Source of the DNA: Escherichia phage vB_EcoS_IME347
Length of the DNA stretch: 50,048 nt
Strand: one strand, 5' to 3'
Sequence record: MH051918
In this document: positions 1 through 50,048 of the stretch, in pieces
How the letters are laid out: each line of letters opens with the position of its first letter
How positions within the stretch are numbered: the stretch's first letter is position 1
Position numbers and translations under genes: made by a program
The notes under the pieces: generated by a model
What the model was told of the DNA's origin: nothing
What the model saw: the letters and a program-made list of their open reading frames with translations, nothing else
Database searches by the model: none

Positions 1-450
1 CCTACCGACTTTTCCGTTTTTAGCAAAAAGTGCTATCGTGACAAGATTACATTGACTCGCTGTATATCACTGTCTACAATTTCCCGGATTTGTCGGCGTG
101 ACAAAATTACACCTCGCGCCCCTGAGAGTGAGATTACATAACTCTATGATATATATAATAATAATAGTTAAATTTTATCTTTTATATACATAAAATATTG
201 TATTGTCATTGTGGCGTATAGGGTGTACACAATGTATATCTCAGATTTCGTGAAAATGATAATTCATGGACATTTATACAGTACTCTATTTGCATATGCT
301 TATATAGGGAAAACACAGTGACATTGTATACAGTGTGTACACCGCAAAAAAATGCGCCGCGAGCCATTGTAAACGCTGGATTCTTATGTCAACATAGCCA
401 CTTATTGACGCCCCGATACGGGCATAGACACTGTAACTAAGGAGCACGTT
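1..450. promoter_or_regulatory. AT-rich divergent early control region A with operator-like inverted repeats
   Basis: No long ORF; AT-rich; copies of a GTGAC-N10-GTCAC-like 20-bp element at 37-56 and 95-113; a 40-bp block at 313-355 is nearly repeated in region B (31423-31465); lies immediately upstream of the first early ORF. Confidence 0.5.
17..37 (-). promoter_or_regulatory. intergenic motif copy (reverse variant) at the window start
   Basis: TTTTAGCAAAAAGTGCTATC; reverse complement matches the AATAGCACTTTTTGCTAAAA variant. Confidence 0.4.
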
Positions 451-972
451 ATGAGCAATACCAATCAGCAACCACAAATCACCGACATGATTCGCCTTGC
501 CTGTCAAAATCACTACGCCGCAGGTGAAGCCATGTTCAGCTTCGACGCGCAACAAATGGCCTTCCACACCGTCAAGAAGTATGCGGAGCAATCCGGGATG
601 GATATCACCGACGAGCAGATCGACGAGGAAGCCGCTCGTTGGGTGGGGCAGAATACCGAGAACATTGCGAAGCGGTTCAAGCCGTCATTTGCGCAGCCGA
701 TCATTAAGCGATTCTTTGCTCACATCGGAAAGGCCGTCGTGGTGAATACCGGGCGCAACGATGCCAACGAACCGATGATTACCGTGACCATTACGGACGA
801 GGAAGTCGTGAAGCCGCAGCGCAAGAGCCGGGCGAAGAAAAAGCAATCCATCGGGGACATTCTGGATTCGTTCGTCGTGGACGTGTCGAAGCTCGGGGAT
901 TCGGAGTTGATGGTTCGCGATGTGAATGAAATCGTTCGGCAAATGAAGGAGCACATCCTGAAAGGTGAATAG
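451..972 (+). CDS. hypothetical early protein (173 aa)
   Basis: ATG preceded by AAGGAG at 439-444; long ORF; stop TAG embedded in the downstream intergenic motif; no recognisable domain. Confidence 0.6.
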   Translation: MSNTNQQPQITDMIRLACQNHYAAGEAMFSFDAQQMAFHTVKKYAEQSGMDITDEQIDEEAARWVGQNTENIAKRFKPSFAQPIIKRFFAHIGKAVVVNTGRNDANEPMITVTITDEEVVKPQRKSRAKKKQSIGDILDSFVVDVSKLGDSELMVRDVNEIVRQMKEHILKGE

Positions 973-1012
973 CACGAATTGCTAAAACAGGCGGAAGGGA
1001 ATCCGCTATTAT
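968..1012 (+). promoter_or_regulatory. intergenic module: AATAGCACGAATTGCTAAAA motif + hairpin + TATTAT
   Basis: Motif at 968-987 overlaps the stop codon of the upstream ORF; inverted repeat gcgga..tccgc at 991-1006; -10-like hexamer at 1007-1012; followed by RBS and ATG at 1049. Confidence 0.55.
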
Positions 1013-1048
1013 ACATCCATCGAAACGAAACACGGAAAGGGCAGCGAA

Positions 1049-1234
1049 ATGAAAATCATCAAAGTGGGTTATGACATCGTTAACGGCAAAAACTTTGCAT
1101 ACGGCGAAAACTTCCAGTTTGAAATCACCGAAGCGGATCGCATTAATTGGAACTTCGACCTGCTCAACGGCTTTGATCTTGAAATCACTCGTGAAGATTT
1201 CGACGCGCTGACTTGCGAGAAATACGAATACTAA
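1049..1234 (+). CDS. small acidic hypothetical protein (61 aa)
   Basis: RBS GGAAAGG upstream; 13 Asp/Glu versus 6 Lys/Arg; flanked on both sides by the intergenic motif. Confidence 0.5.
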   Translation: MKIIKVGYDIVNGKNFAYGENFQFEITEADRINWNFDLLNGFDLEITREDFDALTCEKYEY

Positions 1235-1277
1235 TAGCACGAATTGCTAAAGCCCGGTCAATCGGATCGGGTATAGT
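1234..1277 (+). promoter_or_regulatory. intergenic motif module (AATAGCACGAATTGCTAAA + hairpin + TATAGT)
   Basis: Motif at 1234-1252 overlapping stop TAA at 1232-1234; inverted repeat at 1253-1271; TATAGT at 1272-1277. Confidence 0.55.
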
Positions 1278-1307
1278 AACCACATCGACAACAAAGAGGG
1301 TAGAGAA

Positions 1308-1556
1308 ATGAAAAAGGTCACGGTTAAGCTGTTAAATCACGGCGGGTATGACGGATTAAAGGGCGTTGAATTCCCGCAGGTAGTGGAAGGATTCGAACAT
1401 CCGACGCTGGATTACATTGACGTTCCGTTTGAGGAGTTGGAGCGCATCGGGTACGACAAGGCGAAAGGTCGCTGCTGTGGAAACCTGCCGGACTGCGCTG
1501 AAGGTAGCCCGTGCCTGACATTCTTCAAGTTTAGCGAAGCGGAGGTGATCGCATGA
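1308..1556 (+). CDS. hypothetical early protein (82 aa)
   Basis: RBS AGAGGG then ATG; ORF in six-frame track. Confidence 0.5.
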   Translation: MKKVTVKLLNHGGYDGLKGVEFPQVVEGFEHPTLDYIDVPFEELERIGYDKAKGRCCGNLPDCAEGSPCLTFFKFSEAEVIA

Positions 1557-1753
1557 AAAAGGTTCCAATGTTCATCGCTGGCGGCATCGCCAAATATTAC
1601 GCCGTAATTGGCAATAAATTCTATTACTGGAGCGAATTCCAAAAGTGCTGGTGTGGCTCAGTTAACGATCCGGGGCAAAATGAGCGACGCCTCGAAAGGG
1701 CGATCCGTGAGGGTAAAGTTTTCCTAGCCACCATCAAGGGGGAAATCCTATGA
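1553..1753 (+). CDS. hypothetical early protein (66 aa)
   Basis: ATGA start/stop overlap with the upstream ORF, suggesting translational coupling. Confidence 0.5.
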   Translation: MKKVPMFIAGGIAKYYAVIGNKFYYWSEFQKCWCGSVNDPGQNERRLERAIREGKVFLATIKGEIL

Positions 1754-1860
1754 ATCCACTCGCTTTCGGCACGGCGATTTTCTTTCTGGCGACGGGGCAT
1801 TTTTGGCTGTTCATCGTCACCATGATCTTAATTGGCGCGGGAGCCTTTGACGATGATTAA
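1750..1860 (+). CDS. small hydrophobic peptide (36 aa), putative membrane peptide
   Basis: ATG overlaps upstream TGA (ATGA); translation is strongly hydrophobic (MNPLAFGTAIFFLATGHFWLFIVTMILIGAGAFDDD); below the track size cutoff. Confidence 0.3.
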   Translation: MNPLAFGTAIFFLATGHFWLFIVTMILIGAGAFDDD

Positions 1861-2053
1861 GATGAAATGTGTGCGGTCAACCTACGCGCTGTTTTCGGCT
1901 GGTGAGGTTTACGACTTCAAACGGGCTGGTGAGGCCGGGCGCTTCACGGTGTACGAGTACGAGCGCGAGGGCGCACTGTATCGCTTCGGTCTTGATGATG
2001 CCGGAGCTAACGAAACTGACGGTAATTTTATGCAATTCGAAGAGGTGAAATAA
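1853..2053 (+). CDS. hypothetical early protein (about 66 aa)
   Basis: ORF in track (1832..2053); first in-frame ATG at 1853. Confidence 0.4.
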   Translation: MIKMKCVRSTYALFSAGEVYDFKRAGEAGRFTVYEYEREGALYRFGLDDAGANETDGNFMQFEEVK

Positions 2054-2250
2054 TGTACATTTTAACTGCTGTTCTGGTTCTGGTGATTCTGGTTCTGTAT
2101 GTGTGCGGCTGCTTCCTCATGCGGGCTTTCCTGCGGACGAATGACACAACCGATCAGGATAAGTGGAAGCCTGTCCTTACGTGGCCTGTCATCATGATTG
2201 ATGTTATTTGGGATTGTGCAATCAAAAACCACAAGAAATTTGAGTGGTAA
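2053..2250 (+). CDS. small membrane protein (65 aa)
   Basis: TAATG overlap with upstream ORF; N-terminal hydrophobic helix (ILTAVLVLVILVLYVCGCFLM). Confidence 0.5.
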   Translation: MYILTAVLVLVILVLYVCGCFLMRAFLRTNDTTDQDKWKPVLTWPVIMIDVIWDCAIKNHKKFEW

Positions 2251-2294
2251 ATAGCACGAATAGCTAAACATGCCGGGCGGCAATCCGGCATAAT
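2250..2294 (+). promoter_or_regulatory. intergenic motif module (AATAGCACGAATAGCTAAA + hairpin + CATAAT)
   Basis: Motif directly after stop TAA at 2248-2250; inverted repeat gccgg..ccggc; CATAAT at 2289-2294. Confidence 0.5.
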
Positions 2295-2326
2295 GCAACC
2301 ACACCAAACGAAACGAGGAAAACGAA

Positions 2327-2584
2327 ATGACTCTCAACGAAGTGATCGAAATCATCTGTGGCTATGGCCTCCGCGCAAAACGCGAACTGCTGACTTGCGG
2401 CGCAACGCACGTAGCGATTGACGATAACGGCTCAATCTTCGCCTACAAAGGCGAGCCGCGCAACGACGACCCGGACGGTCAAGAGTGGTTGCCGGGACAC
2501 GGAGAGGGTGATCGCACTGTGATGTACTGCGGCGTGACCGAATATCCGGGCAACTGGAAAAGCTGCGTCTGGAAACTCCCGTAA
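2327..2584 (+). CDS. hypothetical early protein (85 aa)
   Basis: RBS GAGGAA; ORF in track. Confidence 0.5.
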   Translation: MTLNEVIEIICGYGLRAKRELLTCGATHVAIDDNGSIFAYKGEPRNDDPDGQEWLPGHGEGDRTVMYCGVTEYPGNWKSCVWKLP

Positions 2585-2634
2585 ATAGCACTTTTTGTTA
2601 AAACTGAATCTCGGGGCTGCGATATAGTAGCCCT
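2584..2634 (+). promoter_or_regulatory. intergenic motif module (variant AATAGCACTTTTTGTTAAAA + hairpin + TATAGT)
   Basis: Variant motif at 2584-2603 after stop TAA; inverted repeat ggggctgc..gtagccc around TATAGT at 2623-2628. Confidence 0.5.
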
Positions 2635-2658
2635 ACACCAAACGAAGAGGGTAACACA

Positions 2659-2961
2659 ATGAAATTAGCACGTAGCGCAGTATTCGCAGTCGGCACGCAG
2701 GGCAATAAAAGCACTGCATTCCTGTACATTAACAGCAAGGGTGAAATCTCCCCGTTCTGGCGTAGCGAGTATCATGCGGACGGATGGAGCAAGCACGGCG
2801 AGCTTGACCTGATTTGCGGACAAAAGCCTATCAATCACGATCACTGGTACGGCATCGAACTTGACGGGGTGGAACGTGACATTACCATGATTCAATCGCA
2901 CGTTACCCGCGCTGAAGGTGTGGACTTTAAGCGAGCGCTGAAGTTCATCGGAAAGCACTAA
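2659..2961 (+). CDS. hypothetical early protein (100 aa)
   Basis: RBS AGAGGG; ORF in track. Confidence 0.5.
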   Translation: MKLARSAVFAVGTQGNKSTAFLYINSKGEISPFWRSEYHADGWSKHGELDLICGQKPINHDHWYGIELDGVERDITMIQSHVTRAEGVDFKRALKFIGKH

Positions 2962-3027
2962 TTGTTAAAAGGGGGATTCATCCTGACTGGTATAATCCCC
3001 ACATCAACCAAGCGAGAGGAAAGCAGA

Positions 3028-3492
3028 ATGTTACGCAAAGAAGATATCACCTACCCAATCAGCTTCGTTAGCTTCGGAGTTGGCACCTTTACATTCACCA
3101 ACGAGAAAGGCGGCCACATGGTGTGCGCCAATGGCTACGAGCAACGCGAAATCGAATGCAGGGTGGGGGAATTTATAGAAAAAGCGAACAAGCACAACCC
3201 GGACAACGATCCTAAGCGTGACTACAACTACACGATGCCGGGCGCGGCGGCTGAGGTTAAGTCTGGTGAGTGCAGGGCTGAGTATATGCCAATCGGATCA
3301 ACTCTAACGGGCGTCCGCATGGATGATGGAGATTGGGCTGAACTGAGAATCACTCCTCGCCGGATTGAGGTTGATTCCGAGGTGATTACCTTCCTGCTGC
3401 ATGCGCACTACAGCACCAACACCAAGCAGTCACGTTTTGCCGGGGAAGTGAGCATGAAGCGCGATGCGATTGTTCGTTGGGAGAAGGCATAA
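3028..3492 (+). CDS. hypothetical early protein (154 aa)
   Basis: In-frame ATG at 3028 preceded by GAGAGGAAAG; the track ORF begins further upstream but without an ATG. Confidence 0.5.
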   Translation: MLRKEDITYPISFVSFGVGTFTFTNEKGGHMVCANGYEQREIECRVGEFIEKANKHNPDNDPKRDYNYTMPGAAAEVKSGECRAEYMPIGSTLTGVRMDDGDWAELRITPRRIEVDSEVITFLLHAHYSTNTKQSRFAGEVSMKRDAIVRWEKA

Positions 3493-3644
3493 TGGCAACT
3501 TGGTACTTAATCGCGATCACCTATTACGCCGGGGTTCAGCCGATCCCGTTCGACTCGCACAAGGCTTGCATTGATGCGCGAGAGGTAATCAAGAGAAACA
3601 ACCCGACAACCGCAAGCTTGCAGGTTGTATGCGTTAAGAAATAG
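3492..3644 (+). CDS. small hydrophobic protein (50 aa)
   Basis: ATG overlaps upstream stop (TAATG); hydrophobic N-terminus (MATWYLIAITYYAGV); stop TAG lies inside the following motif; below track cutoff. Confidence 0.3.
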   Translation: MATWYLIAITYYAGVQPIPFDSHKACIDAREVIKRNNPTTASLQVVCVKK

Positions 3645-3690
3645 CACGAATTGCTAAACCTTCCGCAAGGCCATTTGATATAGTGGCCTT
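3640..3690 (+). promoter_or_regulatory. intergenic motif module (AATAGCACGAATTGCTAAA + hairpin carrying TGATATAGT)
   Basis: Motif at 3640-3658; inverted repeat aaggcca..tggcctt at 3667-3690 enclosing the extended -10-like TGATATAGT at 3676-3684. Confidence 0.55.
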
Positions 3691-3724
3691 ATTGAAGCAG
3701 AGCAACCAATCAGAGGCAATGACC

Positions 3725-3937
3725 ATGAAATTTTATCAAACGAGCCGTAACGCTGTTCTGAAATACTGGATTGAAAACGGCGTTGTGATGTGCAGCGGAA
3801 TGGCGGGCGAGCCGTTTAAGTCAGCAATGACCGTCGAAGATGTGGAATGGGCTGTCAGTCGCGGAATGATGGTTCCGGTTCAGAGCAACCCGTTCGACTA
3901 CTGGAATAAACTGAAGTCAGGGGATCTGTTTAAGTGA
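3725..3937 (+). CDS. hypothetical early protein (about 70 aa)
   Basis: ATG at 3725 with RBS CAGAGG about 7 nt upstream. Confidence 0.45.
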   Translation: MKFYQTSRNAVLKYWIENGVVMCSGMAGEPFKSAMTVEDVEWAVSRGMMVPVQSNPFDYWNKLKSGDLFK

Positions 3938-4167
3938 TTATCGTCAACACCGAAACGGGCGAGGTCATGGATAACTGCATCGTTATCGACGACAAGCCCA
4001 AGCCGAAGAGCAAGGCAGGAACTTACGTTAGGACGGTCTGCAAGGCTCCCGGATGCGGGAATATTTACGAGGCGAAAGCCTCAGACCTGAAGCGCGGTTG
4101 GGGATTGACCTGCTGTAAGTCATGCGCAGCCGTGGTTCGCGAACTTAAAAAGAAAGGGCGTTGGTAA
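3934..4167 (+). CDS. small Cys-rich, putative zinc-ribbon protein (77 aa)
   Basis: ATGA overlap; cysteine pattern CKAPGCG ... CCKSC. Confidence 0.5.
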   Translation: MIIVNTETGEVMDNCIVIDDKPKPKSKAGTYVRTVCKAPGCGNIYEAKASDLKRGWGLTCCKSCAAVVRELKKKGRW

Positions 4168-4355
4168 TGGAGCGTTTAAGCTACTGGCAGATACTGGATA
4201 AGGCCGGGCGACTGCGCGAGCAGCTTCGCGGGCTACCGGATAATGACCGAATGGAAATAATCGGTCGGGCGTTGCTGGATCTGGTTCACGGCGACGTGAC
4301 CTATCACTCATGCGGCAACGCACAATGGAACCTGACCTTTGAGGTGAAGAAATGA
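4161..4355 (+). CDS. hypothetical early protein (64 aa)
   Basis: Overlapping start; ORF in track. Confidence 0.45.
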   Translation: MVMERLSYWQILDKAGRLREQLRGLPDNDRMEIIGRALLDLVHGDVTYHSCGNAQWNLTFEVKK

Positions 4356-4654
4356 ACAACTTGCACGAACTGAAGATTTTCCCGCGCCACTTCTACGGCG
4401 TGAAGATGGGGCAGAAGAAAGCAGAATTCAGGGTTGACGATCGCGGATTCAAAACTGGCGACACGCTCCGCCTTCGCGAATGGCACGAGGGCGACTTTAC
4501 CGGGCGGGAAATCAGCGTTGTGGTGACTGACGTAACCGACGTGACCGAGTTCATCAATCGGGCGAACGCCGAACTGTACAACGGGAACCGCTTCGTAATG
4601 CTGTCGTTCTTCGTGGTTCACGCGAGCCTTTGCGATATCCCGTACATCCGATAG
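4352..4654 (+). CDS. ASCH-like (DUF3850-type) small protein (100 aa)
   Basis: N-terminal pattern HELKIFP..F..V..G.K..E.R..DR.F..GD.L.L.E...TGRE resembles the DUF3850/ASCH fold; judged by eye only. Confidence 0.45.
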   Translation: MNNLHELKIFPRHFYGVKMGQKKAEFRVDDRGFKTGDTLRLREWHEGDFTGREISVVVTDVTDVTEFINRANAELYNGNRFVMLSFFVVHASLCDIPYIR

Positions 4655-4702
4655 CACGAATTGCTAAAACAATAATCCGGGGCTATGCCATAATAGCCCC
4701 AC
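4650..4702 (+). promoter_or_regulatory. intergenic motif module (GATAGCACGAATTGCTAAAA + hairpin + CATAAT)
   Basis: Motif overlaps stop TAG; inverted repeat ggggctatg..catagcccc with TGCCATAAT-like element inside. Confidence 0.5.
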
Positions 4703-4725
4703 ACCAAACGAAAGAGGAAGTAGAT

Positions 4726-5106
4726 ATGAAATTCAAATGCACAACCGACACAACGAAGAAATTCACTCCGGGCAAAGTCTACGAGACTTCGGCGAGCAAC
4801 GCACTTCACAACGTGGCTATCCGTGACGACTCCGGGCGGACTCGCGTATTTCGTGTAACTCATAACGGCGAAGGTATTCGCTGGAATGTCGGCGGCAATA
4901 AGTCTGCGGTTATGAAAAAGCTTCATCCTACCTTCCGCATCGACGAGTTGGGTACTGTCCATATCAGCGACGGCGAAGTAACCCGAGTCAAGATCGGCGG
5001 TTGGTGCGAGACTGCGGAATCTAAGCGCGAACGAATCACGAAAATCGCTATCGCGGCAACTCTGGTGCTGGTGAGTGTGGCTGTATTCGTGGCGAATCAC
5101 TTCTGA
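4726..5106 (+). CDS. hypothetical protein with C-terminal transmembrane helix (126 aa)
   Basis: RBS AGAGGAAG then ATG at 4726; C-terminal hydrophobic segment IAIAATLVLVSVAVFVANHF; N-terminal MKFKCT...FTPGKVYE motif is shared with three other small ORFs. Confidence 0.5.
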   Translation: MKFKCTTDTTKKFTPGKVYETSASNALHNVAIRDDSGRTRVFRVTHNGEGIRWNVGGNKSAVMKKLHPTFRIDELGTVHISDGEVTRVKIGGWCETAESKRERITKIAIAATLVLVSVAVFVANHF

Positions 5107-5154
5107 TTTAAAAGGGGAATCTCTCTGAGCGGTTCCCCATAACAAGGAATTCAA

Positions 5155-5280
5155 ATGGTAGACGTGAATCACTGGAATGAACCGCCAAAGCATGACGTTC
5201 TGTTTTGGTTTCTCGGGTTGCTGATAACGCTCGTTATCATCTTGAAAGGCGTGATGGTGGCGGAATGGATTCTGACCTGA
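5155..5280 (+). CDS. possible small membrane peptide (41 aa)
   Basis: AAGGAA RBS about 7 nt before ATG at 5155; hydrophobic core; overlaps the start of the next ORF in another frame; speculative. Confidence 0.2.
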   Translation: MVDVNHWNEPPKHDVLFWFLGLLITLVIILKGVMVAEWILT

Positions 5281-5474
5281 TTAACTACGAAGATGCAGCG
5301 CGTGACGCTATCGATGGTATGCTGCCAAATTCGAAGCGTGTGGCTCACTATCGCGGTTTTAAGGGTTCACCTGTTAAACTGTATTGCGAGATTTTGAAGC
5401 TCTCAGAAGTCGATACAGCGCGTTTAGAGGCATACGATTTTAAGCGTTTTTCGATAACCATCGAAACCAAATAG
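5265..5474 (+). CDS. hypothetical early protein (69 aa)
   Basis: In-frame ATG at 5265 within track ORF 5205..5474. Confidence 0.4.
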   Translation: MDSDLINYEDAARDAIDGMLPNSKRVAHYRGFKGSPVKLYCEILKLSEVDTARLEAYDFKRFSITIETK

Positions 5475-5520
5475 CACGAATTGCTAAAAACCTATCAGGG
5501 GAATGCGCTATGATTCCCCT
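5470..5520 (+). promoter_or_regulatory. intergenic motif module (AATAGCACGAATTGCTAAAA + hairpin + TATGAT)
   Basis: Motif overlaps stop TAG; inverted repeat ggggaatgcgc..gattcccc. Confidence 0.5.
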
Positions 5521-5544
5521 ACACCAACAAGCGAGGACGACAAA

Positions 5545-5976
5545 ATGAAACATCTGGTATGCATTGTAGAAGGTTGCGGCCTGGAAGGAATCGGCGGTGA
5601 ACTCGGTCACTACATGATCGCGAAGAATGACCAAGACCGAAGCGGCGACGTTGAGATAACCTCCCGCCACGCACTCCCTTACATCATGGAGACTCTCGGT
5701 GATGGAATGTATCAGGGTTATGGCTCCAGCGCTATTTACAAGCAATACCCGATCCGCAAGCGTCTGGTTCGCGCATTCTTTAAGTACGCGCATCACGATT
5801 GCAAGCTTTCACGCAATGCGGCGAAAAGTTGGGCGCGAGCTATGGCTGACGGATATTTCTTCCGTGATGGTCAGGCGATCAGCGAAATGATTCAGACAAT
5901 CATGATCGACTATGACGGCGATTTCGGTCAAGAGTCATTCGATAGCTACGTTGCCGACGAGATCTCTTACTGGTAA
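5545..5976 (+). CDS. hypothetical early protein (143 aa)
   Basis: ATG at 5545 after GAGGACGA; ORF in track. Confidence 0.5.
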   Translation: MKHLVCIVEGCGLEGIGGELGHYMIAKNDQDRSGDVEITSRHALPYIMETLGDGMYQGYGSSAIYKQYPIRKRLVRAFFKYAHHDCKLSRNAAKSWARAMADGYFFRDGQAISEMIQTIMIDYDGDFGQESFDSYVADEISYW

Positions 5977-6026
5977 ATAGCACGAATTGCTAAAACTTGC
6001 TCAGGGGCATTTGTTATAGTGTCCCT
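5976..6026 (+). promoter_or_regulatory. intergenic motif module (AATAGCACGAATTGCTAAAA + hairpin with TGTTATAGT)
   Basis: Motif after stop TAA; inverted repeat ggggca..gtccc around TGTTATAGT. Confidence 0.5.
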
Positions 6027-6059
6027 CGTTGAGTTAAGCAACCAATAAAGGAAAAAGCG

Positions 6060-6590
6060 ATGATTATCAACGCATACGGTAAAGAGTTTCACACAAACGC
6101 GCCTTCCGGCCTTGTCTGTATTTTCGACTACGACGGGACGCTTTCGGACGGTTCGCACCGACTTCACCTCCTGCCGAAGAAGGATTTACACCTCACTGAA
6201 AGCTGGAGCGAATTCAACCTTGCATCGGTGGACGACGCCCCGATCGAATCAACTATCAAGGTAATGAATGCGATGTATGCAGCCGGGCATTGTGTCATTA
6301 TTTTGACCGGACGCAGCGATGAAGTTGAAGCGGAATCCCGAGTTTGGTTAGATCGTCACGGCGCGAAGTATGACTTCATGATCATGCGTCGCCACGACGA
6401 CAACCGCAAAGACACGGTTATCAAAGAGGAAGTTCTCCGCGAGATCGGGTTGGAGCGAATCCTCGCGGCTTGGGACGATAGCCCTTCAGTTATTCCACAC
6501 TTTAGGAATATTGGAATAACTACATATGCCGTAACTGACTACGGCGACAACGTTCACGATCACCTTAAATCACACGGAGTAGAAAAATAA
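6060..6590 (+). CDS. HAD-superfamily phosphatase-like protein (176 aa)
   Basis: HAD motif I DxDGT present as FDYDGTLSDGS near the N-terminus; the start of the next ORF overlaps its stop. Confidence 0.55.
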   Translation: MIINAYGKEFHTNAPSGLVCIFDYDGTLSDGSHRLHLLPKKDLHLTESWSEFNLASVDDAPIESTIKVMNAMYAAGHCVIILTGRSDEVEAESRVWLDRHGAKYDFMIMRRHDDNRKDTVIKEEVLREIGLERILAAWDDSPSVIPHFRNIGITTYAVTDYGDNVHDHLKSHGVEK

Positions 6591-7174
6591 TGAGCAAAGT
6601 AATCATTCTCAACGCGCCGCCAGCATGTGGCAAAGACACGATAGGTTCAATCATCGCGGATATGAATCAGATTTATGGCGTTCGCATGTTGAGCTTCAAA
6701 GCGCCGATGTTCGAGATCGCCCGAGCTATCCTCGGTGATGCGAACTTTGATTATTTCATGTTCCTTTATAACGATCGGCTCCATAAGGAAAAGCCCGATT
6801 CCATTCTGAACGGTAAAAGCCCGCGCGAGTTCATGATCTGGATTAGCGAGGCAATCATTAAGCCAGAATTCGGCAATGATTATTTCGGGCGTCGAATGGT
6901 TGAGGCTGTCAAGTCAGGCACTGCCCCGGCGATTATCACGGACGGCGGATTCACTGAAGAGACAATCGCACTAATTGAAGCTGGTATTCAGGTTCACGTC
7001 TGCCGACTGCACCGCGACGGATTCACGTTTGAAGGCGACTCGCGAAACTATCTTCACCTGCCTGTGGGCTGGCAAGGCGTAAACGGCTACACCGAAGAAG
7101 ATTTCCAGTTACGTGACGGTGATCCTGATTACACTGCCAGCGTGATTACCGGGAAATACCTGCGTCACTTCTAA
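6590..7174 (+). CDS. P-loop kinase, deoxynucleoside-monophosphate-kinase-like (194 aa)
   Basis: N-terminal IILNAPPACGKDT resembles the GKDT P-loop of phage dNMP kinases (T4 gp1 type); identified by eye, not by search. Confidence 0.5.
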   Translation: MSKVIILNAPPACGKDTIGSIIADMNQIYGVRMLSFKAPMFEIARAILGDANFDYFMFLYNDRLHKEKPDSILNGKSPREFMIWISEAIIKPEFGNDYFGRRMVEAVKSGTAPAIITDGGFTEETIALIEAGIQVHVCRLHRDGFTFEGDSRNYLHLPVGWQGVNGYTEEDFQLRDGDPDYTASVITGKYLRHF

Positions 7175-7224
7175 TAGCACGAATTGCTAAAAACTCGGCG
7201 GGGTAAGCTGTTATAGTTACCCCA
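7174..7224 (+). promoter_or_regulatory. intergenic motif module (AATAGCACGAATTGCTAAAA + hairpin with TGTTATAGT)
   Basis: Motif overlaps stop TAA at 7172-7174; inverted repeat ggggtaagctg..agttacccc. Confidence 0.5.
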
Positions 7225-7253
7225 TCGAAAACAACCAATCAGAGGAAACGCGA

Positions 7254-7439
7254 ATGATGCAAGTCACCAGCTACACCCAATCGACAGCCGAAGCAATCAG
7301 CGAACTTCGAAAGGTTGCCGACGCGCTGGAGAAAGGCGAGGCTATGCTTTATAGCGGATCAGTTACCAACACCAAGCGTTACGGCGAAGCCCGTGAATAC
7401 GCTATCGAAATCACAGTAGTCACCGATAAGGAGATGTAA
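7254..7439 (+). CDS. hypothetical early protein (61 aa)
   Basis: RBS CAGAGGAAA; ORF in track. Confidence 0.45.
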   Translation: MMQVTSYTQSTAEAISELRKVADALEKGEAMLYSGSVTNTKRYGEAREYAIEITVVTDKEM

Positions 7440-7441
7440 AA

Positions 7442-7645
7442 ATGAGCAACACAATCAAACTTCGCACGACTCACGCCGATTGCCCTTGGATTACTCCGGG
7501 CAAGATTTACGAGGCCGAATTGGTTGCGAAAGATGGATTTGACGGACTGTATCGGCTGAAGAATCCAGACTTCGGAGAGGTGCTCACTGCAATTGAGAAC
7601 TCCTGTCATTTGGGCGGGGAAAGTTGGGAAGTAGTCACCGAATAG
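7442..7645 (+). CDS. hypothetical early protein (67 aa)
   Basis: Closely follows the previous ORF; contains the ITPGKIYE motif shared with ORF 4726. Confidence 0.45.
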   Translation: MSNTIKLRTTHADCPWITPGKIYEAELVAKDGFDGLYRLKNPDFGEVLTAIENSCHLGGESWEVVTE

Positions 7646-7692
7646 CACGAATTGCTAAAAGTTCCGCAAGGGCATTTGATAGAATGCCCTTA
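7641..7692 (+). promoter_or_regulatory. intergenic motif module (AATAGCACGAATTGCTAAAA + hairpin with TGATAGAAT)
   Basis: Motif overlaps stop TAG; inverted repeat caagggca..tgccctt enclosing TGATAGAAT. Confidence 0.5.
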
Positions 7693-7718
7693 TTGAAACG
7701 AAGCAAAGGAAAATAGAA

Positions 7719-7928
7719 ATGAAACCAGCAATTTTCGAAGCACGTCGCACTTATGGCGCAATCCTCTCCGGGATTCAGTACGAAGTAATGAGCAGTGAGG
7801 ATGGTTACTATATTCAGGTGGACGACGACGGCACTTGCTACGAGGTTATTTTCGACAAGTACGATCCCGATGTTTGCATGTTGAAACATGCGCAGTTAAT
7901 CCGATTCGATCGAGTGGAGGAAGCATAA
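7719..7928 (+). CDS. hypothetical early protein (69 aa)
   Basis: RBS AAAGGAAA; ORF in track. Confidence 0.45.
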   Translation: MKPAIFEARRTYGAILSGIQYEVMSSEDGYYIQVDDDGTCYEVIFDKYDPDVCMLKHAQLIRFDRVEEA

Positions 7929-8260
7929 TGTTACAGGTCAACCTTTCAGAGAAACAGGCTCGCGAGTTTTACGACTTCTGCTTGCGCGTCGCTGGTGTGC
8001 AGGACAATCCAGTAATCCGGGAAATGTTCAGCGTTATTGAACGCCAGATCCTGCCGGACTCAACCAACAAGGCGGAGTTCGCAGCGTGGAGGAGCAAGCG
8101 AATCACTCCGGCAATTGTCGAAGCGTGGAAGCGCAAGAACGGATCGCCTCGCATCGTGTTTGCGAACGGTGAACCTCGTCGAAATATGGGTTGCGTCGTT
8201 CTCGGTGAATATGCTGATCTGGCAACCGGGCGAATGGTAACGGTGATGCATCATGATTAA
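7928..8260 (+). CDS. hypothetical early protein (110 aa)
   Basis: ATG at 7928 overlapping the upstream stop (TAATG), in frame with track ORF 7835..8260. Confidence 0.5.
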   Translation: MLQVNLSEKQAREFYDFCLRVAGVQDNPVIREMFSVIERQILPDSTNKAEFAAWRSKRITPAIVEAWKRKNGSPRIVFANGEPRRNMGCVVLGEYADLATGRMVTVMHHD

Positions 8261-8408
8261 GTTTATCCACACTTTCAAAGTGTCGTCCGGCAAAGAGCGG
8301 AAAGAGATCGTGAAGGTTTACGGGAGTCCGGTTAAGGCAAAAGAGCAATTGCGTTTGCTTGGTGGTCGGATTGATGTTGTTAAACATGTTGAATTCTGGA
8401 GTAAGTAA
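8253..8408 (+). CDS. small basic hypothetical protein (51 aa)
   Basis: ATG overlaps the end of the upstream ORF; the next ORF starts 2 nt after its stop; below track cutoff. Confidence 0.3.
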   Translation: MIKFIHTFKVSSGKERKEIVKVYGSPVKAKEQLRLLGGRIDVVKHVEFWSK

Positions 8409-8409
8409 G

Positions 8410-8640
8410 ATGTTTGGTTTAAGTGAAGCGCATTACAATATTGTCAAACGTGCGGCGCGCGGTCTGAACGACGCAATCAGCGAACTACCGAAGGCCGATC
8501 GAAAGAAGGAGCAAATCGTCATTAAGGTGATCGATAAGCATTACGAACCAGTTGCGACACTGATTAACCGGATGCGCTTCGTTTGGGTGGCGGGCTATCT
8601 CGCCGGGCGCGTAGGAAACAAAAATGGGGACTACGAATAA
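8410..8640 (+). CDS. hypothetical early protein (76 aa)
   Basis: In-frame ATG at 8410 within track ORF. Confidence 0.45.
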   Translation: MFGLSEAHYNIVKRAARGLNDAISELPKADRKKEQIVIKVIDKHYEPVATLINRMRFVWVAGYLAGRVGNKNGDYE

Positions 8641-8834
8641 TGATCGGGAAAGTGGATTGGGTGAAGTGCGAACGGGCATATCACGAAAGCGGGTTCACGG
8701 CGGGTTGCGAATATCAGGTTCTGAAGTTCGATTCCCGGCTCGGAGTCATGACGATCCAGAATGAGCGCGGCGAGCGTTGCTTGGTGAGTCACCCTCACGA
8801 CATAAATTACGGAGAGTTTCGAATTATCGATTGA
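8640..8834 (+). CDS. hypothetical early protein (64 aa)
   Basis: TAATG overlap with the upstream ORF. Confidence 0.45.
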   Translation: MIGKVDWVKCERAYHESGFTAGCEYQVLKFDSRLGVMTIQNERGERCLVSHPHDINYGEFRIID

Positions 8835-8990
8835 CTCGAATCTCTGAACGGTGATATCATTCTTTCCGTAGACAAAAGAGGCGCTTAGGCGCAACGCGCA
8901 TCGCGATAGATGCATAACCTTTGTAGTATCGGGGCGTAGTGGTAAGCCCGCCGCAGACCCGTAAGCGGCTCAAATTCACAGGAGCTTTAC

Positions 8991-9152
8991 ATGAAGCAAG
9001 ATATCAAAATCGAAATCAAAGTAACCCGAAACGGCGAAATCACTCGCTACAAAAAATCACTCAAGCCGGGCGAGGCTGTAATCGGTCGAATCGCTGGTGT
9101 GATGCTGAAGGCGCAGGAAGATGAAGCGATTCACGGTAAAGCTAACGATTAA
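8991..9152 (+). CDS. small hypothetical protein (53 aa)
   Basis: AGGAG 7 nt upstream of ATG 8991; partially overlaps the alternative track ORF 9121..9306, so only one of the two may be real. Confidence 0.3.
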   Translation: MKQDIKIEIKVTRNGEITRYKKSLKPGEAVIGRIAGVMLKAQEDEAIHGKAND

Positions 9153-9308
9153 GCGAATGGGGCGCAGGTGCTCAACCTGCCGCCAAAACTTCGAAACCGA
9201 AGTAAAAGCGAGTTCCGCAGAAGAAGCCGTAGCAAAGGCTAAACTCCAGTCAGGAGCCAATGCGGACACTCACCAGTTTTCAATCAACCTTGTAAGGGAA
9301 ATTTAACC

Positions 9309-9533
9309 ATGACAACTTTTTTATTCATTCTCGCCTTTATCGCTGTTTTCGTGCTTGGTATCGCGTCTGCTCTTCTGCTTATCGCCTTTATCGTGAAGCA
9401 CGACGCCGAAACTGACGAAGGCGTGTGGCTGACGTACAATCGCAGTGAGGATGTTTGGAAGTGCTTCGGTGATTTGCCAGCAGTCTACGCGAAGGCTCAA
9501 ACTCACAAAAAGCCGATACAAAAAATCTGCTAA
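9309..9533 (+). CDS. small membrane protein (74 aa)
   Basis: N-terminal transmembrane helix FLFILAFIAVFVLGIASALLLIAFIV; last ORF before the early-region terminator. Confidence 0.5.
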   Translation: MTTFLFILAFIAVFVLGIASALLLIAFIVKHDAETDEGVWLTYNRSEDVWKCFGDLPAVYAKAQTHKKPIQKIC

Positions 9534-9537
9534 AACT

Positions 9538-9561
9538 AAACCCGCCTCGGCGGGTTTTTTT
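9538..9561 (+). terminator. intrinsic terminator ending the early gene array
   Basis: GC stem cccgcc-tcg-gcggg followed by a T7 run. Confidence 0.7.
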
Positions 9562-9579
9562 ACGTCTGGAGTATGATAA

Positions 9580-9598
9580 AATAGCACGAAATGTTAAA
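9580..9598 (+). promoter_or_regulatory. intergenic motif copy (AATAGCACGAAATGTTAAA) upstream of terS
   Basis: Motif variant between the terminator and the RBS GGAGG at 9604-9608. Confidence 0.45.
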
Positions 9599-9614
9599 CA
9601 TCGGAGGACGTTTT

Positions 9615-10139
9615 ATGGAACGGAAAGAGAAAGCGCCCGTAGTGCAGGGCGGTAATTTTAAGGAGCTATACCGAAAGAAATTCGGAACGATTATCGGAAA
9701 ATCAGCCAGCTTCACGCCTGAACAGGTTTTCGATCTGGCGGTGAAGTATTTCACGTGGGCGGAGGACAACGCAATTAAAGCCTCTGAGACAGCGAGTTTT
9801 CAGGGTGAAGTGGAGGAGTCACTCGTTCATAAACCGCGCGTGTTTACTCACAACGGCTTCCGCCTGTTCCTTGGGATCAGCGAGTCGGCGGTCACGAAGT
9901 GGCGGCGACAGGAAGATTTCGCAGAGGTGATGGAGTTCGTTGATACGGTAATCAGCGAGCAGAAATTCCAGCTTGCAGCTAACGGCGTGATTAATGCCTC
10001 GTTCATCGGGAAAGACTTGGGGATCGACAAGCCAGCGACAATCAACATCGACAACCAAGCGAACGCCACGGCGGGCGCGATCGCCTCCACTGAGTCCGCG
10101 ATGCGCGATGCGGTAGAGAGTATTCTGGATAACCTTTAA
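9615..10139 (+). CDS. terS: terminase small subunit (putative)
   Basis: ATG at 9615 with GGAGG RBS; lies immediately upstream of the large terminase gene; HTH-like segment. Confidence 0.55.
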   Translation: MERKEKAPVVQGGNFKELYRKKFGTIIGKSASFTPEQVFDLAVKYFTWAEDNAIKASETASFQGEVEESLVHKPRVFTHNGFRLFLGISESAVTKWRRQEDFAEVMEFVDTVISEQKFQLAANGVINASFIGKDLGIDKPATINIDNQANATAGAIASTESAMRDAVESILDNL

Positions 10140-10172
10140 TCTTCGGGCGGTTCGCCGCCCTTTGGAGTTTTC

Positions 10173-11744
10173 ATGTTAGTGTGGGAAGAACTGGACGCAA
10201 CGCAAAAGCTTGCGATCAAGAAAATGAGCGAGGCAAGTTTCGAAAAGATGATTCGGATCTGGTTTCAGCTTATTCAGGCGCAGCAATTTAAACCTAACTG
10301 GCATCACCTTTACCTTTGTCACGAGGTGGAGGAAATCATCGCCGGGCGGCGCGGGAATACGATCTTCAACGTAACGCCGGGTTCCGGTAAAACCGAAGTG
10401 TTTTCGATTCACCTCCCTGTGTACGCGATGCTTCGCGTGAACAAGATCCGAAACCTGAACGTGTCGTTTGCCGATAGTCTCGTCAAGCGTAACAGCAAGC
10501 GAGTGCGAGAAATCATCGCATCGAAAGAGTTCCAAGAGTTATGGCCTTGCGGGTTCGCCACGTCCAAAGATGATGAAATTCAGGTTCTCAATCAGGCTGG
10601 CAAGGTGTGGTTCGAACTGATATCCAAGGCGGCTGGCGGACAAATTACGGGTTCTCGTGGTGGCTACATGAGCGACGGATTCTCCGGGATGGTGATGCTT
10701 GACGATATCGACAAGCCGGACGATATGTTTTCCAAGGTCAAGCGAGAGCGTACACACACGCTCCTGAAGAATACAATCCGAAGCCGAAGGATGCACAACG
10801 AAACGCCGATTATCGCCATACAGCAGCGCCTACACGCGCAGGATTCGACGTGGTTCATGATGTCGGGCGGAATGGGGATAGACTTCGAACAGATCTCAAT
10901 CCCGGCTCTCGTTACTGAGGAATACGGGCAATCGCTTCCTGAATGGTTACGCCCTCACTTCGAGAAGGATGTTCTCTCGTCCGAGTATGTGATGATAGAC
11001 GGAGTGAAGCATTACAGCTTCTGGCCTGACAAGGAATCTGTTCACGATCTGATTGCATTGCGAGAGGCAGACCAGTACACGTTCGACTCGCAGTACCAGC
11101 AGCGCCCGATCGCGCTTGGTGGCTCCGTGTTTAACTCGGAGTGGTGGACGTACTACGGAAACAGCCTTGAGGCTGACGAACCAGATCCCGGCAAGTTTGA
11201 CTATCGTTTCATTACGGCTGATACCGCTCAGAAAACAGGTGAGCTTAATGACTACACTGTATTCTGTCTTTGGGGTAAGAAAAACGATAAGGTGTACTTT
11301 ATCGACGGGGTTCGCGGAAAGTGGAAAGCGCCGGAAATGGAGACTCAGTTTAAATCATTCGTTAGCACGGCATGGCGTCACAATAAGTCGATGGGCGTAC
11401 TCAGAAAAATCTACGTGGAGGATAAAGCGAGCGGGACGGGCTTGATTCAGAATCTGGAGAAGAAAACTCCCGTCCCGATCACGCCATTGCAGCGAAATAA
11501 GGATAAGGTTACTCGCGCGATGGATGCGCAGCCAGTAATCAAGGCCGGGCGCGTTGTTCTGCCTGAATCGCATCCTATGCTTTCCGAAATCATCACGGAG
11601 CATAGCGCATTCACATACGACGACACGCACCCTCACGACGATATTGTCGATAACTTCATGGATGCGGCAAACATCGAACTTCTGACGATAGACGATCCTA
11701 TCGAACGAATGAAACGCCTTGCGGGAATGGCAAAGCGCAAGTAA
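10173..11744 (+). CDS. terL: terminase large subunit
   Basis: Walker A TPGSGKTE and acidic Walker B-like LDDIDKPDD in the N-terminal half, with a C-terminal nuclease-like half; 523 aa. Confidence 0.85.
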   Translation: MLVWEELDATQKLAIKKMSEASFEKMIRIWFQLIQAQQFKPNWHHLYLCHEVEEIIAGRRGNTIFNVTPGSGKTEVFSIHLPVYAMLRVNKIRNLNVSFADSLVKRNSKRVREIIASKEFQELWPCGFATSKDDEIQVLNQAGKVWFELISKAAGGQITGSRGGYMSDGFSGMVMLDDIDKPDDMFSKVKRERTHTLLKNTIRSRRMHNETPIIAIQQRLHAQDSTWFMMSGGMGIDFEQISIPALVTEEYGQSLPEWLRPHFEKDVLSSEYVMIDGVKHYSFWPDKESVHDLIALREADQYTFDSQYQQRPIALGGSVFNSEWWTYYGNSLEADEPDPGKFDYRFITADTAQKTGELNDYTVFCLWGKKNDKVYFIDGVRGKWKAPEMETQFKSFVSTAWRHNKSMGVLRKIYVEDKASGTGLIQNLEKKTPVPITPLQRNKDKVTRAMDAQPVIKAGRVVLPESHPMLSEIITEHSAFTYDDTHPHDDIVDNFMDAANIELLTIDDPIERMKRLAGMAKRK

Positions 11745-11750
11745 ACGAGG

Positions 11751-11797
11751 TATAATCAGGGCTGGATTTTTCCAGCCCTTTTTTATTGGAGGTAGTA
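11751..11797 (+). promoter_or_regulatory. late leader module: TATAAT + hairpin + UUUUUUAUU + GGAGG
   Basis: TATAAT at 11751-11756; stem cagggctgg..ccagccc; T-rich run then GGAGG immediately before the portal ATG; same architecture at 15474-15522 and 17154-17205. Confidence 0.5.
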
Positions 11798-13111
11798 ATG
11801 AAAATTGTTAAGCAAGATGGGTACAACGAGATCTTTAACGGCGGTGCTGAAGGCGCTCCAAAACCTTTCTACGTAAGCAATCCGCTTGCTTACGGGTTGG
11901 GTTATCTTTACGAGAATAACGGTCTTGCTCGTCGAATCATCGACGTTGTACCGGAAGAAATGGTAGCGCCCGGATTCAAGGTTTCTGGTGTGCAGGATGA
12001 AGCGGCCTTTCGCTCCTCGTGGGATGAACTGGAAATTGAAGGTCATATCGTTGATGCGCTTGCGTGGCGTCGCCTGTATGGTGGTTCAGCTATCGTGGCG
12101 ATCATCAATGACGGTCGGAAGCTAACCTCTCCGGCAAAACCCGAGGGTGTGCTGGAAGGCGTCCGAGTGTACGATCGGGATCAGGTTCAAGTGGAGAAGA
12201 AAGAAACCAACGCGCGAAACATTCGCTACGGCGAGCCTGTTTTGTACAAGATTTCCCCCGGCGACGGGCTGACCCCTTATCTTGTTCACCACACCCGAAT
12301 CAAGATTCTGGACGGCGAACGCCTTCCCCTTCAGCAGCGAAAGATGAATGACGGATGGGGCGCTTCAGTCCTGAATAAGTCTCTGATTGAAGCGATTTAC
12401 GATTACGAGTATTGCGAGGAGCTTGCGACTCAATTACTACGCCGTAAGCAGCAAGCAGTTTGGAAGGTTAAAGGGTTGGCGGAAATGTGTGACGACGACG
12501 AAGCGCAATTCGCTGCACGAATCCGATTGGCTCAGGTGGATGATAATTCCGGTGTCGGTAAGGCGGTTGGTATCGATGCGGAAACGGAGGAATACGAGAT
12601 CCTAAACTCCGACGTTAACGGTGTGTCTGAATTCCTTCAGGGCAAATTCGATCGCATCGTGTCGCTATCCGGGATTCACGAAATCATCCTGAAGAATAAG
12701 AACGTCGGCGGCGTAAGCGCAAGCCAGAATACGGCGCTTGAGACTTTCTATAAGTTGATTGACCGCCAGCGCGCGGAGCATTACCTCCCGATTCTGGAAT
12801 TTCTGCTCCCGTACATGCTGCACGAAAATGAATGGTCTGTGGAGTTCGAACCGCTCTCCATGCCTTCGGAAAAGGAAGCGTCGGAAACAACGAAGAATCA
12901 CGTTGAGGCTATTCGCGGTGCTCTGGAAGATCAGATGATTGACTTAGAAGAGGCTCGCGATACATTGCAATCCGTTGCGCCAATGTTTAAGCTGAAAGAC
13001 CTGAACCACAAAGAGCTTGAGAGCCGTATGCAGGAACAACAGCAGCAAGAGCAGGAACCGGGCGTTAGCGAAGTAATCAGCGAATCGGAGGGAGAAGAGG
13101 GTGAAGATTAA
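11798..13111 (+). CDS. portal protein
   Basis: 437-aa ORF directly downstream of terL; acidic C-terminal tail; position conserved in siphovirus head modules. Confidence 0.75.
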   Translation: MKIVKQDGYNEIFNGGAEGAPKPFYVSNPLAYGLGYLYENNGLARRIIDVVPEEMVAPGFKVSGVQDEAAFRSSWDELEIEGHIVDALAWRRLYGGSAIVAIINDGRKLTSPAKPEGVLEGVRVYDRDQVQVEKKETNARNIRYGEPVLYKISPGDGLTPYLVHHTRIKILDGERLPLQQRKMNDGWGASVLNKSLIEAIYDYEYCEELATQLLRRKQQAVWKVKGLAEMCDDDEAQFAARIRLAQVDDNSGVGKAVGIDAETEEYEILNSDVNGVSEFLQGKFDRIVSLSGIHEIILKNKNVGGVSASQNTALETFYKLIDRQRAEHYLPILEFLLPYMLHENEWSVEFEPLSMPSEKEASETTKNHVEAIRGALEDQMIDLEEARDTLQSVAPMFKLKDLNHKELESRMQEQQQQEQEPGVSEVISESEGEEGED

Positions 13112-13865
13112 CGGGATCGCTAAGAAATGGCGCTTTCCTGAATCCAGCGAGCGGCAACTGAGCCGCTCAATGGAGCAATTTACGGGCGCGATCGTCGCCC
13201 GTATGCAGGAGAGTTTTAAGCCGATGAAGTGGGATGCTGACGAAGAGCAGATCGATCAGACTGAACGTGACTTGCTGGATTATGCTGAAGAGCTAATCGC
13301 CGCTCTGTTCGTATCTCTCCCGGCGTTGGCGTACACCATCTACAAGTTCAACTCAAAGCAGTTTTTGAAGGTGGCGCGTAGTGCTGGAGGGGGAAAGAAC
13401 GAGTCCGTAATGTTGCTTGCTCTGATTGGTGCAAACGGCTCCGAGCCGTGGTATTCGCCTCAGTACAAACTGTGGGAGTCTCAGGCCAAAACATCGATCA
13501 GGAAGTTCGCTGCGAATGCGATTACTGACTTCACGGACAGGCTTCGCAATGCTGCGGCTAACGGGTACGATCGCGAACGTGCTTACGAGGAAACCAATCA
13601 GAGATATAAGGTTTATTCATCTTGGGCGCGTAACCGTGCATCAGGGATCGTGACCACTTGGAACAGCAGAATGATGCGCCAACGTCTGAAGGATGCTCAA
13701 GTTACGCATTACTTTTGGCGTGGAATGATGGATTTACGCGAACGCGAGAAACATGTAAGATGGGAGGGAAAACGCATCCCTATCGACAGTAATCACATAT
13801 TCCCCGGCGAGGAATACAACTGCCGTTGTTGGGCTGTCCCTGACTTCTCAAAAATTGGAGATTAA
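13101..13865 (+). CDS. head morphogenesis protein (minor head protein, putative)
   Basis: Synteny between portal and scaffold; probable GTG start after GGAGAAGAGG; start and product uncertain. Confidence 0.5.
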   Translation: MKINGIAKKWRFPESSERQLSRSMEQFTGAIVARMQESFKPMKWDADEEQIDQTERDLLDYAEELIAALFVSLPALAYTIYKFNSKQFLKVARSAGGGKNESVMLLALIGANGSEPWYSPQYKLWESQAKTSIRKFAANAITDFTDRLRNAAANGYDRERAYEETNQRYKVYSSWARNRASGIVTTWNSRMMRQRLKDAQVTHYFWRGMMDLREREKHVRWEGKRIPIDSNHIFPGEEYNCRCWAVPDFSKIGD

Positions 13866-13868
13866 ATA

Positions 13869-14975
13869 ATGAAGGCAAAGCAAAGGTTCGACAGTGTAAA
13901 AATCAAGGCGCACTTTGATGAACATGGTTTCTTGGTTGACCGTCCGATCGTGGCGCGAATCGGCGCTCAAACGTACCGCACCCCGCATGGGGATCGAGTT
14001 GAGTTCCGCCCGGCCTCGGAGGTTTTCAAGGCTGAATCTCTGGAGACTTATGCGGGCAAGCCCGTAACTATCGGTCACGTAACCGTAAATCCAGACAATG
14101 CGGAAAGCGTGGTTGTGGGATCTTGCGCTGGCTCTGGAATCCCGTCCGGGATCGGGGTTGAGGTTCCAATGTCAATCTACAGCCAGCGAGCGATCGACAA
14201 AGCGAAGTCGAAGGCGGCGGCGGAAATCTCCGTGGGCTACACGTCCGAAGATATCGAAAAGCCGGGTTGGGGTTCCAATGAAACTGGCGAATACATCTTC
14301 GAAGAGGATATGAAGCAGGACGAAGCGCCCCCGGCTGGATGGGTTCACTTTGACGCCCTGCAAACGAACATCAAAGTTAATCACGTCGCGCTTGTGTTTA
14401 AAGGCCGTGCGGGAATCGCTAAATTGAACCTTGATAGCGAGCAGGAATTCCCGTATGATAACGACGTTGACACAAACAAAGAGGATAATGAAATGACTGT
14501 AAAAATTAAGATCGACTCCGCAGAAGTGGAAGTGACCAAGGATGTTGCCGCACACATCGAAAAGCTGAATGCTGAAATCGCAACTGTTCAGGGCAAGGCC
14601 GATGGTCTGGAAGCTGAACGCGATAACCTGAAAGAGAAGGTTGACGGCATCCCGGCGCAAATCGAAGCGGCTGTAGCTCAGGCGAAAGCTGACGCTGAAG
14701 CAATGACCGCGCTTATCGCTCTCGCCTCCGAAGCTGGCGTGAAGTGTGACGGTCTGGACGCTAAAGGAATCAAGGTAGCATTCATCAAAGAAACTACCGG
14801 GAAAGATGTTTCCACCAAATCAGACGCCTATATCGAAACAGCTTTCGACTTTGCGAAAGATTGTGATAACATGGCCTCACAGCGTCAAAGCATTAAAGGC
14901 GATGCCGCGAAAGAAAAAGAGGACGAAAAGCCGGAACTGACTCCGAACTCTCGCCTCGCTAAACTCAACAAGTAA
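13869..14975 (+). CDS. head scaffolding / prohead-protease-like protein (putative)
   Basis: Globular N-terminal domain followed by a long Ala/Glu/Lys-rich predicted coiled-coil C-terminal half; position between portal/morphogenesis genes and capsid genes. Confidence 0.45.
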   Translation: MKAKQRFDSVKIKAHFDEHGFLVDRPIVARIGAQTYRTPHGDRVEFRPASEVFKAESLETYAGKPVTIGHVTVNPDNAESVVVGSCAGSGIPSGIGVEVPMSIYSQRAIDKAKSKAAAEISVGYTSEDIEKPGWGSNETGEYIFEEDMKQDEAPPAGWVHFDALQTNIKVNHVALVFKGRAGIAKLNLDSEQEFPYDNDVDTNKEDNEMTVKIKIDSAEVEVTKDVAAHIEKLNAEIATVQGKADGLEAERDNLKEKVDGIPAQIEAAVAQAKADAEAMTALIALASEAGVKCDGLDAKGIKVAFIKETTGKDVSTKSDAYIETAFDFAKDCDNMASQRQSIKGDAAKEKEDEKPELTPNSRLAKLNK

Positions 14976-14987
14976 GGAGAAGAAATT

Positions 14988-15464
14988 ATGGCAATTGCAG
15001 CAAGCTATCAGAAAGATATGTCTATCGCCGTTCCGGGTATGGTGGCAGACACCTCCCGTTACAACATCGACGGCGCTTGCGTACTGAGCGGTGACGTTGA
15101 TATCCTCGTCGGCGTTGCGGTTCAGGTTGACAACGTTCAGGCCGTTGACGGTCACAAAGTCATGAAGCCTATGGCATCCGGCGGCAAGGCTTATGGTGTG
15201 GCGATTCGCTCCCACTTCCAGACTAAAGGCAAAGATGGTCAGATGTACTATGAAGCGGGCGGCGGCATTAACGTAATGACCTCCGGGCGCGTTTGGGTTA
15301 TCTCCAAAGATTCCACCGCTCCGGCGTTTGGTGAAACTGTCAACTTTGACGTTGACGGACAGCAGAAAGCAGACGGCGCGATCGAAACCGCATGGACTTA
15401 TGCGGGCGGCTTCACTACCTATCAGGATTTGAAGCTGGTTGAAATCCAATTGCATCAACTGTAA
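14988..15464 (+). CDS. capsid-associated protein, paralog 1 (decoration/cement-like, putative)
   Basis: RBS AAGGAG; shares YNIDGACV..GVAVQV..YGV..RS..GRVWV motifs with the next ORF. Confidence 0.5.
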   Translation: MAIAASYQKDMSIAVPGMVADTSRYNIDGACVLSGDVDILVGVAVQVDNVQAVDGHKVMKPMASGGKAYGVAIRSHFQTKGKDGQMYYEAGGGINVMTSGRVWVISKDSTAPAFGETVNFDVDGQQKADGAIETAWTYAGGFTTYQDLKLVEIQLHQL

Positions 15465-15473
15465 TAAGTAGCT

Positions 15474-15522
15474 AATATAGGGATTACCTTTTGGTAGTCC
15501 CTTTTTTATTGGAGGTAATAAA
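15474..15522 (+). promoter_or_regulatory. late leader module: TAATATAG + hairpin + UUUUUUAUU + GGAGG
   Basis: Hairpin gggattacc..ggtagtccc at 15480-15502, T run at 15503-15510, GGAGG at 15511-15515. Confidence 0.5.
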
Positions 15523-16017
15523 ATGTCTGATTATGGTAATTTGTCTTTGGGGGTTAGCTGTCCCGGCCTCCTGTCCGATACGTCGGACTATAATATCGAC
15601 GGCGCTTGTGTGGCTCGTGGGGAAATTCCTTTTGGTGTCGCTGTTCAGGTTGTCGAGATCGTGGATGGTGTCAAGGTTGTCTCCGCGCTGAGTGACGGCA
15701 AGCCGTATGGTGTGTCGATGCGATCGCAATACGAAAACTTGTCGGGCGTGGTTCAGGACGGCGAACCTGTGAGCGTTATCTCTCATGGTCGAGTTTGGGT
15801 TCGCACCTCTCTGGAGGATTCGCCCGCTTTCGGTGAGAAGTTATCCTTCGAATCTGGCGGAGAAGTATCTGAGGCCGGGGAGGCTGGCTGGCCTTTCGCT
15901 GGAGGTTTCGTTAAGTTTGGTGAGGGCTGGATTGTAGAGGTTCAGGTTTTGCAAAACCGATACTACATCCCACCTGAGCCGGAACCTGAACCAGAACAAG
16001 ACCCGGAAGAGCCGTAG
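15523..16017 (+). CDS. capsid-associated protein, paralog 2, with Pro/Glu-rich C-terminus ending at an amber codon
   Basis: Paralogous to 14988..15464; the C-terminal PEPEPEPEQDPEEP is followed by TAG and then 20 further in-frame Pro/Glu-rich codons up to TAA at 16078-16080. Confidence 0.5.
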   Translation: MSDYGNLSLGVSCPGLLSDTSDYNIDGACVARGEIPFGVAVQVVEIVDGVKVVSALSDGKPYGVSMRSQYENLSGVVQDGEPVSVISHGRVWVRTSLEDSPAFGEKLSFESGGEVSEAGEAGWPFAGGFVKFGEGWIVEVQVLQNRYYIPPEPEPEPEQDPEEP

Positions 16018-16100
16018 CCGGAAGATCCTGAACCGGAAGAGGGAGGCGAAACTGACCCGGAAGAAGGTTCAGAGGGTTAACACAAAAACAGTTTGACGCT

Positions 16101-16118
16101 TTAACAAAAAGTGCTATC
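16101..16118 (-). promoter_or_regulatory. intergenic motif copy (TTAACAAAAAGTGCTATC, reverse variant) upstream of the capsid gene
   Basis: Reverse complement matches the AATAGCACTTTTTGTTAA variant; followed by a hairpin plus T run at 16121-16147. Confidence 0.4.
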
Positions 16119-16167
16119 ATAAAGCCGTTATCACTTAACGGCTTTTTTCACAAAAGAGGATGTAAAC

Positions 16168-17145
16168 ATGACTAAGAAATATGACGAATTCGAAGCAACC
16201 GTAGTTGGCTCCCACCTGAAGATGCGCGGTGAAAAAGCCGATGCTGATACTCTCGGTATCTGGACTGCTCAGGAGCTTCACAAGCTGAAAAATCAGTCTT
16301 ACGAAAAAGACTATCCGGCAGGTTCCGCTCTGCGAGTATTCCCGGTAACTAACGATCTGTCCCCGGTTGATAAGACCTTCGAATATCAGACCTTTGATAA
16401 GGTTGGTATCGCGCAGATTATCACCGACTACACCGATGATCTTCCTCTGGTTGATGCTATGTCGTCCAGCGAGTTTGGCAAAGTTTTCCGCCTCGGTAAC
16501 GCATACCTGATTTCAATTGACGAAATCAAAGCAGGTCAAGCAACTGGCAAGTCGCTGTCTAATCGCAAGGTTAACGCCGCGCAACTGGCACACGATCAGT
16601 TAGTCAACCGCCTGGTGTTTAAAGGTTCTGTTCCTCACAAAATTGTGAGCGTGTTTAATCACCCGAACATTACCAAGATCACCTCCAAAGGCTGGACGTC
16701 AACCGCTGGTAGCGTAGTAACCAAAAACCCGGAAACCGCAGAAGAAGAACTGACGGCGGCTATTGAGTCGATCCAGACTCTGACGATGGGCGCACACCGT
16801 GCAACGCACATCCTGATCCCGCCGTCAATGCGCAAGGTTCTGACTGTTCGTATGCCTGACTCCACTGAAAGCTATCTGGATTACTTCATGAAGCAGAACG
16901 GCGGAATCACCATCGAATCAATCGCGGAACTGGAGGATATCGACGGCGCTGGCACGAAGGGTGCTCTGGTTTACGAGTACGACCCGATGAATATGTCCAT
17001 CGAAATTCCTGAAGCGTTCAACATGCTTCCTGCGCAGCCGAAAGACCTGCACTTCAAAGTGCCTTGCACCTCTAAGTGTACTGGTCTTACGATTTACCGC
17101 CCACTAACGATTGTCCTGATTACAGGACTTGCAGTAAGCGAGTAA
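16168..17145 (+). CDS. major capsid protein
   Basis: 325-aa ORF with AAGAGGA RBS in the canonical position after scaffold and accessory capsid genes. Confidence 0.7.
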   Translation: MTKKYDEFEATVVGSHLKMRGEKADADTLGIWTAQELHKLKNQSYEKDYPAGSALRVFPVTNDLSPVDKTFEYQTFDKVGIAQIITDYTDDLPLVDAMSSSEFGKVFRLGNAYLISIDEIKAGQATGKSLSNRKVNAAQLAHDQLVNRLVFKGSVPHKIVSVFNHPNITKITSKGWTSTAGSVVTKNPETAEEELTAAIESIQTLTMGAHRATHILIPPSMRKVLTVRMPDSTESYLDYFMKQNGGITIESIAELEDIDGAGTKGALVYEYDPMNMSIEIPEAFNMLPAQPKDLHFKVPCTSKCTGLTIYRPLTIVLITGLAVSE

Positions 17146-17153
17146 ATTGATTA

Positions 17154-17205
17154 CTATAGGGACTCATTAATTTGAGTCCCTTTTTTATTATCTGGAGAAA
17201 CCAAA
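17154..17205 (+). promoter_or_regulatory. late leader module: TACTATAG + hairpin + UUUUUUAUU + GGAG
   Basis: Hairpin gggactcattaatttgagtccc at 17158-17180 followed by a T run and RBS. Confidence 0.5.
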
Positions 17206-17499
17206 ATGGCTAAAGAACAAAAAACCAAAGCAACCGAAGAGCGCGTAGCGATTGTGAACGTCGGAACGGCGCTGATTTTCATCAACGGTGAAAAGCTGAT
17301 GCCGGATCAGGAAATTGAAATTGATGTGGCTCAACTGAAAACCTCCGGCGTTGAATACCTGTTCGGGCAGGGCGTGGTTATTGTCAAAGATAACTCCGCA
17401 TTAACCAATGAAGTGCGAGCACGAATTGAAGCGCGTCGCAAAGAAGATCCTACCGCTGGCAAGTCCCAAAAAGAACTTGAGGACGGCGGCGAGTTCTAA
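17206..17499 (+). CDS. hypothetical head-associated protein (97 aa)
   Basis: ORF directly after the capsid gene. Confidence 0.45.
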   Translation: MAKEQKTKATEERVAIVNVGTALIFINGEKLMPDQEIEIDVAQLKTSGVEYLFGQGVVIVKDNSALTNEVRARIEARRKEDPTAGKSQKELEDGGEF

Positions 17500-17546
17500 A
17501 ACCGGGGCGCTATATGCGCCCTTAATTGTATCTGGAGGAAAGCAAA

Positions 17547-17960
17547 ATGACTGAGCAGGAAACCCAAGAAACTTACAACATCCTCGTTGCACTGGCTCCG
17601 CCTATGCAGAATCTAAACCCCGAGCAGATTAAGATCTGGATTGATTTAGCTAGCGACTACGTTTGCAAGAAGAAGTTCAAAAGTAAATACCTGAAGGCGG
17701 TTGCTCTGTACGCTCTTCACCTGATGGTGCTTGATGGTGCAATGAAGCAATCAACGGAAAGTGTAGAGTCAATGGGGCGGCGTGTAACGTCATTCTCTCT
17801 GAGCGGTGAATTCTCTCAGACGTTCGGTGATGTGTCGAAAACAACCTCCGCTGACGTTTTGGAGCAAACACCTTGGGGCAAGATGTATCGCGCATTGCTT
17901 CGCAAGAGTGGCGGCGGGATGGGTTTATTAACTGGATATCGTGCGGGGTGCAGACGATGA
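17547..17960 (+). CDS. head-tail connector/adaptor protein (putative)
   Basis: ATG at 17547 after GGAGGA; position between capsid and tail genes. Confidence 0.4.
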
Positions 17961-18334
17961 ATTACGATTCTGTGAGAAAGCTGGCAAAGGACGGGATTGA
18001 TTTCTTTGCCGATCCTATGCTGGGTGGTGGCGATTGTACGCTTATTCGCGGCGGCGGCGTGAAGATGGTTAACGGGGTTGAGGTTGTTCAGCCTCATGAA
18101 ACCTTCGTCATTCGCGGGGTTATTCGTGATGTAAATTCCCGTGACGTTAACGGCGACACTATCCGGGCTGAAGATAAGCGAGGGATTTTCACCTATCAGG
18201 TAGATATCGCCAAGGGGAACTGGATGCTTATCGAAGGCGTGAAATATGAAGTTGTCGATCCTCGCCCTATAAAACCTTGCGGTGCGGTTGTCGCCTATCG
18301 CCCAATCCTTCGGAGGGTTGCAGTCTATGGCTAA
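17957..18334 (+). CDS. head-tail joining protein (putative)
   Basis: Overlapping ATGA start; synteny. Confidence 0.4.
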
Positions 18335-18767
18335 CTACGTGATCAGACAATTTCACGGTTCGATTGACGCATGGATAAAGGCCGCACAAAGCGGCCTAGA
18401 AGATGCTGTAGAAATGATGTTGATGGATGTACACAAGGCGTTAGTTATGGGCTCCCCGGTTGATACAGGGCGCTTCCGTGCCAACTGGCAGATAACATTT
18501 AACACCTACCCACTTCATTCACTCAATGCATATGACAAGCAGGGGCAGGACACAATCGCAGAAGGTCAGGCGAAAATCTCCGGGATGTTCCGGCGTGGTG
18601 GCGCTATAACTTCCGTCCACTTCTCCAACCTGTTAATATATGCCAATGCGCTGGAGTACGGGCATTCAAAACAGGCTCCGGCTGGCGTGGTTGGTATTGT
18701 GGCGGTTAGGTTGCGTTCCTTTATGGCTGACGCGATCAGGAAAGCGAGGGCTAAAAATGCACTATGA
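18327..18767 (+). CDS. neck/tail completion protein (putative)
   Basis: Overlapping start; synteny. Confidence 0.4.
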   Translation: MANYVIRQFHGSIDAWIKAAQSGLEDAVEMMLMDVHKALVMGSPVDTGRFRANWQITFNTYPLHSLNAYDKQGQDTIAEGQAKISGMFRRGGAITSVHFSNLLIYANALEYGHSKQAPAGVVGIVAVRLRSFMADAIRKARAKNAL

Positions 18768-19170
18768 ATTATCAGTGGCGGCGCGAGCCGCCCTTGGGGA
18801 ATGGCTGGAGATCCCCGGAAACGAATATCCAGTGGCTTACGAGAGCGTTCCTTTTGAGCCTCCTTCGGACGGTTCCAGTTGGTTAAAATTCGACTACGTG
18901 GAGGCGGAAACCGTTCGAGTCGGACTGTCCCGCAAGTGCTCGTATTATGTGGGGATGGTTCAGGTTGGCATACACTTTGCGCCGGGGTTAGGTATGGACT
19001 CAACCCGGCTACTCGCGAAAAACCTTGCTGATTTTTTCGCAGATGGTAAAATGCTGATTAACGGTTGTTATATCGTGGAGGGTGGAGAGGTTCGCCCTGT
19101 TCAAAAATCTGTGGGCGGATGGTTCTATCCTGTTCGCTTTTATGTTCGTTATGACTCAAAGGGAGTATAA
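18757..19170 (+). CDS. tail terminator-like protein (putative)
   Basis: ATG at 18757 after GCGAGGG; immediately upstream of the major tail gene. Confidence 0.4.
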   Translation: MHYELSVAARAALGEWLEIPGNEYPVAYESVPFEPPSDGSSWLKFDYVEAETVRVGLSRKCSYYVGMVQVGIHFAPGLGMDSTRLLAKNLADFFADGKMLINGCYIVEGGEVRPVQKSVGGWFYPVRFYVRYDSKGV

Positions 19171-19173
19171 ATT

Positions 19174-19836
19174 ATGCATTTACCTAACGGTTCTCAAATT
19201 TTCATCGGCTCCACCGTCGCTAATGCTGTAGATGTAACCAACGTTAGCAACGCTGTCGATCCGGTTTTCTCAATGGCTGACACCTCCGGCTTTTCCGAAA
19301 ATGACTACGTTATCGTAACGTCTGCCGCTTGGGGCAAACTTCAGGATCGAGTCCTGCGCGTTAAGTCCGTAGCTGAGGGCGTAAGCGTAACTCTGGAGGG
19401 TATCGATACAACCGATACTAACGTTTTCCCAACTGGCACCAACCCGGCGAAGATTGCGAAGATTACCGCATGGACTGAAATCCCTTGCGTTCAAGATCTT
19501 TCTCAGGACGGCGGCGAGCAGCAGTTTTACACGTATCAGTGTCTGTCCGACGATCAGGAGCAGCAGTTACCGACGTTTAAGTCTGCCGTGTCTCTGACTT
19601 ACACCTTTGCGCACGAATTTGATAACGCGATTTATCCGATCCTGCGCAAACTGGACGAGTCCGGCGACGTTACCCCGCTGCGAATGTTCATCCCTAAAGC
19701 GCGAGAAATGCGCCTGTGGGCTGGTATCTTGTCTTTCAACGAGATTCCGCAGACCAGCGTTAACGAAATGGAAACTGTTTCTTTGTCCGTTTCCCTGAAA
19801 GGTAAATTCACCTTCCTTTCTTCCGAAACTGAATAA
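19174..19836 (+). CDS. major tail protein (putative, V-like position)
   Basis: 220-aa ORF directly upstream of the chaperone/tape-measure block; followed by an intrinsic terminator. Confidence 0.6.
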   Translation: MHLPNGSQIFIGSTVANAVDVTNVSNAVDPVFSMADTSGFSENDYVIVTSAAWGKLQDRVLRVKSVAEGVSVTLEGIDTTDTNVFPTGTNPAKIAKITAWTEIPCVQDLSQDGGEQQFYTYQCLSDDQEQQLPTFKSAVSLTYTFAHEFDNAIYPILRKLDESGDVTPLRMFIPKAREMRLWAGILSFNEIPQTSVNEMETVSLSVSLKGKFTFLSSETE

Positions 19837-19843
19837 TCCCAAT

Positions 19844-19868
19844 GGGGGCGCTTGCGCTCCCTTTTTTG
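19844..19868 (+). terminator. intrinsic terminator after the major tail gene
   Basis: GC stem gggggcgc-ttgc-gcgctccc followed by a T6 run; an extended -10-like TGTAGAAT lies just downstream. Confidence 0.6.
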
Positions 19869-19948
19869 TTTCTGTAGAATCACTGTATCAAATCAATACG
19901 GCGCTGTTTTAACAAAAAGTGCTATCACACCAATCAGGAGAAATGACA

Positions 19949-20263
19949 ATGGCTAAATTCAAGTTCACTCTGGGCGCACTGCCTGACTTCAAACTTCCAG
20001 TATCGTTCAACATGCCGAACGGCGAAGAAGGTCGAATCGTGTTTACCGTTAAGCACAAGACCGCCGCAGAGATTCAGGAGTTATTCCAGAAAGGTGCGGG
20101 CGATAAAGATTTCGTGATGGAATTGGCTGTGGGTTGGGATATCGCGGACGACGAGTTTAACGAAGAGAACGTAGAGCGACTGATCAACTATTACCCCGGC
20201 TCAATGCTCGCACTGACTCAGGCATACATGAAGGCTCTTGCAGGTCAGCGCGTAAAAAACTAA
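19949..20263 (+). CDS. tail assembly chaperone (G-like)
   Basis: ATG 8 nt after CAGGAG; 104 aa; located between the major tail and tape-measure genes; ends at a slippery A AAA AAC site. Confidence 0.6.
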   Translation: MAKFKFTLGALPDFKLPVSFNMPNGEEGRIVFTVKHKTAAEIQELFQKGAGDKDFVMELAVGWDIADDEFNEENVERLINYYPGSMLALTQAYMKALAGQRVKN

Positions 20264-20580
20264 AACGGGCGGTTTATCTGATGTATCAGAAGCCGCCCAC
20301 GGATGAAGAATTACGATCGGCTGGCTTATCCAGATCTGACTATGAAGGCGAGGAGCCGGAAGAGGTTATCGGCTCCGAAGATATGCTGAAGTCATGGGAC
20401 GTGTTTTGCGCTATGCAAACACAGTGGAGAAGCGCGGGAGCCGGGGCTTATGGCCTTGATTACAATGTCTTGCCGATGCTGTTCAAAATCTATAAAATAG
20501 ACGATGAAGAGCTAACGTTAAATGACGTGCGAGTTATGGAACAGAAAGCATTAGAAATGATGCACCATAACGCAAAATAA
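19949..20580 (+). CDS. tail assembly chaperone G-T fusion via putative -1 frameshift near 20254-20260
   Basis: Heptamer A AAA AAC at 20254-20260 in the G frame; the -1 frame is open from there through ORF 20281..20580; lambda G/GT paradigm. Confidence 0.45.
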
Positions 20581-20584
20581 CAAG

Positions 20585-20606
20585 CCGCCTTCGGGCGGTT
20601 TTTTTG
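20585..20606 (+). terminator. intrinsic terminator-like hairpin before the tape-measure gene
   Basis: gccgcc-ttc-gggcgg followed by a T7 run, then GGAGGA RBS. Confidence 0.5.
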
Positions 20607-20623
20607 TATCTGGAGGAATAATT

Positions 20624-23533
20624 ATGGTCGATAAAGTAGCGGGCTTGTCGCTTGATGTTGACGTGTCGCAAGTCGATCGCGCGGTGAAGTCCCTGAATCA
20701 ATTCGCCACGGCGAACGATAAGGCTGCGGACGCAACCCACGAGTTTTTGAACCAGACCGAGATTGCGAAGCAGAAGGCGAAGGCACACGCAAGCGAGCTT
20801 GCGAAACAGTCTCGCGAGTATGCATCAATCCAAAAGGCGATTGACCCGACGATCAGCAAAATGAACCAGCTTCGTGATACAGCGAAGTCCCTTGATTCTC
20901 TGTGGCAAAAGGGATTCATCCCGGACGATGAATTTTTCCGGCTGAGTGCAATCCTTGAGCAGCAGGAAAACGCGCTGAATAAGAATAAGCTTGCACTGAC
21001 TGAAGAGGGCAGGGCGGCGATCGAAGAGGGGAAGGCTAAAGACCGTGCGGCGGCGGCTGGCGACAAGTTCATAAAACAGTTGCAGGAGCAGGCTGCGGCG
21101 GCTGGCAAAACCTCAACGGAAATGCTGGAGCTAAAAGCGGCTCAGTTGGGCGTGTCCCAACAAGCAGCGCCATTCATCGCGCAGCTTAACGCTCAGTCAA
21201 AAGGGATGAAGCTTGCCGGGTTGTCTGCGGGGCAATACTCGCAAGCGATGCGAATGCTTCCGGCTCAGATTACGGACGTGGTGACTTCCCTTGCATCCGG
21301 TATGCCTGTTTGGTTGGTTGCAATCCAGCAGGGCGGGCAGATTAAGGACTCATTCGGCGGGATCGGTAATACGTTCAAGGTTCTGACTTCGTACATTACA
21401 CCGATGCGAATTGCTCTTGCTGGCACGGTTGGAGTTCTGCTCGGACTCGGTAAAGCGGCGTGGGATTCCTACGAGGCGAACAAGGCTCTGTCCGATTCGC
21501 TTATCCTGACTGGTAATTACGCCGGGAAAACTACAGGGGAGATTCGGGAAATGTCTGAGGCGATCGCGGACGGCACTAGCGCTACCGTTTCAACCGTTCG
21601 ACAGATTGCAACCGATTTGGTTAAGTCCGGGAAGTACACTGGCGATCAGATTAAAATCATCACGGCGGCAACTGCTCAGTGGTCTACGGTTACGGGTGAA
21701 TCCGCTGAGGAAGTGACGGGCTATTTCAAGAAGATTGCAGATGATCCGGTTCAAGGTCTTGCGAAGCTTAACGAACAGTTTAACTTCCTTGAAAAAGGTC
21801 AGTTAACCTACATTTCCGGTCTTGAAAAGACTCAAGGGACGACGGCGGCTGTTACTGCGGCGACGAAGCTTTTCGCTGACACGATGGAAACTCGGTTACA
21901 GAAGATTGCGGACTCCGCAACGCCTCTTGAAAAGATGTGGGCGAACATCAAGAAGTGGGCTTCCGACGCTTGGGGTTGGGTTGGAGATCACACTCGTGGC
22001 GCGTTGAACTTGATCATTGACGTTGTAGCCGGGACGGTTGAGCAGGTTCAGCTAATCCTGAACAAAGGCGACATTGTAATCGGTCAATTCATCGTTAGCG
22101 CTACGAAGGCGATGCAGAAAATTCCGGGGATGGGTGATGTTGGCAACGACATTATCAAGAATCAGGAAAAAGTGATTAACGACGCGATCGCCAACAACAA
22201 GGAGCTTGAGAAGTCCATCATTGAGCGTGACAAGCGGATTCGTCAAGGCGAAATGGGTTACATCAACTCCGAAGGGAAGGAAAACTTAGGCAAGAAGTAC
22301 GCCGATGAAACCAAGGAAGCCGTAGAGAAAGAGGCCGAAGCGCTCAAGAAGAAAGGGAAGGCTCAGAAGGTCATTGTAGATCAGGGCGACAAGATCACGG
22401 AGCAGTACAACGCCGATATCATCGCGCTACAGTCTCAGTTGGAAGTCCTGAAAGAGCACAAGACGATTAACGACTCAATTAGCCAGCAGCGCAAGACGCT
22501 ATGGAACGAGCAAGCGAAAGTTAAGGTTCTGGAGGAGGCTGCAACTCAGCGTGTACTGACGAAGGAAGAGAAATCCTATCTCGCCAACAAGGATAAAATC
22601 CTCGCGCTGGCTGAACAGAAAGCAATTCTCGGTGATCAGATTGTTGCTCAGCAGAAGCTTAACGCCCTGCAAGACGAGTCAACAAAGTACGTACTGAAGA
22701 TGGAGGCGCAGTCGAAATCAATTCGCGAAACGTCCGGCCTCGGTGATATCGCTGCGAAGCGACAAAGGGAACTGGATGAACTGAAGGCGTCATGGCAGGG
22801 CAAAGGCGGAAGTGAAGATGATCCGGCATTGCAGAAGATGATTGAAGCCCGGCAGAAAGTCTACGCCGATGAAGATGCGCAGCGTCAAGATTGGCTGGCT
22901 GGAGCGGAGGCGGCGTTTAACAACTACGGCGAAGCGGCAACCAACATGTATGACAATGTTGGTCAGGTTGCAAGCGAGGCGTTAAACGGAATGTCCACGA
23001 TGATGGCAGATTTTCTCATGACCGGGAAGGCCAACTTCGGAGACTTCGCGAAGAGCATTATCAGCATGATCATTAACATGATCACGAAGATGGTTCTGTT
23101 TAACTCAATCGCTGGCCTGATGGGTGGAAATACGTGGAGTTTTGCAGGTGGCATGGGTGGATTCGCTAACGGCGGTTACACTGGCGACGGCGGGAAGTAC
23201 GAACCTAAAGGCGTTGTTCACGGCGGTGAATTCGTATTCACCAAAGAGGCGACGAGCCGGATCGGGGTTGGAAACCTGACTAAGCTGATGCGCGGCTACG
23301 CTAACGGCGGCTCGGTTGGTAATGCCTCTCGCGGCACGGGGTTAACCCTTTCATCTTCATCCGGTCAGGGAACCTACGTCGATGTTAGCGGGATGAAGGT
23401 TGACGTTAATAACGGAAATGACCCTCGCGGCATGGAGCATGGGATCCGAATGATTTTCAACGAAATGATTAACGACGCTTGCTCTCAGGGTGGTAAAGTG
23501 TACAACTATATCAATGAGAAAACGGGAGGTTAA
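20624..23533 (+). CDS. tail tape measure protein
   Basis: 969-aa ORF, largely Ala/Lys/Glu/Gln-rich predicted coiled coil, with a Gly-rich C-terminal region (GGMGGFANGGYTGDGG). Confidence 0.85.
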   Translation: MVDKVAGLSLDVDVSQVDRAVKSLNQFATANDKAADATHEFLNQTEIAKQKAKAHASELAKQSREYASIQKAIDPTISKMNQLRDTAKSLDSLWQKGFIPDDEFFRLSAILEQQENALNKNKLALTEEGRAAIEEGKAKDRAAAAGDKFIKQLQEQAAAAGKTSTEMLELKAAQLGVSQQAAPFIAQLNAQSKGMKLAGLSAGQYSQAMRMLPAQITDVVTSLASGMPVWLVAIQQGGQIKDSFGGIGNTFKVLTSYITPMRIALAGTVGVLLGLGKAAWDSYEANKALSDSLILTGNYAGKTTGEIREMSEAIADGTSATVSTVRQIATDLVKSGKYTGDQIKIITAATAQWSTVTGESAEEVTGYFKKIADDPVQGLAKLNEQFNFLEKGQLTYISGLEKTQGTTAAVTAATKLFADTMETRLQKIADSATPLEKMWANIKKWASDAWGWVGDHTRGALNLIIDVVAGTVEQVQLILNKGDIVIGQFIVSATKAMQKIPGMGDVGNDIIKNQEKVINDAIANNKELEKSIIERDKRIRQGEMGYINSEGKENLGKKYADETKEAVEKEAEALKKKGKAQKVIVDQGDKITEQYNADIIALQSQLEVLKEHKTINDSISQQRKTLWNEQAKVKVLEEAATQRVLTKEEKSYLANKDKILALAEQKAILGDQIVAQQKLNALQDESTKYVLKMEAQSKSIRETSGLGDIAAKRQRELDELKASWQGKGGSEDDPALQKMIEARQKVYADEDAQRQDWLAGAEAAFNNYGEAATNMYDNVGQVASEALNGMSTMMADFLMTGKANFGDFAKSIISMIINMITKMVLFNSIAGLMGGNTWSFAGGMGGFANGGYTGDGGKYEPKGVVHGGEFVFTKEATSRIGVGNLTKLMRGYANGGSVGNASRGTGLTLSSSSGQGTYVDVSGMKVDVNNGNDPRGMEHGIRMIFNEMINDACSQGGKVYNYINEKTGG

Positions 23534-23536
23534 GTA

Positions 23537-23890
23537 ATGGCAATTGTCGATCGCTTTACGTGGTGTACTCAGGTACAAAGCAACGGCGGCGCAATGACGA
23601 CGGAGAATAACGATCGTGAAGTTGTATTCGGGAACGGCTACCGACAGGTAGCCTCTTCCGGGTTCAATACGGAGCGGAGAATTTTCACCATCGTGTACGT
23701 CGGGGAGGATTGGAAGGACGTGAAAGAGTTTTTGACCGGGCATCGCCTGAAGCCGTTTATCTGGCTCCCTCCAGATGGTGAACTAGGGTTGTTCCTCACT
23801 AAAACCAACACGGTTGCAACCAAGCCGATCGCGCCGGGAGTGCAGGAAGTCACCGCCACTATAACGGAGCAGTTTACATCAATGCAGTAA
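23537..23890 (+). CDS. minor tail protein (lambda M-like)
   Basis: 117-aa ORF immediately after the tape measure; lambda-like gene order. Confidence 0.65.
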   Translation: MAIVDRFTWCTQVQSNGGAMTTENNDREVVFGNGYRQVASSGFNTERRIFTIVYVGEDWKDVKEFLTGHRLKPFIWLPPDGELGLFLTKTNTVATKPIAPGVQEVTATITEQFTSMQ

Positions 23891-23893
23891 CCA

Positions 23894-23920
23894 AAAGCCC
23901 GCCTTGCGCGGGTTTTTTTA
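23894..23920 (+). terminator. intrinsic terminator (cccgccttgcgcggg + T run), twin of 26029-26053
   Basis: GC hairpin followed by a T8 run; the same 22-bp sequence recurs at 26029; an extended -10-like CTGTAGAAT follows. Confidence 0.6.
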
Positions 23921-23962
23921 TAGCTGTAGAATAGATGAACATTTATAGAGGAGGTCAGGAAA

Positions 23963-24715
23963 ATGGCTACAGGAAAAGAGAAGTTTGATAACTGTCTGCA
24001 ATCGCTTTATCCCGGCGAGATTATCACGCTGGTAGAAATTGACGGAACGAAATTCGGGGCGCAGGTCTACCGATTCCATGCGGAGAATATCGCATACTCC
24101 CCGGCTGAATTGCTTCAGGCTGCGGAAACTGGAGTTCTCCCTCCGAAGGAAATCACGTTTCAGGGTGAACAGTACGGCGCTCGCCCGTTCGGGATTTCCG
24201 GGATCTCGTTCACCAGTAACGGCAAGGCCGGGAAACCAAAACTCAGCCTGTCTAACCTTGATTCTCAGGTTTCCGCGCTAATCCGATCCTACAACGGCAT
24301 GATGCAAGCGAAGGTTACAATTTGGGTTGCACCAAAAGACCTGATGGACGACGACGGCAATATTGAGGACGGAGCGTTTCGCAAGCTGGTATACTACATC
24401 GAAAGGCCGGACTATGCAGATCGTAACGTCGCCCGATTCGACTTGACCTCTCCATATGATATGGATGGGTTGATGATTCCGCCGCGCACTTCTCAGAGTG
24501 TTTGCTATTGGGCGCAACGTGGTTGGTATCGTTCCGGCAAGGGTTGCTCGTACAACGGGAGTAACTATTTCGATAAGGACAATAACCCGGTTTCCGATCC
24601 GTCATTGGACGTTTGCGCAGGTACTGTCACGGCCTGTAAACTTCGATTCGGACCCGATGCCCCGCTTGATTTTGGTGGCTGCGCGGTTGCTTCACTACAG
24701 AGGAAATATCAATGA
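23963..24715 (+). CDS. minor tail protein (lambda L-like)
   Basis: 250 aa; C-terminal cysteine cluster (CYWAQ ... GCSYNG ... CAGTVTAC); synteny. Confidence 0.65.
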   Translation: MATGKEKFDNCLQSLYPGEIITLVEIDGTKFGAQVYRFHAENIAYSPAELLQAAETGVLPPKEITFQGEQYGARPFGISGISFTSNGKAGKPKLSLSNLDSQVSALIRSYNGMMQAKVTIWVAPKDLMDDDGNIEDGAFRKLVYYIERPDYADRNVARFDLTSPYDMDGLMIPPRTSQSVCYWAQRGWYRSGKGCSYNGSNYFDKDNNPVSDPSLDVCAGTVTACKLRFGPDAPLDFGGCAVASLQRKYQ

Positions 24716-25425
24716 TTCAGGCAAAGATTAAGATCGAAATCATGAGACACGCGCGGGATGTTTATCCCGCTGAATGCTGCGGCATTGTCACGCAAAAGAG
24801 CCGGGTTCAGCGTTATCACCGGATCGATAACGTCCACAAGGAGCCGGAGAAGCATTTCGAAATGGATGCACAACAATATGCCGATGCTCTGGAGGCTGGC
24901 GAACTGGTGAGTGTGGTTCACTCCCATACGGGCGATGGAGCTACTACTCTTCCTTCGGCGCATGATACTTGTGTCTGTAACGAAATGGGCGTGATGTGGA
25001 CAATCGTTAGTTTGCCGGAGGGTGATATGAGATTCGTTGAGCCGTCGCAGCTTCCTCTGATTGGTCGCCCTTGGTCGCTCGGTTCGTTCGATTGTTGGGG
25101 GCTTGTCATGTCGTGGCATAAGGAGCATGGGATCGAGCTTAACGATTTCCGCAAGCCTTACGAGTGGTGGAAGCCGGAATTCGGGGAGAATCTTTATCAG
25201 GAAAACTATCTGATCGAGGGATTCGTTCCAACCAATCAGGAGCCGAAGCCGGGAGACATGATTATCATGCAATTGCAGTCTCCAGTTTGGAACCACGCCG
25301 GAATCTACGTCGGAGACAATCAAATTCTACATCACGCATTCGGCAAGTTATCGCGCAACGATATCTATTCTGGATGGTATCGGGATCATACCGTAATGGT
25401 GTGCAGACATAAGGAGCTTAAATAA
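24712..25425 (+). CDS. tail assembly protein (lambda K-like; JAMM/MPN + NlpC/P60 domains)
   Basis: JAMM-like HSHTGDG...SAHD motif and NlpC/P60-like Cys/His (DCWGLV ... H); ATGA overlap with the upstream gene. Confidence 0.75.
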   Translation: MIQAKIKIEIMRHARDVYPAECCGIVTQKSRVQRYHRIDNVHKEPEKHFEMDAQQYADALEAGELVSVVHSHTGDGATTLPSAHDTCVCNEMGVMWTIVSLPEGDMRFVEPSQLPLIGRPWSLGSFDCWGLVMSWHKEHGIELNDFRKPYEWWKPEFGENLYQENYLIEGFVPTNQEPKPGDMIIMQLQSPVWNHAGIYVGDNQILHHAFGKLSRNDIYSGWYRDHTVMVCRHKELK

Positions 25426-26024
25426 TGAGCGAGTTAAAAAAAATCAAGCTGTCCGGCTCTCTCGGGAAACGCTTCGGCGTTTTCCATTACCTTGCGGTTG
25501 ACAGTTACCCGGAAGCTATCCGGGCGCTGTCCTCGCAGGTGGAGGGGTTTAAGGACTACATGCAAAGCGAGGTTGGCTCGCGAATGAAGTACGCTGTATT
25601 TGTGGACGGGAAGAACATTGGACACAATAATGAGAAGGCTTTCCAGTGTGCGGACGAGGTTCGAATCCTCCCGATCCCAACTGGCTCAAAATCTGGTGGG
25701 TTGTTTCAGGTTGTCCTCGGTGCAGCAATTATGGCTACTGCATTCTTTACGGGCGGTGCTTCTCTCGCTGCAATGGGCGCTCTCGCATCCTCCGCTTTTA
25801 TGATGGGCGGCGCGATGGTTCTCGGTGGAGTAATGCAGATGATTTCACCGCAGCAGGGCGGGCAAAACTTCGAGGTTCAGTCGAGCAAAAATAAACCGTC
25901 GTATGCTTTCGGCGGCGCAGTGAATACCACGGCGGCAGGATATCCGATCCCGCTCCCGTATGGTGAAAGAACGTGCGGCGGAGCGACATTCTCCGCAGGT
26001 TCCTACGCTGAAGATATGGCATAA
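25425..26024 (+). CDS. tail assembly protein (lambda I-like)
   Basis: 199 aa with Gly/Ala-rich hydrophobic C-terminal part; position between the K-like and J-like genes. Confidence 0.65.
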   Translation: MSELKKIKLSGSLGKRFGVFHYLAVDSYPEAIRALSSQVEGFKDYMQSEVGSRMKYAVFVDGKNIGHNNEKAFQCADEVRILPIPTGSKSGGLFQVVLGAAIMATAFFTGGASLAAMGALASSAFMMGGAMVLGGVMQMISPQQGGQNFEVQSSKNKPSYAFGGAVNTTAAGYPIPLPYGERTCGGATFSAGSYAEDMA

Positions 26025-26028
26025 ATAA

Positions 26029-26053
26029 GACCCGCCTTGCGCGGGTTTTTTTT
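26029..26053 (+). terminator. intrinsic terminator (twin of 23894-23920) followed by TGTATAAT
   Basis: Identical cccgccttgcgcggg hairpin plus T run; extended -10-like TGTATAAT at 26058-26065; motif copy at 26079-26099. Confidence 0.6.
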
Positions 26054-26101
26054 CGCCTGTATAATGGCATCACCGATAAATAGCACAAAAGGTTAAACAT
26101 C

Positions 26102-29100
26102 ATGAATCAAAAAGTGATAAGCGGCTCAAAGGGTGGCGGCGGAAGTCCGCACAAGCCCGTTGAAATGGAAGATAACCTGATCTCCATCAACAAAATCAGA
26201 GTTCTACTCGCTGTGTCTGACGGTGAAGTAGATCCCGATTTCGATATGTCCATGTTGTACTTGGACAACGTTCCAGTGATGAACAAAGACGGAACTTACA
26301 ACTACGAAGGAATCAAGGCGGAGTTCCGCCCCGGCACTCAGACGCAGGATTACATTCAGGGGTTCACCGACAGCGCAAGCGAAGTCACTATGAACCGGGT
26401 AATCAAAACTGACACCCCGTTTAGCATCAACGTTACGAACCGGAACCTTTCGGCAATCCGAATCAAGATGTTCATGGCTCGCGGCGTAAAGGTTGAGAGC
26501 AACGGCGACAAGAACGGCGTTCGCGTTGAATACAAGGTTGAAATGGCTGTGGATGGTGGAGCTTTCGAACCTGCACTCACTGACGTGATTGACGGAAAAA
26601 CAATGTCAGGATATGACCGTAGCCGCCGCATTAATCTGCCCTCGTTCAACTCTCAGGTGATCTTGCGAGTGTCTCGCGTAACGCCGGACTCCGACGATTC
26701 CAACCTGATTGACGAGATCCAGTTGCGCAGCTATGCGGAGGTTATTGACGCGAAGTTTCGTTATCCGCTGACCGGGCTACTGTTCGTTGAGTTCGATTCG
26801 CAGATGTTCCCGAACCAGATCCCGAACATTTCAATCAAAAAGAAATGGAAGGTTGTCAATGTACCGACGAACTACAACCCGGTAACTCGTGATTACTCTG
26901 GCACTTGGGACGGAACGTTTAAAAAGGCGTGGACGAACAACCCGGCTTGGGTTCTGTACGACATTATCACCAACCAACGTTACGGGCTTGACCAACGCGA
27001 GCTTGGGATTGATGTTGATAAGTGGTCGCTTTACGACGCCGGGCGCTATTGTGATCAGATGGTTCCAGACGGAAAGGGCGGAACCGAGCCGCGATATCTA
27101 TGCGACGTGGTTATTCAATCGCAGGTTGAGGCGTTTAAACTGGTGCGCGATATCTGCTCAATCTTCCGGGGTATGAGCTTTTGGAACGGCGAAAGCCTGT
27201 CTATTGTGATCGACAAGCCGCGCGAGCCGTCTTACATCTTCACGAACGAGAACGTTGTGAACGGTAATTTCTCATACGCTTTCGCGAGTGAGAAAAGCAT
27301 GTATACGGTGTGCAATGTCCAGTTTGATGATGAAGAGAACCTTTATCAACAGGACGTGGAGCCTGTTTTCGATACTGATGCGGCTCGCAGATTCGGCAAC
27401 AACCCGACGAGCATTACAGCGATCGGATGTACCCGGCGCAGTGAGGCTAATCGCCGGGGGCGCTGGATTCTCAGAACCAATTTACGAAGCACTACGATCA
27501 GTTTTGCTACCGGATTGGAAGGAATGATTCCGCAGATTGGCGATGTTATCGCGGTGGCGGATAACTCATTCTCAAGCAACCTCACGCTTAACCTTTCTGG
27601 TCGCGTGATGGAAGTTTCGGGATTGCAGGTTTTCACCGCCTTTAAGGTTGACGCTCGCGCAGGTGATTTTATTGTCGTAAATAAGCCGGATGGGAAGCCC
27701 GAGAAGAGGACTATCGCATCGGTATCGCCTGACGGCAAGACTATACAGTTAAACGTCGCATTCAGCTTCTCTGTGGCTCCTAACACTATCTTTGCAATTG
27801 ACCGCACGGACGTAGCGTTACAGCAATTCGTTGTTACGGATATTTCCAAGGGCGACAATGAAGAAGAGTTTGTGTTTAGCATTACTGCGGTTGAGTATGA
27901 CCCGAACAAGTACGACGCGATCGACTACGGAGTAAACGTTGACGAAAGGCCTACAAGCATTGTCGATCCTGACAAGCTTCCTCAGCCGCAAAACGTGCAG
28001 ATTGAGTCCTTCTCTCGTGTGGTTCAGGGCGTAAGCGTTGAAACGATGGTTATCAGTTGGGATAAGGTTCAGTATGCGGCTCAGTACGAAATCCAATGGC
28101 GAAAGGGTAATGGCAACTGGATTAACACGACACCAACGGCGAACAATGAAACGTTTATCGAAGGCATTTACGCCGGGCAATACTTCGTTCGGGTTCGCGC
28201 TGTATCGTCGGCGGGCAATGCTTCAATGTGGTCTGAAGTTGTCAGCGCATCACTGACGGGTAAAGTCGGAGAGCCGGGTTCGCCAATTAACTTCACGGCG
28301 TCCGATGATGTTGTTTTTGGCATTCGCCTGAAATGGGGCATGCCGGAAGGGACTGAAGATACCGCATATATTGAGGTTCAGCAGTCACCAAACAACAGCA
28401 TTGAAAATGCATCACTGCTAACGCTCGTTCCATACCCTCAACATGAGTATTTCCATACTCCACTTGAGGCCGGGAAGATGATCTTCTACCGCATTCGTGC
28501 GATAGACAGGATCGGAAATGTGTCCGGGTGGACTGACCTGATTCCGGGGATTGCCTCAACTGACGTTGAGAGCATTATCGGGGAAATCAAGGTTGATATC
28601 GAAAACTCCGAGGGGTTCAAGTGGTTGCAGGAAAATGCGGTAGATGCAAACTCGAAGATTCACGGGGCGGCTGAAGCGATAATCGAAACCACGCTGGCTA
28701 ACGATCGTGATGTTCGTATTCAGCGCAAGCGGAACGGGAAGTTCACTGCTCAGTTTAAGCAGTCATTCCAGTTAATCGCAGATGAAACGCAAGCAAGAGT
28801 TGAGCAGTATCAGGAGTTACAGGCCGACTTTGACGGAAAGATAACCGCAACTTCAACTCAGCTTAACCAGGCGATCGCTAACGAAAGGGAGGCGAGAACA
28901 ACTCAGGTAAACCAGATTAGCGCAACGTTCGGCGGAAACCTTGACGATCTTAGCGATAGGGTTGATGGTGATATCGGGGATCTTAATGGAAGGGTTGATG
29001 GTGAGGTTCGGGCTCGTCAAGCTGCGATCTCAAACGTAAACCAAGCCATTGCGAACGAAACCGAGGCGCGAGTTCAGGCTATCAATGATTTGAAAGCGCA

Positions 29101-29683
29101 GGTTGGCAGCGACATTCAAGGCCAGCTAACGCAGTTGAATCAGGCGATCGCCAATGAGACTTCGGCGCGAGTTTCGGCTGATACGGCTCTTAGCACAAGG
29201 ATCGGGAATAACACTGCGGCTCTGAACCAGAAACTTGATTCATGGGCTAACGCAACATCGGTTGGCGCTATGTACGGCGTCAAGCTTGGGTTGAGGTATA
29301 ACGGGGTTGACTACTCCGCAGGGTTGGCAATGTCTCTGGTTGGATCTGGTAATACTGTCAAGTCTCAGCTTTTGCTACAGGCCGACAGGTTCGCAGTTTT
29401 CAACGGGGCAAACAACCAATACCGATATCCGTTCGTTGTTGAGGGCGGGCAGGTTATACTCAGCAGCACGGTTATTAAGGACGGTTTCATTACGAACGCG
29501 ATGATCGGGAACGAGATCAAGTCAAACAACTATGTTGCAGGTCAGACAGGATGGAGGATTGATAAGAACGGTAACTTTGAGATTAACGGCAAGACGGGAA
29601 CCGGAAGGTTGACCATCAACAATAACACTGTGAGCGTTTACGACGCGAACAACCGCCTACGCGTTCGCATGGGCTTGTGGTAA
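26102..29683 (+). CDS. central tail fiber / host specificity protein (lambda J-like)
   Basis: 1193-aa ORF at the end of the lambda-like tail cluster; C-terminal region contains degenerate QLNQAIANE-type repeats. Confidence 0.85.
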   Translation: MNQKVISGSKGGGGSPHKPVEMEDNLISINKIRVLLAVSDGEVDPDFDMSMLYLDNVPVMNKDGTYNYEGIKAEFRPGTQTQDYIQGFTDSASEVTMNRVIKTDTPFSINVTNRNLSAIRIKMFMARGVKVESNGDKNGVRVEYKVEMAVDGGAFEPALTDVIDGKTMSGYDRSRRINLPSFNSQVILRVSRVTPDSDDSNLIDEIQLRSYAEVIDAKFRYPLTGLLFVEFDSQMFPNQIPNISIKKKWKVVNVPTNYNPVTRDYSGTWDGTFKKAWTNNPAWVLYDIITNQRYGLDQRELGIDVDKWSLYDAGRYCDQMVPDGKGGTEPRYLCDVVIQSQVEAFKLVRDICSIFRGMSFWNGESLSIVIDKPREPSYIFTNENVVNGNFSYAFASEKSMYTVCNVQFDDEENLYQQDVEPVFDTDAARRFGNNPTSITAIGCTRRSEANRRGRWILRTNLRSTTISFATGLEGMIPQIGDVIAVADNSFSSNLTLNLSGRVMEVSGLQVFTAFKVDARAGDFIVVNKPDGKPEKRTIASVSPDGKTIQLNVAFSFSVAPNTIFAIDRTDVALQQFVVTDISKGDNEEEFVFSITAVEYDPNKYDAIDYGVNVDERPTSIVDPDKLPQPQNVQIESFSRVVQGVSVETMVISWDKVQYAAQYEIQWRKGNGNWINTTPTANNETFIEGIYAGQYFVRVRAVSSAGNASMWSEVVSASLTGKVGEPGSPINFTASDDVVFGIRLKWGMPEGTEDTAYIEVQQSPNNSIENASLLTLVPYPQHEYFHTPLEAGKMIFYRIRAIDRIGNVSGWTDLIPGIASTDVESIIGEIKVDIENSEGFKWLQENAVDANSKIHGAAEAIIETTLANDRDVRIQRKRNGKFTAQFKQSFQLIADETQARVEQYQELQADFDGKITATSTQLNQAIANEREARTTQVNQISATFGGNLDDLSDRVDGDIGDLNGRVDGEVRARQAAISNVNQAIANETEARVQAINDLKAQVGSDIQGQLTQLNQAIANETSARVSADTALSTRIGNNTAALNQKLDSWANATSVGAMYGVKLGLRYNGVDYSAGLAMSLVGSGNTVKSQLLLQADRFAVFNGANNQYRYPFVVEGGQVILSSTVIKDGFITNAMIGNEIKSNNYVAGQTGWRIDKNGNFEINGKTGTGRLTINNNTVSVYDANNRLRVRMGLW

Positions 29684-29684
29684 T

Positions 29685-29716
29685 AAAAAAGGCTCCTTAT
29701 TGGAGCCTTTTCTTTT
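29685..29716. terminator. bidirectional intrinsic terminator
   Basis: aaaaaaggctcc-ttat-tggagcctttt hairpin flanked by A and T runs, between convergent genes. Confidence 0.65.
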
Positions 29717-30053
29717 ACATGATGGTTACTTTGTTGTCGTCTTTCATTTTTCGTGAAGTCTGTGTAGCGATCAGGTCGTCATATCCCATCTTTCCTTTGT
29801 TCCAGTGAAAGACGGTATTGTAGACGCCGGAATCTTTATAGCACATTACATGTACGTTCTTACGCAGGTGCTTGTCGAAAATCACGTTGTCTGATTGGTT
29901 GATCGTCACGGTCTTTTCGGCGCAGTTGATTGTAGCATGAGTCGAACCGTTCAGAGAGAGGCGGCTGGCGTCAACCGGATATCCGATATTTGCATTGAAT
30001 GCCATAGCGTTAAAAGAAGCTGTGAACATGATAGCGGCGATGATTTTTTTCAT
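29715..30053 (-). CDS. secreted hypothetical protein (112 aa) with cleavable signal peptide
   Basis: N-terminus MKKIIAAIMFTASFNAMA-F is typical of a Sec signal peptide with an AXA site and no lipobox Cys; has its own upstream motif module at 30076-30129. Confidence 0.5.
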   Translation of the reverse strand: MKKIIAAIMFTASFNAMAFNANIGYPVDASRLSLNGSTHATINCAEKTVTINQSDNVIFDKHLRKNVHVMCYKDSGVYNTVFHWNKGKMGYDDLIATQTSRKMKDDNKVTIM

Positions 30054-30109
30054 TGGTGTTTCCTCGTTTCGTTTTGATGAATGCAGTATAGCCCCGTTTC
30101 CGGGGCTTG

Positions 30110-30129
30110 TTTTAGCAATTCGTGCTGTC
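30110..30129 (-). promoter_or_regulatory. intergenic motif copy (reverse orientation) with hairpin and TATACT
   Basis: Reverse complement reads TGACAGCACGAATTGCTAAAA and includes the stop codon of the 216-aa gene, followed on the - strand by hairpin ccccggaaacgggg and TATACT. Confidence 0.5.
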
Positions 30130-30778
30130 AGTTGTAACCTTGGAATCTGGCATAAGGAATCTTGAGCCGTCCACGGCCTGAGAATATCTCAGCGAAAGAC
30201 TTCTGGTTATTCCTTATCCATGTTGTTTGCAACTGCGATCCCGTCCATCTCATTAGGTTCCCCGAGTAGCCAACGGCGAAACCGTCGTCACTCCACTGCC
30301 CGAAGCAGTTATTCCATAGGAAAAACGGGTTGAATCCCGGCGTCACCGACACGACCCGACCCTCAAGGTTTACGTTTCCGGCAACGTCAAGGAATCCCAT
30401 AATTCGAGGCATTGTCGCAGCGCTCGCGGCAGACCAGACAAGATTCCCGCTGGCGTCGAAAACGTCCAAGTAGCCCGACACGTTGGGCTTGTTTCTTGAC
30501 GTCCTAATTACCCTGATCGAGTTCGGAACGAACAGGTTCGCGCCGGGATATCCCCAACCGTTATTGGCGGTGAACTGAATCCAGTATAGATAACCATCCT
30601 CCCGCTTGAAATTGTAGTTCAGATAAGCGAGGGAGCTTACATTTCCAAATGGAGTTGACACGTTGTAATCGCCTGTATTCAACATTCCGGGCGTAACGAT
30701 GGAATCGAAAATCGTGTGTTTCTGATCGGAGTTGATCAGGACTACCCCGGCGTCATTCAAAACCTCAAAACCTGACAT
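30128..30778 (-). CDS. hypothetical beta-rich protein (216 aa), paralog of the 30788..31096 product
   Basis: Shares DASGNLV and N-terminal G-hydrophobic-x-hydrophobic-(W/L)-(N)DA motifs with the adjacent ORF; Gly/Asn/Ser/Val-rich. Confidence 0.5.
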   Translation of the reverse strand: MSGFEVLNDAGVVLINSDQKHTIFDSIVTPGMLNTGDYNVSTPFGNVSSLAYLNYNFKREDGYLYWIQFTANNGWGYPGANLFVPNSIRVIRTSRNKPNVSGYLDVFDASGNLVWSAASAATMPRIMGFLDVAGNVNLEGRVVSVTPGFNPFFLWNNCFGQWSDDGFAVGYSGNLMRWTGSQLQTTWIRNNQKSFAEIFSGRGRLKIPYARFQGYN

Positions 30779-30787
30779 AATTCCCCC

Positions 30788-31096
30788 TTAGTTGAACATG
30801 TAGACTTCTACGTATAGCGTGAGATCCACCGATGGATTTCTCCCCGGAACGTAGATGATATCAATGCCTCCCGATCTGCACACGGGGGCGTAATCGGTAA
30901 CGTATGTCGCTCCGAGGTTCGCACCCATCACGGAGGCGAACGAATTCGAATCCGTCACTCCCGCGATATTTAGCTGAACCCTGTCAACCGATCGCGGAAA
31001 GCTGACATTATACCGCCCGACAAATCGGGTGCTGTAATCACCGAGATCGACAACGAGATTTCCCGAAGCGTCCCAACATTGCAAGCCAGCCGCCAT
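30788..31096 (-). CDS. hypothetical protein (102 aa), paralog of the N-terminal part of the 216-aa protein
   Basis: MAAGLQCWDASGNLVVDLGDY motif; first gene leftward of control region B. Confidence 0.5.
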   Translation of the reverse strand: MAAGLQCWDASGNLVVDLGDYSTRFVGRYNVSFPRSVDRVQLNIAGVTDSNSFASVMGANLGATYVTDYAPVCRSGGIDIIYVPGRNPSVDLTLYVEVYMFN

Positions 31097-31609
31097 AGCA
31101 TTTTCCTCCCAAAATTAATGAATACACATATTAGCTTTTTGCCCTCGGGGAGTCAAAGTTACAGATTTTGCGGTGTAACATCTGTCTACTTTTGTAACCA
31201 AAATGAGGCGTGACAAAATTCGCTCATTTTTTAATCAGCATGACGCACCTTAAGATATAGAAAACTCCTTATAATATATATAGATAGATATAAATTGTTA
31301 TTTTACCTTTTATATATAAATTAGAGGTGTAACCGTTGTATATATTGTCACGGTGTATTTTGTGATGCGCTCAATTTTCTACATCATAATCATGTGAATT
31401 CTGTATTGCGGTATTTTTCTATAAACACAGTTACATTGTATACAGTGGTTACGCCGCAATAAAACACGCCTCAAACGCTTGATATTTATGGACTCGCATT
31501 GTCACGGGTAATTTTGTGACGCCCGAATACACTCATTGACATCGTTACAGGTTGACTAAATGCCGGGAATGGTTATACTGTCCACATCATCAACGAAGGA
31601 GATAAACGA
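31097..31609. promoter_or_regulatory. AT-rich divergent control region B with operator-like inverted repeats
   Basis: 513-bp non-coding region; GTCAC-N10-GTGAC-type elements at 31207-31223, 31345-31370 and 31498-31524; conserved block at 31423-31465 shared with region A. Confidence 0.5.
31552..31579 (+). promoter_or_regulatory. sigma70-like promoter (TTGACT-N16-TATACT) for the recombination operon
   Basis: TTGACT at 31552-31557 and TATACT at 31574-31579, 16-nt spacer, about 30 nt upstream of the RBS of ORF 31610. Confidence 0.5.
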
Positions 31610-32686
31610 ATGTTCAAGGTATTCACGAATGACCAGCTTTCTAACGACGCATATCACGATCCTGAAGGTTGGGCGGCGGAGTACGTAAGCGGCTCAAGCC
31701 TCGCAGAAATCTTCAATACCTGCCCTGCGAACTGGCGGTTCAAGAAGAACGAGATCACAAAGGCTCTTGAGTTCGGTACTCAGTCACATACGAACTTCGA
31801 AAGCAAGGCTCTGTTTGAGGCGTCATATAAGCGCTGCCCTCACCCGAAAGAGTTTAAGGATCTGATTACGTCACAGTCGGCTCTCGCTGCGAAATTAAAA
31901 TCATTCGGCCTGAAAGGTACGAGCGGCAAGCAATATCCCGATCTGATTCGCATGATGGTTGATTGCGGTGAAATGCTCAACGTGCAATGGCTAATTGAAA
32001 TGATCGCGGAAGCGGAAGCGCGAGCGGAAGGAAAGAAACTTGTGGACGCCGAAGCATACGACGCTTGCGTAACAATGCGCCAAGTTCTGGAGAACATCCC
32101 CGAGCACAACGCTTGCATTAACAGCCCAACGGCGATGCATGAGGTTTCAATCTTCGGGGTGATTTCAGGAGTCAAAGTCAAGGTTCGCTTAGACCATCTG
32201 GATTTCGCGGAGAACGTTCAGGCGCGTGTCCTGACTGGTTTCAACAACGAAGGCGAACCAGAATACGAAGATGTGATTTACCCTGAAGCTCTCGTGATTA
32301 CCGATTTCAAGACAACCCAAAGCGCTAACCCGATGGAGTTCCCGAGGCTCGCGTTCAACCACGGCTACTACCTGAAAATGTCACTACAACATGACCTGCT
32401 CAAGCGAGCGATTCAGGCCGGAGCGTTCGAAGGGGTGAGCAAGGACATTCCTATTATCGTTCGCCTACTCGCTCAGGAGAAGAAAGAGCCTTATCTGCCT
32501 CTTGCGTACCGCATGACGATGGAGCAGATCAGGATCGGGCGTCAACAATATATCAGCGTTGTCCACACGTTTAAAGAGTGCTTGGAGTCAGACGTTTGGC
32601 CTTCATACGCTAACGGAGCGGCAGAGGTTGAACTGGAAACTCCGAAGTTCGTTCGCTACCAGTATGATTCACGTTGCAGCATGTAA
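31610..32686 (+). CDS. recombination exonuclease (PD-(D/E)XK-type, putative)
   Basis: 358 aa; D...(I)TDFKT-like PD-(D/E)XK signature; located upstream of the annealing-protein and SSB genes. Confidence 0.55.
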   Translation: MFKVFTNDQLSNDAYHDPEGWAAEYVSGSSLAEIFNTCPANWRFKKNEITKALEFGTQSHTNFESKALFEASYKRCPHPKEFKDLITSQSALAAKLKSFGLKGTSGKQYPDLIRMMVDCGEMLNVQWLIEMIAEAEARAEGKKLVDAEAYDACVTMRQVLENIPEHNACINSPTAMHEVSIFGVISGVKVKVRLDHLDFAENVQARVLTGFNNEGEPEYEDVIYPEALVITDFKTTQSANPMEFPRLAFNHGYYLKMSLQHDLLKRAIQAGAFEGVSKDIPIIVRLLAQEKKEPYLPLAYRMTMEQIRIGRQQYISVVHTFKECLESDVWPSYANGAAEVELETPKFVRYQYDSRCSM

Positions 32687-32767
32687 ACAGCACAAATAGC
32701 TAAACATGTAATTCTCGGGGTGTTATAATGCACCCCGTAGACAAGAAACCAATCAGGAGATAACGAA

Positions 32768-33421
32768 ATGATTCTTTCCCCACAGTCTGACCAAATCCTC
32801 CCGGCTCTGTTCAAGGCTCGCGGTAAATTCGTGAAGGCGAAGAAAGACCGACAAAACACCCACCTGAAAAACAAGTATGCAACGCTTGATTCCATGATGG
32901 ACGCCGTTACCCCGGCACTTACGGAAAACGGTATTATGATCATGCAATCCATGCTCGACACGAGCACGGACACAACCTTCCATCTGGAAACGATGCTGAT
33001 TCATGCGGAGAGCGGACAGTTTGCCCGGTTCTTTATGTCAATGCCGATCGCGAAGCGTGACCCTCAAGGCGTAGGCTCCGCAATGACTTATGCACGGCGA
33101 TACGGGTTGGCGGCGGCTCTCGGTATCAGTCAGGCGGACGACGACGCGCAGCTTGCCGTTAAGTCAGCGTCGGACTGGAAAAAGGATCTCGACGATTGCG
33201 AAACGTTCGACGAACTGAAAGACGTTTGGGCGAATGCCTTCCGCCAGTGTGACGCAGCGAACAGAACCATCGTTCAAGATCACTACAACCAACTGAAGGC
33301 GAAATTCGAAGTCGGCAAGGCTCGTCCGTTCGCCCCGGCGCAAAAGCCGAAGGTTGAAAAACAGGTTGAACCTGAGCAGCGCAAGCCTGTACAATCTCAA
33401 TCAATCGAAGGTTTCGAATAA
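32768..33421 (+). CDS. single-strand annealing protein (Erf-like, putative)
   Basis: 217 aa; YARRYGL-type motif; position between the exonuclease and SSB genes. Confidence 0.55.
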   Translation: MILSPQSDQILPALFKARGKFVKAKKDRQNTHLKNKYATLDSMMDAVTPALTENGIMIMQSMLDTSTDTTFHLETMLIHAESGQFARFFMSMPIAKRDPQGVGSAMTYARRYGLAAALGISQADDDAQLAVKSASDWKKDLDDCETFDELKDVWANAFRQCDAANRTIVQDHYNQLKAKFEVGKARPFAPAQKPKVEKQVEPEQRKPVQSQSIEGFE

Positions 33422-33468
33422 TATCAACCGGGCGGGTAACACCGCCCTTTATCATGAGGTGAAAAAAT

Positions 33469-33885
33469 ATGCACGTTATCACAGGCGAGATCCGAAAAGC
33501 TCCATTCGTAAAGCAGCAACCAAACGGAAATCTGTATATCATCGAACTGTCCGAGCGATACAAGCCGGGACGCGATGCGGCTGCGGAGTACACGAACTAT
33601 AAGTTCTTCTTCAATGACGGCGGCAGACAAGCGATCGCAGATTGGTACGCCGAAGCATTCCAGCAGGGCAAGGTTATTTCAGTGTCGTGTGAAGTCCTGA
33701 AAGCCGAAGTTCGCGATCACGAAGGCAAGACCTACGTTACCCTTATGCCGGGCGACTTCCCGAAATTGCTCTTCAGTCAGCGAGGCGGTAGCGCTCCGCA
33801 GCAATCACAACAACGCCAGCAGTCGCAGCCTCAGCAACGACAGCCGCAGCAACAACAAAACTTCGACGACGATATCCCGTTCTAA
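33469..33885 (+). CDS. ssb: single-stranded DNA-binding protein
   Basis: 138 aa with Gln/Pro-rich linker and the canonical acidic C-terminal tail DDDIPF. Confidence 0.75.
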   Translation: MHVITGEIRKAPFVKQQPNGNLYIIELSERYKPGRDAAAEYTNYKFFFNDGGRQAIADWYAEAFQQGKVISVSCEVLKAEVRDHEGKTYVTLMPGDFPKLLFSQRGGSAPQQSQQRQQSQPQQRQPQQQQNFDDDIPF

Positions 33886-33886
33886 T

Positions 33887-33914
33887 AAAAAAGCCCCCAA
33901 TCGGGGGCTTTCTG
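33887..33914. terminator. bidirectional intrinsic terminator
   Basis: aaaaaagccccc-aatc-gggggcttt hairpin flanked by A and T runs, between convergent ssb and tail-fiber genes. Confidence 0.65.
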
Positions 33915-35780
33915 CTATCTCGCCTTCAGTAAGTCAGCGACAAGTGTTTTAAGATCCTCAACCTCACTTTCAAGCTTGCTGATTCTCTCCTTGTTTTCAA
34001 CGTCACGCGCACGAAGCGCCTTGATTGCAGCCATGCTATCAGTTACTAACGGGTTGAGATCTAAGCACATCATCCCAGGCGTGTTACCGTTAATGTGAAC
34101 ATATTCTTTATCGATCTTCATTACCTGCTGTGCGATAACACCTCTACGGGCAGACCTTTCAGGCGAATCAAAGGTGTATTTGAACAGCTTGAAATCCATG
34201 CGATTGATATTGTCAAGCGCCGACTCAATGTTCATACTGCCTTTGATATCCTTGACTCGCTCGTCAGAAGTTCCCGCTATCTGAAGCTGATTCCAAGGAA
34301 CTTGTGATTTTGGGGTTTGCGGGTTTCCAGTTTGCAGCCAACGACAATATGCGTTCCCCGATGGGTTTACCATAAATTGCGCCAATCTTGCAGGATCATA
34401 ACATGCTTGAAATCCAGCACCATTTGACGCAGCCCACAAAGTCCCGCCGTCATTCTCGGAAAAGAAGGAGTTTGCTGAAACGGTCGGCCTCGCGGCGTAC
34501 TGATATCCAACTCCATAATCCCCCTCAATTACCGATTTATTCCAATTACCCCACCCTAAACTAGGCGTGTAGAATCTAGCAACCCACCTGCCGTTATCGT
34601 CAAGCTGAGCCTGATAAACATCATTAACTCGCCTCATTACAATTCCGGGAGCATACGGCCTTGCATAGTTAACTCCGGGTATGCCAGCACCAGCGAAAAA
34701 TCCGTTTCTTTGAAGGTCGTTTGCGTTGTTTGGCGCGATCACTCCAGTGGTATTCAATCCGAATTCGTCTAATTTGTTGCTGATTCGATTGTCGACTTGA
34801 TTTGATGATTCAAATTTAACCCACGAAGTCCAGTTTACAGTAGAGCCTGACGGCATGCCTCGCCGCTTGTAAAATTCATCGGCGTTGTACGGGTGATAAA
34901 TTTGCGTCGCCTCATTCGCCCCGTTCGCGCCACTATAAAGCACAACGAGAACACCAGCCGCTTGCACTGGATAGTTATTCGCTGGAGTGGCGTTAGCCGT
35001 TGCCGCATTCAAGTGAAACCCTACGTTAGCATAACCAACTTTTGTGTTTAGATTTTCGCTTGCCGTCAGACTTTCGCGCGGCACGAATGGCACTTCAAGG
35101 TTATACCTTGCCGTAACCTTATTTAGCAGATCTGCAAGGTTCTGATCCTTCTTCATGAACGTGTTTGGCTGAAGTGAGTCAGCGTAACCTTTCGCGCGAT
35201 TGGCCTCGTTAGTTGCAGCCGTCGCCTTCTGGCTCGCCGTTGTCGCACTTCCAGATGCAGCCTGCGCTGATGATGCTGCGGCTTGCTGTGCAGATTGAGC
35301 CTGATTCCTTGCTGTTTCCGCACCTGTCTTTGCGTTGTTCGCTGCCGTTGCGCTTGATGCGGCGTTGTTCTTAAAGCCTTCCGCATCGTTTCGGAATTTC
35401 TGAGTCTGATTTTTCAGATCGATTAATTGCTGAAGATCGAAGTTTTCAAAGAATTCCAAAGCCTCTTCGATCTGTGTTTCTTTGCCCTGATAGTAACGCA
35501 AGGTTTCCGCAACGTCCTGCGCCATTCCGTCAACCGTCAGCGAATCACTGAGCAGGATCACATAATTCCCGTTCGGAACCGCCGAGCCGTCAGTTGAAAT
35601 AGCCGTCATTGAAGTGTCGCTTACGATCGTGTTAATCACCGCCAGCTTAATTGGACTCGTAAGGAATACGATCGTTGCACCAGTGCGAATCAAGGAAAGA
35701 GGCTCTTTCCACTTCGTCCCGGTGCCTGTAATGTTGCCTTGAGCGTCCATCGACGCCGTTCCATTTCTGTATAAAGCCAT
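33915..35780 (-). CDS. lateral tail fiber protein with C-terminal intramolecular chaperone (S74-like) domain
   Basis: 621 aa; C-terminal segment ...[11 protein letters not shown]... carries the SDxRxK signature of auto-cleaving chaperone domains of tail fibers/endosialidases; ends in a coiled-coil-like tail. Confidence 0.75.
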
Positions 35781-35797
35781 GGTAAATCCTCCAAGTA

Positions 35798-35817
35798 AAT
35801 AGCACTAATTGCTAAGC
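35798..35817. promoter_or_regulatory. intergenic motif copy (AAATAGCACTAATTGCTAAG) upstream of the tail fiber gene
   Basis: Palindromic motif variant between the primase terminator and the tail-fiber start. Confidence 0.4.
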
Positions 35818-35857
35818 ACCGATTTTATCATTGTGGTATGCGCCCGGCAATAGGGCA

Positions 35858-35881
35858 ATAAAAAACCCGCCGAAGCGGGTT
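35858..35881 (-). terminator. intrinsic terminator (- strand) after the primase gene
   Basis: Reverse complement gives aacccgc-ttcg-gcgggtt followed by a T run. Confidence 0.55.
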
Positions 35882-36824
35882 AGATTAAATCCGATGCCTG
35901 ATAAAGCTTGCGTTCCATTCCTGACCGGAAACCTCCCGGATTCGGGATTATCACCTTCAACTCCCGATCGTCCGCCATATACAGAGCTTCCTTATCATCC
36001 GGCGAACATGCAACGCGCAACTCCCTTCCTCCTCTGTACCTGTATGCAACCATTTCCAGATTGGCAGGGGTGAAGCACGTCCACACCTCCTGCCCCGTCG
36101 CAAGGTGTACTCGCTGCGAGTCAATCCAATCAACGCAAAGGTAAATCGCCTTCTCAGTAGAACCTGTCACGGCAACCGATCCGGCAGTGTGCTTCCTTGC
36201 ATAGAACGACTGCTCCCCCTCCTCATTAATGAATAGGATATTGCAAAACTCGTCGTCCAATTCATCTTCATGAACAAGGTGGCATGGAATGGCATGAATT
36301 ACCGATTCTCCGCCATTCTCCAGCGACTTCACGCCTACGGAGTACATCTTATCATCTGGTAGGAAGATCCCCTCATACGTGCTCAGTGGCGTCGTAGGGC
36401 GTAGTTCTGTCCTTTCCATTACAGCCGCGCAAGCCTCATGCTCTGCGATCGCAGCATTCACTACGGCAACCGGAGTGCGGCGAGCCTTTTTATTCGCCTT
36501 GACAATATACTCCTGCGGAACTTTACCCAAGAATCTCCCGGCAATATTGATTGCTTCGCTGTAGTCAGACCCGGAGAGTTTCATTAGCCAGCCGATACCC
36601 GTGTCGTTACCGCACGAGTTGCACACCGCGCCGCCGTCGCCCGGCTCATTTAGTTTATCAGTCCAGCGAAATCGATCTTTACCTCCGCAGTTTGGGCAAG
36701 GCTGGTGTTTCTTGTTAAAAACGTCGTTAGGTAGTCCGCAAACACTCTGCAAGATCTCACGCCACAGCCCTTTCATGTACGGAAGAACATCTTCTTTCTG
36801 GTACTGCATAAAGTTCTCGTTCAC
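35880..36824 (-). CDS. DNA primase (zinc-ribbon + TOPRIM-like)
   Basis: N-terminal zinc ribbon CPNCGG...CNSCGN and downstream acidic TOPRIM-like motifs; 314 aa. Confidence 0.7.
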   Translation of the reverse strand: MNENFMQYQKEDVLPYMKGLWREILQSVCGLPNDVFNKKHQPCPNCGGKDRFRWTDKLNEPGDGGAVCNSCGNDTGIGWLMKLSGSDYSEAINIAGRFLGKVPQEYIVKANKKARRTPVAVVNAAIAEHEACAAVMERTELRPTTPLSTYEGIFLPDDKMYSVGVKSLENGGESVIHAIPCHLVHEDELDDEFCNILFINEEGEQSFYARKHTAGSVAVTGSTEKAIYLCVDWIDSQRVHLATGQEVWTCFTPANLEMVAYRYRGGRELRVACSPDDKEALYMADDRELKVIIPNPGGFRSGMERKLYQASDLI

Positions 36825-36845
36825 TGAATTATCTCCAATAAAAAA

Positions 36846-36900
36846 CGCGTAACAGGAGTTTACCCGCTACGCGCTTTTGTGTTTTAGCTATTTGTGCTCT
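36846..36900 (-). promoter_or_regulatory. hairpin plus reverse-orientation motif copy at the end of the HTH gene
   Basis: On the - strand: motif GAGCACAAATAGCTAAAA (36883-36900, overlapping the stop of gene 36884..37327) followed by stem cgcgta..tacgcg and a T run. Confidence 0.45.
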
Positions 36901-37327
36901 CGACTTCATCCTTTCGAACTACGCGCATGAACTTGCGGTTCTTGCATCGTTTTTCAAGGCACTTTCCGTTAGAGTCGAACTTGAGATCGAATCGCAGCCA
37001 GCTTGCGCGATACCCGGTACAACCCTGACGACGATACGCGCGATGCGCCGCCTCCGCTCCCTGCCAAGAAATCATGCCGCGAACTTTCCATTCGTTCACA
37101 TTCTGATTTGTTACCTTCAGGGCTTTCGCCGTGGCGGAGGGGGAGCCGTAGAATTCGATCAGGGCGTCAAGTCTGGCGCGTAGTCCGGCGCGAACCTCAT
37201 CTTTCAGGATGTAGAATCCGCATCGCTTGCGAGGCTTTACATCTTTGCCCCGTCGTGTACCATTGTTCCCGTTCAGGTGACGACGATCGATTTCCCCGGT
37301 TGATTCTGCAATACGCTTGATTGTCAT
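36884..37327 (-). CDS. HTH-domain protein (YdaS/Cro-like), putative regulator
   Basis: Central segment GSPSATAKALKVTNQNVNEWKVRGMIS resembles a YdaS/Cro-type helix-turn-helix; divergent from the helicase gene. Confidence 0.4.
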   Translation of the reverse strand: MTIKRIAESTGEIDRRHLNGNNGTRRGKDVKPRKRCGFYILKDEVRAGLRARLDALIEFYGSPSATAKALKVTNQNVNEWKVRGMISWQGAEAAHRAYRRQGCTGYRASWLRFDLKFDSNGKCLEKRCKNRKFMRVVRKDEVESTNS

Positions 37328-37339
37328 AATAAATTCCTC

Positions 37340-37359
37340 AATAGCACTTTTTGTTAAAA
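37340..37359 (+). promoter_or_regulatory. intergenic motif copy (AATAGCACTTTTTGTTAAAA) upstream of the helicase gene
   Basis: Variant motif followed by inverted repeat gcgtg..cacgc enclosing TATTATAC. Confidence 0.45.
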
Positions 37360-37420
37360 CTAACTAATCGATGCGTGTATTATACAGTCAACGCACGAGT
37401 AACGCAAAGGATTAAGAACA

Positions 37421-39472
37421 GTGAAAATCACCCAAGAGACACGAGAGTATTTCCGCACTCAAAACATTAAAAAACAGATCGCAATGCTCGGGGAGGATTA
37501 CATCCGACGCACTCAGGAGCGCTTCCGGGTTGGCGATATCACCCCTTACGAATATCAGGTTGCGGCATACTTTGAGATCGCGAAGCGACTCGGGAAAGAG
37601 TACGAACATCCATTTTACGTAAAAGCCTCAGTATCTGCGGGCAAGACGATTATCTTCGCGATGGTGGCGAAACAATGTCAGGCGATGGGGCTGAAAATGC
37701 TCGTTCTCGCTCGTCAAGGTGAGATTGTGGATCAGGACAGTGAGGAGATTGACAACTTCGGAGTTCCGAATTCCATCTTCTCCGCATCGCTCGGAATCAA
37801 GTCCTGCCACTTCCCGATCGTGGTTGGCTCCGAAGGTACTGTAGGCAATGGCCTGTTCAATGAGTTATCCGATTTTGTCCCGCACGTAATCGGGATCGAT
37901 GAATGTCACCAAGTCGATTGGGAGGACGTGGCGAAGGCGATCGAAGGCAAAGAGTCCTATGCGCAAATGACCACGGATAAGGGATCTATCGTAATGGACG
38001 GCGATATTCCTCTGATTGGTGATGATGGATTGCCAGTTACCGGAACGAAGCGTTCTCAGTACACCGTAATCATCGTCGAAATGATGCGCCGTTGCCGGGA
38101 GAGATACGGGCATGAGTTGCGCGTGTTTGGCATGACGGGATCGGAGTATCGCGGCGTCGTTCCAATTCTCGTTGAGAACAAAAAGCTCGTTGGCTTCTGG
38201 CGTGAGCAGGTGACGAACATTGACACGAACTACCTGATTGAGTTCGGCTCAGTTGTCCCAACCGTGTTTGGCTCAACCGAGGGGGTTCATTACGATCTCG
38301 ACAAGTTCAAGGCGAGCGCCGAAGATGGTGTGTCGGACTTCTCAGAGAAAGAAATGAAGGCGATGGAGGCCGAAATCGTCAAGGATAAATCCTTGACCGA
38401 GAAGATTATGAAGATGGTTGCGAAGGAGGCGGAGAAGCGCAACGCCGTGCTTATCACCTGCGCCGGGCAGCGCCATTGCAAAGAAGCTGCGGCGGCATTG
38501 CCGCCGGGAAGCACTTACGCGATCATTACGGACAAGACAAGCCCGAAAGCACGACAGAAGATTTTGGACGACGTTCGCGCCGGGAAAATCAAGTACACCT
38601 TTCAGGTAATGGCGTTAACGACGGGCGTAAACGTTCCGAATTGGGACTTCTCCGTTATCCTACGCAAGATCGGCTCGCTGACATTGCTGATTCAGCTTTT
38701 AGGGCGCGGAATGCGACTGCTGAAGAAATGGCAAATTGAGCAGGGAATGGTTAAGACTGACCATCTTGTATGGGACTTCGCCGGAACTATGGACGAGTTG
38801 GGGCAGCTTTATTTCGATCCAATTTTGGAACAAGCTCAATATCAGCGCCGTTTCGAAAACGGGAAAGACCCGAAGAAATGCGAATTATGCGGTCACGAAA
38901 ACAGCTTCTATGCGCGTCGTTGCGTGAACGTTATCAACGGCCAGCGCTGTGAGCACTTCTGGACATATCAGACCTGTGAAGATCAGGTAGACGAGAAAAC
39001 AAACAAGGTTCTCGTTAAGGGCTGCGGGGCGAAAAACGACGTGGTAGCGCGTGTTTGCCGTTGCTGTGACGTATCGCTTGTCGATCCTAACCTGAAGTTA
39101 TCCGGCAAGGCGTACACGAAAAACGATTGGTACGACGTGAAACACTTCGAAGTTAAGTTGACGAAAAACCAAAAGGGGATAATATTCCATTACGTCCTTG
39201 ATAATGGCGAGGGTGAATTTAATGCATACGAAAAATTCTTCCCGGAGTCCGATGCGAAAGTGTGCGGGACGCTGTGGAAAACGAAAGGTGTATTGCCGCA
39301 CGTATTCGATCCGAAGATGCGCAAATACTTCATTGGGATGAAGAAAGCAATCAAGATCCTGCAATACGCACACCACATTAAAGCGCCTGTTAGAGTCACT
39401 CACCGCCGCAACGCGAAGAAAGAGGACTTAATCAGCCGCAAAGATTTCGGAATGGAGGAAATTCCAGAATGA
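37421..39472 (+). CDS. superfamily II DNA helicase (DExH-box)
   Basis: Walker A VSAGKTIIF and DExH motif GIDECHQ; C-terminal Cys-rich zinc-finger-like region; GTG start as in the track. Confidence 0.75.
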   Translation: MKITQETREYFRTQNIKKQIAMLGEDYIRRTQERFRVGDITPYEYQVAAYFEIAKRLGKEYEHPFYVKASVSAGKTIIFAMVAKQCQAMGLKMLVLARQGEIVDQDSEEIDNFGVPNSIFSASLGIKSCHFPIVVGSEGTVGNGLFNELSDFVPHVIGIDECHQVDWEDVAKAIEGKESYAQMTTDKGSIVMDGDIPLIGDDGLPVTGTKRSQYTVIIVEMMRRCRERYGHELRVFGMTGSEYRGVVPILVENKKLVGFWREQVTNIDTNYLIEFGSVVPTVFGSTEGVHYDLDKFKASAEDGVSDFSEKEMKAMEAEIVKDKSLTEKIMKMVAKEAEKRNAVLITCAGQRHCKEAAAALPPGSTYAIITDKTSPKARQKILDDVRAGKIKYTFQVMALTTGVNVPNWDFSVILRKIGSLTLLIQLLGRGMRLLKKWQIEQGMVKTDHLVWDFAGTMDELGQLYFDPILEQAQYQRRFENGKDPKKCELCGHENSFYARRCVNVINGQRCEHFWTYQTCEDQVDEKTNKVLVKGCGAKNDVVARVCRCCDVSLVDPNLKLSGKAYTKNDWYDVKHFEVKLTKNQKGIIFHYVLDNGEGEFNAYEKFFPESDAKVCGTLWKTKGVLPHVFDPKMRKYFIGMKKAIKILQYAHHIKAPVRVTHRRNAKKEDLISRKDFGMEEIPE

Positions 39473-39894
39473 TTACAGATAAGGGCGATTATTTAGAGTT
39501 TTACGAGCGCGACCCGAGCGACACGAGAAAGGAGGTAGTTCACCAAATTGAGAGCACTTCCTTTTTGAAAGTTCGACACCCTGACTTGCTGTTTTGGCAT
39601 AGTGTCAACGAGAACGAGAAGAGCAAGGCGACCGCAATGATTGATCAGCAATCCGGCTTATTGAAGGGAGTTAGTGACTTCGTTTTCCTGATTGGTTTCA
39701 ATCACCGATACCCGTTCGCCGCAATCGAACTTAAGCGCGTGAATAAGTCCGGCAAAGGCAAGGCGTCACCCGTAAGCGATGAACAGAAAGCCTTCTTGCG
39801 GAAGGTCAGGGAGCGAGGCGGGTTCGCCGCAGTAGCCTACGGGGTGGAGCAGTTAAAACTCGCAGTAGCTGAAATGCTCAAACAGCACGAATAG
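39469..39894 (+). CDS. VRR-NUC domain nuclease
   Basis: 141 aa; GVSDFV...AIELKRVN...EQKAF pattern typical of VRR-NUC; ATGA overlap with the helicase gene. Confidence 0.6.
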   Translation: MITDKGDYLEFYERDPSDTRKEVVHQIESTSFLKVRHPDLLFWHSVNENEKSKATAMIDQQSGLLKGVSDFVFLIGFNHRYPFAAIELKRVNKSGKGKASPVSDEQKAFLRKVRERGGFAAVAYGVEQLKLAVAEMLKQHE

Positions 39895-39954
39895 CTAAAA
39901 CAGCCGGAAAGGAATCCGGCATAATCACCACATCGAAACAACGGAGAGAAACAA

Positions 39955-40668
39955 ATGAAAGATATCGAAGATATTTCAACGATCGACTTTGCGGAAACTG
40001 GATGTTCATTTACTCGCGAAGCGCTGGCGGTTTCCGGGTATTATTCAGCGGTTAAAACTCCAACCTGCAAAGAAATCTCAGGCCGCAGATACAAGGGAAC
40101 CAATACGCCGGACGCCGTTCGCGATCTGTGGAGCACTTCTCGCGAGGTCATTGCGTACATGGAAGGCAGATATGGGAAATATGATCTTGACGCTGCGGCG
40201 AGCGAAGATAATAAGGTCTGTGAGAAATTCTACTCACAGGAAACTAACTGCCTAAAAAGATGGTGGGGCAAGAACAAGCACGTTTGGCTGAATCCGCCAT
40301 ACAGCCGCCCGGACGCCTTCGTTAAAAAGGCTATTGAGCAAATGGAGCACGGAAACCAAATTGACATGCTTCTGCCCGCCGATAATTCTACGGCATGGTT
40401 TACTGAGGCTCGCCGTAACGCTGCGGAAATCATCTGGATTGAAGGCGATCTTTATCAGGATCTTGACGGTACGGAATACTCCCGTTCAGGACGTTTGGCC
40501 TTCATTTCTGGTGAAACCGGAAAGCCAGTTGACGGCAACAATAAAGGCTCTGTTATCTTTATCATGCGCCAACTCGCGGAAGGTGAGAAGCAGAAAACCC
40601 ACTATGTCAGCATTGCGGATATTTGCCCGTCCGTTAAAAACAAACGCGCAAGAGCGAGGAATATCTAA
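39955..40668 (+). CDS. dam: DNA N6-adenine methyltransferase (phage Dam-type)
   Basis: Catalytic NPPY motif (WLNPPYS); 237 aa; follows replication genes as in T1-like phages. Confidence 0.75.
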   Translation: MKDIEDISTIDFAETGCSFTREALAVSGYYSAVKTPTCKEISGRRYKGTNTPDAVRDLWSTSREVIAYMEGRYGKYDLDAAASEDNKVCEKFYSQETNCLKRWWGKNKHVWLNPPYSRPDAFVKKAIEQMEHGNQIDMLLPADNSTAWFTEARRNAAEIIWIEGDLYQDLDGTEYSRSGRLAFISGETGKPVDGNNKGSVIFIMRQLAEGEKQKTHYVSIADICPSVKNKRARARNI

Positions 40669-40910
40669 TGAATGAGAAAACTGTTTGCCTGAATGAATTT
40701 GGTCAATGGATGCTGTTCCGTGGGCTGGCGTGTTATGCGCTGGAGCGTCACGGCTTGACGGAAAAGGAATTGGGTTGCTCCCTTTGGGAATTCACGGAGT
40801 CGCTTGATATGTCATTCGAGGAAATTCGAAGTCTTGATTTGGCTCAGTGGGCTACAAAAGTAATGGCGGACGCCGAAGAGCTTAGAAACGAGATCGTGAA
40901 AAAGCACTAA
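40668..40910 (+). CDS. hypothetical protein (80 aa)
   Basis: ATGA overlap with dam; stop adjacent to a motif copy at 40901-40918. Confidence 0.45.
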   Translation: MNEKTVCLNEFGQWMLFRGLACYALERHGLTEKELGCSLWEFTESLDMSFEEIRSLDLAQWATKVMADAEELRNEIVKKH

Positions 40911-40975
40911 TTGCTAAACGTACCCGGCGCAAGTCGGGTATTATTGTTTTATTGAAACGAAACGGAGAATCACAA

Positions 40976-41173
40976 ATGACTCGCATCAATGAAGCTTTCT
41001 TTAAAATGGCTCAGTCCTCCGCTAAGACGGCGACGGAATTAACCTCGTATCACGCCGGGCAATTTGATTGGGCTATCGCAATGGACTTCCTGAAAATGGC
41101 TTACTACCGTTGCACCGTTGAGGATATGGAAGGTTTCATTCGTGACGTTGAGAAGGTACTGAATAGTGATTAA
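40976..41173 (+). CDS. hypothetical protein (65 aa)
   Basis: ATG at 40976 after ACGGAGAA; in frame with track ORF 40952..41173. Confidence 0.4.
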   Translation: MTRINEAFFKMAQSSAKTATELTSYHAGQFDWAIAMDFLKMAYYRCTVEDMEGFIRDVEKVLNSD

Positions 41174-41438
41174 AGAATCTGGAAGGCAAGCCGTTTGGAG
41201 TCACGCAAAAGAAACGGGGCTGGCGGACGGGATCGCACTAATTGCTAAATACTTCGATATAAAAGACGTTAGTATTATCGGCAACGGGAAGATAACCTTC
41301 ATCGAAGAGCTTCCCCGGAAGTGCCACCGAGTCCCGGCAACTCCCGGACTTGAGTTTTACCGGGAGGAGGGTAAGCGAATCATGCAAGAATTTAAGGCGA
41401 GCAAAAATGACAAGAGAACTTCCCGGCTTAAACGGTAA
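41166..41438 (+). CDS. hypothetical protein (90 aa)
   Basis: Overlapping start; ORF in track. Confidence 0.4.
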   Translation: MIKESGRQAVWSHAKETGLADGIALIAKYFDIKDVSIIGNGKITFIEELPRKCHRVPATPGLEFYREEGKRIMQEFKASKNDKRTSRLKR

Positions 41439-41737
41439 CTTTGACGGCTACCCGATCGTTGAGTTCGAAGGGGAGAAATATCGGGAGATTCCATTCTCTG
41501 ATTGGTTGCCTTCGGATTTCGAAACAGTTCCATGCAGCAGGGGGGGCGGTCTTATCCCGATGTGGTATAGCCCGGCTCGAAACCTTATGGTGTTTGATAA
41601 CGGCTGCGGAATGAAACCCTCCGATCTCAAAGTCTGGTTGAGGAAACTGTAGAATGTTCGGTTACTTTGGTGTAGTATTCACCCCCGTAATAGCTTTCAC
41701 TCTCATTTATTTAATTGTAATGTAAGGAATTAGAAAT

Positions 41738-42877
41738 ATGTCAATGTCAAAAATCACAACCGAACAGCTTATCGAAGAGCGCGAAAACGGCCTGACCCTT
41801 CGCGAGATCGCGGAGAAGTACGGGATGCATATCCGCACGGTTGAGGCTCGACACGCGAAGCTTGCAAAGGAAGGTCACTTCCACGGCAACAAGCACGTAG
41901 CCGCCAACGTTCCGACCGGGTTCGCCGTAAAAGGTACGTCCGTCATGATTGACGCCGAAGGCAACGAAAAGGTTCGCTGGGTTAAGACCGATCAGGACAA
42001 AGAGAAGATTTACCAACTCATGCAAGCGGCGCAGGTTGCATTTTGCGAAGAGTTGCCGCGCGAAGCCCCAACCCCGATCGAAATAAACAAGCGATTCGAC
42101 GAGGATTCGCTGGCGCTTTACCCGGTATTCGATCTTCATATCGGCGCACTGGCGCACAAGCACGAGTCCGGCGAGAACTACTCCACCGATATCGCGGAAG
42201 ATGTTCTGAACAAGTATTTCGGCTATGCAGTCGGCAAGGCTCCTAACGCACAAAAAGCCGTCCTGTTAATCGGCGGTGACTTCCTGCACTCTGACGGCCT
42301 TGACGCTGTTACCCCGGCAAGCGGTCATGTTCTGGATCAGGACTCGCGTTATGCCAAACTGGTTTACGTCGCAATCCGCGCTACTCGCCGGGCGATCGCT
42401 AAGATGCTGGAGAAACATGCTGAGGTTGAGGTTCAGATTATCGAAGGCAACCACGATCAGGCAGGTATGATTTGGCTACGCGCTGCAATGGCGGCATACT
42501 ACGAGGACGAGCCGCGCGTGAACGTTGACGTTAGCCCGATGATTCTGCACAAAACCCGTTGGGGCAAAACGCTGTTAGGCTACACTCACGGTCACACGAT
42601 GAAGAAAGCGGACACTCGCCTTGCAGCAATGGCGGCAGACTTCCGCGATGATTTCGGCGCGAGCAAGTACGTTTACACTCACAGCGGTCATTGGCATCAC
42701 CAGACGATCACCGAGCATACGTTGGGTATCGACGAGGTTCACGGTCAACTCGGGGCGAAGGATGCTTATGCGGCTCGCGGCGGCTGGCGAGCGTACCGTC
42801 AAGCGGCTGTTATCGTGTACTCAAAAGAGTTTGGCGAGATCGGGCGCTTTATCTACCGTCCAGAAATGACGGCGTAA
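41738..42877 (+). CDS. HTH-fused calcineurin-like metallophosphoesterase
   Basis: N-terminal HTH-like LTLREIAEKYGMHIRTV; phosphoesterase motifs DLHIG, GGDFLHSD, GNHD, GHTH/GHWH in canonical order; RBS AAGGAA. Confidence 0.65.
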   Translation: MSMSKITTEQLIEERENGLTLREIAEKYGMHIRTVEARHAKLAKEGHFHGNKHVAANVPTGFAVKGTSVMIDAEGNEKVRWVKTDQDKEKIYQLMQAAQVAFCEELPREAPTPIEINKRFDEDSLALYPVFDLHIGALAHKHESGENYSTDIAEDVLNKYFGYAVGKAPNAQKAVLLIGGDFLHSDGLDAVTPASGHVLDQDSRYAKLVYVAIRATRRAIAKMLEKHAEVEVQIIEGNHDQAGMIWLRAAMAAYYEDEPRVNVDVSPMILHKTRWGKTLLGYTHGHTMKKADTRLAAMAADFRDDFGASKYVYTHSGHWHHQTITEHTLGIDEVHGQLGAKDAYAARGGWRAYRQAAVIVYSKEFGEIGRFIYRPEMTA

Positions 42878-42896
42878 ATAGCACAAATAGCTAAAG
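42876..42896 (+). promoter_or_regulatory. intergenic motif copy (AAATAGCACAAATAGCTAAAG) with hairpin + TTATAGT
   Basis: Motif overlaps stop TAA; followed by inverted repeat ggggtaacg..gttacccc. Confidence 0.45.
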
Positions 42897-42951
42897 ACAA
42901 ATCAGGGGTAACGAGTTATAGTTACCCCACACAAACAAAGGAGATTTAGCA

Positions 42952-43059
42952 ATGAAAGAGTTCATCTTGAAAACTGTAATCCCATTCGTTGCCGGAGCAG
43001 CAGTAACGGGCTTCTTTATTTGGGTTTTGTCTTTGGCTGGAGACTTCAACGGTTTCTGA
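42952..43059 (+). CDS. small membrane peptide (35 aa)
   Basis: AAGGAG RBS; hydrophobic translation MKEFILKTVIPFVAGAAVTGFFIWVLSLAGDFNGF; below track cutoff. Confidence 0.25.
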   Translation: MKEFILKTVIPFVAGAAVTGFFIWVLSLAGDFNGF

Positions 43060-43069
43060 GGAAAAATAA

Positions 43070-43246
43070 ATGACTCGTGTAAAGTGCATTCGCAATGATT
43101 CCAAATCGCTCCCGTTCCAAGTGAACCAGATCTACTCTGTGGGCTACCATCACGGCGGCGGGATTTACGAGATCTACGACGGGCAAGGCTCTGCAATCCA
43201 AGCGCCTCTGAACGGATTCTATCTCGAATTCATTGCCGTAAAATAA
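43070..43246 (+). CDS. small hypothetical protein (58 aa)
   Basis: ATG at 43070; followed by an intrinsic terminator; N-terminal motif related to ORF 4726 and 7442. Confidence 0.3.
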   Translation: MTRVKCIRNDSKSLPFQVNQIYSVGYHHGGGIYEIYDGQGSAIQAPLNGFYLEFIAVK

Positions 43247-43271
43247 ACCATGCAAATCAATCAAATAACCT

Positions 43272-43297
43272 AAAGGGGGCTTTATGCCTCCTTTTTG
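43272..43297 (+). terminator. intrinsic terminator upstream of the lysis cassette
   Basis: gggggc-ttta-tgcctcc hairpin followed by a T5 run. Confidence 0.5.
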
Positions 43298-43367
43298 TGC
43301 TGTTCCTTTTCTGACCCCCTTCCTATATTATATCCCCACTACATTTTTTAACTTTGGGGAATAATCC

Positions 43368-43583
43368 ATGAAAGACTTTATTAACGCTGCAATGTCCGGC
43401 ACGGGCGGAGCAACCCTCACGAGTGCGGCAACCGGGCAGTTGATGATCGCCGCGCTGACCTTCGTTTTCTTTATGTCCTTTGGTGTTTGGGGCGCTTACT
43501 GGAAGTACCGAGACAGCAAAGCGATCCGGGAAGCTATCGACGCCGGGGATCTGAAAACAGCAATCTCAATCAGGAATAAATAA
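43368..43583 (+). CDS. holin (pinholin-like, two predicted TMDs)
   Basis: 71 aa; weakly hydrophobic Gly/Ala/Thr-rich TMD1 and hydrophobic TMD2, charged C-terminus; immediately upstream of the endolysin. Confidence 0.55.
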
Positions 43584-43585
43584 TT

Positions 43586-44083
43586 ATGGGCGCAATCAAA
43601 AATACATTGGTTGCGGCTGGCGTTTCTTCTGCGCTTGTCCTCATGCCGCAACTGATCGAGAAGTACGAGGATGTGAAGTTTGAAGTCTACTACGATATCG
43701 CGGGCGTCCCAACTGTATGCGCTGGCATTACCGGGAAAGACGTGATTATCGGCAAGAAGTACACGAAGCGGGAGTGTGACGCTCTGCTCATTAAGCATAT
43801 CAATTATGCTGCGTCGCAGGTTGATAAAGCCGTCACCTATCCGATCCCGGTAACGATGCGGGCGGCGATGTACAGCTTCGCCTACAATGCCGGAACCGGA
43901 GCGTTTCGCAAATCAACCATGCTCAAACTGATTAATAAGGGTGAGCTTAAAGCGGCCTGTAACGAGCTATGGAAGTGGACTTACTTCTATAACCCCAAGA
44001 CAGGCAAGAAAGAGAAATCGCGCGGCCTGAAGAACCGCAGGGCTTCAGAATTTGAATATTGCATGAAGGAGTTGCCGAAATGA
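43586..44083 (+). CDS. SAR-type endolysin (GH24 lysozyme, phage 21 R / P1 Lyz-like)
   Basis: N-terminal signal-anchor-release-like segment; catalytic region [25 protein letters not shown] and downstream [16 protein letters not shown]...WTY resemble SAR lysozymes. Confidence 0.8.
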
Positions 44084-44463
44084 AAAGAACAATCTTAGCT
44101 TGCTGCATTGCATTCGCTATCAGCACAATGACGGGCTGCGCTTTAAATCCGCTGGATGCGCTGACAGGTAAACCCGAAGTATCTGCGCAGGTTGGCGCGG
44201 AGAACGTAAAGCAGGGGATCGGCGTCACAGCAAAGAACGAGCAGAAGAGCGAAACCAACGTGAAGGATTCGCAGATCGGGAAGGTTGACTCCTCCACCAA
44301 GAAAACGGAGAGCATTAAGGCGGGAACCATTCAGGCCGAACGCATCGAAGTAAACAATGGTGGCGGTTGGGACTATTTCGGATTCGGCTTTATCGTGGCG
44401 TGGGTACTGGCGGCGCTGTTAGTGTGGGCTGTGGAATACCGGAAAAAACACAAGGAGGCTTAG
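44080..44463 (+). CDS. unimolecular spanin (lipoprotein signal + C-terminal TMD)
   Basis: ATGA overlap with the endolysin; lipobox-like MTGC near the N-terminus and C-terminal [23 protein letters not shown], as in the T1 gp11-type u-spanin. Confidence 0.6.
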
Positions 44464-44478
44464 GCCTCCTTTTTTTAT
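44445..44478. terminator. bidirectional intrinsic terminator
   Basis: aaaaaacacaaggaggc-ttag-gcctcc followed by a T7 run, between the lysis cassette and the - strand array. Confidence 0.65.
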
Positions 44479-44598
44479 TCGTACCGGGTAGCGCTCAGAA
44501 TGCAAATTCCGTCGTCGTCTGCGAGGTTGTGACACTTCGCGCCTGATGCCCGCATAGACGACAGGAGGAGCGAAAGTATCGCTGTATTAAACTCCTCC

Positions 44599-44994
44599 TC
44601 ACTGAGCTTGTGCCTTGCGCACAATTCTACGTTCGAATCTATCAACATTTCTATTCTTGCCGAAGAGTTCTTCATCACTCAATTCCTCAATATGCATCAT
44701 TTCCCACGTATAGCGATTGCGATATCCCTCAAGGCAAGCGAATTGCATCATCACCGGGCGCTTACGCTTCCCTTTGCAGAAGTATTCCTGACCAACCCGA
44801 TCCAGATACCCCTCAGTCATGCAGCGAGCGCAAAACTCCTTTGACAACGCACTCGTGAAAGTGCGCTTATCAAGATCTGCATTTCGTGCCATACGCTCAG
44901 TTTCTGGATGCCCGTAAATGAACCGGGCAATATGCTGACGTGTGTACTTGTCGTAACCCTCACAGAATTTGAACAGGTCAAGCAGAATCATCAC
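44599..44994 (-). CDS. hypothetical Cys-containing protein (131 aa)
   Basis: ORF in track directly downstream of the ATPase gene; the alternative overlapping ORF 44475..44678 (-) cannot be excluded. Confidence 0.4.
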   Translation of the reverse strand: MMILLDLFKFCEGYDKYTRQHIARFIYGHPETERMARNADLDKRTFTSALSKEFCARCMTEGYLDRVGQEYFCKGKRKRPVMMQFACLEGYRNRYTWEMMHIEELSDEELFGKNRNVDRFERRIVRKAQAQ

Positions 44995-45003
44995 TTCATC
45001 ACC

Positions 45004-46566
45004 TTACATTAAGCGCGGATTGATATAAATGTTGTCGTCCACACGGCAAACGTAATTCATGCTTTCCAGCGTTTCCAGCAACGTTTCGATACGCTCCGCA
45101 ACCTTTTGCTGCCCGTTAAACGGAGTGACGTTCCGGCACTTCGCGATCACGCTCTGAATCTGCGCCCGGCCTTTGTTCTTTTTGGCGATCTCACTAACCA
45201 CGTCGATAAGCTTGCGTGATTCAGCTTCATCACCTGCGAAACCTGCGGCGTTTGCAGACGAGAGATAAGTTTTTGACAACTCGTTAAACGTCATGATCGC
45301 TTCCTGCATTGTGTCCAAGTCGATCTCACGATTCGCCCGGTTCGGCTTCTCACCAGCCCAATTCTTGATCGTGTGAATCACGGACGCGATACGAATTACG
45401 TGTTTATCGAATTTCCCCAAGTGACCGCGCAACATGGAGTGTGAGTATTTCCCGCCCGCCGCGAAGCTGGCTTCCATATCCTGACGAGCAAGGTTCAGCG
45501 CTCGGGTTGCGTGAAGGCTCAGGCTGAAAACTACCTTCTCTTCGTTCATGACGTTATGAACGAGGCGGTAATATTTGCTCACGAGCGCCTTGTCAACTGG
45601 CTTGTAAACTGCGTCGCCGTTCTCGTCACACAATACGCGAGTACCCAAACGAGGCTCTTCGCGAACCAGTAAGAAACGCTCGGAAACACCGATACCGCGC
45701 TGACCTGCATCCATGATGCCCTTGATTGTTTCGTCCTGCGCGATTACGCAAATTGCACCAACCGGACGTAAAGAAAGGTTGTTGTCCTGATTGGATCGAG
45801 CTACTTCCATATGGTTCATATCCCAAGCCTTCAGGATTAGCTCGCTGTTCGACTTCTTATCAGTCCCGCCATACGTCAAACCGAGAAGTGTATTGATTGC
45901 CGTCGCTTCGTCCGAGATAACGGAGAAGTTACCCTGAATCGCCGCAACCTTAGCCAAACCCTCTGGAGTAGGATCGGAAACCGCAAACACAACGTTAGCA
46001 GCCTTTTTGAGCTTCTCTTCGATTTTCTCCTTCTCTTCGTACAGGGCAACCATTGAGTTTCCTTTTACGTCGTTCTTGATCTCCTTTTCGATCTTGCGGA
46101 GTTCCCCGGCGAGGCGTGAACGTTCGGCCTTACGCTTCTCGTTGATGCGGTCAATCTCTGCTCGCATCGGGTTAATGGCTGCGGAGTTGATCGCAGATTT
46201 ACCCGTTGACGGCGGCTGGCTGATTACCATGTAAAGTGCGGTTGGCTGCTCTTCACCGTGATAGTCAACCCAAAAGCGACCGAGCATCGCGGCGGACATA
46301 CATCCGATAAAGTGAGCGTATGCGGACGAAACCGGGAATTGCACTGATTCAGCTTTAGCCTTTGCGTATTCGTAAACGAGGTTATCGCCACCGAGGGAAA
46401 TCAACGGAAAACGATCGTTGCCGCTGTTAATCTCTTCGGGCTTATCCCAAAAAGCAAATGAATCCGAGAAGCCGTTTTCGCGAATAGCGATCGCCACCGG
46501 ATTTACTCCAGTAGCTGCGGCGATTTCTTGGATCTGATTGATGGAAAGTTTATTTTGGAAGAACAT
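45004..46566 (-). CDS. P-loop ATPase, putative replicative helicase/primase-associated (DUF3987-like)
   Basis: Walker A ISQPPSTGKSA and Walker B-like VISDEAT; 520 aa; preceded by a motif module at 46585-46637. Confidence 0.55.
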   Translation of the reverse strand: MFFQNKLSINQIQEIAAATGVNPVAIAIRENGFSDSFAFWDKPEEINSGNDRFPLISLGGDNLVYEYAKAKAESVQFPVSSAYAHFIGCMSAAMLGRFWVDYHGEEQPTALYMVISQPPSTGKSAINSAAINPMRAEIDRINEKRKAERSRLAGELRKIEKEIKNDVKGNSMVALYEEKEKIEEKLKKAANVVFAVSDPTPEGLAKVAAIQGNFSVISDEATAINTLLGLTYGGTDKKSNSELILKAWDMNHMEVARSNQDNNLSLRPVGAICVIAQDETIKGIMDAGQRGIGVSERFLLVREEPRLGTRVLCDENGDAVYKPVDKALVSKYYRLVHNVMNEEKVVFSLSLHATRALNLARQDMEASFAAGGKYSHSMLRGHLGKFDKHVIRIASVIHTIKNWAGEKPNRANREIDLDTMQEAIMTFNELSKTYLSSANAAGFAGDEAESRKLIDVVSEIAKKNKGRAQIQSVIAKCRNVTPFNGQQKVAERIETLLETLESMNYVCRVDDNIYINPRLM

Positions 46567-46619
46567 CGTTTTAACTCCTTATTGGACGGGGTAAATTATA
46601 CCCCGCCCATACTACACGC

Positions 46620-46637
46620 TTTTAGCTATTTGTGCCA
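46620..46637 (-). promoter_or_regulatory. intergenic motif copy (reverse) with hairpin carrying TATAAT
   Basis: On the - strand: TGGCACAAATAGCTAAAA overlapping stop of gene 46642..47058, then stem ggggtataatttacccc. Confidence 0.5.
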
Positions 46638-46641
46638 TTCG

Positions 46642-47058
46642 TTACAAGTATTTCGCTTCGAACGTTGTCCCGTCCGCGATGGAGAATCCCACCTCTTCGC
46701 GGAACAGAGTCCAGCGACATCCTTCGCTATCGAAGATGTACCCGGCGACGCCACCGAGCGCCCGACCACTTTCAACCTGATAGCGCTTGCCTACTTTGAA
46801 GGACTTCTTCATCGGATTCTTGTGATCAAGCCCGGTACACTTCAGGGTTTTCGTTTTCAACTCGGTGAACTTCGCAAAGTGTATTTCATCGACGTTGTGG
46901 ATCTGGAATTCGTCATGCTTTCCGAGCGGGTAAAACTTTCCGTCAGGGTGCTTTACTTCTCGCGTACCGTCGTCATGCTCGCGGCCTTTATACAGGTTGT
47001 TTGTTGTGAATCCGGTAACTGATTCCGCTGAAGTGCATTTCAGTTTGATAGTTTTCAT
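46642..47058 (-). CDS. hypothetical protein (138 aa)
   Basis: RBS AGAAGGAA on the - strand; N-terminal MKTIKLKCT...FTTNNLYKG motif is related to ORF 4726/7442/43070. Confidence 0.5.
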   Translation of the reverse strand: MKTIKLKCTSAESVTGFTTNNLYKGREHDDGTREVKHPDGKFYPLGKHDEFQIHNVDEIHFAKFTELKTKTLKCTGLDHKNPMKKSFKVGKRYQVESGRALGGVAGYIFDSEGCRWTLFREEVGFSIADGTTFEAKYL

Positions 47059-47124
47059 CGATTCATTCCTTCTGATTGGTTATCTTGAATAAGGCCACTA
47101 TATCAAATGGCCTTACGGCAATAT

Positions 47125-47143
47125 TAACAAATCGTGCTATTTA
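47125..47143 (-). promoter_or_regulatory. intergenic motif copy (reverse) with hairpin carrying TGATATAGT
   Basis: On the - strand: AAATAGCACGATTTGTTAA overlapping the stop of gene 47141..47386, followed by aaggcca..tggcctt around TGATATAGT, nearly identical to the module at 3640-3690. Confidence 0.5.
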
Positions 47144-47386
47144 CCAAGGAATATAATCCTTTCCCGGCTCCGAATCATCTTCGGCGGTCATAACGAAATT
47201 TGGATCGAATTCGCTTTCTGCATCCATATCCATTTCACCAAGAGCCTGTTCCAAGGTTAAATCCTGATACGCAACTTTGATACAATATTCGCGATTCAGT
47301 CCGGCATCCTGCGCAGTTAAAAAACGATGCCAGAAGTTATCATCATTATTTTTGCAAGGTGCATTGGTCATTTCGATTAACTCCAC
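47141..47386 (-). CDS. hypothetical acidic protein (81 aa)
   Basis: ORF in track; overlapping start of the downstream gene. Confidence 0.45.
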   Translation of the reverse strand: MELIEMTNAPCKNNDDNFWHRFLTAQDAGLNREYCIKVAYQDLTLEQALGEMDMDAESEFDPNFVMTAEDDSEPGKDYIPW

Positions 47387-47601
47387 GCATTGATGTAGAT
47401 TGAGTTTTCGACAAGCATCGCGCGGATATCCGGCATTGATGCATTTACCAGCTTTCCGCCCGGAATGGTCCCGACGATGTTATTTCCACGGGAACCTTTC
47501 GTTACGGTAATAACATTAAAGCCTGAAGCGCGATCCAGTTTGATGGTCACTTTGCCTTTTGCTTCGTAGTGCTTGATAATGCTATTTGCTTTAGAGTTCA
47601 T
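47377..47601 (-). CDS. hypothetical protein (74 aa)
   Basis: ORF in track preceded on the - strand by a motif module (47640-47687). Confidence 0.45.
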   Translation of the reverse strand: MNSKANSIIKHYEAKGKVTIKLDRASGFNVITVTKGSRGNNIVGTIPGGKLVNASMPDIRAMLVENSIYINAWS

Positions 47602-47666
47602 CTTTATTTCCTTGTTTTGTCGTTTCGTTTCGATGGGGTGATAATATCAAATCACCCCGAGGTTGT

Positions 47667-47686
47667 TTTAGCAATTCGTGCTATTT
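47667..47686 (-). promoter_or_regulatory. intergenic motif copy (reverse; AAAATAGCACGAATTGCTAAAA on - strand)
   Basis: Exact consensus in reverse orientation, followed on the - strand by hairpin ggggtgat..atcacccc. Confidence 0.5.
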
Positions 47687-47827
47687 TGAAATGCGATATT
47701 GCATTCCGCTCAAGTCCTCAGGCGACACCGAATAACACGGCTCCCAAGTTCCGTTGACCTTATTGTATTTGCGCACACCTCCAGCGATGCGATACATGCC
47801 GCCGTTATTGTCGTAATAAGTAATCAT
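47681..47827 (-). CDS. small hypothetical protein (48 aa)
   Basis: ATGA overlap with the stop of gene 47824..48147; stop TAG inside the motif copy; below track cutoff. Confidence 0.3.
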   Translation of the reverse strand: MITYYDNNGGMYRIAGGVRKYNKVNGTWEPCYSVSPEDLSGMQYRISK

Positions 47828-48147
47828 TGCTTTCCGTCCCACGTCGTGTACATGGTGGACAATCGAACCTTATTCCGTTTCTTCATGTCCTCGTAGCCGT
47901 TGCTCTGCATTTCACGGAATCGAATGATTTCCTCTTTCGTTTCACGATCCGCAATTACGCGAGAGCTTGCACCATTCAGGAAAGCAACCCGGCTTAAATA
48001 GTCGGATCCGTACTTACGAACGCAAGCGGCAACGGTTCTCTCCATGATGTGGACTTGCAGATCCTTCGCGGCCTTCTCTACAGTATCCCCGATACTGCCG
48101 CCCCAGTGAACATCATGATTGACGCGCAACTCATAAACCTTGCTCAT
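47824..48147 (-). CDS. hypothetical protein (107 aa)
   Basis: ORF in track; overlapping start/stop with neighbours. Confidence 0.45.
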   Translation of the reverse strand: MSKVYELRVNHDVHWGGSIGDTVEKAAKDLQVHIMERTVAACVRKYGSDYLSRVAFLNGASSRVIADRETKEEIIRFREMQSNGYEDMKKRNKVRLSTMYTTWDGKQ

Positions 48148-48368
48148 AATTTAACCTCATTGAATTCGATGAAATCTTGGACATAGGCGCATTCTTTCGC
48201 GTCCTCTTGCCCGGTTAACACTTCACACCCGCCATTGAAGAGCAAGCAACCCGAGCACAAATTGCCGGGGAAATGCTCCTCAACAATCGCAATCCCGGTA
48301 CAACGTCCGCCGCCGAAACGGTGCGGGAAGTCATACGCGCGACAATTGCAGGTTACTTGCTTTCGCAT
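48144..48368 (-). CDS. small Cys-rich protein (74 aa), possible metal-binding
   Basis: Eight cysteines including CNC, CSGC and GGC clusters; ORF in track. Confidence 0.45.
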   Translation of the reverse strand: MRKQVTCNCRAYDFPHRFGGGRCTGIAIVEEHFPGNLCSGCLLFNGGCEVLTGQEDAKECAYVQDFIEFNEVKL

Positions 48369-48556
48369 TATTCCGCCTCAGACACAATCACAGGCTCCAG
48401 CTTTTCAAGGCGAACCCGAAAGCTTTCCATGAAAGACTTGCGCTTGATTAAATCTTCGAAAGTCTCAACGGCGATTGATGCGCGATCTCCGCAATAACAG
48501 ACATTCTCTTTCCCGCTTTCTTTGCTGCGGGCAACTACCCGGTAAATTTTGCTCAC
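48368..48556 (-). CDS. small hypothetical protein (about 62 aa)
   Basis: Track ORF 48368..48604 would overlap the upstream gene; a GTG at 48556 overlapping that gene's TGA gives a non-overlapping start; uncertain. Confidence 0.3.
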   Translation of the reverse strand: MSKIYRVVARSKESGKENVCYCGDRASIAVETFEDLIKRKSFMESFRVRLEKLEPVIVSEAE

Positions 48557-48798
48557 TGCACTGGCTCCCCGTCTAACAAGATGAATACCGCTTCGATGAT
48601 GCATTGCGCTTTGGTCAGTGGCTGAACATCACGCCCGGCAATCTGCCACTTTTTGCCAGCGACGTGATTCACGGTTAAGCTTTTCCCGCCCCTGCACACG
48701 ATGAAATACTTCTGCTCCATCATGCCTTTGGTGTTTACCTCACCGACGACAACGCCATTATCCGTTGCGAAGTCGATCGCGTCAGTTACCTTGTTCAT
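48553..48798 (-). CDS. hypothetical protein (81 aa)
   Basis: ORF in track preceded on the - strand by a motif module (48858-48879). Confidence 0.45.
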   Translation of the reverse strand: MNKVTDAIDFATDNGVVVGEVNTKGMMEQKYFIVCRGGKSLTVNHVAGKKWQIAGRDVQPLTKAQCIIEAVFILLDGEPVQ

Positions 48799-48857
48799 TG
48801 CCTTAATCTCCGTGATTCGTTTCGATGGGGTAATTATGCCAAACTACCCCGATCGCG

Positions 48858-48879
48858 TTTTAACAAAAAGTGCTATTTA
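48858..48879 (-). promoter_or_regulatory. intergenic motif copy (reverse variant) with hairpin
   Basis: On the - strand: AAATAGCACTTTTTGTTAAAA overlapping stop of gene 48877..49194, followed by ggggtagtttggcataattacccc. Confidence 0.5.
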
Positions 48880-49194
48880 GAGCGACTCTTCCAGAATTTG
48901 ACGGATGCGGTTGATTGCCTGTAACTTCATGAGATCCCACGAGTGAGATCCGGCGTTCGGTAATTCGTCAAACAGGTTGCTCACCATATCCGTGACCTGC
49001 TCAATACCGGCCTCTTTTGCAGCCTGTTCCAGTGTCGGCTCGGTGACGTCAATCCAGATACCGTCCTTAATGAATTTCGCGACAGGCGGACGATAGGCCA
49101 GTTCCATTTCGATCCCGTCCGCGCCCATAAGGAAGAAAGTCCCGTTGCGTTCGATGAAGTACATTTTCAGTTTGGTGTGGAAATACTTTTTCAT
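48877..49194 (-). CDS. hypothetical protein (105 aa)
   Basis: ORF in track. Confidence 0.45.
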   Translation of the reverse strand: MKKYFHTKLKMYFIERNGTFFLMGADGIEMELAYRPPVAKFIKDGIWIDVTEPTLEQAAKEAGIEQVTDMVSNLFDELPNAGSHSWDLMKLQAINRIRQILEESL

Positions 49195-49206
49195 GGTTAT
49201 TATTCC

Positions 49207-49437
49207 TTATGCAATGATGAATTTGAAAAGGTCTGCGCCGTAAGCCGTGCGAACAACACAACTCCACGCTGCGCGGCCTTCATGTCCGGAGTCAAGATTA
49301 ACCTGAATCTTAAAGCCAATGCGATCGGTCACGAATACTTTTCCGTCCTCGCGGGTTGCGGTGTACTGATTGCCGGAAACGAAAGCGGCATCACCGAGGG
49401 AGTTAGAAGCAAACACACAAATCATTTTCTTGGTCAT
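49207..49437 (-). CDS. hypothetical protein (76 aa)
   Basis: ORF in track; RBS on the - strand. Confidence 0.45.
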   Translation of the reverse strand: MTKKMICVFASNSLGDAAFVSGNQYTATREDGKVFVTDRIGFKIQVNLDSGHEGRAAWSCVVRTAYGADLFKFIIA

Positions 49438-49497
49438 TTTTGGGAAATCTCTCTGATTGGTTGATGTGTTAAGTATGCCCCGAATCCGATCAGGGCG

Positions 49498-49515
49498 TTT
49501 AGCAATTCGTGCGGT
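49498..49515 (-). promoter_or_regulatory. intergenic motif copy (reverse) with hairpin
   Basis: On the - strand: CCGCACGAATTGCTAAAC immediately after the stop of gene 49516..49794, followed by hairpin gccctgatcggattcggggc. Confidence 0.45.
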
Positions 49516-49794
49516 TTAGATAGATTTCTTCGCAACCTTGTATGCTTCCTTGAAAGCCGGAACATCTTCGATTTCAATCCAGAAGCCGGAGCCATAACCA
49601 TCCTCATAGCAAGGGCACTGATCGCAATAGTCGCCCCAAGTTTTCTCAACGCCACCGATAGAAAACCCTGTGGACATTTCGCAAAGCGCTTCCTCTACAG
49701 CTTCGATCTTGTCGGCGTCGTTGTCCATGATTACAAAGTTCCACTTGCCGTTGTATTCAGTACCGAGTTTGATAGATTCGCGCTTGAGTTTCAT
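49516..49794 (-). CDS. hypothetical acidic protein (92 aa)
   Basis: ORF in track; first gene of the leftward array. Confidence 0.45.
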   Translation of the reverse strand: MKLKRESIKLGTEYNGKWNFVIMDNDADKIEAVEEALCEMSTGFSIGGVEKTWGDYCDQCPCYEDGYGSGFWIEIEDVPAFKEAYKVAKKSI

Positions 49795-49860
49795 GAGTTG
49801 CTCCGTTGTTTTGTGTGCTTCGTTTCGATGAGTGTATTATGCCAAACCAAGCCGATCGAT

Positions 49861-49880
49861 GTTTAGCAAAAAGTGCTATT
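49861..49880 (-). promoter_or_regulatory. intergenic motif copy (reverse variant) at the head of the leftward array
   Basis: On the - strand: AATAGCACTTTTTGCTAAAC, upstream of gene 49516..49794. Confidence 0.45.
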
Positions 49881-50048
49881 CCTGAAATTGTCGATTATTC
49901 CACCGATTCTGGAATAACTGGAATACTTGATGATTACTCATGATTGCAAATGACAAGTTGTGATTATTGCGTGATGTGGAATGATTGCTGTGATTGTTGC
50001 TTGTAATGCAATGAATGTGGAGGGGAGATTATTATGATGCGCTCCTCG

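Follow-up and report, generated by a model that had tools for sequence, protein, structure and literature searches.

The three leftward genes next to the J-like tail-fibre gene of Escherichia phage vB_EcoS_IME347 (MH051918), here called A, B and C, are a host-recognition cassette of a T1-like (Drexlerviridae) coliphage and correspond, at the known receptor-binding locus that follows gpJ, to the allele for YncD/PqqU. In the reading proposed here, which we consider likely as a whole, A and B form a tail-tip binder of YncD/PqqU carried on J, and C is a periplasmic exclusion factor resembling TonB. The trio is the IME347 copy of a system already published, as a prediction, for phage IsaakIselin; the statement in the initial annotation that the functions are unknown is out of date, since roles of the IsaakIselin orthologs had already been predicted (PMC12124388). 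The present analysis arrived at this reading independently and confirms it in IME347, the phage that first revealed YncD as a receptor. It also adds sequence comparisons that tie C to TonB, lipoprotein forms of C that many enterobacterial prophages encode on the strand opposite to J, A and B, a promoter-like module dedicated to C, an apparent fold link between YncD-type and LptD-type receptor-binding proteins (RBPs), and homologs of A and B in N4-like phages.

The window analysed is a 50,048-nucleotide stretch of the phage, read on one strand, and the three ORFs lie on its minus strand at exactly the positions initially annotated (Table 1). Genes A and B are separated by 9 nt, with B having its own ribosome-binding site (RBS), and B and C by 74 nt. 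Gene C ends 32 nt past the J stop, which places the cassette directly downstream of the gpJ homolog, and the terminator between the two convergent genes has a 10-bp stem, AAAAGGCTCC-TTATT-GGAGCCTTTT, with a T-run on either strand. Together, A, B and C fill the interval from J to the recE/erf/ssb block, as they do in IsaakIselin. Annotation searches were largely silent: none of the three proteins matched Pfam, PADLOC gave no matches, and PHROGs returned families with no assigned function (phrog_7961 for A). When the region was compared by megablast with a phage collection excluding IME347 itself, the sole match was 118 bp of the J end.

Table 1. Features at the J end of the IME347 window (positions counted from its first nucleotide).
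Feature	Coordinates	Strand	Description
Gene A	30788..31096	-	102 aa; ortholog of IsaakIselin RBP-2
Gene B	30128..30778	-	216 aa; ortholog of IsaakIselin RBP-1
Gene C	29715..30053	-	112 aa; 100% identical to IME347 gp53; ortholog of IsaakIselin SIP-1
J-like tail-fibre gene	26102..29683	+	1193 aa; convergent with A, B and C
J extreme C-terminus (…GRLTINNNTVSVYDANNRLRVRMGLW*)	29594..29683	+	probable docking site for A and B
Bidirectional hairpin terminator	29687..29711	.	between the ends of J and C
Promoter-like module and leader of C	30054..30127	-	between the B stop and the C start
Candidate sigma-70-type promoter of an A-B(-C) transcript	31128..31156	-	TTGACT-17-TAATAT; consensus scan

The receptor of IME347 is established in the literature. 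Resistant mutants, a knockout, complementation and adsorption assays identified the TonB-dependent outer-membrane transporter YncD, and a tonB mutant is still infected, TonB not being needed (PMC6499177); the present name of YncD is PqqU. In small siphoviruses, the BASEL paper placed 'bona fide RBP loci' directly downstream of gpJ, and a 2026 preprint has confirmed a YncD-associated protein family for this locus and reported that J C-termini are specific to the RBP type. By tblastn, A, B and C co-occur in about 40–57 phage records, including those of IsaakIselin, JohannLBurckhardt, NBD2, Henu7, Klebsiella phages and lambdoid phages such as HK639. The alleles follow the experimentally determined receptor: homologs of the trio are found in IsaakIselin and JohannLBurckhardt, which are BASEL phages with YncD as receptor, and in the Klebsiella phages KLB19 and KLB26, which depend on pqqU (PMC13412088). 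For IsaakIselin, AF2-multimer modelling predicted that QXV80560 (RBP-1, the B ortholog) and QXV80561 (RBP-2, the A ortholog) dimerise on the extracellular face of PqqU, and that QXV80559 (SIP-1, the C ortholog), which has a signal peptide and is TonB-like by Foldseek, sits on its periplasmic face (PMC12124388, Science Advances 2025).

Gene order was compared across 82 loci, comprising 80 IMG/VR loci around B homologs and two phage-collection loci. Five of these are Drexlerviridae-type and represent four phages (one locus is the window itself and two duplicate phage-collection phages); in them A, B and C run in the same direction and J is convergent. In the lambdoid or prophage-type loci (about 75), J, A and B follow one another on one strand, the start of A overlapping the J stop (ATGGTGATG) and the stop of A overlapping the start of B, while C lies 18 nt past B on the opposite strand. 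In the lambdoid loci, translation of A and B is coupled to that of J, and on this ground the two can be regarded as tail-tip structural proteins. The separate orientation of C, in turn, is to be expected if this gene is expressed without the late operon, as from a prophage. A lies directly upstream of B in 81 of the 82 loci, and C accompanies B in 80 of them, spanning two unrelated phage backbones. Such a tie between C and YncD-type A-B pairs is the pattern expected for a cognate, receptor-specific partner.

Protein B is probably the main receptor-binding protein for YncD/PqqU. Its AlphaFold2 model, built with 62 homologs, is confident (pLDDT 90, pTM 0.84) and nearly all beta, bearing out the earlier description of this protein as beta-rich. 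Compared with the PDB, the model has a single outstanding match, the LptD-binding RBP of phage Oekolampad; at the sequence level, the B profile has no match in the PDB at E≤10. On these models, RBPs of the YncD and LptD types appear to share one fold, although they have been described as unrelated families. B was nevertheless kept out of the LptD-type family (Oekolampad RBP/Rtp44), because the common fold comes without sequence homology. A Foldseek comparison with viral models further placed the B fold in N4-like and other phages of Acinetobacter, Pseudomonas, Pectobacterium and Proteus, and in the N4-like Acinetobacter phage Presley clear homologs of both proteins are encoded after a tail protein, in the order Presley_59 (A) and Presley_58 (B). 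Within the B family, N8, G102, D105 and G111 are invariant, and G3, F4, E5 and G11 are kept in at least 90% of sequences.

Protein A, which is 64% identical to its IsaakIselin ortholog (bas10_0026/QXV80561), probably serves B as a partner or adaptor at the tip of J. Its invariant residues are G4, Q6, W8, D9 and G12. A and B had been described as paralogs on the strength of a common DASGNLV motif and similar N-terminal segments. Both resemblances were recovered: the motif spans residues 9–15 of A and 108–114 of B (BLASTP, 8 of 11 identities, E=0.035), and hhalign aligns MAAGLQCWDASGNLVVDLGD of A with MSGFEVLNDAGVVLINSD of B. Paralogy itself is not demonstrated by them, as the hhalign alignment covers about 30 N-terminal residues at a probability of 5%, and alignments of A with either half of B reach 5–18%. 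We therefore rejected paralogy as a demonstrated fact, BLASTP and hhalign giving a short motif at low probabilities. What the two proteins have in common is a hairpin motif of roughly 12–30 residues (hydrophobic-x-hydrophobic-aromatic-D/N-x-x-G-x-hydrophobic), most of whose residues are invariant or nearly so in the A and B families. A duplication that made A and B true paralogs, with each half of B a copy of the A domain and the complex a pseudo-symmetric three-domain binder, is an idea we hold to be doubtful. It would account for the motif opening A, opening B and recurring at B residues 104–115, and Rtp44 offers an analogous two-fold repeat (QGIYIDLNDG, QGIYVADSTD), but beyond the motif the hhalign probabilities are just 4–18%.

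The C-terminus of J bears on where such a pair would be mounted. The last ~30 residues are common to the J proteins of IME347, IsaakIselin and the lambdoid phage HK639 (…VYDxNxxLRVRMGLW/F) and differ in Rtp43, whose phage, Rtp, has an LptD-type locus. This conservation among phages with a YncD-type locus, unlike Rtp, is consistent with docking of the cognate A-B pair at that end of J. A looser version of the hairpin motif, defined post hoc, also fits the last residues of J (VSVYDANNRLRV), with no other match in the six-frame translation of the window. It could instead be argued that receptor binding is really the task of the C-terminal domain of J, and that A and B are assembly chaperones or accessory host-range factors that make no contact with YncD. 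Among relatives with a YncD-type locus, the C-terminal ~300 residues of J are indeed 44–53% identical, compared with 74–77% for the N-terminus, and J itself carries the specificity in lambda and in relatives targeting TolC, LamB or NupG. We nonetheless judge this highly unlikely: the fold of B is that of a solved RBP that binds its receptor directly, the last ~30 residues of J are conserved rather than variable, as expected of a docking site, and the published AF2-multimer model puts the orthologs of both A and B on the extracellular face of PqqU (PMC12124388). In phage DEV, moreover, the counterparts of the small proteins are essential and belong to the fibre complex, and the one that corresponds to the RBP has been detected in virions (PMC12892993). 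A tail-tip A-B pair carried by J remains the preferred reading of this part of the cassette.

Protein C carries the classical Sec signal peptide that had been assigned to it (MKK / IIAAIMFTASF / NAMA|F, with Ala at -3 and -1). The peptide corresponds to residues 1–18, encoded at 30000–30053, and leaves a mature protein of 94 aa. Like the genes of Llp, Cor and Rtp45, gene C thus combines adjacency to an RBP gene (B) with export, here through an A-x-A signal peptide. A cleavage site of the form NA(M/L)A|(F/L)N or SASA|FN, devoid of cysteine, is found at five Drexlerviridae-type loci and in eight further close homologs; the Drexlerviridae-type loci are those of IME347 (counted twice), IsaakIselin, Henu7, NBD2 and PHB17. 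The lambdoid homologs, bar one truncated ORF, have instead a lipobox-like …G-C (LAGC, AAGC or MFGC) in front of the same mature domain, and no lipobox with Cys at +1 is present in IME347 C. Two cysteines, C44 and C71, are invariant in the family and would fit a putative periplasmic disulfide. A longer C-like protein, P0153, is encoded in an early-gene region, away from tail genes.

Several lines of evidence support the identification of C as a periplasmic homolog of the TonB C-terminal domain. The AlphaFold2 model of C is moderately confident overall (mean pLDDT 74.6), with a confident core (residues 21–80) at 83–94 and residues 90–97 below 50, and its topology of helix, hairpin, helix, strand and strand is the alpha/beta fold of that domain. 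In sequence comparisons, the top PDB match of the C family profile is a TonB homolog (E=0.56), aligned over YP-x2-A-x6-G and the next hairpin, and hhalign places C residues 4–46 on residues 160–207 of E. coli TonB. In a shuffle test, 1 of 5000 shuffled TonB C-terminal domains scored as well. The NCBIfam TonB model matches 6 of 22 members of the C family, with a best E of 0.0026 in alignment scans that do not display the curated cut-offs; Pfam TonB_C has no match to C at E≤10, and no match of C was shown to reach a curated Pfam or NCBIfam TonB threshold. The mature N-terminus of YncD/PqqU, ADEQTMIVSA, resembles a Ton box, and C plausibly pairs with it.

The sequence upstream of C points to separate control. 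The early-type motif module noted at 30076–30129 is real: its box, AGCACGAATTGCTAA, occurs 25 times in the window when up to three mismatches are allowed, one copy being that in the B-C spacer. Downstream of the box there is typically a -10-like hexamer, together with an inverted repeat and a leader with a terminal RBS, and most copies precede small genes. Before C, these parts are the box itself (30126–30112), a hairpin, GCCCCG-GAAA-CGGGGC (30107–30090), which occurs once in the window, a -10-like TATACT (30090–30085) and the RBS GAGGA (30065–30061). The hairpin was considered as a terminator for B and rejected, because it is part of a recurrent promoter-like module and has no T-run behind it on the minus strand. 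The module is kept in the B-C spacers of IsaakIselin, Henu7 and NBD2 though the flanking proteins are just 54–74% identical; the PHB17 homolog of C has no promoter module of its own. No copy of the box precedes A or B. About 30 nt upstream of the A start lies a putative sigma-70-like site that matches 9 of 12 consensus positions, although such sites are no commoner in this region than in shuffled sequence. Judged from these sequence signals, C is putatively expressed separately from A and B, through its own promoter-like module.

Taken together, the cassette could work as follows. A and B would be made late and would assemble, probably as a heterodimer, at the C-terminal end of the J fibre trimer; B, probably with A, would bind the extracellular face of YncD/PqqU, upon which the virion would commit to irreversible adsorption. 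C, made from its own promoter-like module, would be exported by the Sec pathway and lose its signal peptide, leaving a soluble protein in the periplasm, folded like the C-terminal domain of TonB. This protein would then bind the periplasmic face of YncD/PqqU, plausibly via the Ton box, and the C-bound transporter would be locked in a state closed to the A-B complex. The infected cell would be spared superinfection, and the progeny would be spared wasteful adsorption to debris, as with Llp of T5. Because infection by IME347 is independent of TonB, plain competition with TonB cannot explain exclusion, and an allosteric effect must be assumed. The initial annotation had suggested superinfection exclusion or receptor masking, or accessory fibre and host-range components, and the computational and comparative evidence supports the former for C and the latter for A and B. 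No exclusion experiment for C or any ortholog was found in the literature searched.

The TonB-like fold also invites a broader role, in which C would be a general TonB antagonist: a free TonB C-terminal domain that fills many Ton boxes, stops TonB-dependent uptake and broadly excludes TonB-dependent phages and colicins. In both fold and signature, C corresponds to the TonB domain responsible for pairing with the conserved Ton box, and a general block would be costless to IME347, since this phage has no need of TonB. Such a role is very unlikely in view of the linkage of C to YncD-type A-B genes in 80 of 82 loci on two backbones, even where the orientation of C is inverted, and of the very small size of the family (18 clusters among 1.84 billion representative proteins). 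The published AF2-multimer analysis likewise puts the C ortholog on PqqU (PMC12124388), although other transporters were perhaps not tried. A further scenario, speculative and very unlikely, would combine three elements. C would be a Ton-box binder that is not specific to YncD/PqqU and jams several TonB-dependent transporters, with broad exclusion of phages and colicins and a shutdown of nutrient import; the C family would have switched its anchoring, from soluble protein to outer-membrane lipoprotein to N-terminal membrane segment, between virulent and temperate phages; and the YncD- and LptD-type RBPs would share an ancestral fold, within an adaptor-plus-RBP module found across siphoviruses and N4-like podoviruses. 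We prefer to see C as an exclusion factor dedicated to YncD/PqqU.

The cassette sets which cell-surface protein the phage uses. Such cassettes are swapped as modules between phages, and are therefore a natural target for the prediction and re-engineering of host range. If the proposed role of C is true, mimicry of the TonB domain would be an elegant means of switching off a receptor from inside, and the protein would make a useful probe of TonB-dependent transport.

Among known systems, the closest is that of IsaakIselin (Bas10), in which orthologs of all three genes lie beside J in the same order and orientation, with amino-acid identities of 74% for B, 64% for A and 54% for C. The likeness extends to the receptor (YncD/PqqU), the predicted roles, the third protein with its signal peptide and TonB-like fold, and the promoter-like module between B and C. 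IsaakIselin is a separate phage with no DNA-level similarity to IME347 by megablast, and no functional difference between the two cassettes was detected.

A parallel for the tail-tip part is found in the Schitoviridae phage DEV, where stop and start codons overlap along gp56-gp55-gp54, a run of genes for a gpJ-like fibre, a small adaptor and an RBP, and where the tip of the trimeric fibre carries one adaptor and one RBP (PMC12892993). The gene layout recurs in the lambdoid J-A-B loci; Pseudomonas Schitoviridae have B-like folds, and the Acinetobacter phage Presley has sequence homologs of A and B. In IME347, by contrast, A and B are on the strand opposite to J and have their own upstream region, while the receptor of DEV is LptD and no exclusion gene has been described for it. 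A tblastn search from the Presley B homolog toward Pseudomonas N4-like phages such as DEV gave no Pseudomonas match. The comparison is thus made by analogy, because a sequence link is lacking and the Foldseek matches are uncharacterised Pseudomonas N4-like proteins not mapped to gp54 or gp55.

The LptD-type locus, with the Oekolampad RBP or Rtp44 and with Rtp45 (PMC12685063), differs from the trio. It has no sequence similarity to it and contains one RBP gene, not two; its exclusion gene is upstream of the RBP gene, Rtp45 is a lipoprotein of about 6 kDa, and LptD is not a TonB-dependent transporter. Compared with E. coli TonB itself (residues ~150–239), C is a stand-alone protein with a cleavable signal peptide, and has neither a membrane anchor nor a proline-rich spacer nor coupling to ExbBD; its two invariant cysteines are absent from TonB.

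For the arrangement as a whole, T5 pb5/Llp and the T1/phi80-type Cor systems, both directed at FhuA, were adopted as the working model, in that a gene for an RBP adjoins one for a small exported protein. The characterised exclusion proteins Llp, Cor and Rtp45 are small lipoproteins, whereas C of IME347 has no lipobox, and C has no sequence or fold similarity to any of the three. The mechanistic precedent is the FhuA-Llp structure, in which a small exported protein binds a TonB-dependent transporter from its periplasmic side and so keeps the RBP from binding, an effect termed 'reverse allostery' (PMC9586334), and the LptDE-Rtp45 structure provides a second (PMC12685063).

In nearly all relatives, the gene for the J-like tail fibre (J) is strictly linked to those for the candidate receptor-binding protein B, its partner A and the secreted TonB-C-terminal-domain-like protein C, and the exceptions are found in three loci. 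Two long contigs, 72 kb and 107 kb in size (L061 and L062, both 5001-5639), carry A and B homologs, with neither a J C-terminus nor C detectable near them, while a third locus (L050) carries B and C and gave no match to A or J. All B homologs (P0001-P0120) have the precomputed Pfam accession PF28254 in the protein database, and a search of a local Pfam-A copy with B returned no match; a recent Pfam family therefore probably covers B.

Relatives of C extend to longer proteins of 196-271 aa (P0151, P0153, P0154 and P0155), in which an N-terminal region is followed by a hydrophobic segment (…KIGLAFAGAALLFSGMTRA) and a C-terminal TonB-like domain. The sole gene context looked at for these (L087, 1819-2529) lies in the early-gene region of a phage contig, with no adjacent tail genes. 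These proteins may represent a third form, anchored in the membrane, or else over-extended gene calls.

A promoter-like module occurs in 25 copies in the window (table below), every one of which has the box (A)ATAGCACGAATTGCTAAA. Most copies have a -10-like hexamer about 22 nt 3' of the box, an inverted repeat lying ahead of this hexamer or across it, and a leader (e.g. CATCGAAACGAAAC…AGGA) followed by ATG. The 22 nt between TTGCTA and the hexamer exceed the standard -35/-10 spacing of sigma-70 promoters. Because this is too long for a sigma-70 pair, a regulator may bind the box, or the box may act as an UP-like element, and the inverted repeats are possible operators. In the Drexlerviridae-type phage PHB17 (L006, 5648-5662), the C homolog comes after B across a 13-nt gap that contains a ribosome-binding site only, and no promoter module was found in it. 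A dedicated promoter before C is thus not universal among Drexlerviridae carrying the A-B-C locus.

The divergent A and recE-like genes are separated by an AT-rich non-coding stretch of about 500 bp (31097-31609), with TATA-rich runs and with several sites on its two strands that resemble promoters. The stretch is probably a divergent regulatory region.

Positions of the hairpin pattern and of the promoter-like module in the window
Feature	Position	Strand	Basis
Loose hairpin pattern, J C-terminus	29630-29665		pattern match
Loose hairpin pattern, A N-terminus	31049-31084		pattern match
Loose hairpin pattern, B N-terminus	30734-30769		pattern match
Loose hairpin pattern, mid-B	30434-30469		pattern match
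Module copies, plus strand	971, 1236, 2253, 2954, 3643, 4653, 5473, 5979	+	box match
Module copies, plus strand (continued)	7176, 7644, 9583, 32689, 35801, 39884, 40903, 41234, 42880	+	box match
Module copies, minus strand	34, 30126, 36898, 46636, 47138, 47682, 49513, 49877	-	box match

A loose hairpin pattern matched at four sites, namely the J C-terminus, the A N-terminus, and the N-terminus and middle of B, with no further match in the six-frame translation of the window. The expectation in shuffles was 0.005, for a pattern drawn up post hoc, and the match among J, A and B is for that reason suggestive only. It hints that the tail-tip proteins join via matching hairpins.

In the LptD-type receptor-binding protein Rtp44 of phage Rtp (L083, 6753-7688, minus strand), the opening motif forms an internal two-fold repeat: the N-terminal copy reads QGIYIDLNDG, and the one in the middle of the protein reads QGIYVADSTD. 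The repeat resembles the repeated hairpin of B, and the likeness hints at a common two-domain architecture of Rtp44 and B.

Follow-up and report, generated by a model that had tools for sequence, protein, structure and literature searches.

A conserved promoter and an origin-like repeat module in the gap upstream of the exonuclease gene of a T1-like phage

The intergenic gap and its rightward promoter

The window, that is, the whole stretch of DNA that was analysed (50,048 nucleotides), is a complete ~50 kb genome of a T1-like siphovirus (Drexlerviridae) and is identical to IMG/VR UViG_2974601010. Its closest named relative is BrunoManser (Tunavirinae, Sertoctavirus), with ~78% identity across two thirds of the right half. 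A search of the genome for tRNA genes gave none. The region considered here, region B, is bordered by a leftward 102-amino acid ORF (ATG on the complement of 31094–31096) and a rightward 358-amino acid ORF (ATG at 31610). The leftward ORF belongs to a cassette of 102-, 216-, and 112-amino acid ORFs (29715–31096). The borders, the promoters, and the genes that they would serve are as follows.

31097–31609, no strand: region B, the entire non-coding gap, 513 bp, 35% GC
31128–31156, minus strand: weak leftward promoter-like site TTGACT-N17-TAATAT (9/12) for the 102/216-amino acid gene pair, lineage specific and not conserved
31552–31579, plus strand: predicted sigma70-type promoter, TTGACT (31552–31557), 16-bp spacer, TATACT (31574–31579), supported by a consensus score of 10/12 and by conservation
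31596–31612, plus strand: ribosome-binding site AAGGAG and ATG (31610) of the 358-amino acid exonuclease VIII-like gene
31610–33885, plus strand: operon predicted to be driven by this promoter, encoding the exonuclease VIII-like protein (31610–32686), an Erf-type annealing protein (32768–33421), and SSB (33469–33885)

The preliminary description of this DNA had called the gap non-coding and AT-rich over 513 bp, and this holds: the longest ORF overlapping region B is 44 amino acids, and its GC content is 0.355 as against 0.497 for the genome. An AT-rich gap (29–37% GC, about 460–550 bp) upstream of the exonuclease gene is a family-wide feature, as seen in T1, BrunoManser, Shfl1, SA32RD, TLS, and loci from IMG/VR.

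The promoter upstream of the exonuclease gene is conserved in both position and sequence. Using the exonuclease protein, we collected 43 related loci, with exonuclease identities from 100% to 42%. At 42 of the 43 (34 distinct sequences), TTGAC(T/A)-N16-TAnAnT occurs at a fixed distance from the exonuclease ATG, and the −35 hexamer, the 16-bp spacer, the −10 hexamer, and the downstream ribosome-binding site are all retained. The sequence AAGGAGATAAACG(C)AATG is invariant across this genome, T1, BrunoManser, Shfl1, and SA32RD, and a promoter is annotated at the homologous site in the T1 and SA32RD records. A consensus scan by itself does not support this site, as promoter-like matches in region B did not exceed those in shuffled sequences (3 found, 3.5 expected), nor did consensus promoter counts exceed shuffles in any AT-rich region scanned. 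We therefore accept the exonuclease promoter as real on the basis of positional and sequence conservation rather than of the scan, and the rightward TTGACT-N16-TATACT promoter that had been proposed at 31552–31579 is confirmed on these grounds. A strong rightward sigma70-type promoter for the exonuclease-Erf-SSB operon is thus a well-supported prediction, and transcription from it would start near 31586.

The gap had also been proposed to coordinate middle-gene expression in both directions. The conserved promoter sustains the rightward half of this proposal. The leftward half does not hold as a family property: the leftward site is weak (9/12), the leftward cassette beside B is without a homologue in T1 or BrunoManser, and in TLS the gene upstream of the B element is the co-directional tail gene J, with no divergent gene. 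The divergent arrangement is for these reasons a local accident rather than a property of the family.

Phased repeats around an AT core, and a second copy

Upstream of the promoter, region B contains short repeats disposed around a segment of exceptional AT content.

31158–31163, minus strand: lone GTTACA unit in reversed orientation, flanking array 1 on the left
31172–31198, plus strand: array 1, TGTAAC (31174), TGTCTAC (31183), TGTAAC (31193)
31207–31220, minus strand: GGCGTGACAAAATT (AATTTTGTCACGCC on the reverse strand), a TTTTGTSAC unit in reversed orientation, the same as region A 95–108
31263–31323, no strand: AT core, 87% AT, a candidate DNA-unwinding element containing the family-conserved block AACTCCTTATAATATATATAGATAGATA
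31326–31351, plus strand: array 2, TGTAAC (31328), TGTATA (31337), TGTCAC (31346), at 9-bp spacing
31345–31368, plus strand: 24-nt direct repeat, copy 1, TTGTCACGGTGTATTTTGTGATGC, overlapping the last unit of array 2
31430–31453, minus strand: array 3, inverted with respect to array 2, GTTACA (31430), TATACA (31439), GTTACG (31448)
31472–31484, minus strand: predicted IHF site, an exact match to the core consensus WATCAANNNNTTR (TATCAAGCGTTTG), one of 2 in the genome
31499–31522, plus strand: 24-nt direct repeat, copy 2, TTGTCACGGGTAATTTTGTGACGC (a TGTCAC unit and a TTTTGTGAC unit)
31544–31549, minus strand: reversed unit GTTACA immediately upstream of the −35 hexamer

Nine TGT[AC]AC hexamers occur in B where 0.26 are expected, out of 38 across the whole 50 kb. 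The units in B form three arrays of three, phased at 9–10 bp (about one helical turn), with further single units at 31158, 31210, 31500, and 31544. Strict TGT-N(6–7)-TGT-N(6–7)-TGT chains number three in the 50-kb genome, and all lie within B or a second region, A (described below). Arrays 2 and 3 together constitute an imperfect inverted repeat with 31-nt arms that are 77% complementary and separated by 68 nt. The 24-nt direct repeat has two matches in the genome, with none expected. The arrays extend from 60 to 440 bp upstream of the exonuclease gene, most units being 130–440 bp upstream, and the core promoter is clear of array units except for the one hexamer that touches the −35 hexamer. 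The 21-nt intergenic repeat of T1-type phages, ATAGCACnnnTTGnTAAA, is a separate element, with 31 copies in the genome and none within 31097–31609.

Three operator-like inverted repeats had been described in this gap. These do not stand up to comparison with dinucleotide shuffles, as local inverted repeats in B numbered 10 against 5.2 ± 3.4, and 30 of 300 shuffles reached 10; what the region holds instead is phased direct repeats. Short inverted repeats cluster at 31156–31230, where opposed TGTAAC units face each other. The dyads overlapping the core promoter that mark an operator region of the lambda type were not found, and the units are direct repeats. The layout of repeats in B is not that of a classical operator and is at least as compatible with nucleoprotein assembly at an origin-like site as with a switch of transcription.

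The AT core is flanked by arrays 1 and 2, which have the same orientation. No 60-bp duplexes of the genome are less stable than the cores of A and B (−0.93 and −0.96 kcal/mol/bp, respectively). At −0.956 kcal/mol/bp, the B core is ~6 standard deviations from the genome mean (−1.42, standard deviation 0.08), and the next segment after the two cores is at −1.11. In this genome, T1, BrunoManser, and TLS, representing two subfamilies, the two most AT-rich 60-mers are likewise the cores of A and B, with AT fractions of 0.87–0.92; the third-ranked 60-mer has 0.77–0.83. The predicted IHF site is between array 3 and the promoter. Its consensus is exact at −138 in all 14 Tunavirus loci, with variation at the four N positions, and in other clades an exact consensus occurs at −142 or within the AT core. 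IHF consensus matches are ~20-fold denser in the gaps than elsewhere in the loci. No DnaA boxes were found in regions A or B.

Region A is a paralogue of B in which the parts follow the same order.

1–450, no strand: region A; with 49795–50048 it forms a ~704-bp gap between two early gene arms
Parts of region A: array (59–84), GGCGTGACAAAATT (95–108), AT core (144–204, 90% AT), array (222–240), inverted array (318–341)

Region A contains four TGT[AC]AC hexamers where 0.36 are expected. The preliminary description had noted a block common to the two regions, which is borne out: 31423–31464 matches 311–352 at 88% over 42 nt, and array 3 falls within this block. Further collinear blocks are 31207–31220 with 95–108 (14/14) and, in the AT-rich center, 31300–31316 with approximately 172–188. 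With E about 1e-10, A also matches B within T1 (91 nt at 75%) and within BrunoManser (94 nt at 78%). In this genome, T1, BrunoManser, and TLS, hardly any strict phased triples occur outside A and B. The A regions of different genomes resemble each other overall more than A resembles B, and therefore the duplication is old. However, the block containing the inverted array is alike within one genome and different between genomes, which suggests that both copies have followed the same binding protein, or else gene conversion. Region A has a promoter-like site (TTGACT-N17-TACAAT at 52–80) that overlaps its first array; no positional conservation of promoters was found for region A.

Of 16 representative loci, 14 show the arrangement of arrays and AT core, including loci with an exonuclease identity as low as 62%. 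Numbered from the exonuclease ATG, the AT core is at about −350 to −290 among these loci, a plus-strand triple array at about −436 to −400 (13/16), a plus-strand array at about −293 to −250 (15/16), and a minus-strand array at about −177 to −150 (11/16). Over 12 non-redundant gaps, the distance between TGT sequences on the same strand peaks at 9 bp (49 compared with 5.7 in dinucleotide shuffles, z 18), with a second peak at 10 bp (z 11) and a harmonic at 18–20 bp. While this geometry is fixed, the core of the unit switches between clades. It is TGTAAC in this genome and Tunavirus, TGTAATC or TGTAAGC in SRT8 and BrunoManser, and TGTTTC or TGTTC(C/A) in the Rtp-, TLS-, and Klebsiella-phage-like clades. 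Fixed geometry with a clade-switching core points to a co-evolving binder encoded by the phage, not to a host factor, and implies that a protein specified by the phage would bind the arrays.

Candidate binding proteins and a possible replication origin

Two phage proteins were considered as binders of the arrays. The first is a predicted replicative helicase.

45004–46566, minus strand: 520-amino acid DUF3987 (SF6, MCM-related) replicative helicase with a C-terminal winged-helix domain, candidate array binder

The DUF3987 assignment of this protein (PF13148) has an E-value of 3.7e-42, and its C-terminal 70 amino acids are modelled as a winged helix. The second is a Cro-like helix-turn-helix protein (36884–37327), identified by a weak P22_Cro match (E 1.8e-4, below the Pfam cut-off), phrog_2856, and the T1 annotation. 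Other replication genes encode a DnaG-type primase (35880–36824) and an SF2 helicase (37421–39472).

The last 70 residues of the DUF3987 helicase are closer to those of Tunavirus (53–55/70 identical; T1, 55/70) than to those of SRT8 and BrunoManser (43–45/70). The rest of the protein shows the opposite relationship, with 86–87% identity to SRT8 and BrunoManser and 82% to Tunavirus. The grouping of the helicase tail is thus that of the repeat classes (TGTAAC versus TGTAATC), in what is one phylogenetic contrast only. In its helix-turn-helix region, the Cro-like protein matches BrunoManser completely (30/30) and T1 less well (21/30), despite the different repeat class of BrunoManser. We favor the helicase tail over the Cro-like protein because the tail follows the repeat class and the Cro-like helix-turn-helix does not. 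The link is weak (roughly p 0.15), as it comes from a single contrast and about 1 in 7 genes in this genome are T1-like anyway; the N-terminal half of the 138-amino acid protein encoded beside the helicase gene is T1-like too. A tblastn search with the helicase tail found no further discordant lineages (Lg3 is a Tunavirus), and a wider comparison of tail with repeat added no independent contrast, the single-protein scan of IMG/VR yielding 2 loci and the alignment scan only Tunavirinae. The winged-helix tail of the DUF3987 helicase is the most likely array binder on this comparison of sequences.

We suggest, as a tentative reading with a somewhat less than even chance of being right, that region B joins the exo-erf-ssb promoter to a replication origin made of iterons and an unwinding element, and that the DUF3987 helicase probably binds there through its winged-helix tail. 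A broader proposal, which we hold with greater reserve, is that T1-like phages (Drexlerviridae) have A and B as their two origins, and that the DUF3987 helicase recognises clade-specific TGTNAC iterons through its winged-helix tail, melts the AT core with IHF, and loads itself. In such a scheme, a sequence-specific protein encoded by the phage, likely the winged-helix tail, would occupy the phased units. Bound protein and IHF would distort the DNA, open the AT core, and allow the self-loading helicase to be loaded, after which the phage primase and host polymerase III would begin replication. Region A would serve as the second copy of the module, so that, as in SPP1, there would be two origin-like sites, separated by ~19 and 31 kb on the circular map. 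Binding, melting, and loading of the helicase at the arrays and AT core are in this scheme predictions from sequence.

In published work the origin of T1-like phages has not been located, and no iteron-like repeats were found (PMC11447400, PMC7718038). The literature searched yielded neither a mapped T1 origin nor a transcriptome for any T1-like phage. The TLS paper (PMC11447400) makes no mention of the TGTNAC arrays, which occur in A and B only. That study describes a 21-nt T1-like intergenic repeat (aaATAGCACnnnTTGnTAAAA; PMC11447400), which like the arrays is a repeat of the same phage family without an assigned function, but which has another sequence and occurs as single copies ~76 nt upstream of many genes (PMC11447400).

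The closest parallels to B are found in two other systems. SaPI Rep proteins are self-loading helicases that bind 6–12 penta- or hexanucleotide iterons flanking an AT-rich region by means of a C-terminal winged helix (PMC9371898). SaPI origins, like B, have element-specific short repeats with a 5–7 bp core on both sides of a central AT-rich region, and Rep, like the phage helicase, has a C-terminal winged-helix domain, with a repeat sequence that varies between related elements (PMC9371898). The two differ in that the SaPI ori is directly downstream of rep, whereas in the phage 13 kb separate the module from the helicase gene and there are two copies of it. In addition, Rep is an SF3-type helicase and the phage helicase belongs to DUF3987 (SF6, MCM-related). 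Unlike in SaPI, the flanking arrays of the phage have the same direction and are accompanied by a third, inverted array, and binding and melting are for the phage predictions only.

The second parallel is SPP1, which has two similarly organised origins built from direct repeats along with an unwinding element rich in AT, and whose exonuclease, annealing protein, and SSB take part in the later switch to concatemer synthesis (PMC6316719). The oriL and oriR of SPP1 resemble A and B in being two paralogous regions of direct repeats and AT-rich DNA in a virulent pac-type siphovirus, and in both phages one origin or module is in a long intergenic stretch (PMC6316719). By contrast, SPP1 has in its initiator gp38 a protein dedicated to origin binding that works with a loader and a DnaB-type helicase, and oriL is inside gene 38 (PMC6316719). 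The SPP1 origins have no sequence similarity to A and B, whose function would be the same only by analogy. Adjacency to the initiator gene is not universal among origins, SPP1 oriR being one that lacks it.

A likeness of layout extends to the control regions of polyoma- and papillomaviruses, where an origin is embedded between promoters and bound by an initiator helicase. As in B, promoters are combined there with initiator repeats in two orientations near an AT-rich tract, and the initiator is a helicase. These viruses are eukaryotic and their initiators, the SF3 large T antigen and E1, are unrelated, so that the likeness is one of layout only.

As would an origin, region B has clustered short direct repeats that are rare elsewhere and an adjacent easily melted segment. 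Against this, the helicase gene is 13.4 kb away from B and the primase gene 4.3 kb away, and the origins of SaPI and lambda, unlike B, are beside or inside the initiator gene. It also counts against an origin that arrays 1 and 2 run in the same direction, unlike the opposed SaPI iterons, that the few good sigma70 promoters are housed in A and B, where shared transcription-factor sites would equally explain the paralogy, and that the T-rich phased units of some clades could partly reflect intrinsic curvature. GC skew was not counted as evidence for an origin, since A and B coincide with changes in the direction of transcription. We rank the origin module first and an array of transcription-factor sites second because the anatomy of B matches that of the SaPI and SPP1 origins and because B is located upstream of exo-erf-ssb.

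Alternative readings and significance

The most serious alternative, which we judge unlikely though well short of negligible, is that the arrays are sites for a phage transcription factor that co-regulates the early sigma70 promoters of A and B, turning them off or boosting them, and that the AT core is promoter-upstream architecture at which no replication starts. This would be an analogue of lambda OL and OR, 17-bp dyad operators that overlap promoters and are bound by CI and Cro. As in lambda, there are two paralogous control regions with triple sites near early promoters, and a Cro-like protein is encoded (36884–37327). The best sigma70-like promoters are those at 31552–31579 in B and 52–80 in A, a GTTACA unit adjoins the −35 hexamer, and there is a repeat copy at −87 to −64. 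Intergenic sigma70 promoters number only three in the re-annotation of TLS, and the exonuclease gene has one of these upstream of it (PMC11447400). However, most of the units are 130–440 bp upstream and off the −35 and −10 hexamers. They are 6–7 bp direct repeats phased at 9–10 bp, mostly far upstream around the AT core, in contrast to the 17-bp promoter-overlapping dyads of lambda, and local dyads in B are at chance level. The full layout persists in TLS, which has no divergent gene. The Cro-like helix-turn-helix is the same as that of BrunoManser although the repeat class differs, and no TGTNAC array was found upstream of the Cro-like gene (37328–37420). Finally, an operator would have no need of an array-flanked core of 87–92% AT.

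A purely passive architecture appears improbable. Here, AT-rich curved DNA and sites for the host proteins IHF, H-NS, and Fis would strengthen the promoter, and the repeats would amount to curvature. Such an account draws on the conserved IHF consensus and on the T-rich phased units of several clades (TGTTTTCTTTTGTTCC and similar), which would bend DNA, and strong phage early promoters often sit in AT-rich DNA. The units in this genome and Tunavirus (TGTAAC, TGTCAC), however, are not A/T tracts, and the unit core does not vary inside a clade but changes from clade to clade, while the hosts are the same enterobacteria. Nor would curvature account for the genome-specific blocks common to A and B. 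The absence of DnaA boxes also speaks against it, and the range of curvature and UP elements (about −40 to −60) leaves conserved features as far as −440 unexplained.

Much less probable still is that the arrays are packaging sites (pac, recognised by the small terminase subunit) or a programmed hotspot of recombination or cleavage. In favor of this, several pac phages have small terminase subunits that bind short phased repeats, the convention is to open T1-like genomes beside region A, and B adjoins the exo, erf, and ssb genes. Yet two copies 31 kb apart would be unexpected for a single pac site, and the small terminase is equally far from T1 (69%) and BrunoManser (70%). The pac site of TLS has been assigned to a P22-like AGATTT sequence, and there is no link between B and the ends of packaged DNA.

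That region B encodes a small RNA or small protein is scarcely credible: a 46-amino acid ORF is annotated in the homologous gap of T1 and a 60-amino acid ORF occurs in some Tunavirus loci, but these are unconserved and frame-broken by single-base indels among close relatives, B has no equivalent (its longest ORF is elsewhere in the gap), and a non-coding RNA was dropped because an Rfam 15 scan of the whole genome and of 30900–31800 gave no match at gathering or E ≤ 1 thresholds, folding energies of both halves were like those of shuffles (z −0.55 and −0.27), and no convincing terminator was found in region B.

We thus return to region B as a composite non-coding control region, comprising a promoter and an origin-like module of repeats and AT-rich DNA. 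This assignment to a known kind of region is one that we put forward with some hesitation, as nearly as likely to be right as wrong; for the T1-like phage family, such a module is apparently undescribed so far.

T1 is a classical T phage, and Drexlerviridae are among the most often isolated coliphages, including contaminants of fermentations and candidates for therapy. A pair of ~400-bp elements with precise anatomy turns the start of T1 replication into a testable question with coordinates. The control region also offers a compact cassette with a strong promoter for phage engineering. Should the arrays instead be transcription-factor sites, the same sites would constitute the operator set of the family's early-gene switch, which is equally undescribed so far. 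If the origin reading is true, the arrays would give a phage helicase of the DUF3987 (MCM-related) type its first candidate DNA target, and the B copy upstream of exo-erf-ssb could also convert theta replication to recombination-dependent concatemer synthesis, as has been proposed for SPP1 oriR.

Repeats, promoter-like site and GATC content of regions A and B

Region A, which lies between the two early gene arms, contains in its leftward part five exact RTGATTR heptamers on the plus strand (49930-49996), accompanied by a variant unit.

49930, 49940, 49960, 49981 and 49990, plus strand: RTGATTR heptamers, exact matches
49971, plus strand: GTGATGT, variant accompanying the heptamers

The heptamers and the variant are located on a single strand, phased at ~10 bp. 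Regions A and B also hold the TGTNAC arrays, from which this set differs, so that two types of phased repeat are present. The whole-genome count of RTGATTR is 47. Region B, the noncoding gap before the exonuclease-Erf-SSB operon, has no RTGATTR array and just one isolated copy (31387-31393). The region A of the related phage T1 likewise contains TGATTG motifs.

The left edge of region A carries a promoter-like site that overlaps the first TGTNAC array.

52-80, plus strand: promoter-like TTGACT-N17-TACAAT, 10/12 match

This site points through the AT core of region A, with the first gene (451) ~370 nt downstream. Its position is not kept in T1 or BrunoManser, the two phages compared.

GATC sites are frequent in the genome (284), which also encodes a methylase.

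39955-40668: Dam-type methylase gene

Neither region A (1-450) nor region B (31097-31609) contains a GATC site, as compared with ~2.6 and ~2.9, respectively, expected at the genome rate, and fewer once AT richness is counted.

T1-type intergenic repeat

The T1-type intergenic repeat ATAGCACnnnTTGnTAAA occurs in 31 copies in the whole window, versus 0.27 expected.

969-986, 1234-1251, 37341-37358 and 49862-49879: examples of ATAGCACnnnTTGnTAAA copies

The majority of copies have the same direction as their flanking genes and are located 5' of early genes; the copy at 37341-37358 sits between the Cro-like gene and the SF2 helicase gene. An intergenic repeat of this type has been reported previously in TLS (PMC11447400).

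Mosaic segments, helicase tail and leftward cassette

The replication module resembles that of BrunoManser except for two mosaic segments, which are nearer to T1 than to BrunoManser.

45004-45213: helicase C-terminus
46879-47058: N-terminal half of a 138-aa protein

Among 106 homologues, most of the helicase core is better conserved than the tail: mean column conservation is 0.61-0.65 in the tail and 0.83-0.86 in the best-conserved core blocks. The N-terminal 40 residues are as variable as the tail (0.62). In one Tunavirus locus (L065, IMGVR_UViG_2974611450), the helicase gene departs from the reading frame shared by the remaining Tunavirus copies ~50 codons before its end; the record contains a frameshift or else was misassembled there.

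A leftward cassette adjoins region B.

29715-31096, minus strand: genes for a 112-aa secreted protein and 216-aa and 102-aa proteins (phrog_25729, phrog_4524, phrog_7961)

A tblastn search of T1 and BrunoManser with this cassette gave no match; in its place these phages carry a co-directional gene pair plus cor. The cassette looks like an accessory module, swapped in and inverted, that adjoins the tail-fibre gene.

Follow-up and report, generated by a model that had tools for sequence, protein, structure and literature searches.

E. coli fermentations are commonly contaminated by T1-like phages, which are also candidates for phage therapy. To our knowledge these phages have no DNA polymerase of their own and depend on host Pol III, and we know of no study in which replication of this kind has been worked out biochemically. 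The genome paper on phage TLS takes the primase and the helicase of the T1 type as a replication-initiation pair (PMC11447400). Proteins of another family, DUF3987, have been proposed to be phage replicative helicases related to MCM (Kazlauskas et al. 2016, PMC4889955), and for AgaPH, which combines PriCT and DUF3987, both 5'-3' helicase activity and pull-down with its PrimPol have been demonstrated (PMC11724360). The reading of DUF3987 as a primase-linked replicative helicase, which we also arrive at below, is therefore reasonable but has already been proposed in print.

The window analyzed here (50,048 bp) almost certainly represents the complete genome of the T1-like siphovirus Escherichia phage vB_EcoS_IME347 (Drexlerviridae). 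An earlier note on this DNA had placed a zinc-ribbon/TOPRIM primase, a DExH helicase, and a DUF3987-like P-loop ATPase in three separate transcription units. All three ORFs are found exactly as it had drawn them, in position and in strand (Table 1), and they do lie in different orientation blocks with strong hairpin-plus-U-run structures between them. The E-values of their domain matches leave chance far behind. The order is that of T1-like phages: primase and regulator on the minus strand, SF2 helicase, VRR-NUC, and Dam through to lysis on the plus strand, and then PHROG 2794 and DUF3987 on the minus strand. This split layout of the replication genes is the standard T1 plan, already known and no peculiarity of IME347, and the gene content of the region for replication and recombination is likewise the usual one for a T1-like phage.

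Table 1. Features of the IME347 replication and recombination region (positions in the window).
Feature	Position	Strand	Basis
Intrinsic-terminator-like hairpin with U-run	35864..35881	-	Directly past primase stop codon; terminator scan; RNA fold -11.8 kcal/mol, z -3.4
P4-alpha/T7-gp4-type primase-like protein	35880..36824	-	Cys4 zinc ribbon and DnaG-type RNA-polymerase domain with sequence-degenerate TOPRIM
Strong hairpin (18-bp stem) with U-run	36838..36877	-	Between regulator and primase genes; RNA fold -23.7 kcal/mol, z -5.2
Cro/YdaS-like HTH transcriptional regulator	36884..37327	-	PHROG 2856 E=6e-73; weak Pfam P22_Cro/YdaS matches; upstream of primase, same strand
Divergent intergenic region, 93 bp	37328..37420		Gene orientation; between regulator/primase arm and helicase arm
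RadD-like SF2 (DECH) helicase, 683 aa	37421..39472	+	Pfam ResIII and Helicase_C; C-terminal Cys-rich zinc-finger region
VRR-NUC nuclease	39469..39894	+	Pfam PF08774 E=7.9e-11; start overlaps helicase stop codon by 4 nt
Dam-type N6-adenine DNA methyltransferase	39955..40668	+	Pfam PF05869 E=1.6e-65
PHROG 704 protein, annotated "DNA repair exonuclease"	41738..42877	+	PHROG 704 E=2e-154
Bidirectional terminator-like hairpin	44452..44471	both	Terminator scan, both strands; RNA fold z -4.3
131-aa protein, PHROG 2794, no assigned function	44599..44994	-	PHROG 2794 E=3e-60; directly downstream of DUF3987 gene
DUF3987 protein, MCM-like AAA+ (SF6) ATPase/helicase, 520 aa	45004..46566	-	Pfam DUF3987 E=3.7e-42

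The hairpin between the regulator and primase genes, for which none of 200 shuffled sequences was equally stable, probably limits how much transcription runs on into the primase gene; in T1 a terminator is annotated at the corresponding site. The regulator itself is kept in 78 of 80 related loci (tblastn). The short region that separates the two divergent arms presumably carries promoters and operators, and it contains one sigma-70-like match (37354-37383), in a promoter scan that as a whole did not exceed shuffle expectation. On the rightward arm, the VRR-NUC gene always comes next after the helicase in related loci. Farther along, the PHROG 704 protein has a possible N-terminal HTH (a weak HTH_23 match). 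The bidirectional hairpin lies between this rightward block, which extends from the helicase to lysis, and the leftward early block, whose last genes are the DUF3987 gene and its downstream PHROG 2794 gene. The latter starts some 6 to 12 nt past DUF3987 in almost every related locus where both genes can be seen.

The DUF3987 assignment proved sound. The protein scores 145 bits against PF13148 (gathering cutoff, 27) in an alignment that spans profile positions 2-348 of 364, and it carries a Walker A motif, PPSTGKS (K123), and a Walker B motif, ISDE (E220). K123 and E220 are invariant in an alignment of 65 sequences that reaches down to 23% identity, as are R297 and K385; R297, in an MCM-style "SERF" motif, would be the arginine finger. 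In the confident structural model (pLDDT, 92), an MCM-like AAA+ fold is followed by a winged helix at the C terminus, and a long helical insertion comes after Walker A (residues about 123-188). The family is moreover of the primase-associated type that the earlier note had in mind, in that other members are fused to DnaG-type zinc ribbons, to DnaB N-terminal (primase-binding) domains, or to AEP Prim-Pol/PriCT_2. A fusion to a T1-type primase domain was not among the 22 DUF3987 matches longer than 600 aa, a point against the pairing proposed below.

Its place in a leftward block of many small early-type ORFs, distant from the other DNA-metabolism genes, might suggest that this ATPase acts outside replication altogether, in early host takeover or counter-defense. 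We consider this very improbable given the MCM-like fold, the intact ATPase site and winged helix, the primase fusions across the family, and the helicase activity demonstrated biochemically for a family member (PMC11724360). Full-length homologues are also present in 912 phage records, and conservation in T1-like phages is near-universal.

On balance, we lean toward a division of labor in which DUF3987 is the MCM-like replicative helicase that works with the primase, while the SF2 enzyme serves recombination and the processing of branched DNA. This proposal builds on the folds, motifs, and family-wide synteny shown here. DUF3987 would be expressed from the leftward early block and would act as a hexameric AAA+ helicase, possibly doubling as initiator by means of its winged helix. 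The small zinc-ribbon protein would join it at the fork, either to make primers or to couple the helicase to priming. The SF2 helicase and the VRR-NUC nuclease, probably cotranslated, would process branched DNA and act with neighboring Erf, exonuclease VIII-like, and SSB genes in recombination-dependent replication and concatemer maturation. The DUF3987 identity with its ATPase site and fold, the family fusions, the literature, the closeness of the two genes in phage C1, and the AAA_25 ATPase of Serratia phage Smarc2 (see below for both) argue for the proposal. The IME347 SSB has the C-terminal tip DDDIPF, identical in sequence to that of E. coli SSB, which fits the recruitment of host replisome parts and which we also count in favor.

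Other features of the locus speak against it. Published cases usually have the primase directly upstream of its DUF3987-type helicase. In IME347 the primase is neither fused to DUF3987 nor encoded directly upstream of it; the two genes lie 8.2 kb apart in different units, a separation that recurs in every Drexlerviridae locus examined. Iterons or other origin-like repeats were not found next to the primase gene or next to the DUF3987 gene. Of the 61 related IMG/VR contigs whose upstream flank exceeds 9.7 kb and is thus informative, 60 carry DUF3987 on the same strand as the primase, 7.5 to 10 kb upstream of it. The invariant neighbor of the primase is instead the SF2 helicase, which we likewise count against the proposal. 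The suggestion that DUF3987 may be the replicative partner of the primase is supported in part, by family association and published precedent, while the primase's own constant neighborhood argues the other way.

This neighborhood is an argument for the converse assignment, in which the RadD-like SF2 enzyme is the working partner of the primase and the main replication helicase or initiator, leaving DUF3987 an accessory or early role. The divergent primase/SF2/VRR-NUC arrangement is kept in every lineage examined: in 77 of 80 Drexlerviridae-type loci (the remaining 3 are cut off on that side) and in C1, SeSz-2, and Smarc2. Across Drexlerviridae, Deseoctovirus, Skatevirus, and a Serratia phage, primase and SF2 helicase are divergently transcribed and it is the DUF3987 gene that has moved or been replaced. 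The initiation pair of the TLS genome paper (PMC11447400) is of the same tenor. The protein itself points elsewhere, however. Its DExH assignment was upheld by motif I (SAGKT) and motif II (DECH), and it aligns with the RadD structure 6jde (E=1.9e-34) over residues 59-168 and 259-561, Cys clusters included. The NCBIfam RadD model is its best match at 177 bits, which is far below the equivalog cutoff of 720 bits and makes it RadD-like but not a RadD orthologue. RadD, the nearest characterized relative, is an accessory factor in E. coli repair and recombination. This homology and the coupling to VRR-NUC fit the repair or recombination role envisaged earlier for the DExH protein, and both add weight to the division of labor that we favor. 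In some lineages the helicase gene also adjoins Erf, exonuclease, and SSB genes, and this recombination context, like the coupling to VRR-NUC, speaks against the converse assignment.

The position of the ring-type ATPase in the wider family bears on the same issue. Phage C1 has its primase and DUF3987 genes close together, within 0.6 kb, at a spacing of 0.5 kb. Serratia phage Smarc2 keeps the primase/SF2/VRR-NUC module and has no annotated DUF3987 gene in its genome but an AAA_25 (RecA/DnaB-type) ATPase, which suggests a ring-helicase slot separate from the SF2 enzyme. A ring-type ATPase, DUF3987 or AAA_25, is found in every complete genome examined (T1, IME347, and Smarc2) and in C1. Furthermore, we know of no monomeric SF2 enzyme that acts as a primase-coupled fork helicase. 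Taken together, we find it unlikely that the SF2 protein is the partner of the primase.

Assessment of the primase itself is more complicated. Its zinc ribbon was borne out (PF08273, E=2.3e-15), with C43, C46, C68, and C71 invariant among 29 homologues. The TOPRIM part of the earlier designation stood as a fold only: the RNA-polymerase domain, comprising N-terminal subdomain and TOPRIM, is present, but Pfam Toprim was not matched at E<=1 by any of five T1-type primases (P4 alpha, run as a control, gave Toprim_3 at 1.2e-12), and the hallmark acidic residues are not conserved. The Glu of the P4 alpha EGYATA motif, at the end of TOPRIM strand 1, aligns to V231 (BLASTP E=1e-12; hhalign probability, 99.5%), and the IME347 protein hence lacks the canonical catalytic Glu at this position. 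Among 121 homologues, residue 231 is variable (V57, T14, D14, C8, N7, L6, S4, I3). The full DxD motif is likewise absent, with only D277 kept (115 of the 121); the hhalign alignment with P4 alpha ends at residue 262, short of the DxD region. Primer synthesis by this protein is for these reasons not assured, which counts against our proposal as well.

Judged from its sequence, the IME347 primase may have a remodeled active site or be noncatalytic. For the T1-type proteins in general, we tentatively suggest, with considerable reservation, that they are not canonical TOPRIM primases: either a relocated acidic residue now serves in a rebuilt active site, or the protein is a noncatalytic, DUF3987-coupled zinc-ribbon adaptor and host DnaG does the priming. 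The stricter version, a primase-fold protein that makes no primers and serves in zinc-ribbon DNA recognition or helicase loading next to host DnaG, appears improbable to us. It has a precedent in metazoan Twinkle, which has kept the primase fold but lost primer synthesis, and the variability at position 231, the reduced DxD, and the missing Toprim match are in its favor. Yet conservation across the catalytic domain is strong and includes polar residues that are invariant (N195, N255, E257, C273) or nearly so (R270, H177, D277). This suggests that an active or binding site has been preserved, in which E257 perhaps stands in for the lost Glu. In addition, 14 of the 121 homologues have Asp at position 231, and the complete architecture of zinc-binding and catalytic domains is kept in full-length homologues from more than 1,000 phage genomes. 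E257 is a Glu specific to, and invariant in, the T1-type family.

No new system is added by these results; rather, they confirm a family-wide set consisting of an MCM-like ring ATPase, a primase-fold protein, and a RadD-like helicase with its nuclease. They also make clear that the "primase" annotation in over 1,000 genomes rests on the zinc ribbon and the fold, without canonical catalytic motifs. Should the protein prove inactive or work in an unconventional way, the current view of how T1 replicates would have to be revised.

Compared with phage T1, the IME347 locus is alike in genes, order, strands, and spacing. The T1 counterparts are ST24 (DNA primase), ST23 (regulator), ST22 (ATP-dependent helicase), ST21, and ST9 (DNA helicase, DUF3987), with tblastn identities of 73% for the primase, 83% for the SF2 helicase, and 84% for DUF3987. 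Apart from sequence divergence, T1 differs only by an extra HNH gene adjoining ST9, and the layout of BrunoManser is identical to that of IME347. Satellite phage P4 alpha shares the zinc ribbon family (PF08273) and a homologous catalytic domain over about 250 residues. However, the P4 protein also contains an SF3 helicase and an origin-binding domain, fused to the primase, and keeps both the EGYATA Glu and a recognizable Toprim_3, whereas the IME347 primase stands alone, with Val for Glu and no detectable Toprim sequence signature. E. coli RadD (YejH, 6jde) and the IME347 SF2 helicase both combine an SF2 core with a zinc-finger region; the IME347 protein exceeds RadD in length by about 100 aa, and there is an overlap between its gene and that for VRR-NUC.

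As to the ATPase, AgaPH, an oligomeric primase-binding helicase of a pAgo-associated mobile element, belongs to the same family and shows Walker A and B motifs together with a C-terminal domain of small size (PMC11724360). It differs in its N-terminal PriCT domain and in having its gene directly beside that of an AEP PrimPol; IME347 DUF3987 has a different N terminus, and the primase-like gene 8.2 kb off is of the DnaG/P4 type. Archaeal and eukaryotic MCM proteins share about 11 to 15% sequence identity with IME347 DUF3987, which has no MCM N-terminal OB/zinc domain and carries the helical insertion past Walker A. AgaPH, the one characterized DUF3987 helicase, moves 5'-3', and MCM has the opposite polarity.

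The window is almost certainly the complete genome of a T1-like siphovirus; among GenBank phage records, those closest to it are BrunoManser (Sertoctavirus, Drexlerviridae) and SRT8, at ~79% nucleotide identity. An ORF check of the window recovered the primase, DExH (SF2) helicase, and DUF3987 genes exactly where the earlier note had placed them, and they indeed sit in blocks of different orientation, the borders of which are strong hairpin-plus-U-run structures (see the table). One of these, an 18-bp hairpin followed by UUUUUUAUU, sits between the stop codon of the HTH regulator gene and the GTG start of the primase gene, and T1 carries an annotated terminator at the equivalent position. With this hairpin ahead of the primase gene, the number of units may be four instead of three, and expression of the primase may depend on read-through or anti-termination across it. 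Counts in the promoter and terminator scan did not exceed those in shuffled sequence (17 versus 17.0 and 20 versus 19.4), and hence only individually strong hairpins were relied on, each of which was folded first. GC skew in the window tracked the direction of transcription and nothing more. The search for iterons or origin-like repeats around the primase and DUF3987 genes returned just short two-copy matches and one coding-region repeat, so that we propose no origin.

Features of the IME347 genome considered in this analysis
Coordinates	Strand	Feature	Position	Evidence or characteristics
33469-33885	+	SSB gene		C-terminus NFDDDIPF
35864-35881		Hairpin + U-run	3' of primase gene	Terminator scan, RNA folding
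35880-36824	-	Primase gene		P4-alpha/T7-type zinc ribbon PF08273, E=2.3e-15; PHROG 510 'DNA primase', E=5e-108
36838-36877	-	Hairpin + U-run	Gap between regulator and primase genes	-23.7 kcal/mol, z -5.2
37421-39472	+	SF2 helicase gene		ResIII and Helicase_C domains (Pfam); motifs SAGKT and DECH
39469-39894		VRR-NUC nuclease gene	Start overlaps SF2 helicase stop codon	PF08774, E=7.9e-11
41738-42877	+	Gene for 379-aa protein	Between Dam gene and lysis cassette	PHROG 704 ('DNA repair exonuclease')
44452-44471		Hairpin + U-run	Separates lysis genes from leftward early block	Terminator scan, RNA folding
44599-44994	-	Gene for 131-aa protein	3' of DUF3987 gene	PHROG 2794
45004-46566	-	DUF3987 gene		DUF3987 domain (Pfam), E=3.7e-42; motifs PPSTGKS and ISDE
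46005-46090		17-nt direct repeats	Within DUF3987 gene	Sole direct DNA repeats near this gene
46566-46641	-	GC-rich hairpin	Upstream of DUF3987 start, just 5' of its ribosome-binding site	GGGCGGGG...ACCCCGTCC, TATAAT in loop

The 520-aa DUF3987 protein has 2,153 relatives at E<=0.001 among 1.84 billion representative proteins searched, and a 65-sequence alignment with identity down to 23% shows no variation at K123 (Walker A), E220 (Walker B), R257, R297, or K385. These data reproduce what Kazlauskas, Krupovic, and Venclovas had concluded (2016; PMC4889955): they tied DUF3987 to MCM/SF6, with a C-terminal winged helix, reported that it is often fused or adjacent to primases of the AEP or DnaG type, and suggested that it acts as a phage replicative helicase. 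Among the relatives that we found, DUF3987 is fused to a DnaG-type CHC2 zinc ribbon (protein P0272), to a DnaB N-terminal domain (P0311), and to Prim-Pol with or without PriCT_2 (P0356, P0373, and P0383). Furthermore, AgaPH, in which DUF3987 is joined to PriCT, was shown to be an oligomer with ATP-dependent 5'-3' helicase activity and to bind the PrimPol encoded beside it (PMC11724360, 2025). On the strength of these family data, the 520-aa protein belongs to the primase-associated type of ATPase, as the earlier note had supposed. A Rosetta-stone search with the T1-type primase HMM gave 0 matches in the 266 DUF3987-family proteins collected, including 22 of more than 600 aa. PDB sequence searches with the primase and with the DUF3987 protein, the latter both alone and as a 65-sequence profile, returned no meaningful match, so that a fold comparison was needed. 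In the model of the DUF3987 protein, a long two-helix insertion (residues ~123-188) follows right after the Walker A helix; the 17-nt repeats fall within its Glu/Lys-rich coding stretch and are thus not iterons. The PHROG 2794 gene comes ~6-12 nt after the DUF3987 gene in nearly all loci that contain both, and its product may be a cofactor or loader of the helicase.

Among proteins of known structure, the SF2 helicase (683 aa) has a single strong relative, E. coli RadD (6jde, E=1.9e-34); the two align across both RecA-like lobes and through the Cys-rich zinc-finger region. RadD also gives its best NCBIfam match, but the score of 177 bits is far from the equivalog cutoff of 720 bits; the protein is RadD-like and not a RadD orthologue. 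RadD is an accessory factor in recombination and repair. Just past the tail-fibre gene lie the genes for Erf, SSB, and an exonuclease VIII-like protein (the last by synteny). This gene context, the overlapping VRR-NUC gene, and the role of RadD support the recombination or repair function that had been suggested for the DExH protein. The PHROG 704 protein, whose N terminus may carry an HTH (weak HTH_23 match), is kept in T1 as ST16.

Pfam Toprim models matched none of the primases of IME347, T1 (ST24), Deseoctovirus C1 (gp72), Skatevirus SeSz-2 (gp9), and Serratia phage Smarc2 at E<=1; as a control, the founding PF08273 member, P4 alpha, matched Toprim_3 at 1.2e-12. The IME347 primase is nevertheless related to P4 alpha (BLASTP, E=1e-12; hhalign with the P4-alpha family profile, 99.5% probability, E=8e-23), and both alignments pair the P4 'AEGYATA' with 'CVDWIDS', which puts V231 at the position of the catalytic Glu. 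Among 121 primase homologues, this position is occupied by V, T, D, C, N, L, S, or I, and one Asp alone is retained in the DxD region (D277, in 115/121). In sequence, the TOPRIM domain (residues 228-290) is thus degenerate, lacking the canonical Glu as well as a full DxD motif. In T1-family primases, N195, N255, E257, and C273 are invariant, and R270 (120/121) and H177 (118/121) nearly so; the C1 and SeSz-2 primases, which are more distant, have Trp in place of E257 and Lys in place of D277. A metal site may have been relocated to E257 and D277, or the primase may be a non-catalytic adaptor like metazoan Twinkle. Literature searches on the EGYATA motif and on whether T1 requires host dnaB/dnaG, as addressed in classical work, found no usable papers. 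That the canonical TOPRIM acidic residues have been lost throughout the T1-type 'primase' clade is the sole point here that may be unexpected to specialists.

The genes are less far apart in the genomes examined outside Drexlerviridae. In C1, DUF3987(+), ASCH(+), primase(-), SF2(+), and VRR-NUC(+) span a total of less than 5.7 kb, and in SeSz-2 the primase gene diverges from the SF2 helicase gene, as in IME347. Smarc2 retains the primase/SF2/VRR-NUC module, has no DUF3987 gene among its annotations, and encodes an AAA_25 (RecA/DnaB-type) ATPase (41654-43252, +); it looks as if its ring helicase has been swapped for an unrelated family. Most genomes examined encode a ring-type ATPase, the family and position of which vary. 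From this comparison, the constant module is the primase with SF2 and VRR-NUC. The T1-type primase gene of SeSz-2 adjoins a gene for a 495-aa protein annotated 'DNA primase' (8499-9986, -), which is without Walker A and, when tested as a divergent DUF3987 protein, showed no detectable similarity (BLASTP negative; hhalign probability, 1.3%). It matches the C-terminal halves of the long fused 'primase' PHROGs 3022 and 25777, and the IME347 primase zinc ribbon matches the N terminus of the latter.

The invariance of the divergent primase/SF2 gene pair speaks for the main rival view, that the SF2 helicase is the true partner of the primase, but its RadD homology and its coupling to a nuclease fit poorly with such a role. 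We consider it most likely, with moderate confidence, that the DUF3987 protein serves the phage as an MCM-like fork helicase of its own and perhaps, via its winged helix, also as its initiator. The primase-fold protein would then partner the DUF3987 protein. Branched intermediates that arise in recombination-dependent replication would be the substrates of the RadD-like helicase and VRR-NUC, acting alongside Erf, the exonuclease, and SSB. T1-like phages have no polymerase gene and probably rely on enzymes of the host to replicate (PMC11447400). The acidic DDDIPF tip of the phage SSB, which is the same as that of E. coli SSB, could draw in host proteins of replication and repair that bind SSB, including replisome parts.

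In conclusion, the split layout is not special to IME347 but is the long-known genome plan of T1. The order in T1 is the same: the ST24 primase (-), a terminator, and the ST23 regulator (-), followed by the ST22 helicase (+), ST21, Dam, and onward through the lysis genes (+), and then ST10 (-) and the ST9 'DNA helicase' (DUF3987, -). The BrunoManser layout is identical to that of IME347. Gene layout was also compared in 80 IMG/VR loci that were retrieved through the primase family: as far as each contig extends, regulator, divergent SF2 helicase, and VRR-NUC keep their positions relative to one another. Of the 61 loci with >9.7 kb of upstream flank, 60 have the DUF3987 gene on the primase strand, at a distance of 7.5-10 kb upstream. 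Full-length homologues in GenBank phage records number 912 for the DUF3987 protein and 1,049 for the primase. Each of the three genes is annotated likewise in relatives: the AAS23 genome paper lists the same three, and the TLS genome paper (PMC11447400) notes the opposite orientation of primase and helicase. The observation in the earlier note was correct, and its interpretation is reasonable, being in line with published proposals.

Follow-up and report, generated by a model that had tools for sequence, protein, structure and literature searches.

A pir orthologue and its divergent control region with marbox-like repeats in the T1-like Escherichia phage vB_EcoS_IME347

The window analysed here, a stretch of 50,048 nucleotides from Escherichia phage vB_EcoS_IME347 (sequence record MH051918), is an essentially complete T1-like phage genome whose nearest relatives, Citrobacter phage IME-JL8 and Escherichia phage SRT8 (both Drexlerviridae), share about 80% nucleotide identity with it. 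On the reverse strand, the 147-aa reading frame described in an earlier sequence-only reading is borne out as an ATG-initiated gene located between a DNA primase gene and a divergently oriented SF2 helicase gene (Table 1), and this primase/pir/helicase order is common to the window, T1, TLS, Rtp and the most distant family members. The same slot in T1, between primase ST24 and helicase ST22, is occupied by ST23 (Orf23), which matches the window protein over its full length (147 aa) with 79% identity (E 1e-92). The window protein also matches phrog_2856, 'transcriptional regulator' (E 5.9e-73), and the published T1 pir CRISPRi guide maps within its reading frame, at 37212-37231, with 3 mismatches.

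Table 1. Features of the pir locus and its flanks in the 50,048-nt window
Feature	Position	Strand	Basis and remarks
DNA primase gene	35880..36824	-	Zn_Ribbon_Prim E 2.3e-15; downstream of pir
16-bp hairpin and U-run, putative pir terminator	36835..36878	-	Inverted repeat; arms 36863-36878 and 36841-36856
6-nt hairpin loop TAAACT, -10-like	36857-36862	-	18 bp after motif; putative primase promoter, predicted start site near 36850
Second marbox-like motif AGAGCACAAATAGCTAAAAC	36881..36900	-	Overlaps pir stop codon, points to primase
pir orthologue, 147-aa Cro-fold HTH regulator	36884..37327 (including stop codon)	-	Open reading frame, T1 homology, synteny
Helix-turn-helix, codons 54-83 (helix 63-70, recognition helix 74-83)	37079..37168	-	Cro-like core aa about 43-112
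N-terminal basic arm, codons 14-37, invariant IDxRxxNGNNGTRRGxDxxxR	37217..37288	-	Conservation; modelled as disordered
Shine-Dalgarno GAGGAA of pir	37334..37339	-	Sequence; 7 nt upstream of ATG, adjoining motif copy
Marbox-like motif ATAGCACTTTTTGTTAAAAC	37341..37360	+	Towards helicase; also within DNA encoding pir 5' leader
-10 TATTAT, predicted helicase promoter	37378..37383	+	Promoter scan, spacing; predicted start site near 37390
-10 TATAAT, predicted pir promoter	37379..37384	-	Sequence; predicted start site near 37372
-35-like TTGCGT of predicted pir promoter	37402..37407	-	17-bp spacer; 3/6 match; overlaps helicase Shine-Dalgarno region
Divergent SF2 helicase, GTG start	37421..39472	+	ResIII/Helicase_C domains; equivalent of T1 ST22

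Relatives of Pir are found in 823 phage records, all from phages that infect enteric bacteria and have genomes of 44-53 kb. Among 1.84 billion representative proteins, about 20 clusters represent full-length Pir relatives, and the weaker matches are 80-100-aa Cro/YdaS-like proteins aligned to the core only. Rtp52 was annotated as early as 2006 as a helix-turn-helix (HTH) regulator resembling T1 gp23. Homology, gene position together with the adjoining terminator, and the NGNNGTRRG arm plus HTH core all place the window gene in the Pir (T1 Orf23) family, and on these sequence features it is an orthologue of T1 Pir, the family-wide Cro-fold HTH regulator of T1-like (Drexlerviridae) phages. It adds one member to a family, Pir/PHROG 2856, that is known and has been characterised by experiment, and as such it is an ordinary finding; the protein itself adds little, as orthologues are annotated across hundreds of T1-like genomes and the T1 copy has been characterised.

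The HTH of the window protein is matched by the Pfam models P22_Cro (aa 55-81, E 1.8e-4) and YdaS_toxin (aa 54-83, E 4.7e-4), but the scores of 21.7 and 20.4 bits lie below the respective cut-offs of 30.2 and 30, and the gathering thresholds of PF14549 and PF15943 are both missed. Although the sequence match is weak, the YdaS/Cro-like HTH proposed earlier is real, and an AlphaFold2 model and Foldseek agree on it. The model, which draws on 25 homologues, has a mean pLDDT of 84.9 and is confident over residues 38-140; together with the Foldseek comparison, it presents the Pir core as an all-alpha, five-helix Cro fold in which helices 2 and 3 form the HTH. A tandem-linker AlphaFold2 model of the homodimer reached a pTM of 0.38 without a confident interface. 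An AraC-type two-HTH domain is absent from Pir, which carries a single Cro-type HTH and has no AraC-family Pfam match.

The most conserved part of Pir is the N-terminal arm, which has the lowest mean entropy (0.63 bits) and contains the columns D14, R16, N19, G20, N21, G23, R26, D29 and R33, all invariant in the 25 homologues. This conserved stretch from D14 to R33 was overlooked in the sequence-only reading. AlphaFold2 assigns the basic arm a pLDDT of about 61-63, and it is probably disordered in the modelled protein; in HTH repressors, basic N-terminal arms commonly touch DNA. Helices 2 and 3 of the HTH are among the most variable segments, with a mean entropy of about 1.5 bits (1.51 for the recognition helix), and position 74 is occupied by twelve different residues, while S/T73 and Q75 are fairly conserved. 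The Cys-containing C-terminus to which attention had been drawn does not hold as a conserved feature: since only C128 is invariant among C36, C103, C123 and C128 in the 25 homologues, there is no Cys cluster, and a Zn-binding C-terminal cluster of this kind is ruled out.

The start codons of pir and the helicase are separated by 93 bp (37328-37420), close to the interval of about 90 bp given earlier, and the motif copy reported within it is also present (37341-37358, plus strand). From left to right, this control region comprises the pir Shine-Dalgarno (SD) sequence, the 20-bp motif, a 17-bp spacer, TATTAT, the helicase leader, its SD sequence and the GTG codon. The predicted -10 hexamers of pir and the helicase lie on opposite strands and overlap with an offset of 1 nt; start sites in the window were placed from such hexamers by reading the sequence alone, and in the other motif modules they are predicted about 7 nt beyond the -10. 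The gene pir would be transcribed leftward as a monocistronic unit from a host sigma70-type promoter (TTGCGT-17-TATAAT). Because the two genes share their -10 region, RNA polymerase would occupy only one of the promoters at once.

This arrangement forms a small divergent-promoter switch whose layout is strictly conserved. In a set of 55 distinct control regions, drawn from 80 related loci and three very distant relatives, every one contains the overlapping divergent -10 pair, and a -35-like hexamer stands 16-18 bp away. This -35-like hexamer of pir varies by lineage (TTGCGT here, TTGAAT in the T1 group and TTGACT in the TLS group), and the juxtaposition of the pir SD sequence and the motif is kept in all lineages. 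Lineages with near-identical Pir HTH helices have different inverted repeats flanking the -10, and comparison of lineages reveals no conserved palindrome in the control region. A lineage-specific Pir operator common to the pir and recE promoters was also sought, and nothing consistent emerged from comparison across lineages. The intergenic hairpin proposed in the sequence-only reading does not stand as a regulatory element, as its fold of only -5.8 kcal/mol (z = -0.74) does not stand out from random expectation, 41 of 200 shuffles being as good.

At the other end of the gene, a hairpin followed by a U-run lies just past the stop codon, and its RNA fold (-23.7 kcal/mol, z -6.06) is matched by 0 of 200 shuffles; the T1 annotation places a terminator at the equivalent site. 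The pir transcript is predicted to end at this strong hairpin, which would make pir a self-contained transcription unit. The motif copy at the pir stop codon occurs in the same place in all lineages examined, and the primase appears from the sequence layout to have its own motif promoter nested within the pir terminator. The overlap of terminator and promoter at 36835-36900 (minus strand) recurs in all lineages looked at.

The motif (ATAGCAC-N4-TGCTAAA) is present in about 30 copies in the window, for example at 969-986, 3641-3658, 5471-5488, 39882-39899 and 47667-47684 (the last on the minus strand). It fits the E. coli marbox, to which MarA, SoxS and Rob bind and whose classical 19-mer is reportedly AYnGCACnnWnnRYYAAAY, a form attributed to Martin et al. 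in 1999. A 15-mer consensus has been published as gcannwwntgnnaaa (PMC12052159). The window contains 23 exact matches to the 15-mer against 0.49 expected, and 28 matches to the 19-mer when up to one mismatch is allowed (0.88 expected); elsewhere, exact 15-mer matches number 1 in lambda, 20 in T1, 19 in TLS and 14 in Rtp. The copy at 37341-37360 fits the 15-mer exactly and the 19-mer with one mismatch. In a position matrix built from 196 sites of 21 lineages, the motif is conserved where the marbox specifies a base and loose at the marbox N positions. The matrix is asymmetric, as C7, A17 and A18 have no symmetric partners, and a palindromic dimer operator of the form TAGCA-N5-TGCTA is ruled out by this asymmetry and by the resemblance of the matrix to the marbox. 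Additionally, the marbox of the mar operon itself, ATGCCACGTTTTGCTAAATC, resembles the T subtype of the phage motif.

The position of the motif relative to the promoter is similarly regular. In class II mar/sox/rob promoters, a forward marbox overlaps the -35 position and is centred between -36 and -55 (PMC12052159), and RamA is bound at about -41 at micF (PMC8811837). The distance from motif to -10 is exactly 18 bp for 16 of the 23 window copies, and in 20 other lineages it is 18 bp at 72 of 114 motif sites and 17 bp at a further 17. At the helicase, 17 bp separate the 20-bp motif from TATTAT, and the copy lies forward and overlaps the -35 position, which corresponds to class II geometry with the start site predicted from the -10 hexamer. 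As read from the genome of E. coli K-12, the micF promoter has ACAGCACTGAATGTCAAAAC and, after a gap of 18 bp, TAGAAT; +1 follows eight nt further on, so that the marbox centre falls at -41.5.

Judged by sequence, the repeated motif looks like a host MarA/SoxS/Rob site and not a Pir-specific one. Because it matches the marbox and is located 17-18 bp upstream of the -10, as in class II geometry, the helicase promoter is most likely of the host-activator type. The pir-proximal copy also lies within the DNA encoding the pir leader, and its occupant should therefore favour helicase over pir transcription. No MarA homologue was found in the window, and a MarA-type reader encoded by the phage itself was therefore rejected. 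A search of a literature library found no published link between marboxes or MarA/Rob and T1-like phages, searches for the ATAGCAC motif and for Drexlerviridae transcription start site data returned nothing useful, and promoters and Pir are undiscussed in the 2026 KanT1 paper. The identity of the adjoining repeat as a marbox in class II geometry and the strict overlap of the pir and helicase promoters appear to be undescribed so far.

Compared with class II marbox promoters such as micF, the phage motif fits gcannwwntgnnaaa / AYnGCACnnWnnRYYAAAYn in the forward orientation, is placed 17-18 bp from the -10 with its centre at about -41, and lacks a proper -35 hexamer. It differs in that about 30 copies occur in a 50-kb phage, A3, T11 and T12 are additionally conserved, the phage modules have variable inverted repeats around the -10, and some copies adjoin start codons or run antisense. 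A second comparison concerns TLS, in whose 2024 re-annotation the same repeat appears as aaATAGCACnnnTTGnTAAAA, in 18 intergenic copies that follow the direction of transcription; their function was left unexplained, with the 'stoperators' of L5 gp71 offered as a suggestion (PMC11447400). Mycobacteriophage L5 likewise combines many asymmetric, transcription-oriented sites with a phage-encoded HTH regulator; however, most copies here stand at a fixed, promoter-like distance from a -10 and not inside transcription units, and the sequence of the phage motif is that of a host activator site.

Several further features of the repeats were observed. In each motif module, for example 7174-7243, a variable inverted repeat flanks or includes the -10 (e.g. 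GGGGTAA...TTACCCC), and a conserved leader, CATCGAAACGAAAC, precedes the SD sequence; some of the module hairpins are treated as terminators in the T1 annotation. The copies at 9581-9598, 26080-26097 and 35799-35816 (all plus strand) adjoin late-gene starts, namely those of the terminase small subunit (ATG 9615) and a tail protein (ATG 26102), with the third reversed at the SD sequence of the tail fibre. These late-gene copies leave too little space for a class II promoter of the adjoining gene, and are conserved in T1, with the tail-protein copy also found in TLS; they may be roadblocks or have a different role. Two TTTT-subtype copies, at 16100-16117 and 19908-19925 (both minus strand), run antisense within the late structural region and are conserved in T1 (15069-15086 and 18833-18850), one of them also in TLS (15025-15042). 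The copy at 19908-19925 points towards a terminator and is accompanied by an extended -10.

Upstream of recE, a 512-bp AT-rich non-coding gap (31097-31609) contains one copy (31423-31481) of a 59-nt repeat with TGTATACA-type palindromes, the other copy of which, at 311-369, is 80% identical; this repeat may serve as an origin or a pac site, or it may have a regulatory role. The recE promoter (31552-31579, plus strand) is a canonical sigma70 promoter, TTGACT-16-TATACT, which lacks a marbox and is kept in most Drexlerviridae lineages; its T1 counterpart PrecE, TTGACT-16-TATAAT, is equally canonical and conserved in most lineages. At 41738-42877 (plus strand) lies the gene for a 379-aa protein in which an N-terminal HTH resembling sigma70 region 4 (weak Pfam matches) is joined to a metallophosphatase or 'DNA repair exonuclease' (phrog_704). 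This protein, conserved in the family, is another potential DNA binder besides Pir.

The function of the family has been studied in T1, in which Orf23 was named Pir, for 'prophage induction regulator' (Laganenka et al. 2019, PMC6737242). In GFP reporter assays, T1 Pir acts as an activator of Phol (the holin promoter) and Pdam and as a repressor of PrecE and of its own promoter, and CRISPRi knock-down of pir abolishes induction (PMC6737242). The T1 pir promoter is also repressed by cAMP-CRP and T1 Orf65, and the recE promoter by cAMP-CRP as well as by Pir, while Porf65, which has a perfect motif, was reported to be Pir-independent (PMC6737242). Reporters for Pdam and Porf65 are active in uninfected cells or cell extract without any phage protein (PMC6737242). 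These results are based on plasmid reporters and on a disputed 'lysogenic' state of T1. Orf65 itself represses Ppir and activates its own motif promoter (PMC6737242). Its orthologue in the window lies at 5545-5976 (plus strand; phrog_10642, no Pfam match). Homologues occur in only 64 phage records, which makes Orf65 a lineage-specific accessory, and as a general reader of the motif it is rejected on that count, against 823 records for Pir, and on the absence of a DNA-binding domain match.

The designation 'candidate regulator' in the sequence-only reading was correct and already known, because the 79%-identical T1 orthologue has been shown experimentally to regulate promoters, by reporters and CRISPRi (PMC6737242). 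By analogy with T1, window Pir would be a transcription regulator that represses its own and the recE promoters and raises dam and holin expression, and, in the manner of a Cro-type early regulator, it may turn down early promoters in the course of infection. The two loci are alike in N-terminal arm, control-region layout and terminator, and in both the gene points away from the helicase and precedes the primase. They differ in that the window phage, whose nearest relatives have about 80% nucleotide identity with it, is a distinct species, and that its dam promoter has a motif subtype unlike that of T1; the set of Pir-responsive promoters in the window may therefore differ from that of T1.

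Among known proteins, the all-alpha Cro proteins (Xfaso-1 Cro, 3bd1; N15 Cro, 2hin/6on0; P22 Cro, 1rzs, PF14549) and YdaS (PF15943) offer the closest structural comparison. Like Cro, Pir is a small phage early regulator at divergent promoters that shares the same predicted fold and, going by T1, represses its own early promoter. Unlike Cro, it is about twice as long, with an invariant basic N-terminal arm and a C-terminal extension, and its sequence falls below the Pfam thresholds. Moreover, its phage is of the virulent type without a CI partner, Pir also activates some promoters, and its control region has yielded no palindromic operator.

Taken together, these observations suggest the following mechanism. 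Pir would be made early from its own sigma70 promoter, as partly shown in T1, and would bind DNA through its Cro-like domain, perhaps with the help of the basic arm. It would shut off its own and the recE promoters and modulate dam and holin expression, again as partly shown in T1. The helicase and most other early and middle promoters would be of the marbox type, used by host RNA polymerase together with a marbox-bound activator, and an occupied pir-proximal marbox would favour helicase over pir transcription. The account as a whole, in which a Pir orthologue forms its own sigma70-type unit and acts as a Cro-type regulator while the motif is a host marbox and not a private operator, is considered likely.

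An alternative holds that Pir itself reads the motif, at least in its TTTT subtype; bound at about -41, it would activate the downstream promoter (that of the helicase, or of dam in T1), and bound in its own leader DNA it would block pir. This alternative is thought rather unlikely, despite the co-occurrence of Pir and the motif in every lineage examined, the most distant members included. The most distant Pir relatives (E 1e-24 to 1e-30) keep an identical control-region layout, and a motif that follows Pir therefore cannot be separated through them from one that follows the host. The motif is invariant across all lineages, these relatives included, whereas the recognition helix is among the most variable segments of Pir (1.51 bits), which speaks against Pir as the reader; the fairly conserved S/T73 and Q75 of that helix and the invariant N-terminal arm speak for it. 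The asymmetry of the motif suits a monomeric reader with two HTHs better than a Cro-type dimer, and its conserved positions are those that the marbox specifies.

The subtypes of the motif bear on the same question. The pir-proximal copy, which adjoins the pir SD sequence, reads TTTT at its centre in 54 of the 55 control regions, whereas the subtypes (G, T and A) switch freely at orthologous promoters elsewhere, such as that of dam; with this copy as the exception, such free switching leads to rejection of the subtype as a regulator code, and the TTTT constraint could instead reflect the A-rich leader of the pir mRNA. In T1, the Pir-responsive motif promoters (Pdam and Ppir/Phel) are of the T subtype and the unresponsive Porf65 is of the G subtype, and Pir may therefore recognise the pir-proximal TTTT copy. 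On the other hand, T1 Phol and PrecE respond to Pir without any motif, motif promoters are active without Pir, and the dam promoter of the window phage is itself of a non-T subtype. The earlier proposal that Pir might regulate the motif modules themselves finds no support as a general rule, given that Porf65 is Pir-independent and that Phol and PrecE are motif-less. Pir is probably not a general reader of the repeats; a narrower role is possible, in which it acts on T1 Pdam and on the TTTT-subtype copy within the DNA of its own leader.

A further alternative, regarded as improbable, is that Pir acts mainly via a host protein, with the arm contacting RNA polymerase or MarA/SoxS/Rob and so altering promoter choice globally. 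Such a mode of action would accord with the invariance of the disordered NGNNGTRRG arm rather than of the HTH, with the lack of a recognisable site common to Pir-responsive promoters, and with the effect of Pir on motif and non-motif promoters alike; yet the Pir core has a canonical DNA-binding Cro fold, and contact with DNA is itself a common role of basic N-terminal arms in HTH repressors. That the gene is a component of a YdaS-type toxin-antitoxin or cell-division-inhibition system instead of a phage gene regulator is scarcely credible, since the weak Pfam YdaS_toxin match that prompts the idea is below threshold, the database entries of solved YdaS structures describe Cro/antirepressor-type HTH proteins, a partner gene is lacking, synteny is conserved inside a lytic-phage replication module, and T1 reporters directly show regulation (PMC6737242).

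Returning to the preferred account, in which the motif is a host marbox and Pir a Cro-type regulator, its elements can be joined into a host-gated toggle. A class II marbox and MarA/SoxS/Rob would bring RNA polymerase to the helicase promoter and thereby occlude the sigma70 promoter of pir, while Pir would act within the 93-bp intergenic region as the counter-regulator of the phage, perhaps through the TTTT-subtype marbox. On the scale of the whole genome, the roughly 30 copies of the repeat that the TLS re-annotation left unexplained would be marboxes. As a joint proposition that covers marbox recruitment, occlusion of pir, counter-regulation by Pir, the identity of the TLS repeats and a connection to the stress regulon, this toggle is put forward tentatively, with somewhat less than even credence.

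If it holds, T1-like phages would have coupled their early and middle transcription to the antibiotic, oxidative and bile stress regulon of the host, and they may also titrate MarA/SoxS/Rob. Should MarA, SoxS or Rob drive the motif promoters, infection by this whole family of enterobacterial phages would rely on the multiple-antibiotic-resistance regulon or disturb it, and this would be relevant to phage-antibiotic combinations and to the behaviour of these phages in the bile-rich gut.

Follow-up and report, generated by a model that had tools for sequence, protein, structure and literature searches.

Phage T5 protein A1 has a DNA-binding partner, A2. The metallophosphoesterase (MPE) of mycobacteriophages is probably short and without a helix-turn-helix (HTH). 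Bacterial PdeM, also called nuclease MPE, likewise lacks an HTH, and its gene is associated with an operon for a ligase and a helicase. T5 A1, a predicted metallophosphatase, was reported to be essential and sufficient for digestion of the host chromosome (preprint 10.64898/2026.04.02.716235). The mycobacteriophage MPE (A10ZJ24 gp48 / Bxb1 gp47 type) showed phosphodiesterase activity and damaged host genomic DNA (PMC12287305). Among Drexlerviridae, a core module of exonuclease, holin, endolysin and spanin was found in 508 of 522 (PMC13164509). The persistent PHROG 704 gene of these phages (SRT8 gp76, Rtp61, JMPW2_063) is the orthologue of the gene analysed here, and there is no difference in kind between the two.

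The gene and its setting

The window, a 50,048-nt stretch of Escherichia phage vB_EcoS_IME347 (MH051918), is approximately the whole genome of a T1-like phage (Drexlerviridae). The HTH-metallophosphoesterase gene occupies 41738..42877 on the plus strand, stop codon included. It is a real ORF with an ATG start and 379 codons for amino acids, according to the ORF list, its translation and the match to PHROG 704. A Shine-Dalgarno sequence, AAGGA, can be read on the same strand at 41724..41728, 9 nt 5′ of the ATG. Genes for a helicase (37421-39472), a VRR-NUC-like endonuclease (39469-39894) and a Dam methylase (39955-40668) lie upstream together with four small ORFs, in agreement with the first description of the gene as downstream of the replication genes. 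A predicted transcriptional regulator, phrog_2856, is encoded separately at 36884-37327. The larger non-structural ORFs of the window include helicases, a primase, Exo VIII and Erf, and no polymerase gene was found among the ORFs scanned. The terminase genes are at ~9591-11744. At the DNA level the window copy is ~80% identical to the nearest deposited phages, and the IME-JL8 homologue shares 88.6% amino-acid identity. The gene has the same position in SRT8 (gp76) and HazelMika (gene 38), with the Dam block on one side and the SH3/holin/endolysin/spanin genes on the other.

A promoter-like motif is strongly over-represented in the phage, with 19 exact copies against 0.3 expected. One copy, on the plus strand at 42878..42922 and outside the protein, reads ATAGCACAAATAGCTAAA followed by a TATAGT box inside the hairpin GGGGTAAC/GTTACCCC. 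It begins right after the stop codon of the metallophosphoesterase gene, a placement also seen in SRT8 and HazelMika, and transcription of the SH3-like gene and the lysis genes probably starts from it. Recognition of the palindrome TAGC-N7-GCTA by the HTH was considered and rejected as unsupported: the motif is present in other Drexlerviridae loci (SRT8, HazelMika), and the link is further weakened by the separate regulator phrog_2856. Dhillonvirus, Jerseyvirus, PEAT2 and other loci whose homologues have a similar HTH do not contain the motif, therefore no cognate site travels with the gene. A literature search for the motif sequence found nothing relevant.

Catalytic domain and active site

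Residues 121-379 (42098..42874, plus strand) form a calcineurin-like metallophosphoesterase catalytic domain. The motifs pointed out in the sequence-only reading were all located where it had placed them, from residues 132-136 to 317-321, and they follow the order of the superfamily (DxH, GD, GNH(D/E), H, GHxH). Structure prediction and comparison confirmed the fold, the predicted structure having the characteristic phosphoesterase form, and the active site shows little or no variation among homologues. Conservation was calculated from an alignment of 136 diverse homologues of 30-68% identity.

Motif I, D132-L-H134-I-G136 (DxHxG; 42131..42145, plus strand), contains metal ligands, with D132 conserved in 100% and H134 and G136 each in 99% of the homologues. 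Motif II, G179-G-D181-F-L-H184-S-D186 (GDxxH; 42272..42295, plus strand), contains the bridging aspartate and an Mre11-type histidine; G180 and D181 are conserved at 100%, H184 at 97% and D186 at 90%. Motif III is G237-N238-H239-D240 (GNHD; 42446..42457, plus strand), in which N238 and H239 are invariant. In motif IV, G281-Y-T-H284-G-H286 (42578..42595, plus strand), H284 is invariant and G285 is conserved at 99%. Motifs V/VI, G317-H318-W-H320-H321 (GHxH; 42686..42700, plus strand), show G317 at 99%, H318 at 96% and H320 invariant. Altogether D132, G180, D181, N238, H239, H284 and H320 are invariant in the 136 homologues, and H134, H184, D240 and H318 are kept in at least 90% of them. At the eight positions taken as equivalents of the metal and catalytic residues of Mre11, conservation is complete or reaches at least 96%, therefore the enzyme is under selection as an active catalyst.

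A family-specific loop, T192-P-A-S-G-H-V-L-D200-Q-D202-S-R204 (42311..42349, plus strand), lies between motifs II and III and is conserved at T192 (99%), L199 (95%), D200 (98%), D202 (90%) and R204 (96%). No counterpart of it was recognised among known families, and we infer that it is a candidate substrate-binding element. The protein terminates with strands of the core fold (residues 356-362 and 366-373 in the AF2 model), and a capping domain is absent. Pfam PF00149 gave 14.6 bits for the query against a cut-off of 21.5. Some homologues pass this cut-off (P0160, 25.1 bits), and in a set of 120 there are 26 that reach E < 0.01; the shortfall reflects a divergent branch that Pfam models poorly.

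N-terminal HTH module and middle element

The N-terminus carries a predicted DNA-binding HTH module at residues ~5-45 (41750..41872, plus strand), followed by a flexible linker. AF2 placed three helices in it (8-16, 21-27 and 32-44) with pLDDT of 94-96. The query reached Pfam HTH_23 only below threshold (residues 13-36, 17.9 bits, cut-off 24.6), and Sigma70_r4_2 and HTH_24 were further sub-threshold matches. Pfam HTH families match many of 120 homologues, and the family profile matches GerE in the PDB search (E 0.019). These family-wide matches, the three predicted helices and the GerE-type profile match support the HTH that had been proposed. The HTH types resembled are sigma-70 region 4, LuxR/GerE and LysR, and longer family members have two HTH modules. 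The fusion had also been called unusual, a description that the family contradicts: an N-terminal module of 50-120 aa is found in nearly all 136 representatives, ~1,900 phage records have the full-length architecture, and the unrelated T5 A1 family has the same layout.

A conserved middle element at residues ~58-105 (41909..42052, plus strand) consists, in the AF2 model, of a long beta-hairpin (62-71, 77-86) and a helix (88-105). This element is family-specific and constant in length (~61 aa), with G75 conserved at 93%, W81 at 96% and K83 at 83%. It is kept where homologues align only from residue 58-64, as in Vibrio and Rhodobacter phages.

Family distribution and gene neighbourhood

The protein matched PHROG 704, 'DNA repair exonuclease', over its full length (E 2e-154), residues 4-378 aligning with positions 2-389 of a 390-position profile, and PHROG 284, 'exonuclease', was also matched. 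With tblastn, 2063 phage records matched; in 1920 the match spans 80% or more of the protein. At E <= 1e-3, 4718 clusters at 50% identity were found, and this support as a whole goes well beyond chance. A plasmid search returned only six records. The better ones have the size of phage genomes, 44-50 kb, and were entered as plasmids, so that the family seems to be confined mostly to phages. The window gene is thus an ordinary case, one more orthologue of a common and already annotated phage family. The labels given by depositors conflict (DNA repair exonuclease, phosphoesterase, transcriptional regulator, oxidoreductase, winged-HTH protein), and 'DNA repair exonuclease' is a name given by homology. 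In the literature, no biochemical or genetic data on any family member were found, only genome-announcement annotations and a statement in the KanT1 pangenome. A transposon-mutagenesis study and the papers on Metis and PUA-Cal-HAD do not deal with T1-like phages or with the gene analysed here.

Of the phage enzymes known by annotation only, this family is among the most widespread (~2,000 deposited phage genomes, >4,700 clusters at 50% identity), and a demonstration of its substrate would put thousands of database entries right. Its function would clarify how polymerase-less phages such as T1 handle host and phage DNA. It also bears on phage therapy, because host-DNA degradation limits generalized transduction.

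The neighbourhood of the homologues varies. In other Drexlerviridae a polynucleotide kinase and a dNMP kinase lie beside the homologue, and in many members without the SH3 gene a polynucleotide kinase/3′-phosphatase is directly downstream (PMC13164509). Yersinia phage 646 has both a polynucleotide kinase, directly downstream, and a dNMP kinase. In Campylobacter phage F355 a DNA ligase is directly upstream of the homologue, and a Holliday-junction resolvase is also near it in the Campylobacter phage. A PIF1-like helicase and a 5′-3′ exonuclease are near the homologue in metagenomic locus L011, and an OB-fold protein is near it in a Vibrio phage. In Dhillonvirus the homologue directly precedes the genes for the small and large terminase subunits, in PEAT2 it is one gene from them, and in Jerseyvirus it is next to an HNH endonuclease. 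The gene position is non-uniform: in several lineages it adjoins lysis or terminase genes, not replication genes. A comparison of nine phage contexts and three metagenomic contigs revealed no constant neighbour gene.

Comparison with Mre11/SbcD and other cellular enzymes

The window protein has the nuclease-domain fold of Mre11/SbcD together with the eight metal and catalytic residues. The only phosphoesterase sequence matches in the PDB and NCBIfam were nucleases (Thermotoga Mre11, nuclease MPE, PdeM), all of them weak, and the matches to characterised nucleases were all non-significant (E 0.01-0.6). When the family profile was compared with the PDB, SDWHLG of Thermotoga Mre11 aligned with motif I and GDLLHS with motif II, H184 pairing with the Mre11 histidine. 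Significant sequence similarity to Mre11/SbcD was absent in this comparison (E 0.14-0.63). The Pfam families listed for the query, and the 25 shown for a set of 120 homologues, include none of Mre11 or SbcD. Against SbcD and Thermotoga Mre11, chains of 319-386 residues, structural alignment extended over only 184-190 residues. Mre11/SbcD has a capping domain, which gives DNA specificity, and a Rad50-binding region, whereas the window protein has neither; its DNA binding is predicted to come from the fused HTH instead. The window, about the whole genome of the phage, yielded no Rad50/SbcC partner, and no SbcC-like ORF is adjacent to the gene in nine other phage contexts. With no capping domain and no Rad50/SbcC found, the Mre11 mechanism is not simply transferable, and the window protein is not Mre11/SbcD proper.

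The small subunit DP1 of archaeal PolD, a 3′-5′ proofreading exonuclease, has 13% sequence identity to the window protein. DP1 has an OB fold before the phosphoesterase domain and a partner, the catalytic subunit DP2, whereas the window model has a beta-hairpin and a helix and no OB fold, so that the protein does not belong with PolD DP1 or the polymerase B-subunits. The best NCBIfam match was TIGR04123, the ligase-associated DNA-damage endonuclease PdeM / nuclease MPE, whose cut-off of 150 bits the query missed with a score of 14.9. The best fold matches were exo- and endonucleases. Thioesterase matches from a single-sequence PDB search (E 0.17) were judged spurious.

Proposed function and alternative explanations

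We consider it moderately probable that the protein is a DNA-tethered, metal-dependent DNA nuclease of phage DNA metabolism, a two-metal phosphodiesterase that probably uses Mn2+. By the precedent of the superfamily, D132, H134, D181, N238, H284, H318 and H320 would together form the site for two metal ions, these would activate a water molecule for attack on the phosphodiester bond, and the transition state would be stabilised by H239 of GNHD. Affinity for duplex DNA, which Mre11/SbcD obtains from Rad50/SbcC, would here come from the HTH. Two roles can be proposed, and they seem to be about equally likely. The enzyme may break down the host chromosome and feed nucleotide salvage, as a functional analogue of T5 A1, or it may trim ends, hairpins or branched intermediates when replication proceeds by recombination, working with other proteins of the phage (Exo VIII, Erf, SSB, VRR-NUC and helicases). 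The weak sequence matches to nucleases, the conserved active site, the family-wide HTH, the DNA-metabolism neighbours in this and in unrelated phages, persistence in the Drexlerviridae and the analogy with T5 A1 speak for a nuclease. Against it count the non-significance of the matches to characterised nucleases, the missing capping domain and Rad50/SbcC partner, and the non-uniform gene position. The Exo VIII and VRR-NUC-like nuclease of the phage could, moreover, do the proposed jobs.

Three activities had been offered from the letters of the gene, and of these a nuclease of the Mre11/SbcD class fits best, while a phosphatase and a second-messenger phosphodiesterase fit less well. A protein serine/threonine (or tyrosine) phosphatase of the lambda phosphatase type would share the superfamily and the GNHD motif. 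The PPP signatures are GDxHG, GDxVDRG and GNHE; the first two are missing from the window protein, which reads DLHIG and GDFLHSD, no PPP family appeared in the Pfam or NCBIfam scans, and the HTH points to DNA, so that this activity is scarcely credible. A phosphodiesterase for nucleotide second messengers (cyclic di-/oligonucleotides, cNMPs), acting as counter-defence against CBASS, Pycsar, Thoeris or type III CRISPR, is distinctly unlikely, since a family-wide DNA-binding HTH has no obvious use in an enzyme of soluble nucleotides and the nearest structural and sequence relatives are nucleases. Typical anti-defence genes are variable and early, whereas this gene is persistent in Drexlerviridae (PMC13164509) and lies among DNA-metabolism genes. 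The PADLOC profiles of known defence and counter-defence proteins gave no match, with 0 families at E <= 1. The phosphoesterase might otherwise heal ends, removing a 3′-phosphate or 2′,3′-cyclic phosphate from broken DNA or RNA together with a polynucleotide kinase and a ligase. In bacterial Pnkp a metallophosphoesterase domain does end healing, and this, like the DNA ligase directly upstream in Campylobacter phage F355, counts for such a role. So does the polynucleotide kinase/3′-phosphatase directly downstream in many Drexlerviridae (PMC13164509) and in Yersinia phage 646. The window phage, however, has neither a kinase nor a ligase beside the gene, the Yersinia phage 646 kinase is already annotated as carrying its own 3′-phosphatase, and exo- and endonucleases are the best fold matches, which leaves end healing unlikely.

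The remaining alternatives take their evidence mostly from the HTH and the gene order. A mainly regulatory role, in which the protein controls late and lysis genes as a transcription factor or switch, with the phosphoesterase domain as sensor or accessory, would agree with the HTH types resembled (sigma-70 region 4, LuxR/GerE, LysR), with the 'transcriptional regulator' label of some depositors, and with the location directly 5′ of lysis genes or of a terminase/late operon in several lineages. It is nevertheless highly unlikely, as the invariant catalytic residues point to a working enzyme, phrog_2856 is a separate predicted regulator of the phage, and the promoter-like motif is missing from the Dhillonvirus, Jerseyvirus and PEAT2 loci whose homologues have a similar HTH. 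HNH proteins aid the terminase in some cos phages, and the gene could by the same token encode an accessory nuclease for DNA packaging that helps the terminase to cut concatemers. The place directly 5′ of terminase in Dhillonvirus and one gene away in PEAT2, and the HNH endonuclease neighbour in Jerseyvirus, would suit this role. In the window phage and other Drexlerviridae, however, the terminase genes are 30 kb off, the neighbours in other lineages belong to replication and repair, and no metallophosphoesterase with a part in packaging is known to us; the packaging role is thus very improbable.

Comparison with T5 A1 and the mycobacteriophage MPE

The mycobacteriophage MPE and the window protein are both phage metallophosphoesterases. 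Many T5 A1 relatives have the same layout as the window protein, an N-terminal HTH (residues ~8-45) and then the phosphoesterase domain. In five of them (P0342, P0344, P0345, P0372 and P0384) the HTH was found at residues ~3-48, the Pfam cut-off being passed in 4 of the 5. Homology to T5 A1 beyond the superfamily was rejected, because hhalign, with single sequences as well as profile against profile, gave no alignment of the catalytic domains. The window family aligned with T5 A1 over the motif III stretch only (19 columns, probability 16%), and with the T5 A1 family profile over the HTH only (probability 24%). T5 A1 is ~180 aa longer and pre-early, whereas the window gene follows the replication genes.

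We tentatively suggest, as a possibility well short of an even chance, that the HTH-phosphoesterase is the host-chromosome-destroying nuclease of T1-type phages, in which the HTH might play the part speculated for A2 and dNMPs would pass to salvage. Such a feed of dNMPs would explain the dNMP kinase and polynucleotide kinase genes that follow the homologue in many relatives. If this is true, the enzyme would also set the amount of host DNA surviving for generalized transduction, and siphophages would have in this widespread family a general 'host genome demolition' module.

Gene and conserved motifs

The gene of the HTH-phosphoesterase, a helix-turn-helix (HTH) protein of 379 aa, was found by ORF listing and translation of the window as a 379-codon ORF at 41738-42877 (+), with an ATG start and an AAGGA ribosome-binding site 9 nt 5′ of it. 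The protein matched PHROG 704, a family labelled "DNA repair exonuclease", from end to end (E 2e-154). A tblastn search matched 2063 phage records, with full-length matches in 1920, and 4718 clusters at E ≤ 1e-3 were obtained when 1.84 billion representative proteins were searched. These matches exclude a chance ORF, and 41738-42877 is a real gene. Plasmid matches came to only six records, the better ones phage-sized, indicating that the family is largely phage-restricted.

Every phosphoesterase motif listed by the sequence-only reading was recovered in the right order between residues 132 and 321: DLHIG (132-136), GGDFLHSD (179-186), GNHD (237-240), GYTHGH (281-286) and GHWHH (317-321). When 136 diverse homologues (30-68% identity) were aligned to the protein, D132, G180, D181, N238, H239, H284 and H320 were invariant and H134, H184, D240 and H318 were kept in at least 90%. 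By our reading these residues match the eight positions that serve metal binding and catalysis in Mre11-type enzymes, which argues for strong selection on the catalytic centre.

Predicted structure and family architecture

The AlphaFold2 model built from the 136-homologue alignment was confident (mean pLDDT 93.1, pTM 0.82) and bore out the proposal of an HTH joined to a compact catalytic domain. The three helices of the HTH (residues 8-44) are followed by a linker of lower confidence, a long beta-hairpin (62-86), a helix (88-105), a second linker and the catalytic domain (121-379), whose core fold ends the protein. In the fold comparison of the model, protein phosphatase 5 scored only about 9.

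Nearly every family representative has the same layout, with an N-terminal region of 50-120 aa, a constant middle element of about 61 aa and a catalytic domain of about 260 aa. Pfam scanning of 120 members gave HTH matches to the LysR-type (29), Fis-type (17), HTH_50 (16), sigma-70 region 4 (12), HTH_23 (11) and GerE (7) families, and a Metallophos match in 26 of the 120; in longer members there are two modules of the HTH or winged-HTH type. The fusion had been called unusual from the sequence, a view that is unsupported because an N-terminal HTH region is the norm in the family and many HTH families match it. That a DNA-binding module is always present is the strongest argument that the substrate would be DNA.

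Relation to Mre11/SbcD and other nucleases

When the family profile was compared with the PDB, the only phosphoesterase matches were Mre11/SbcD and a "nuclease MPE" (E 0.14-0.66); motif I (DxHxG) aligned with SDWHLG and motif II (GDxxH) with GDLLHS in Thermotoga Mre11. The top NCBIfam match was endonuclease PdeM, with a score far under the cut-off. These weak matches are consistent with a nuclease. None of the similarity to Mre11/SbcD in the profile comparison was significant, and neither the window ORFs that were scanned nor nine further phage contexts contained a Rad50/SbcC gene. Mre11 and SbcD have a capping and a Rad50-binding region, whereas the HTH-phosphoesterase has neither and stops at the core; of their chains of 319-386 residues, only about 190 align with the model. 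An Mre11/SbcD orthologue was therefore ruled out. No dedicated Pfam model matched in a scan of the query and 120 homologues. The HTH-phosphoesterase belongs to a separate, phage-specific family, distinct from the Mre11, DP1 and PdeM nucleases, though its predicted action is like theirs.

Genome context

The window amounts to a nearly whole T1-like (Drexlerviridae) phage genome. Its closest deposited relatives are BrunoManser, SRT8 and IME-JL8 (about 78-80% nucleotide identity), and a metagenomic protein 96% identical to the HTH-phosphoesterase lies on a 50,094-bp contig. Genes for a helicase, a VRR-NUC-like endonuclease and a Dam methylase and four small ORFs lie 5′ of the gene. On its 3′ side a 58-aa ORF at 43070-43246 (+; phrog_4788, E 2e-32) precedes the holin, endolysin and spanin genes. 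The position of this ORF matches that of a stand-alone SH3 (DUF7244) protein, found in 188 of 522 phages and described as a shell component of the lysis modules in Drexlerviridae (PMC13164509). In Drexlerviridae without the small SH3 gene, polynucleotide kinase and dNMP kinase most often follow the "exonuclease", which is the same gene (PMC13164509).

Neighbours of the homologues vary by lineage and are mostly DNA-related: DNA ligase and Holliday-junction resolvase in Campylobacter phage F355, polynucleotide kinase and dNMP kinase in Yersinia phage 646, an OB-fold protein in a Vibrio phage, and a PIF1-like helicase and 5′-3′ exonuclease on a T4-like metagenomic contig. The homologue lies just 5′ of the terminase genes in Dhillonvirus and PEAT2, adjoins an HNH endonuclease within the tail block in Jerseyvirus, and is 3′ of the lysis genes in Rhodobacter phage RcWata. 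No constant partner gene was found across the phage and metagenomic neighbourhoods compared. Dhillonvirus JLBYU37 also carries a 195-nt direct repeat (family D2) at 22570-22764 and 39025-39219, 89% identical and 16 kb apart.

Repeated promoter-like motif and other repeats

A strongly over-represented motif of about 18 nt, ATAGCACGAATTGCTAAA (ATAGCAC-N5-TGCTAAA, palindromic core TAGC-N7-GCTA), was found in the window. AGCACNNNNNKSTAA had 19 exact matches against 0.30 expected, and with up to four mismatches the motif has 28 copies. These start at 969, 1234, 2251, 2585, 2952, 3641, 4651, 5471, 5977, 7174, 7642, 9581, 26080, 32687, 35799, 37341, 39882, 40901 and 42878 on the plus strand and at 49879, 48876, 47684, 47140, 36900, 30128, 19925, 16117 and 36 on the minus strand. 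The copies are mostly intergenic and oriented with the downstream genes. In most of them a -10-like box (TATAGT, CATAAT or TATTAT) lies about 20 nt after the motif, adjoining or falling within a GC-rich hairpin, and a conserved A(T/C)CGAAACGA-like stretch comes next. The distance from TTGCTA to this box is 22 nt, over-long for a normal -35 element, and the palindrome's centre falls near -42 by our count. The motif, which has no mention in the searchable literature, was found in the related Drexlerviridae SRT8 and HazelMika and was missing from the unrelated phage loci compared; it may represent a promoter or operator architecture specific to Drexlerviridae.

The copy at 42878 directly follows the HTH-phosphoesterase stop codon, as it does in SRT8 and HazelMika, and comparison across phage loci gave no link between motif and enzyme. 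A more plausible candidate than the HTH-phosphoesterase for binding the palindrome is a predicted transcriptional regulator of 147 aa (36884-37327, -; phrog_2856, E 6e-73), whose gene diverges from the helicase operon.

Two other repeat families were observed. A 59-nt sequence (D15) that includes the palindrome-rich stretch ACAGTGACATTGTATACAGTGTGTAC occurs near the left end of the window (311-369, +) and just 5′ of the Exo VIII gene (31423-31481, +), 80% identical and 31 kb apart. GC-hairpin and T-run terminators (D7, +) lie at 9540-9574, 19846-19880, 20584-20618, 23898-23932 and 26031-26065 in the structural-gene region. Directly after each come CTGTAGAAT/CTGTATAAT-like boxes. The late operon may thus contain coupled terminator-promoter units, which differ in type from the early/middle motif.

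Proposed function

With moderate confidence we consider the HTH-phosphoesterase a DNA-tethered two-metal nuclease. The gene, its layout and fold, the conservation of its active site and its distribution are established here, and the metal chemistry, the DNA substrate and the role are predictions. Two roles are about equally likely. The enzyme might break down the host chromosome for nucleotide salvage, which linkage to dNMP kinase and the analogy with phage T5 favour; or it might process replication and recombination intermediates, for which the ligase and resolvase neighbours speak, together with the Exo VIII/Erf/SSB/VRR-NUC context. Action as a second-messenger phosphodiesterase, an end-healing phosphoesterase, a regulator or a packaging accessory has some support in each case but fits less of the evidence than a nuclease does. 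The same holds for a protein phosphatase. The window copy is a new orthologue in a known, homology-annotated family and will not surprise a specialist. Its remaining interest is that of a very common phage enzyme whose activity is so far a prediction from homology.

Comparison with T5 A1

T5 A1, a predicted metallophosphatase, was reported in a 2026 preprint as essential and sufficient for host-chromosome digestion, with the DNA-binding protein A2 working alongside it (10.64898/2026.04.02.716235). A mycobacteriophage phosphoesterase likewise damages host DNA (PMC12287305). Using hhalign, the HTH-phosphoesterase aligned with the T5 A1 family over the motif III stretch only (probability 16%) or the N-terminal HTH only (probability 24%), and no homology beyond the superfamily was found. 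Five A1 relatives of about 46-48% identity (P0342, P0344, P0345, P0372 and P0384) have an N-terminal HTH at residues ~8-45 in place of A1's first ~70 residues, and in four of the five HTH_23, CENP-B_N or HTH_7 exceeded the Pfam cut-off. No Pfam family matched T5 A1 itself or A2. These results hint that, in T5, the DNA-binding function that the HTH has in the relatives falls to the N-terminus of A1 itself or to its partner A2. The HTH-plus-phosphoesterase layout is common to the window protein and the T5 A1 relatives, indicating that it arose or was kept in a family with in vivo DNA degradation.
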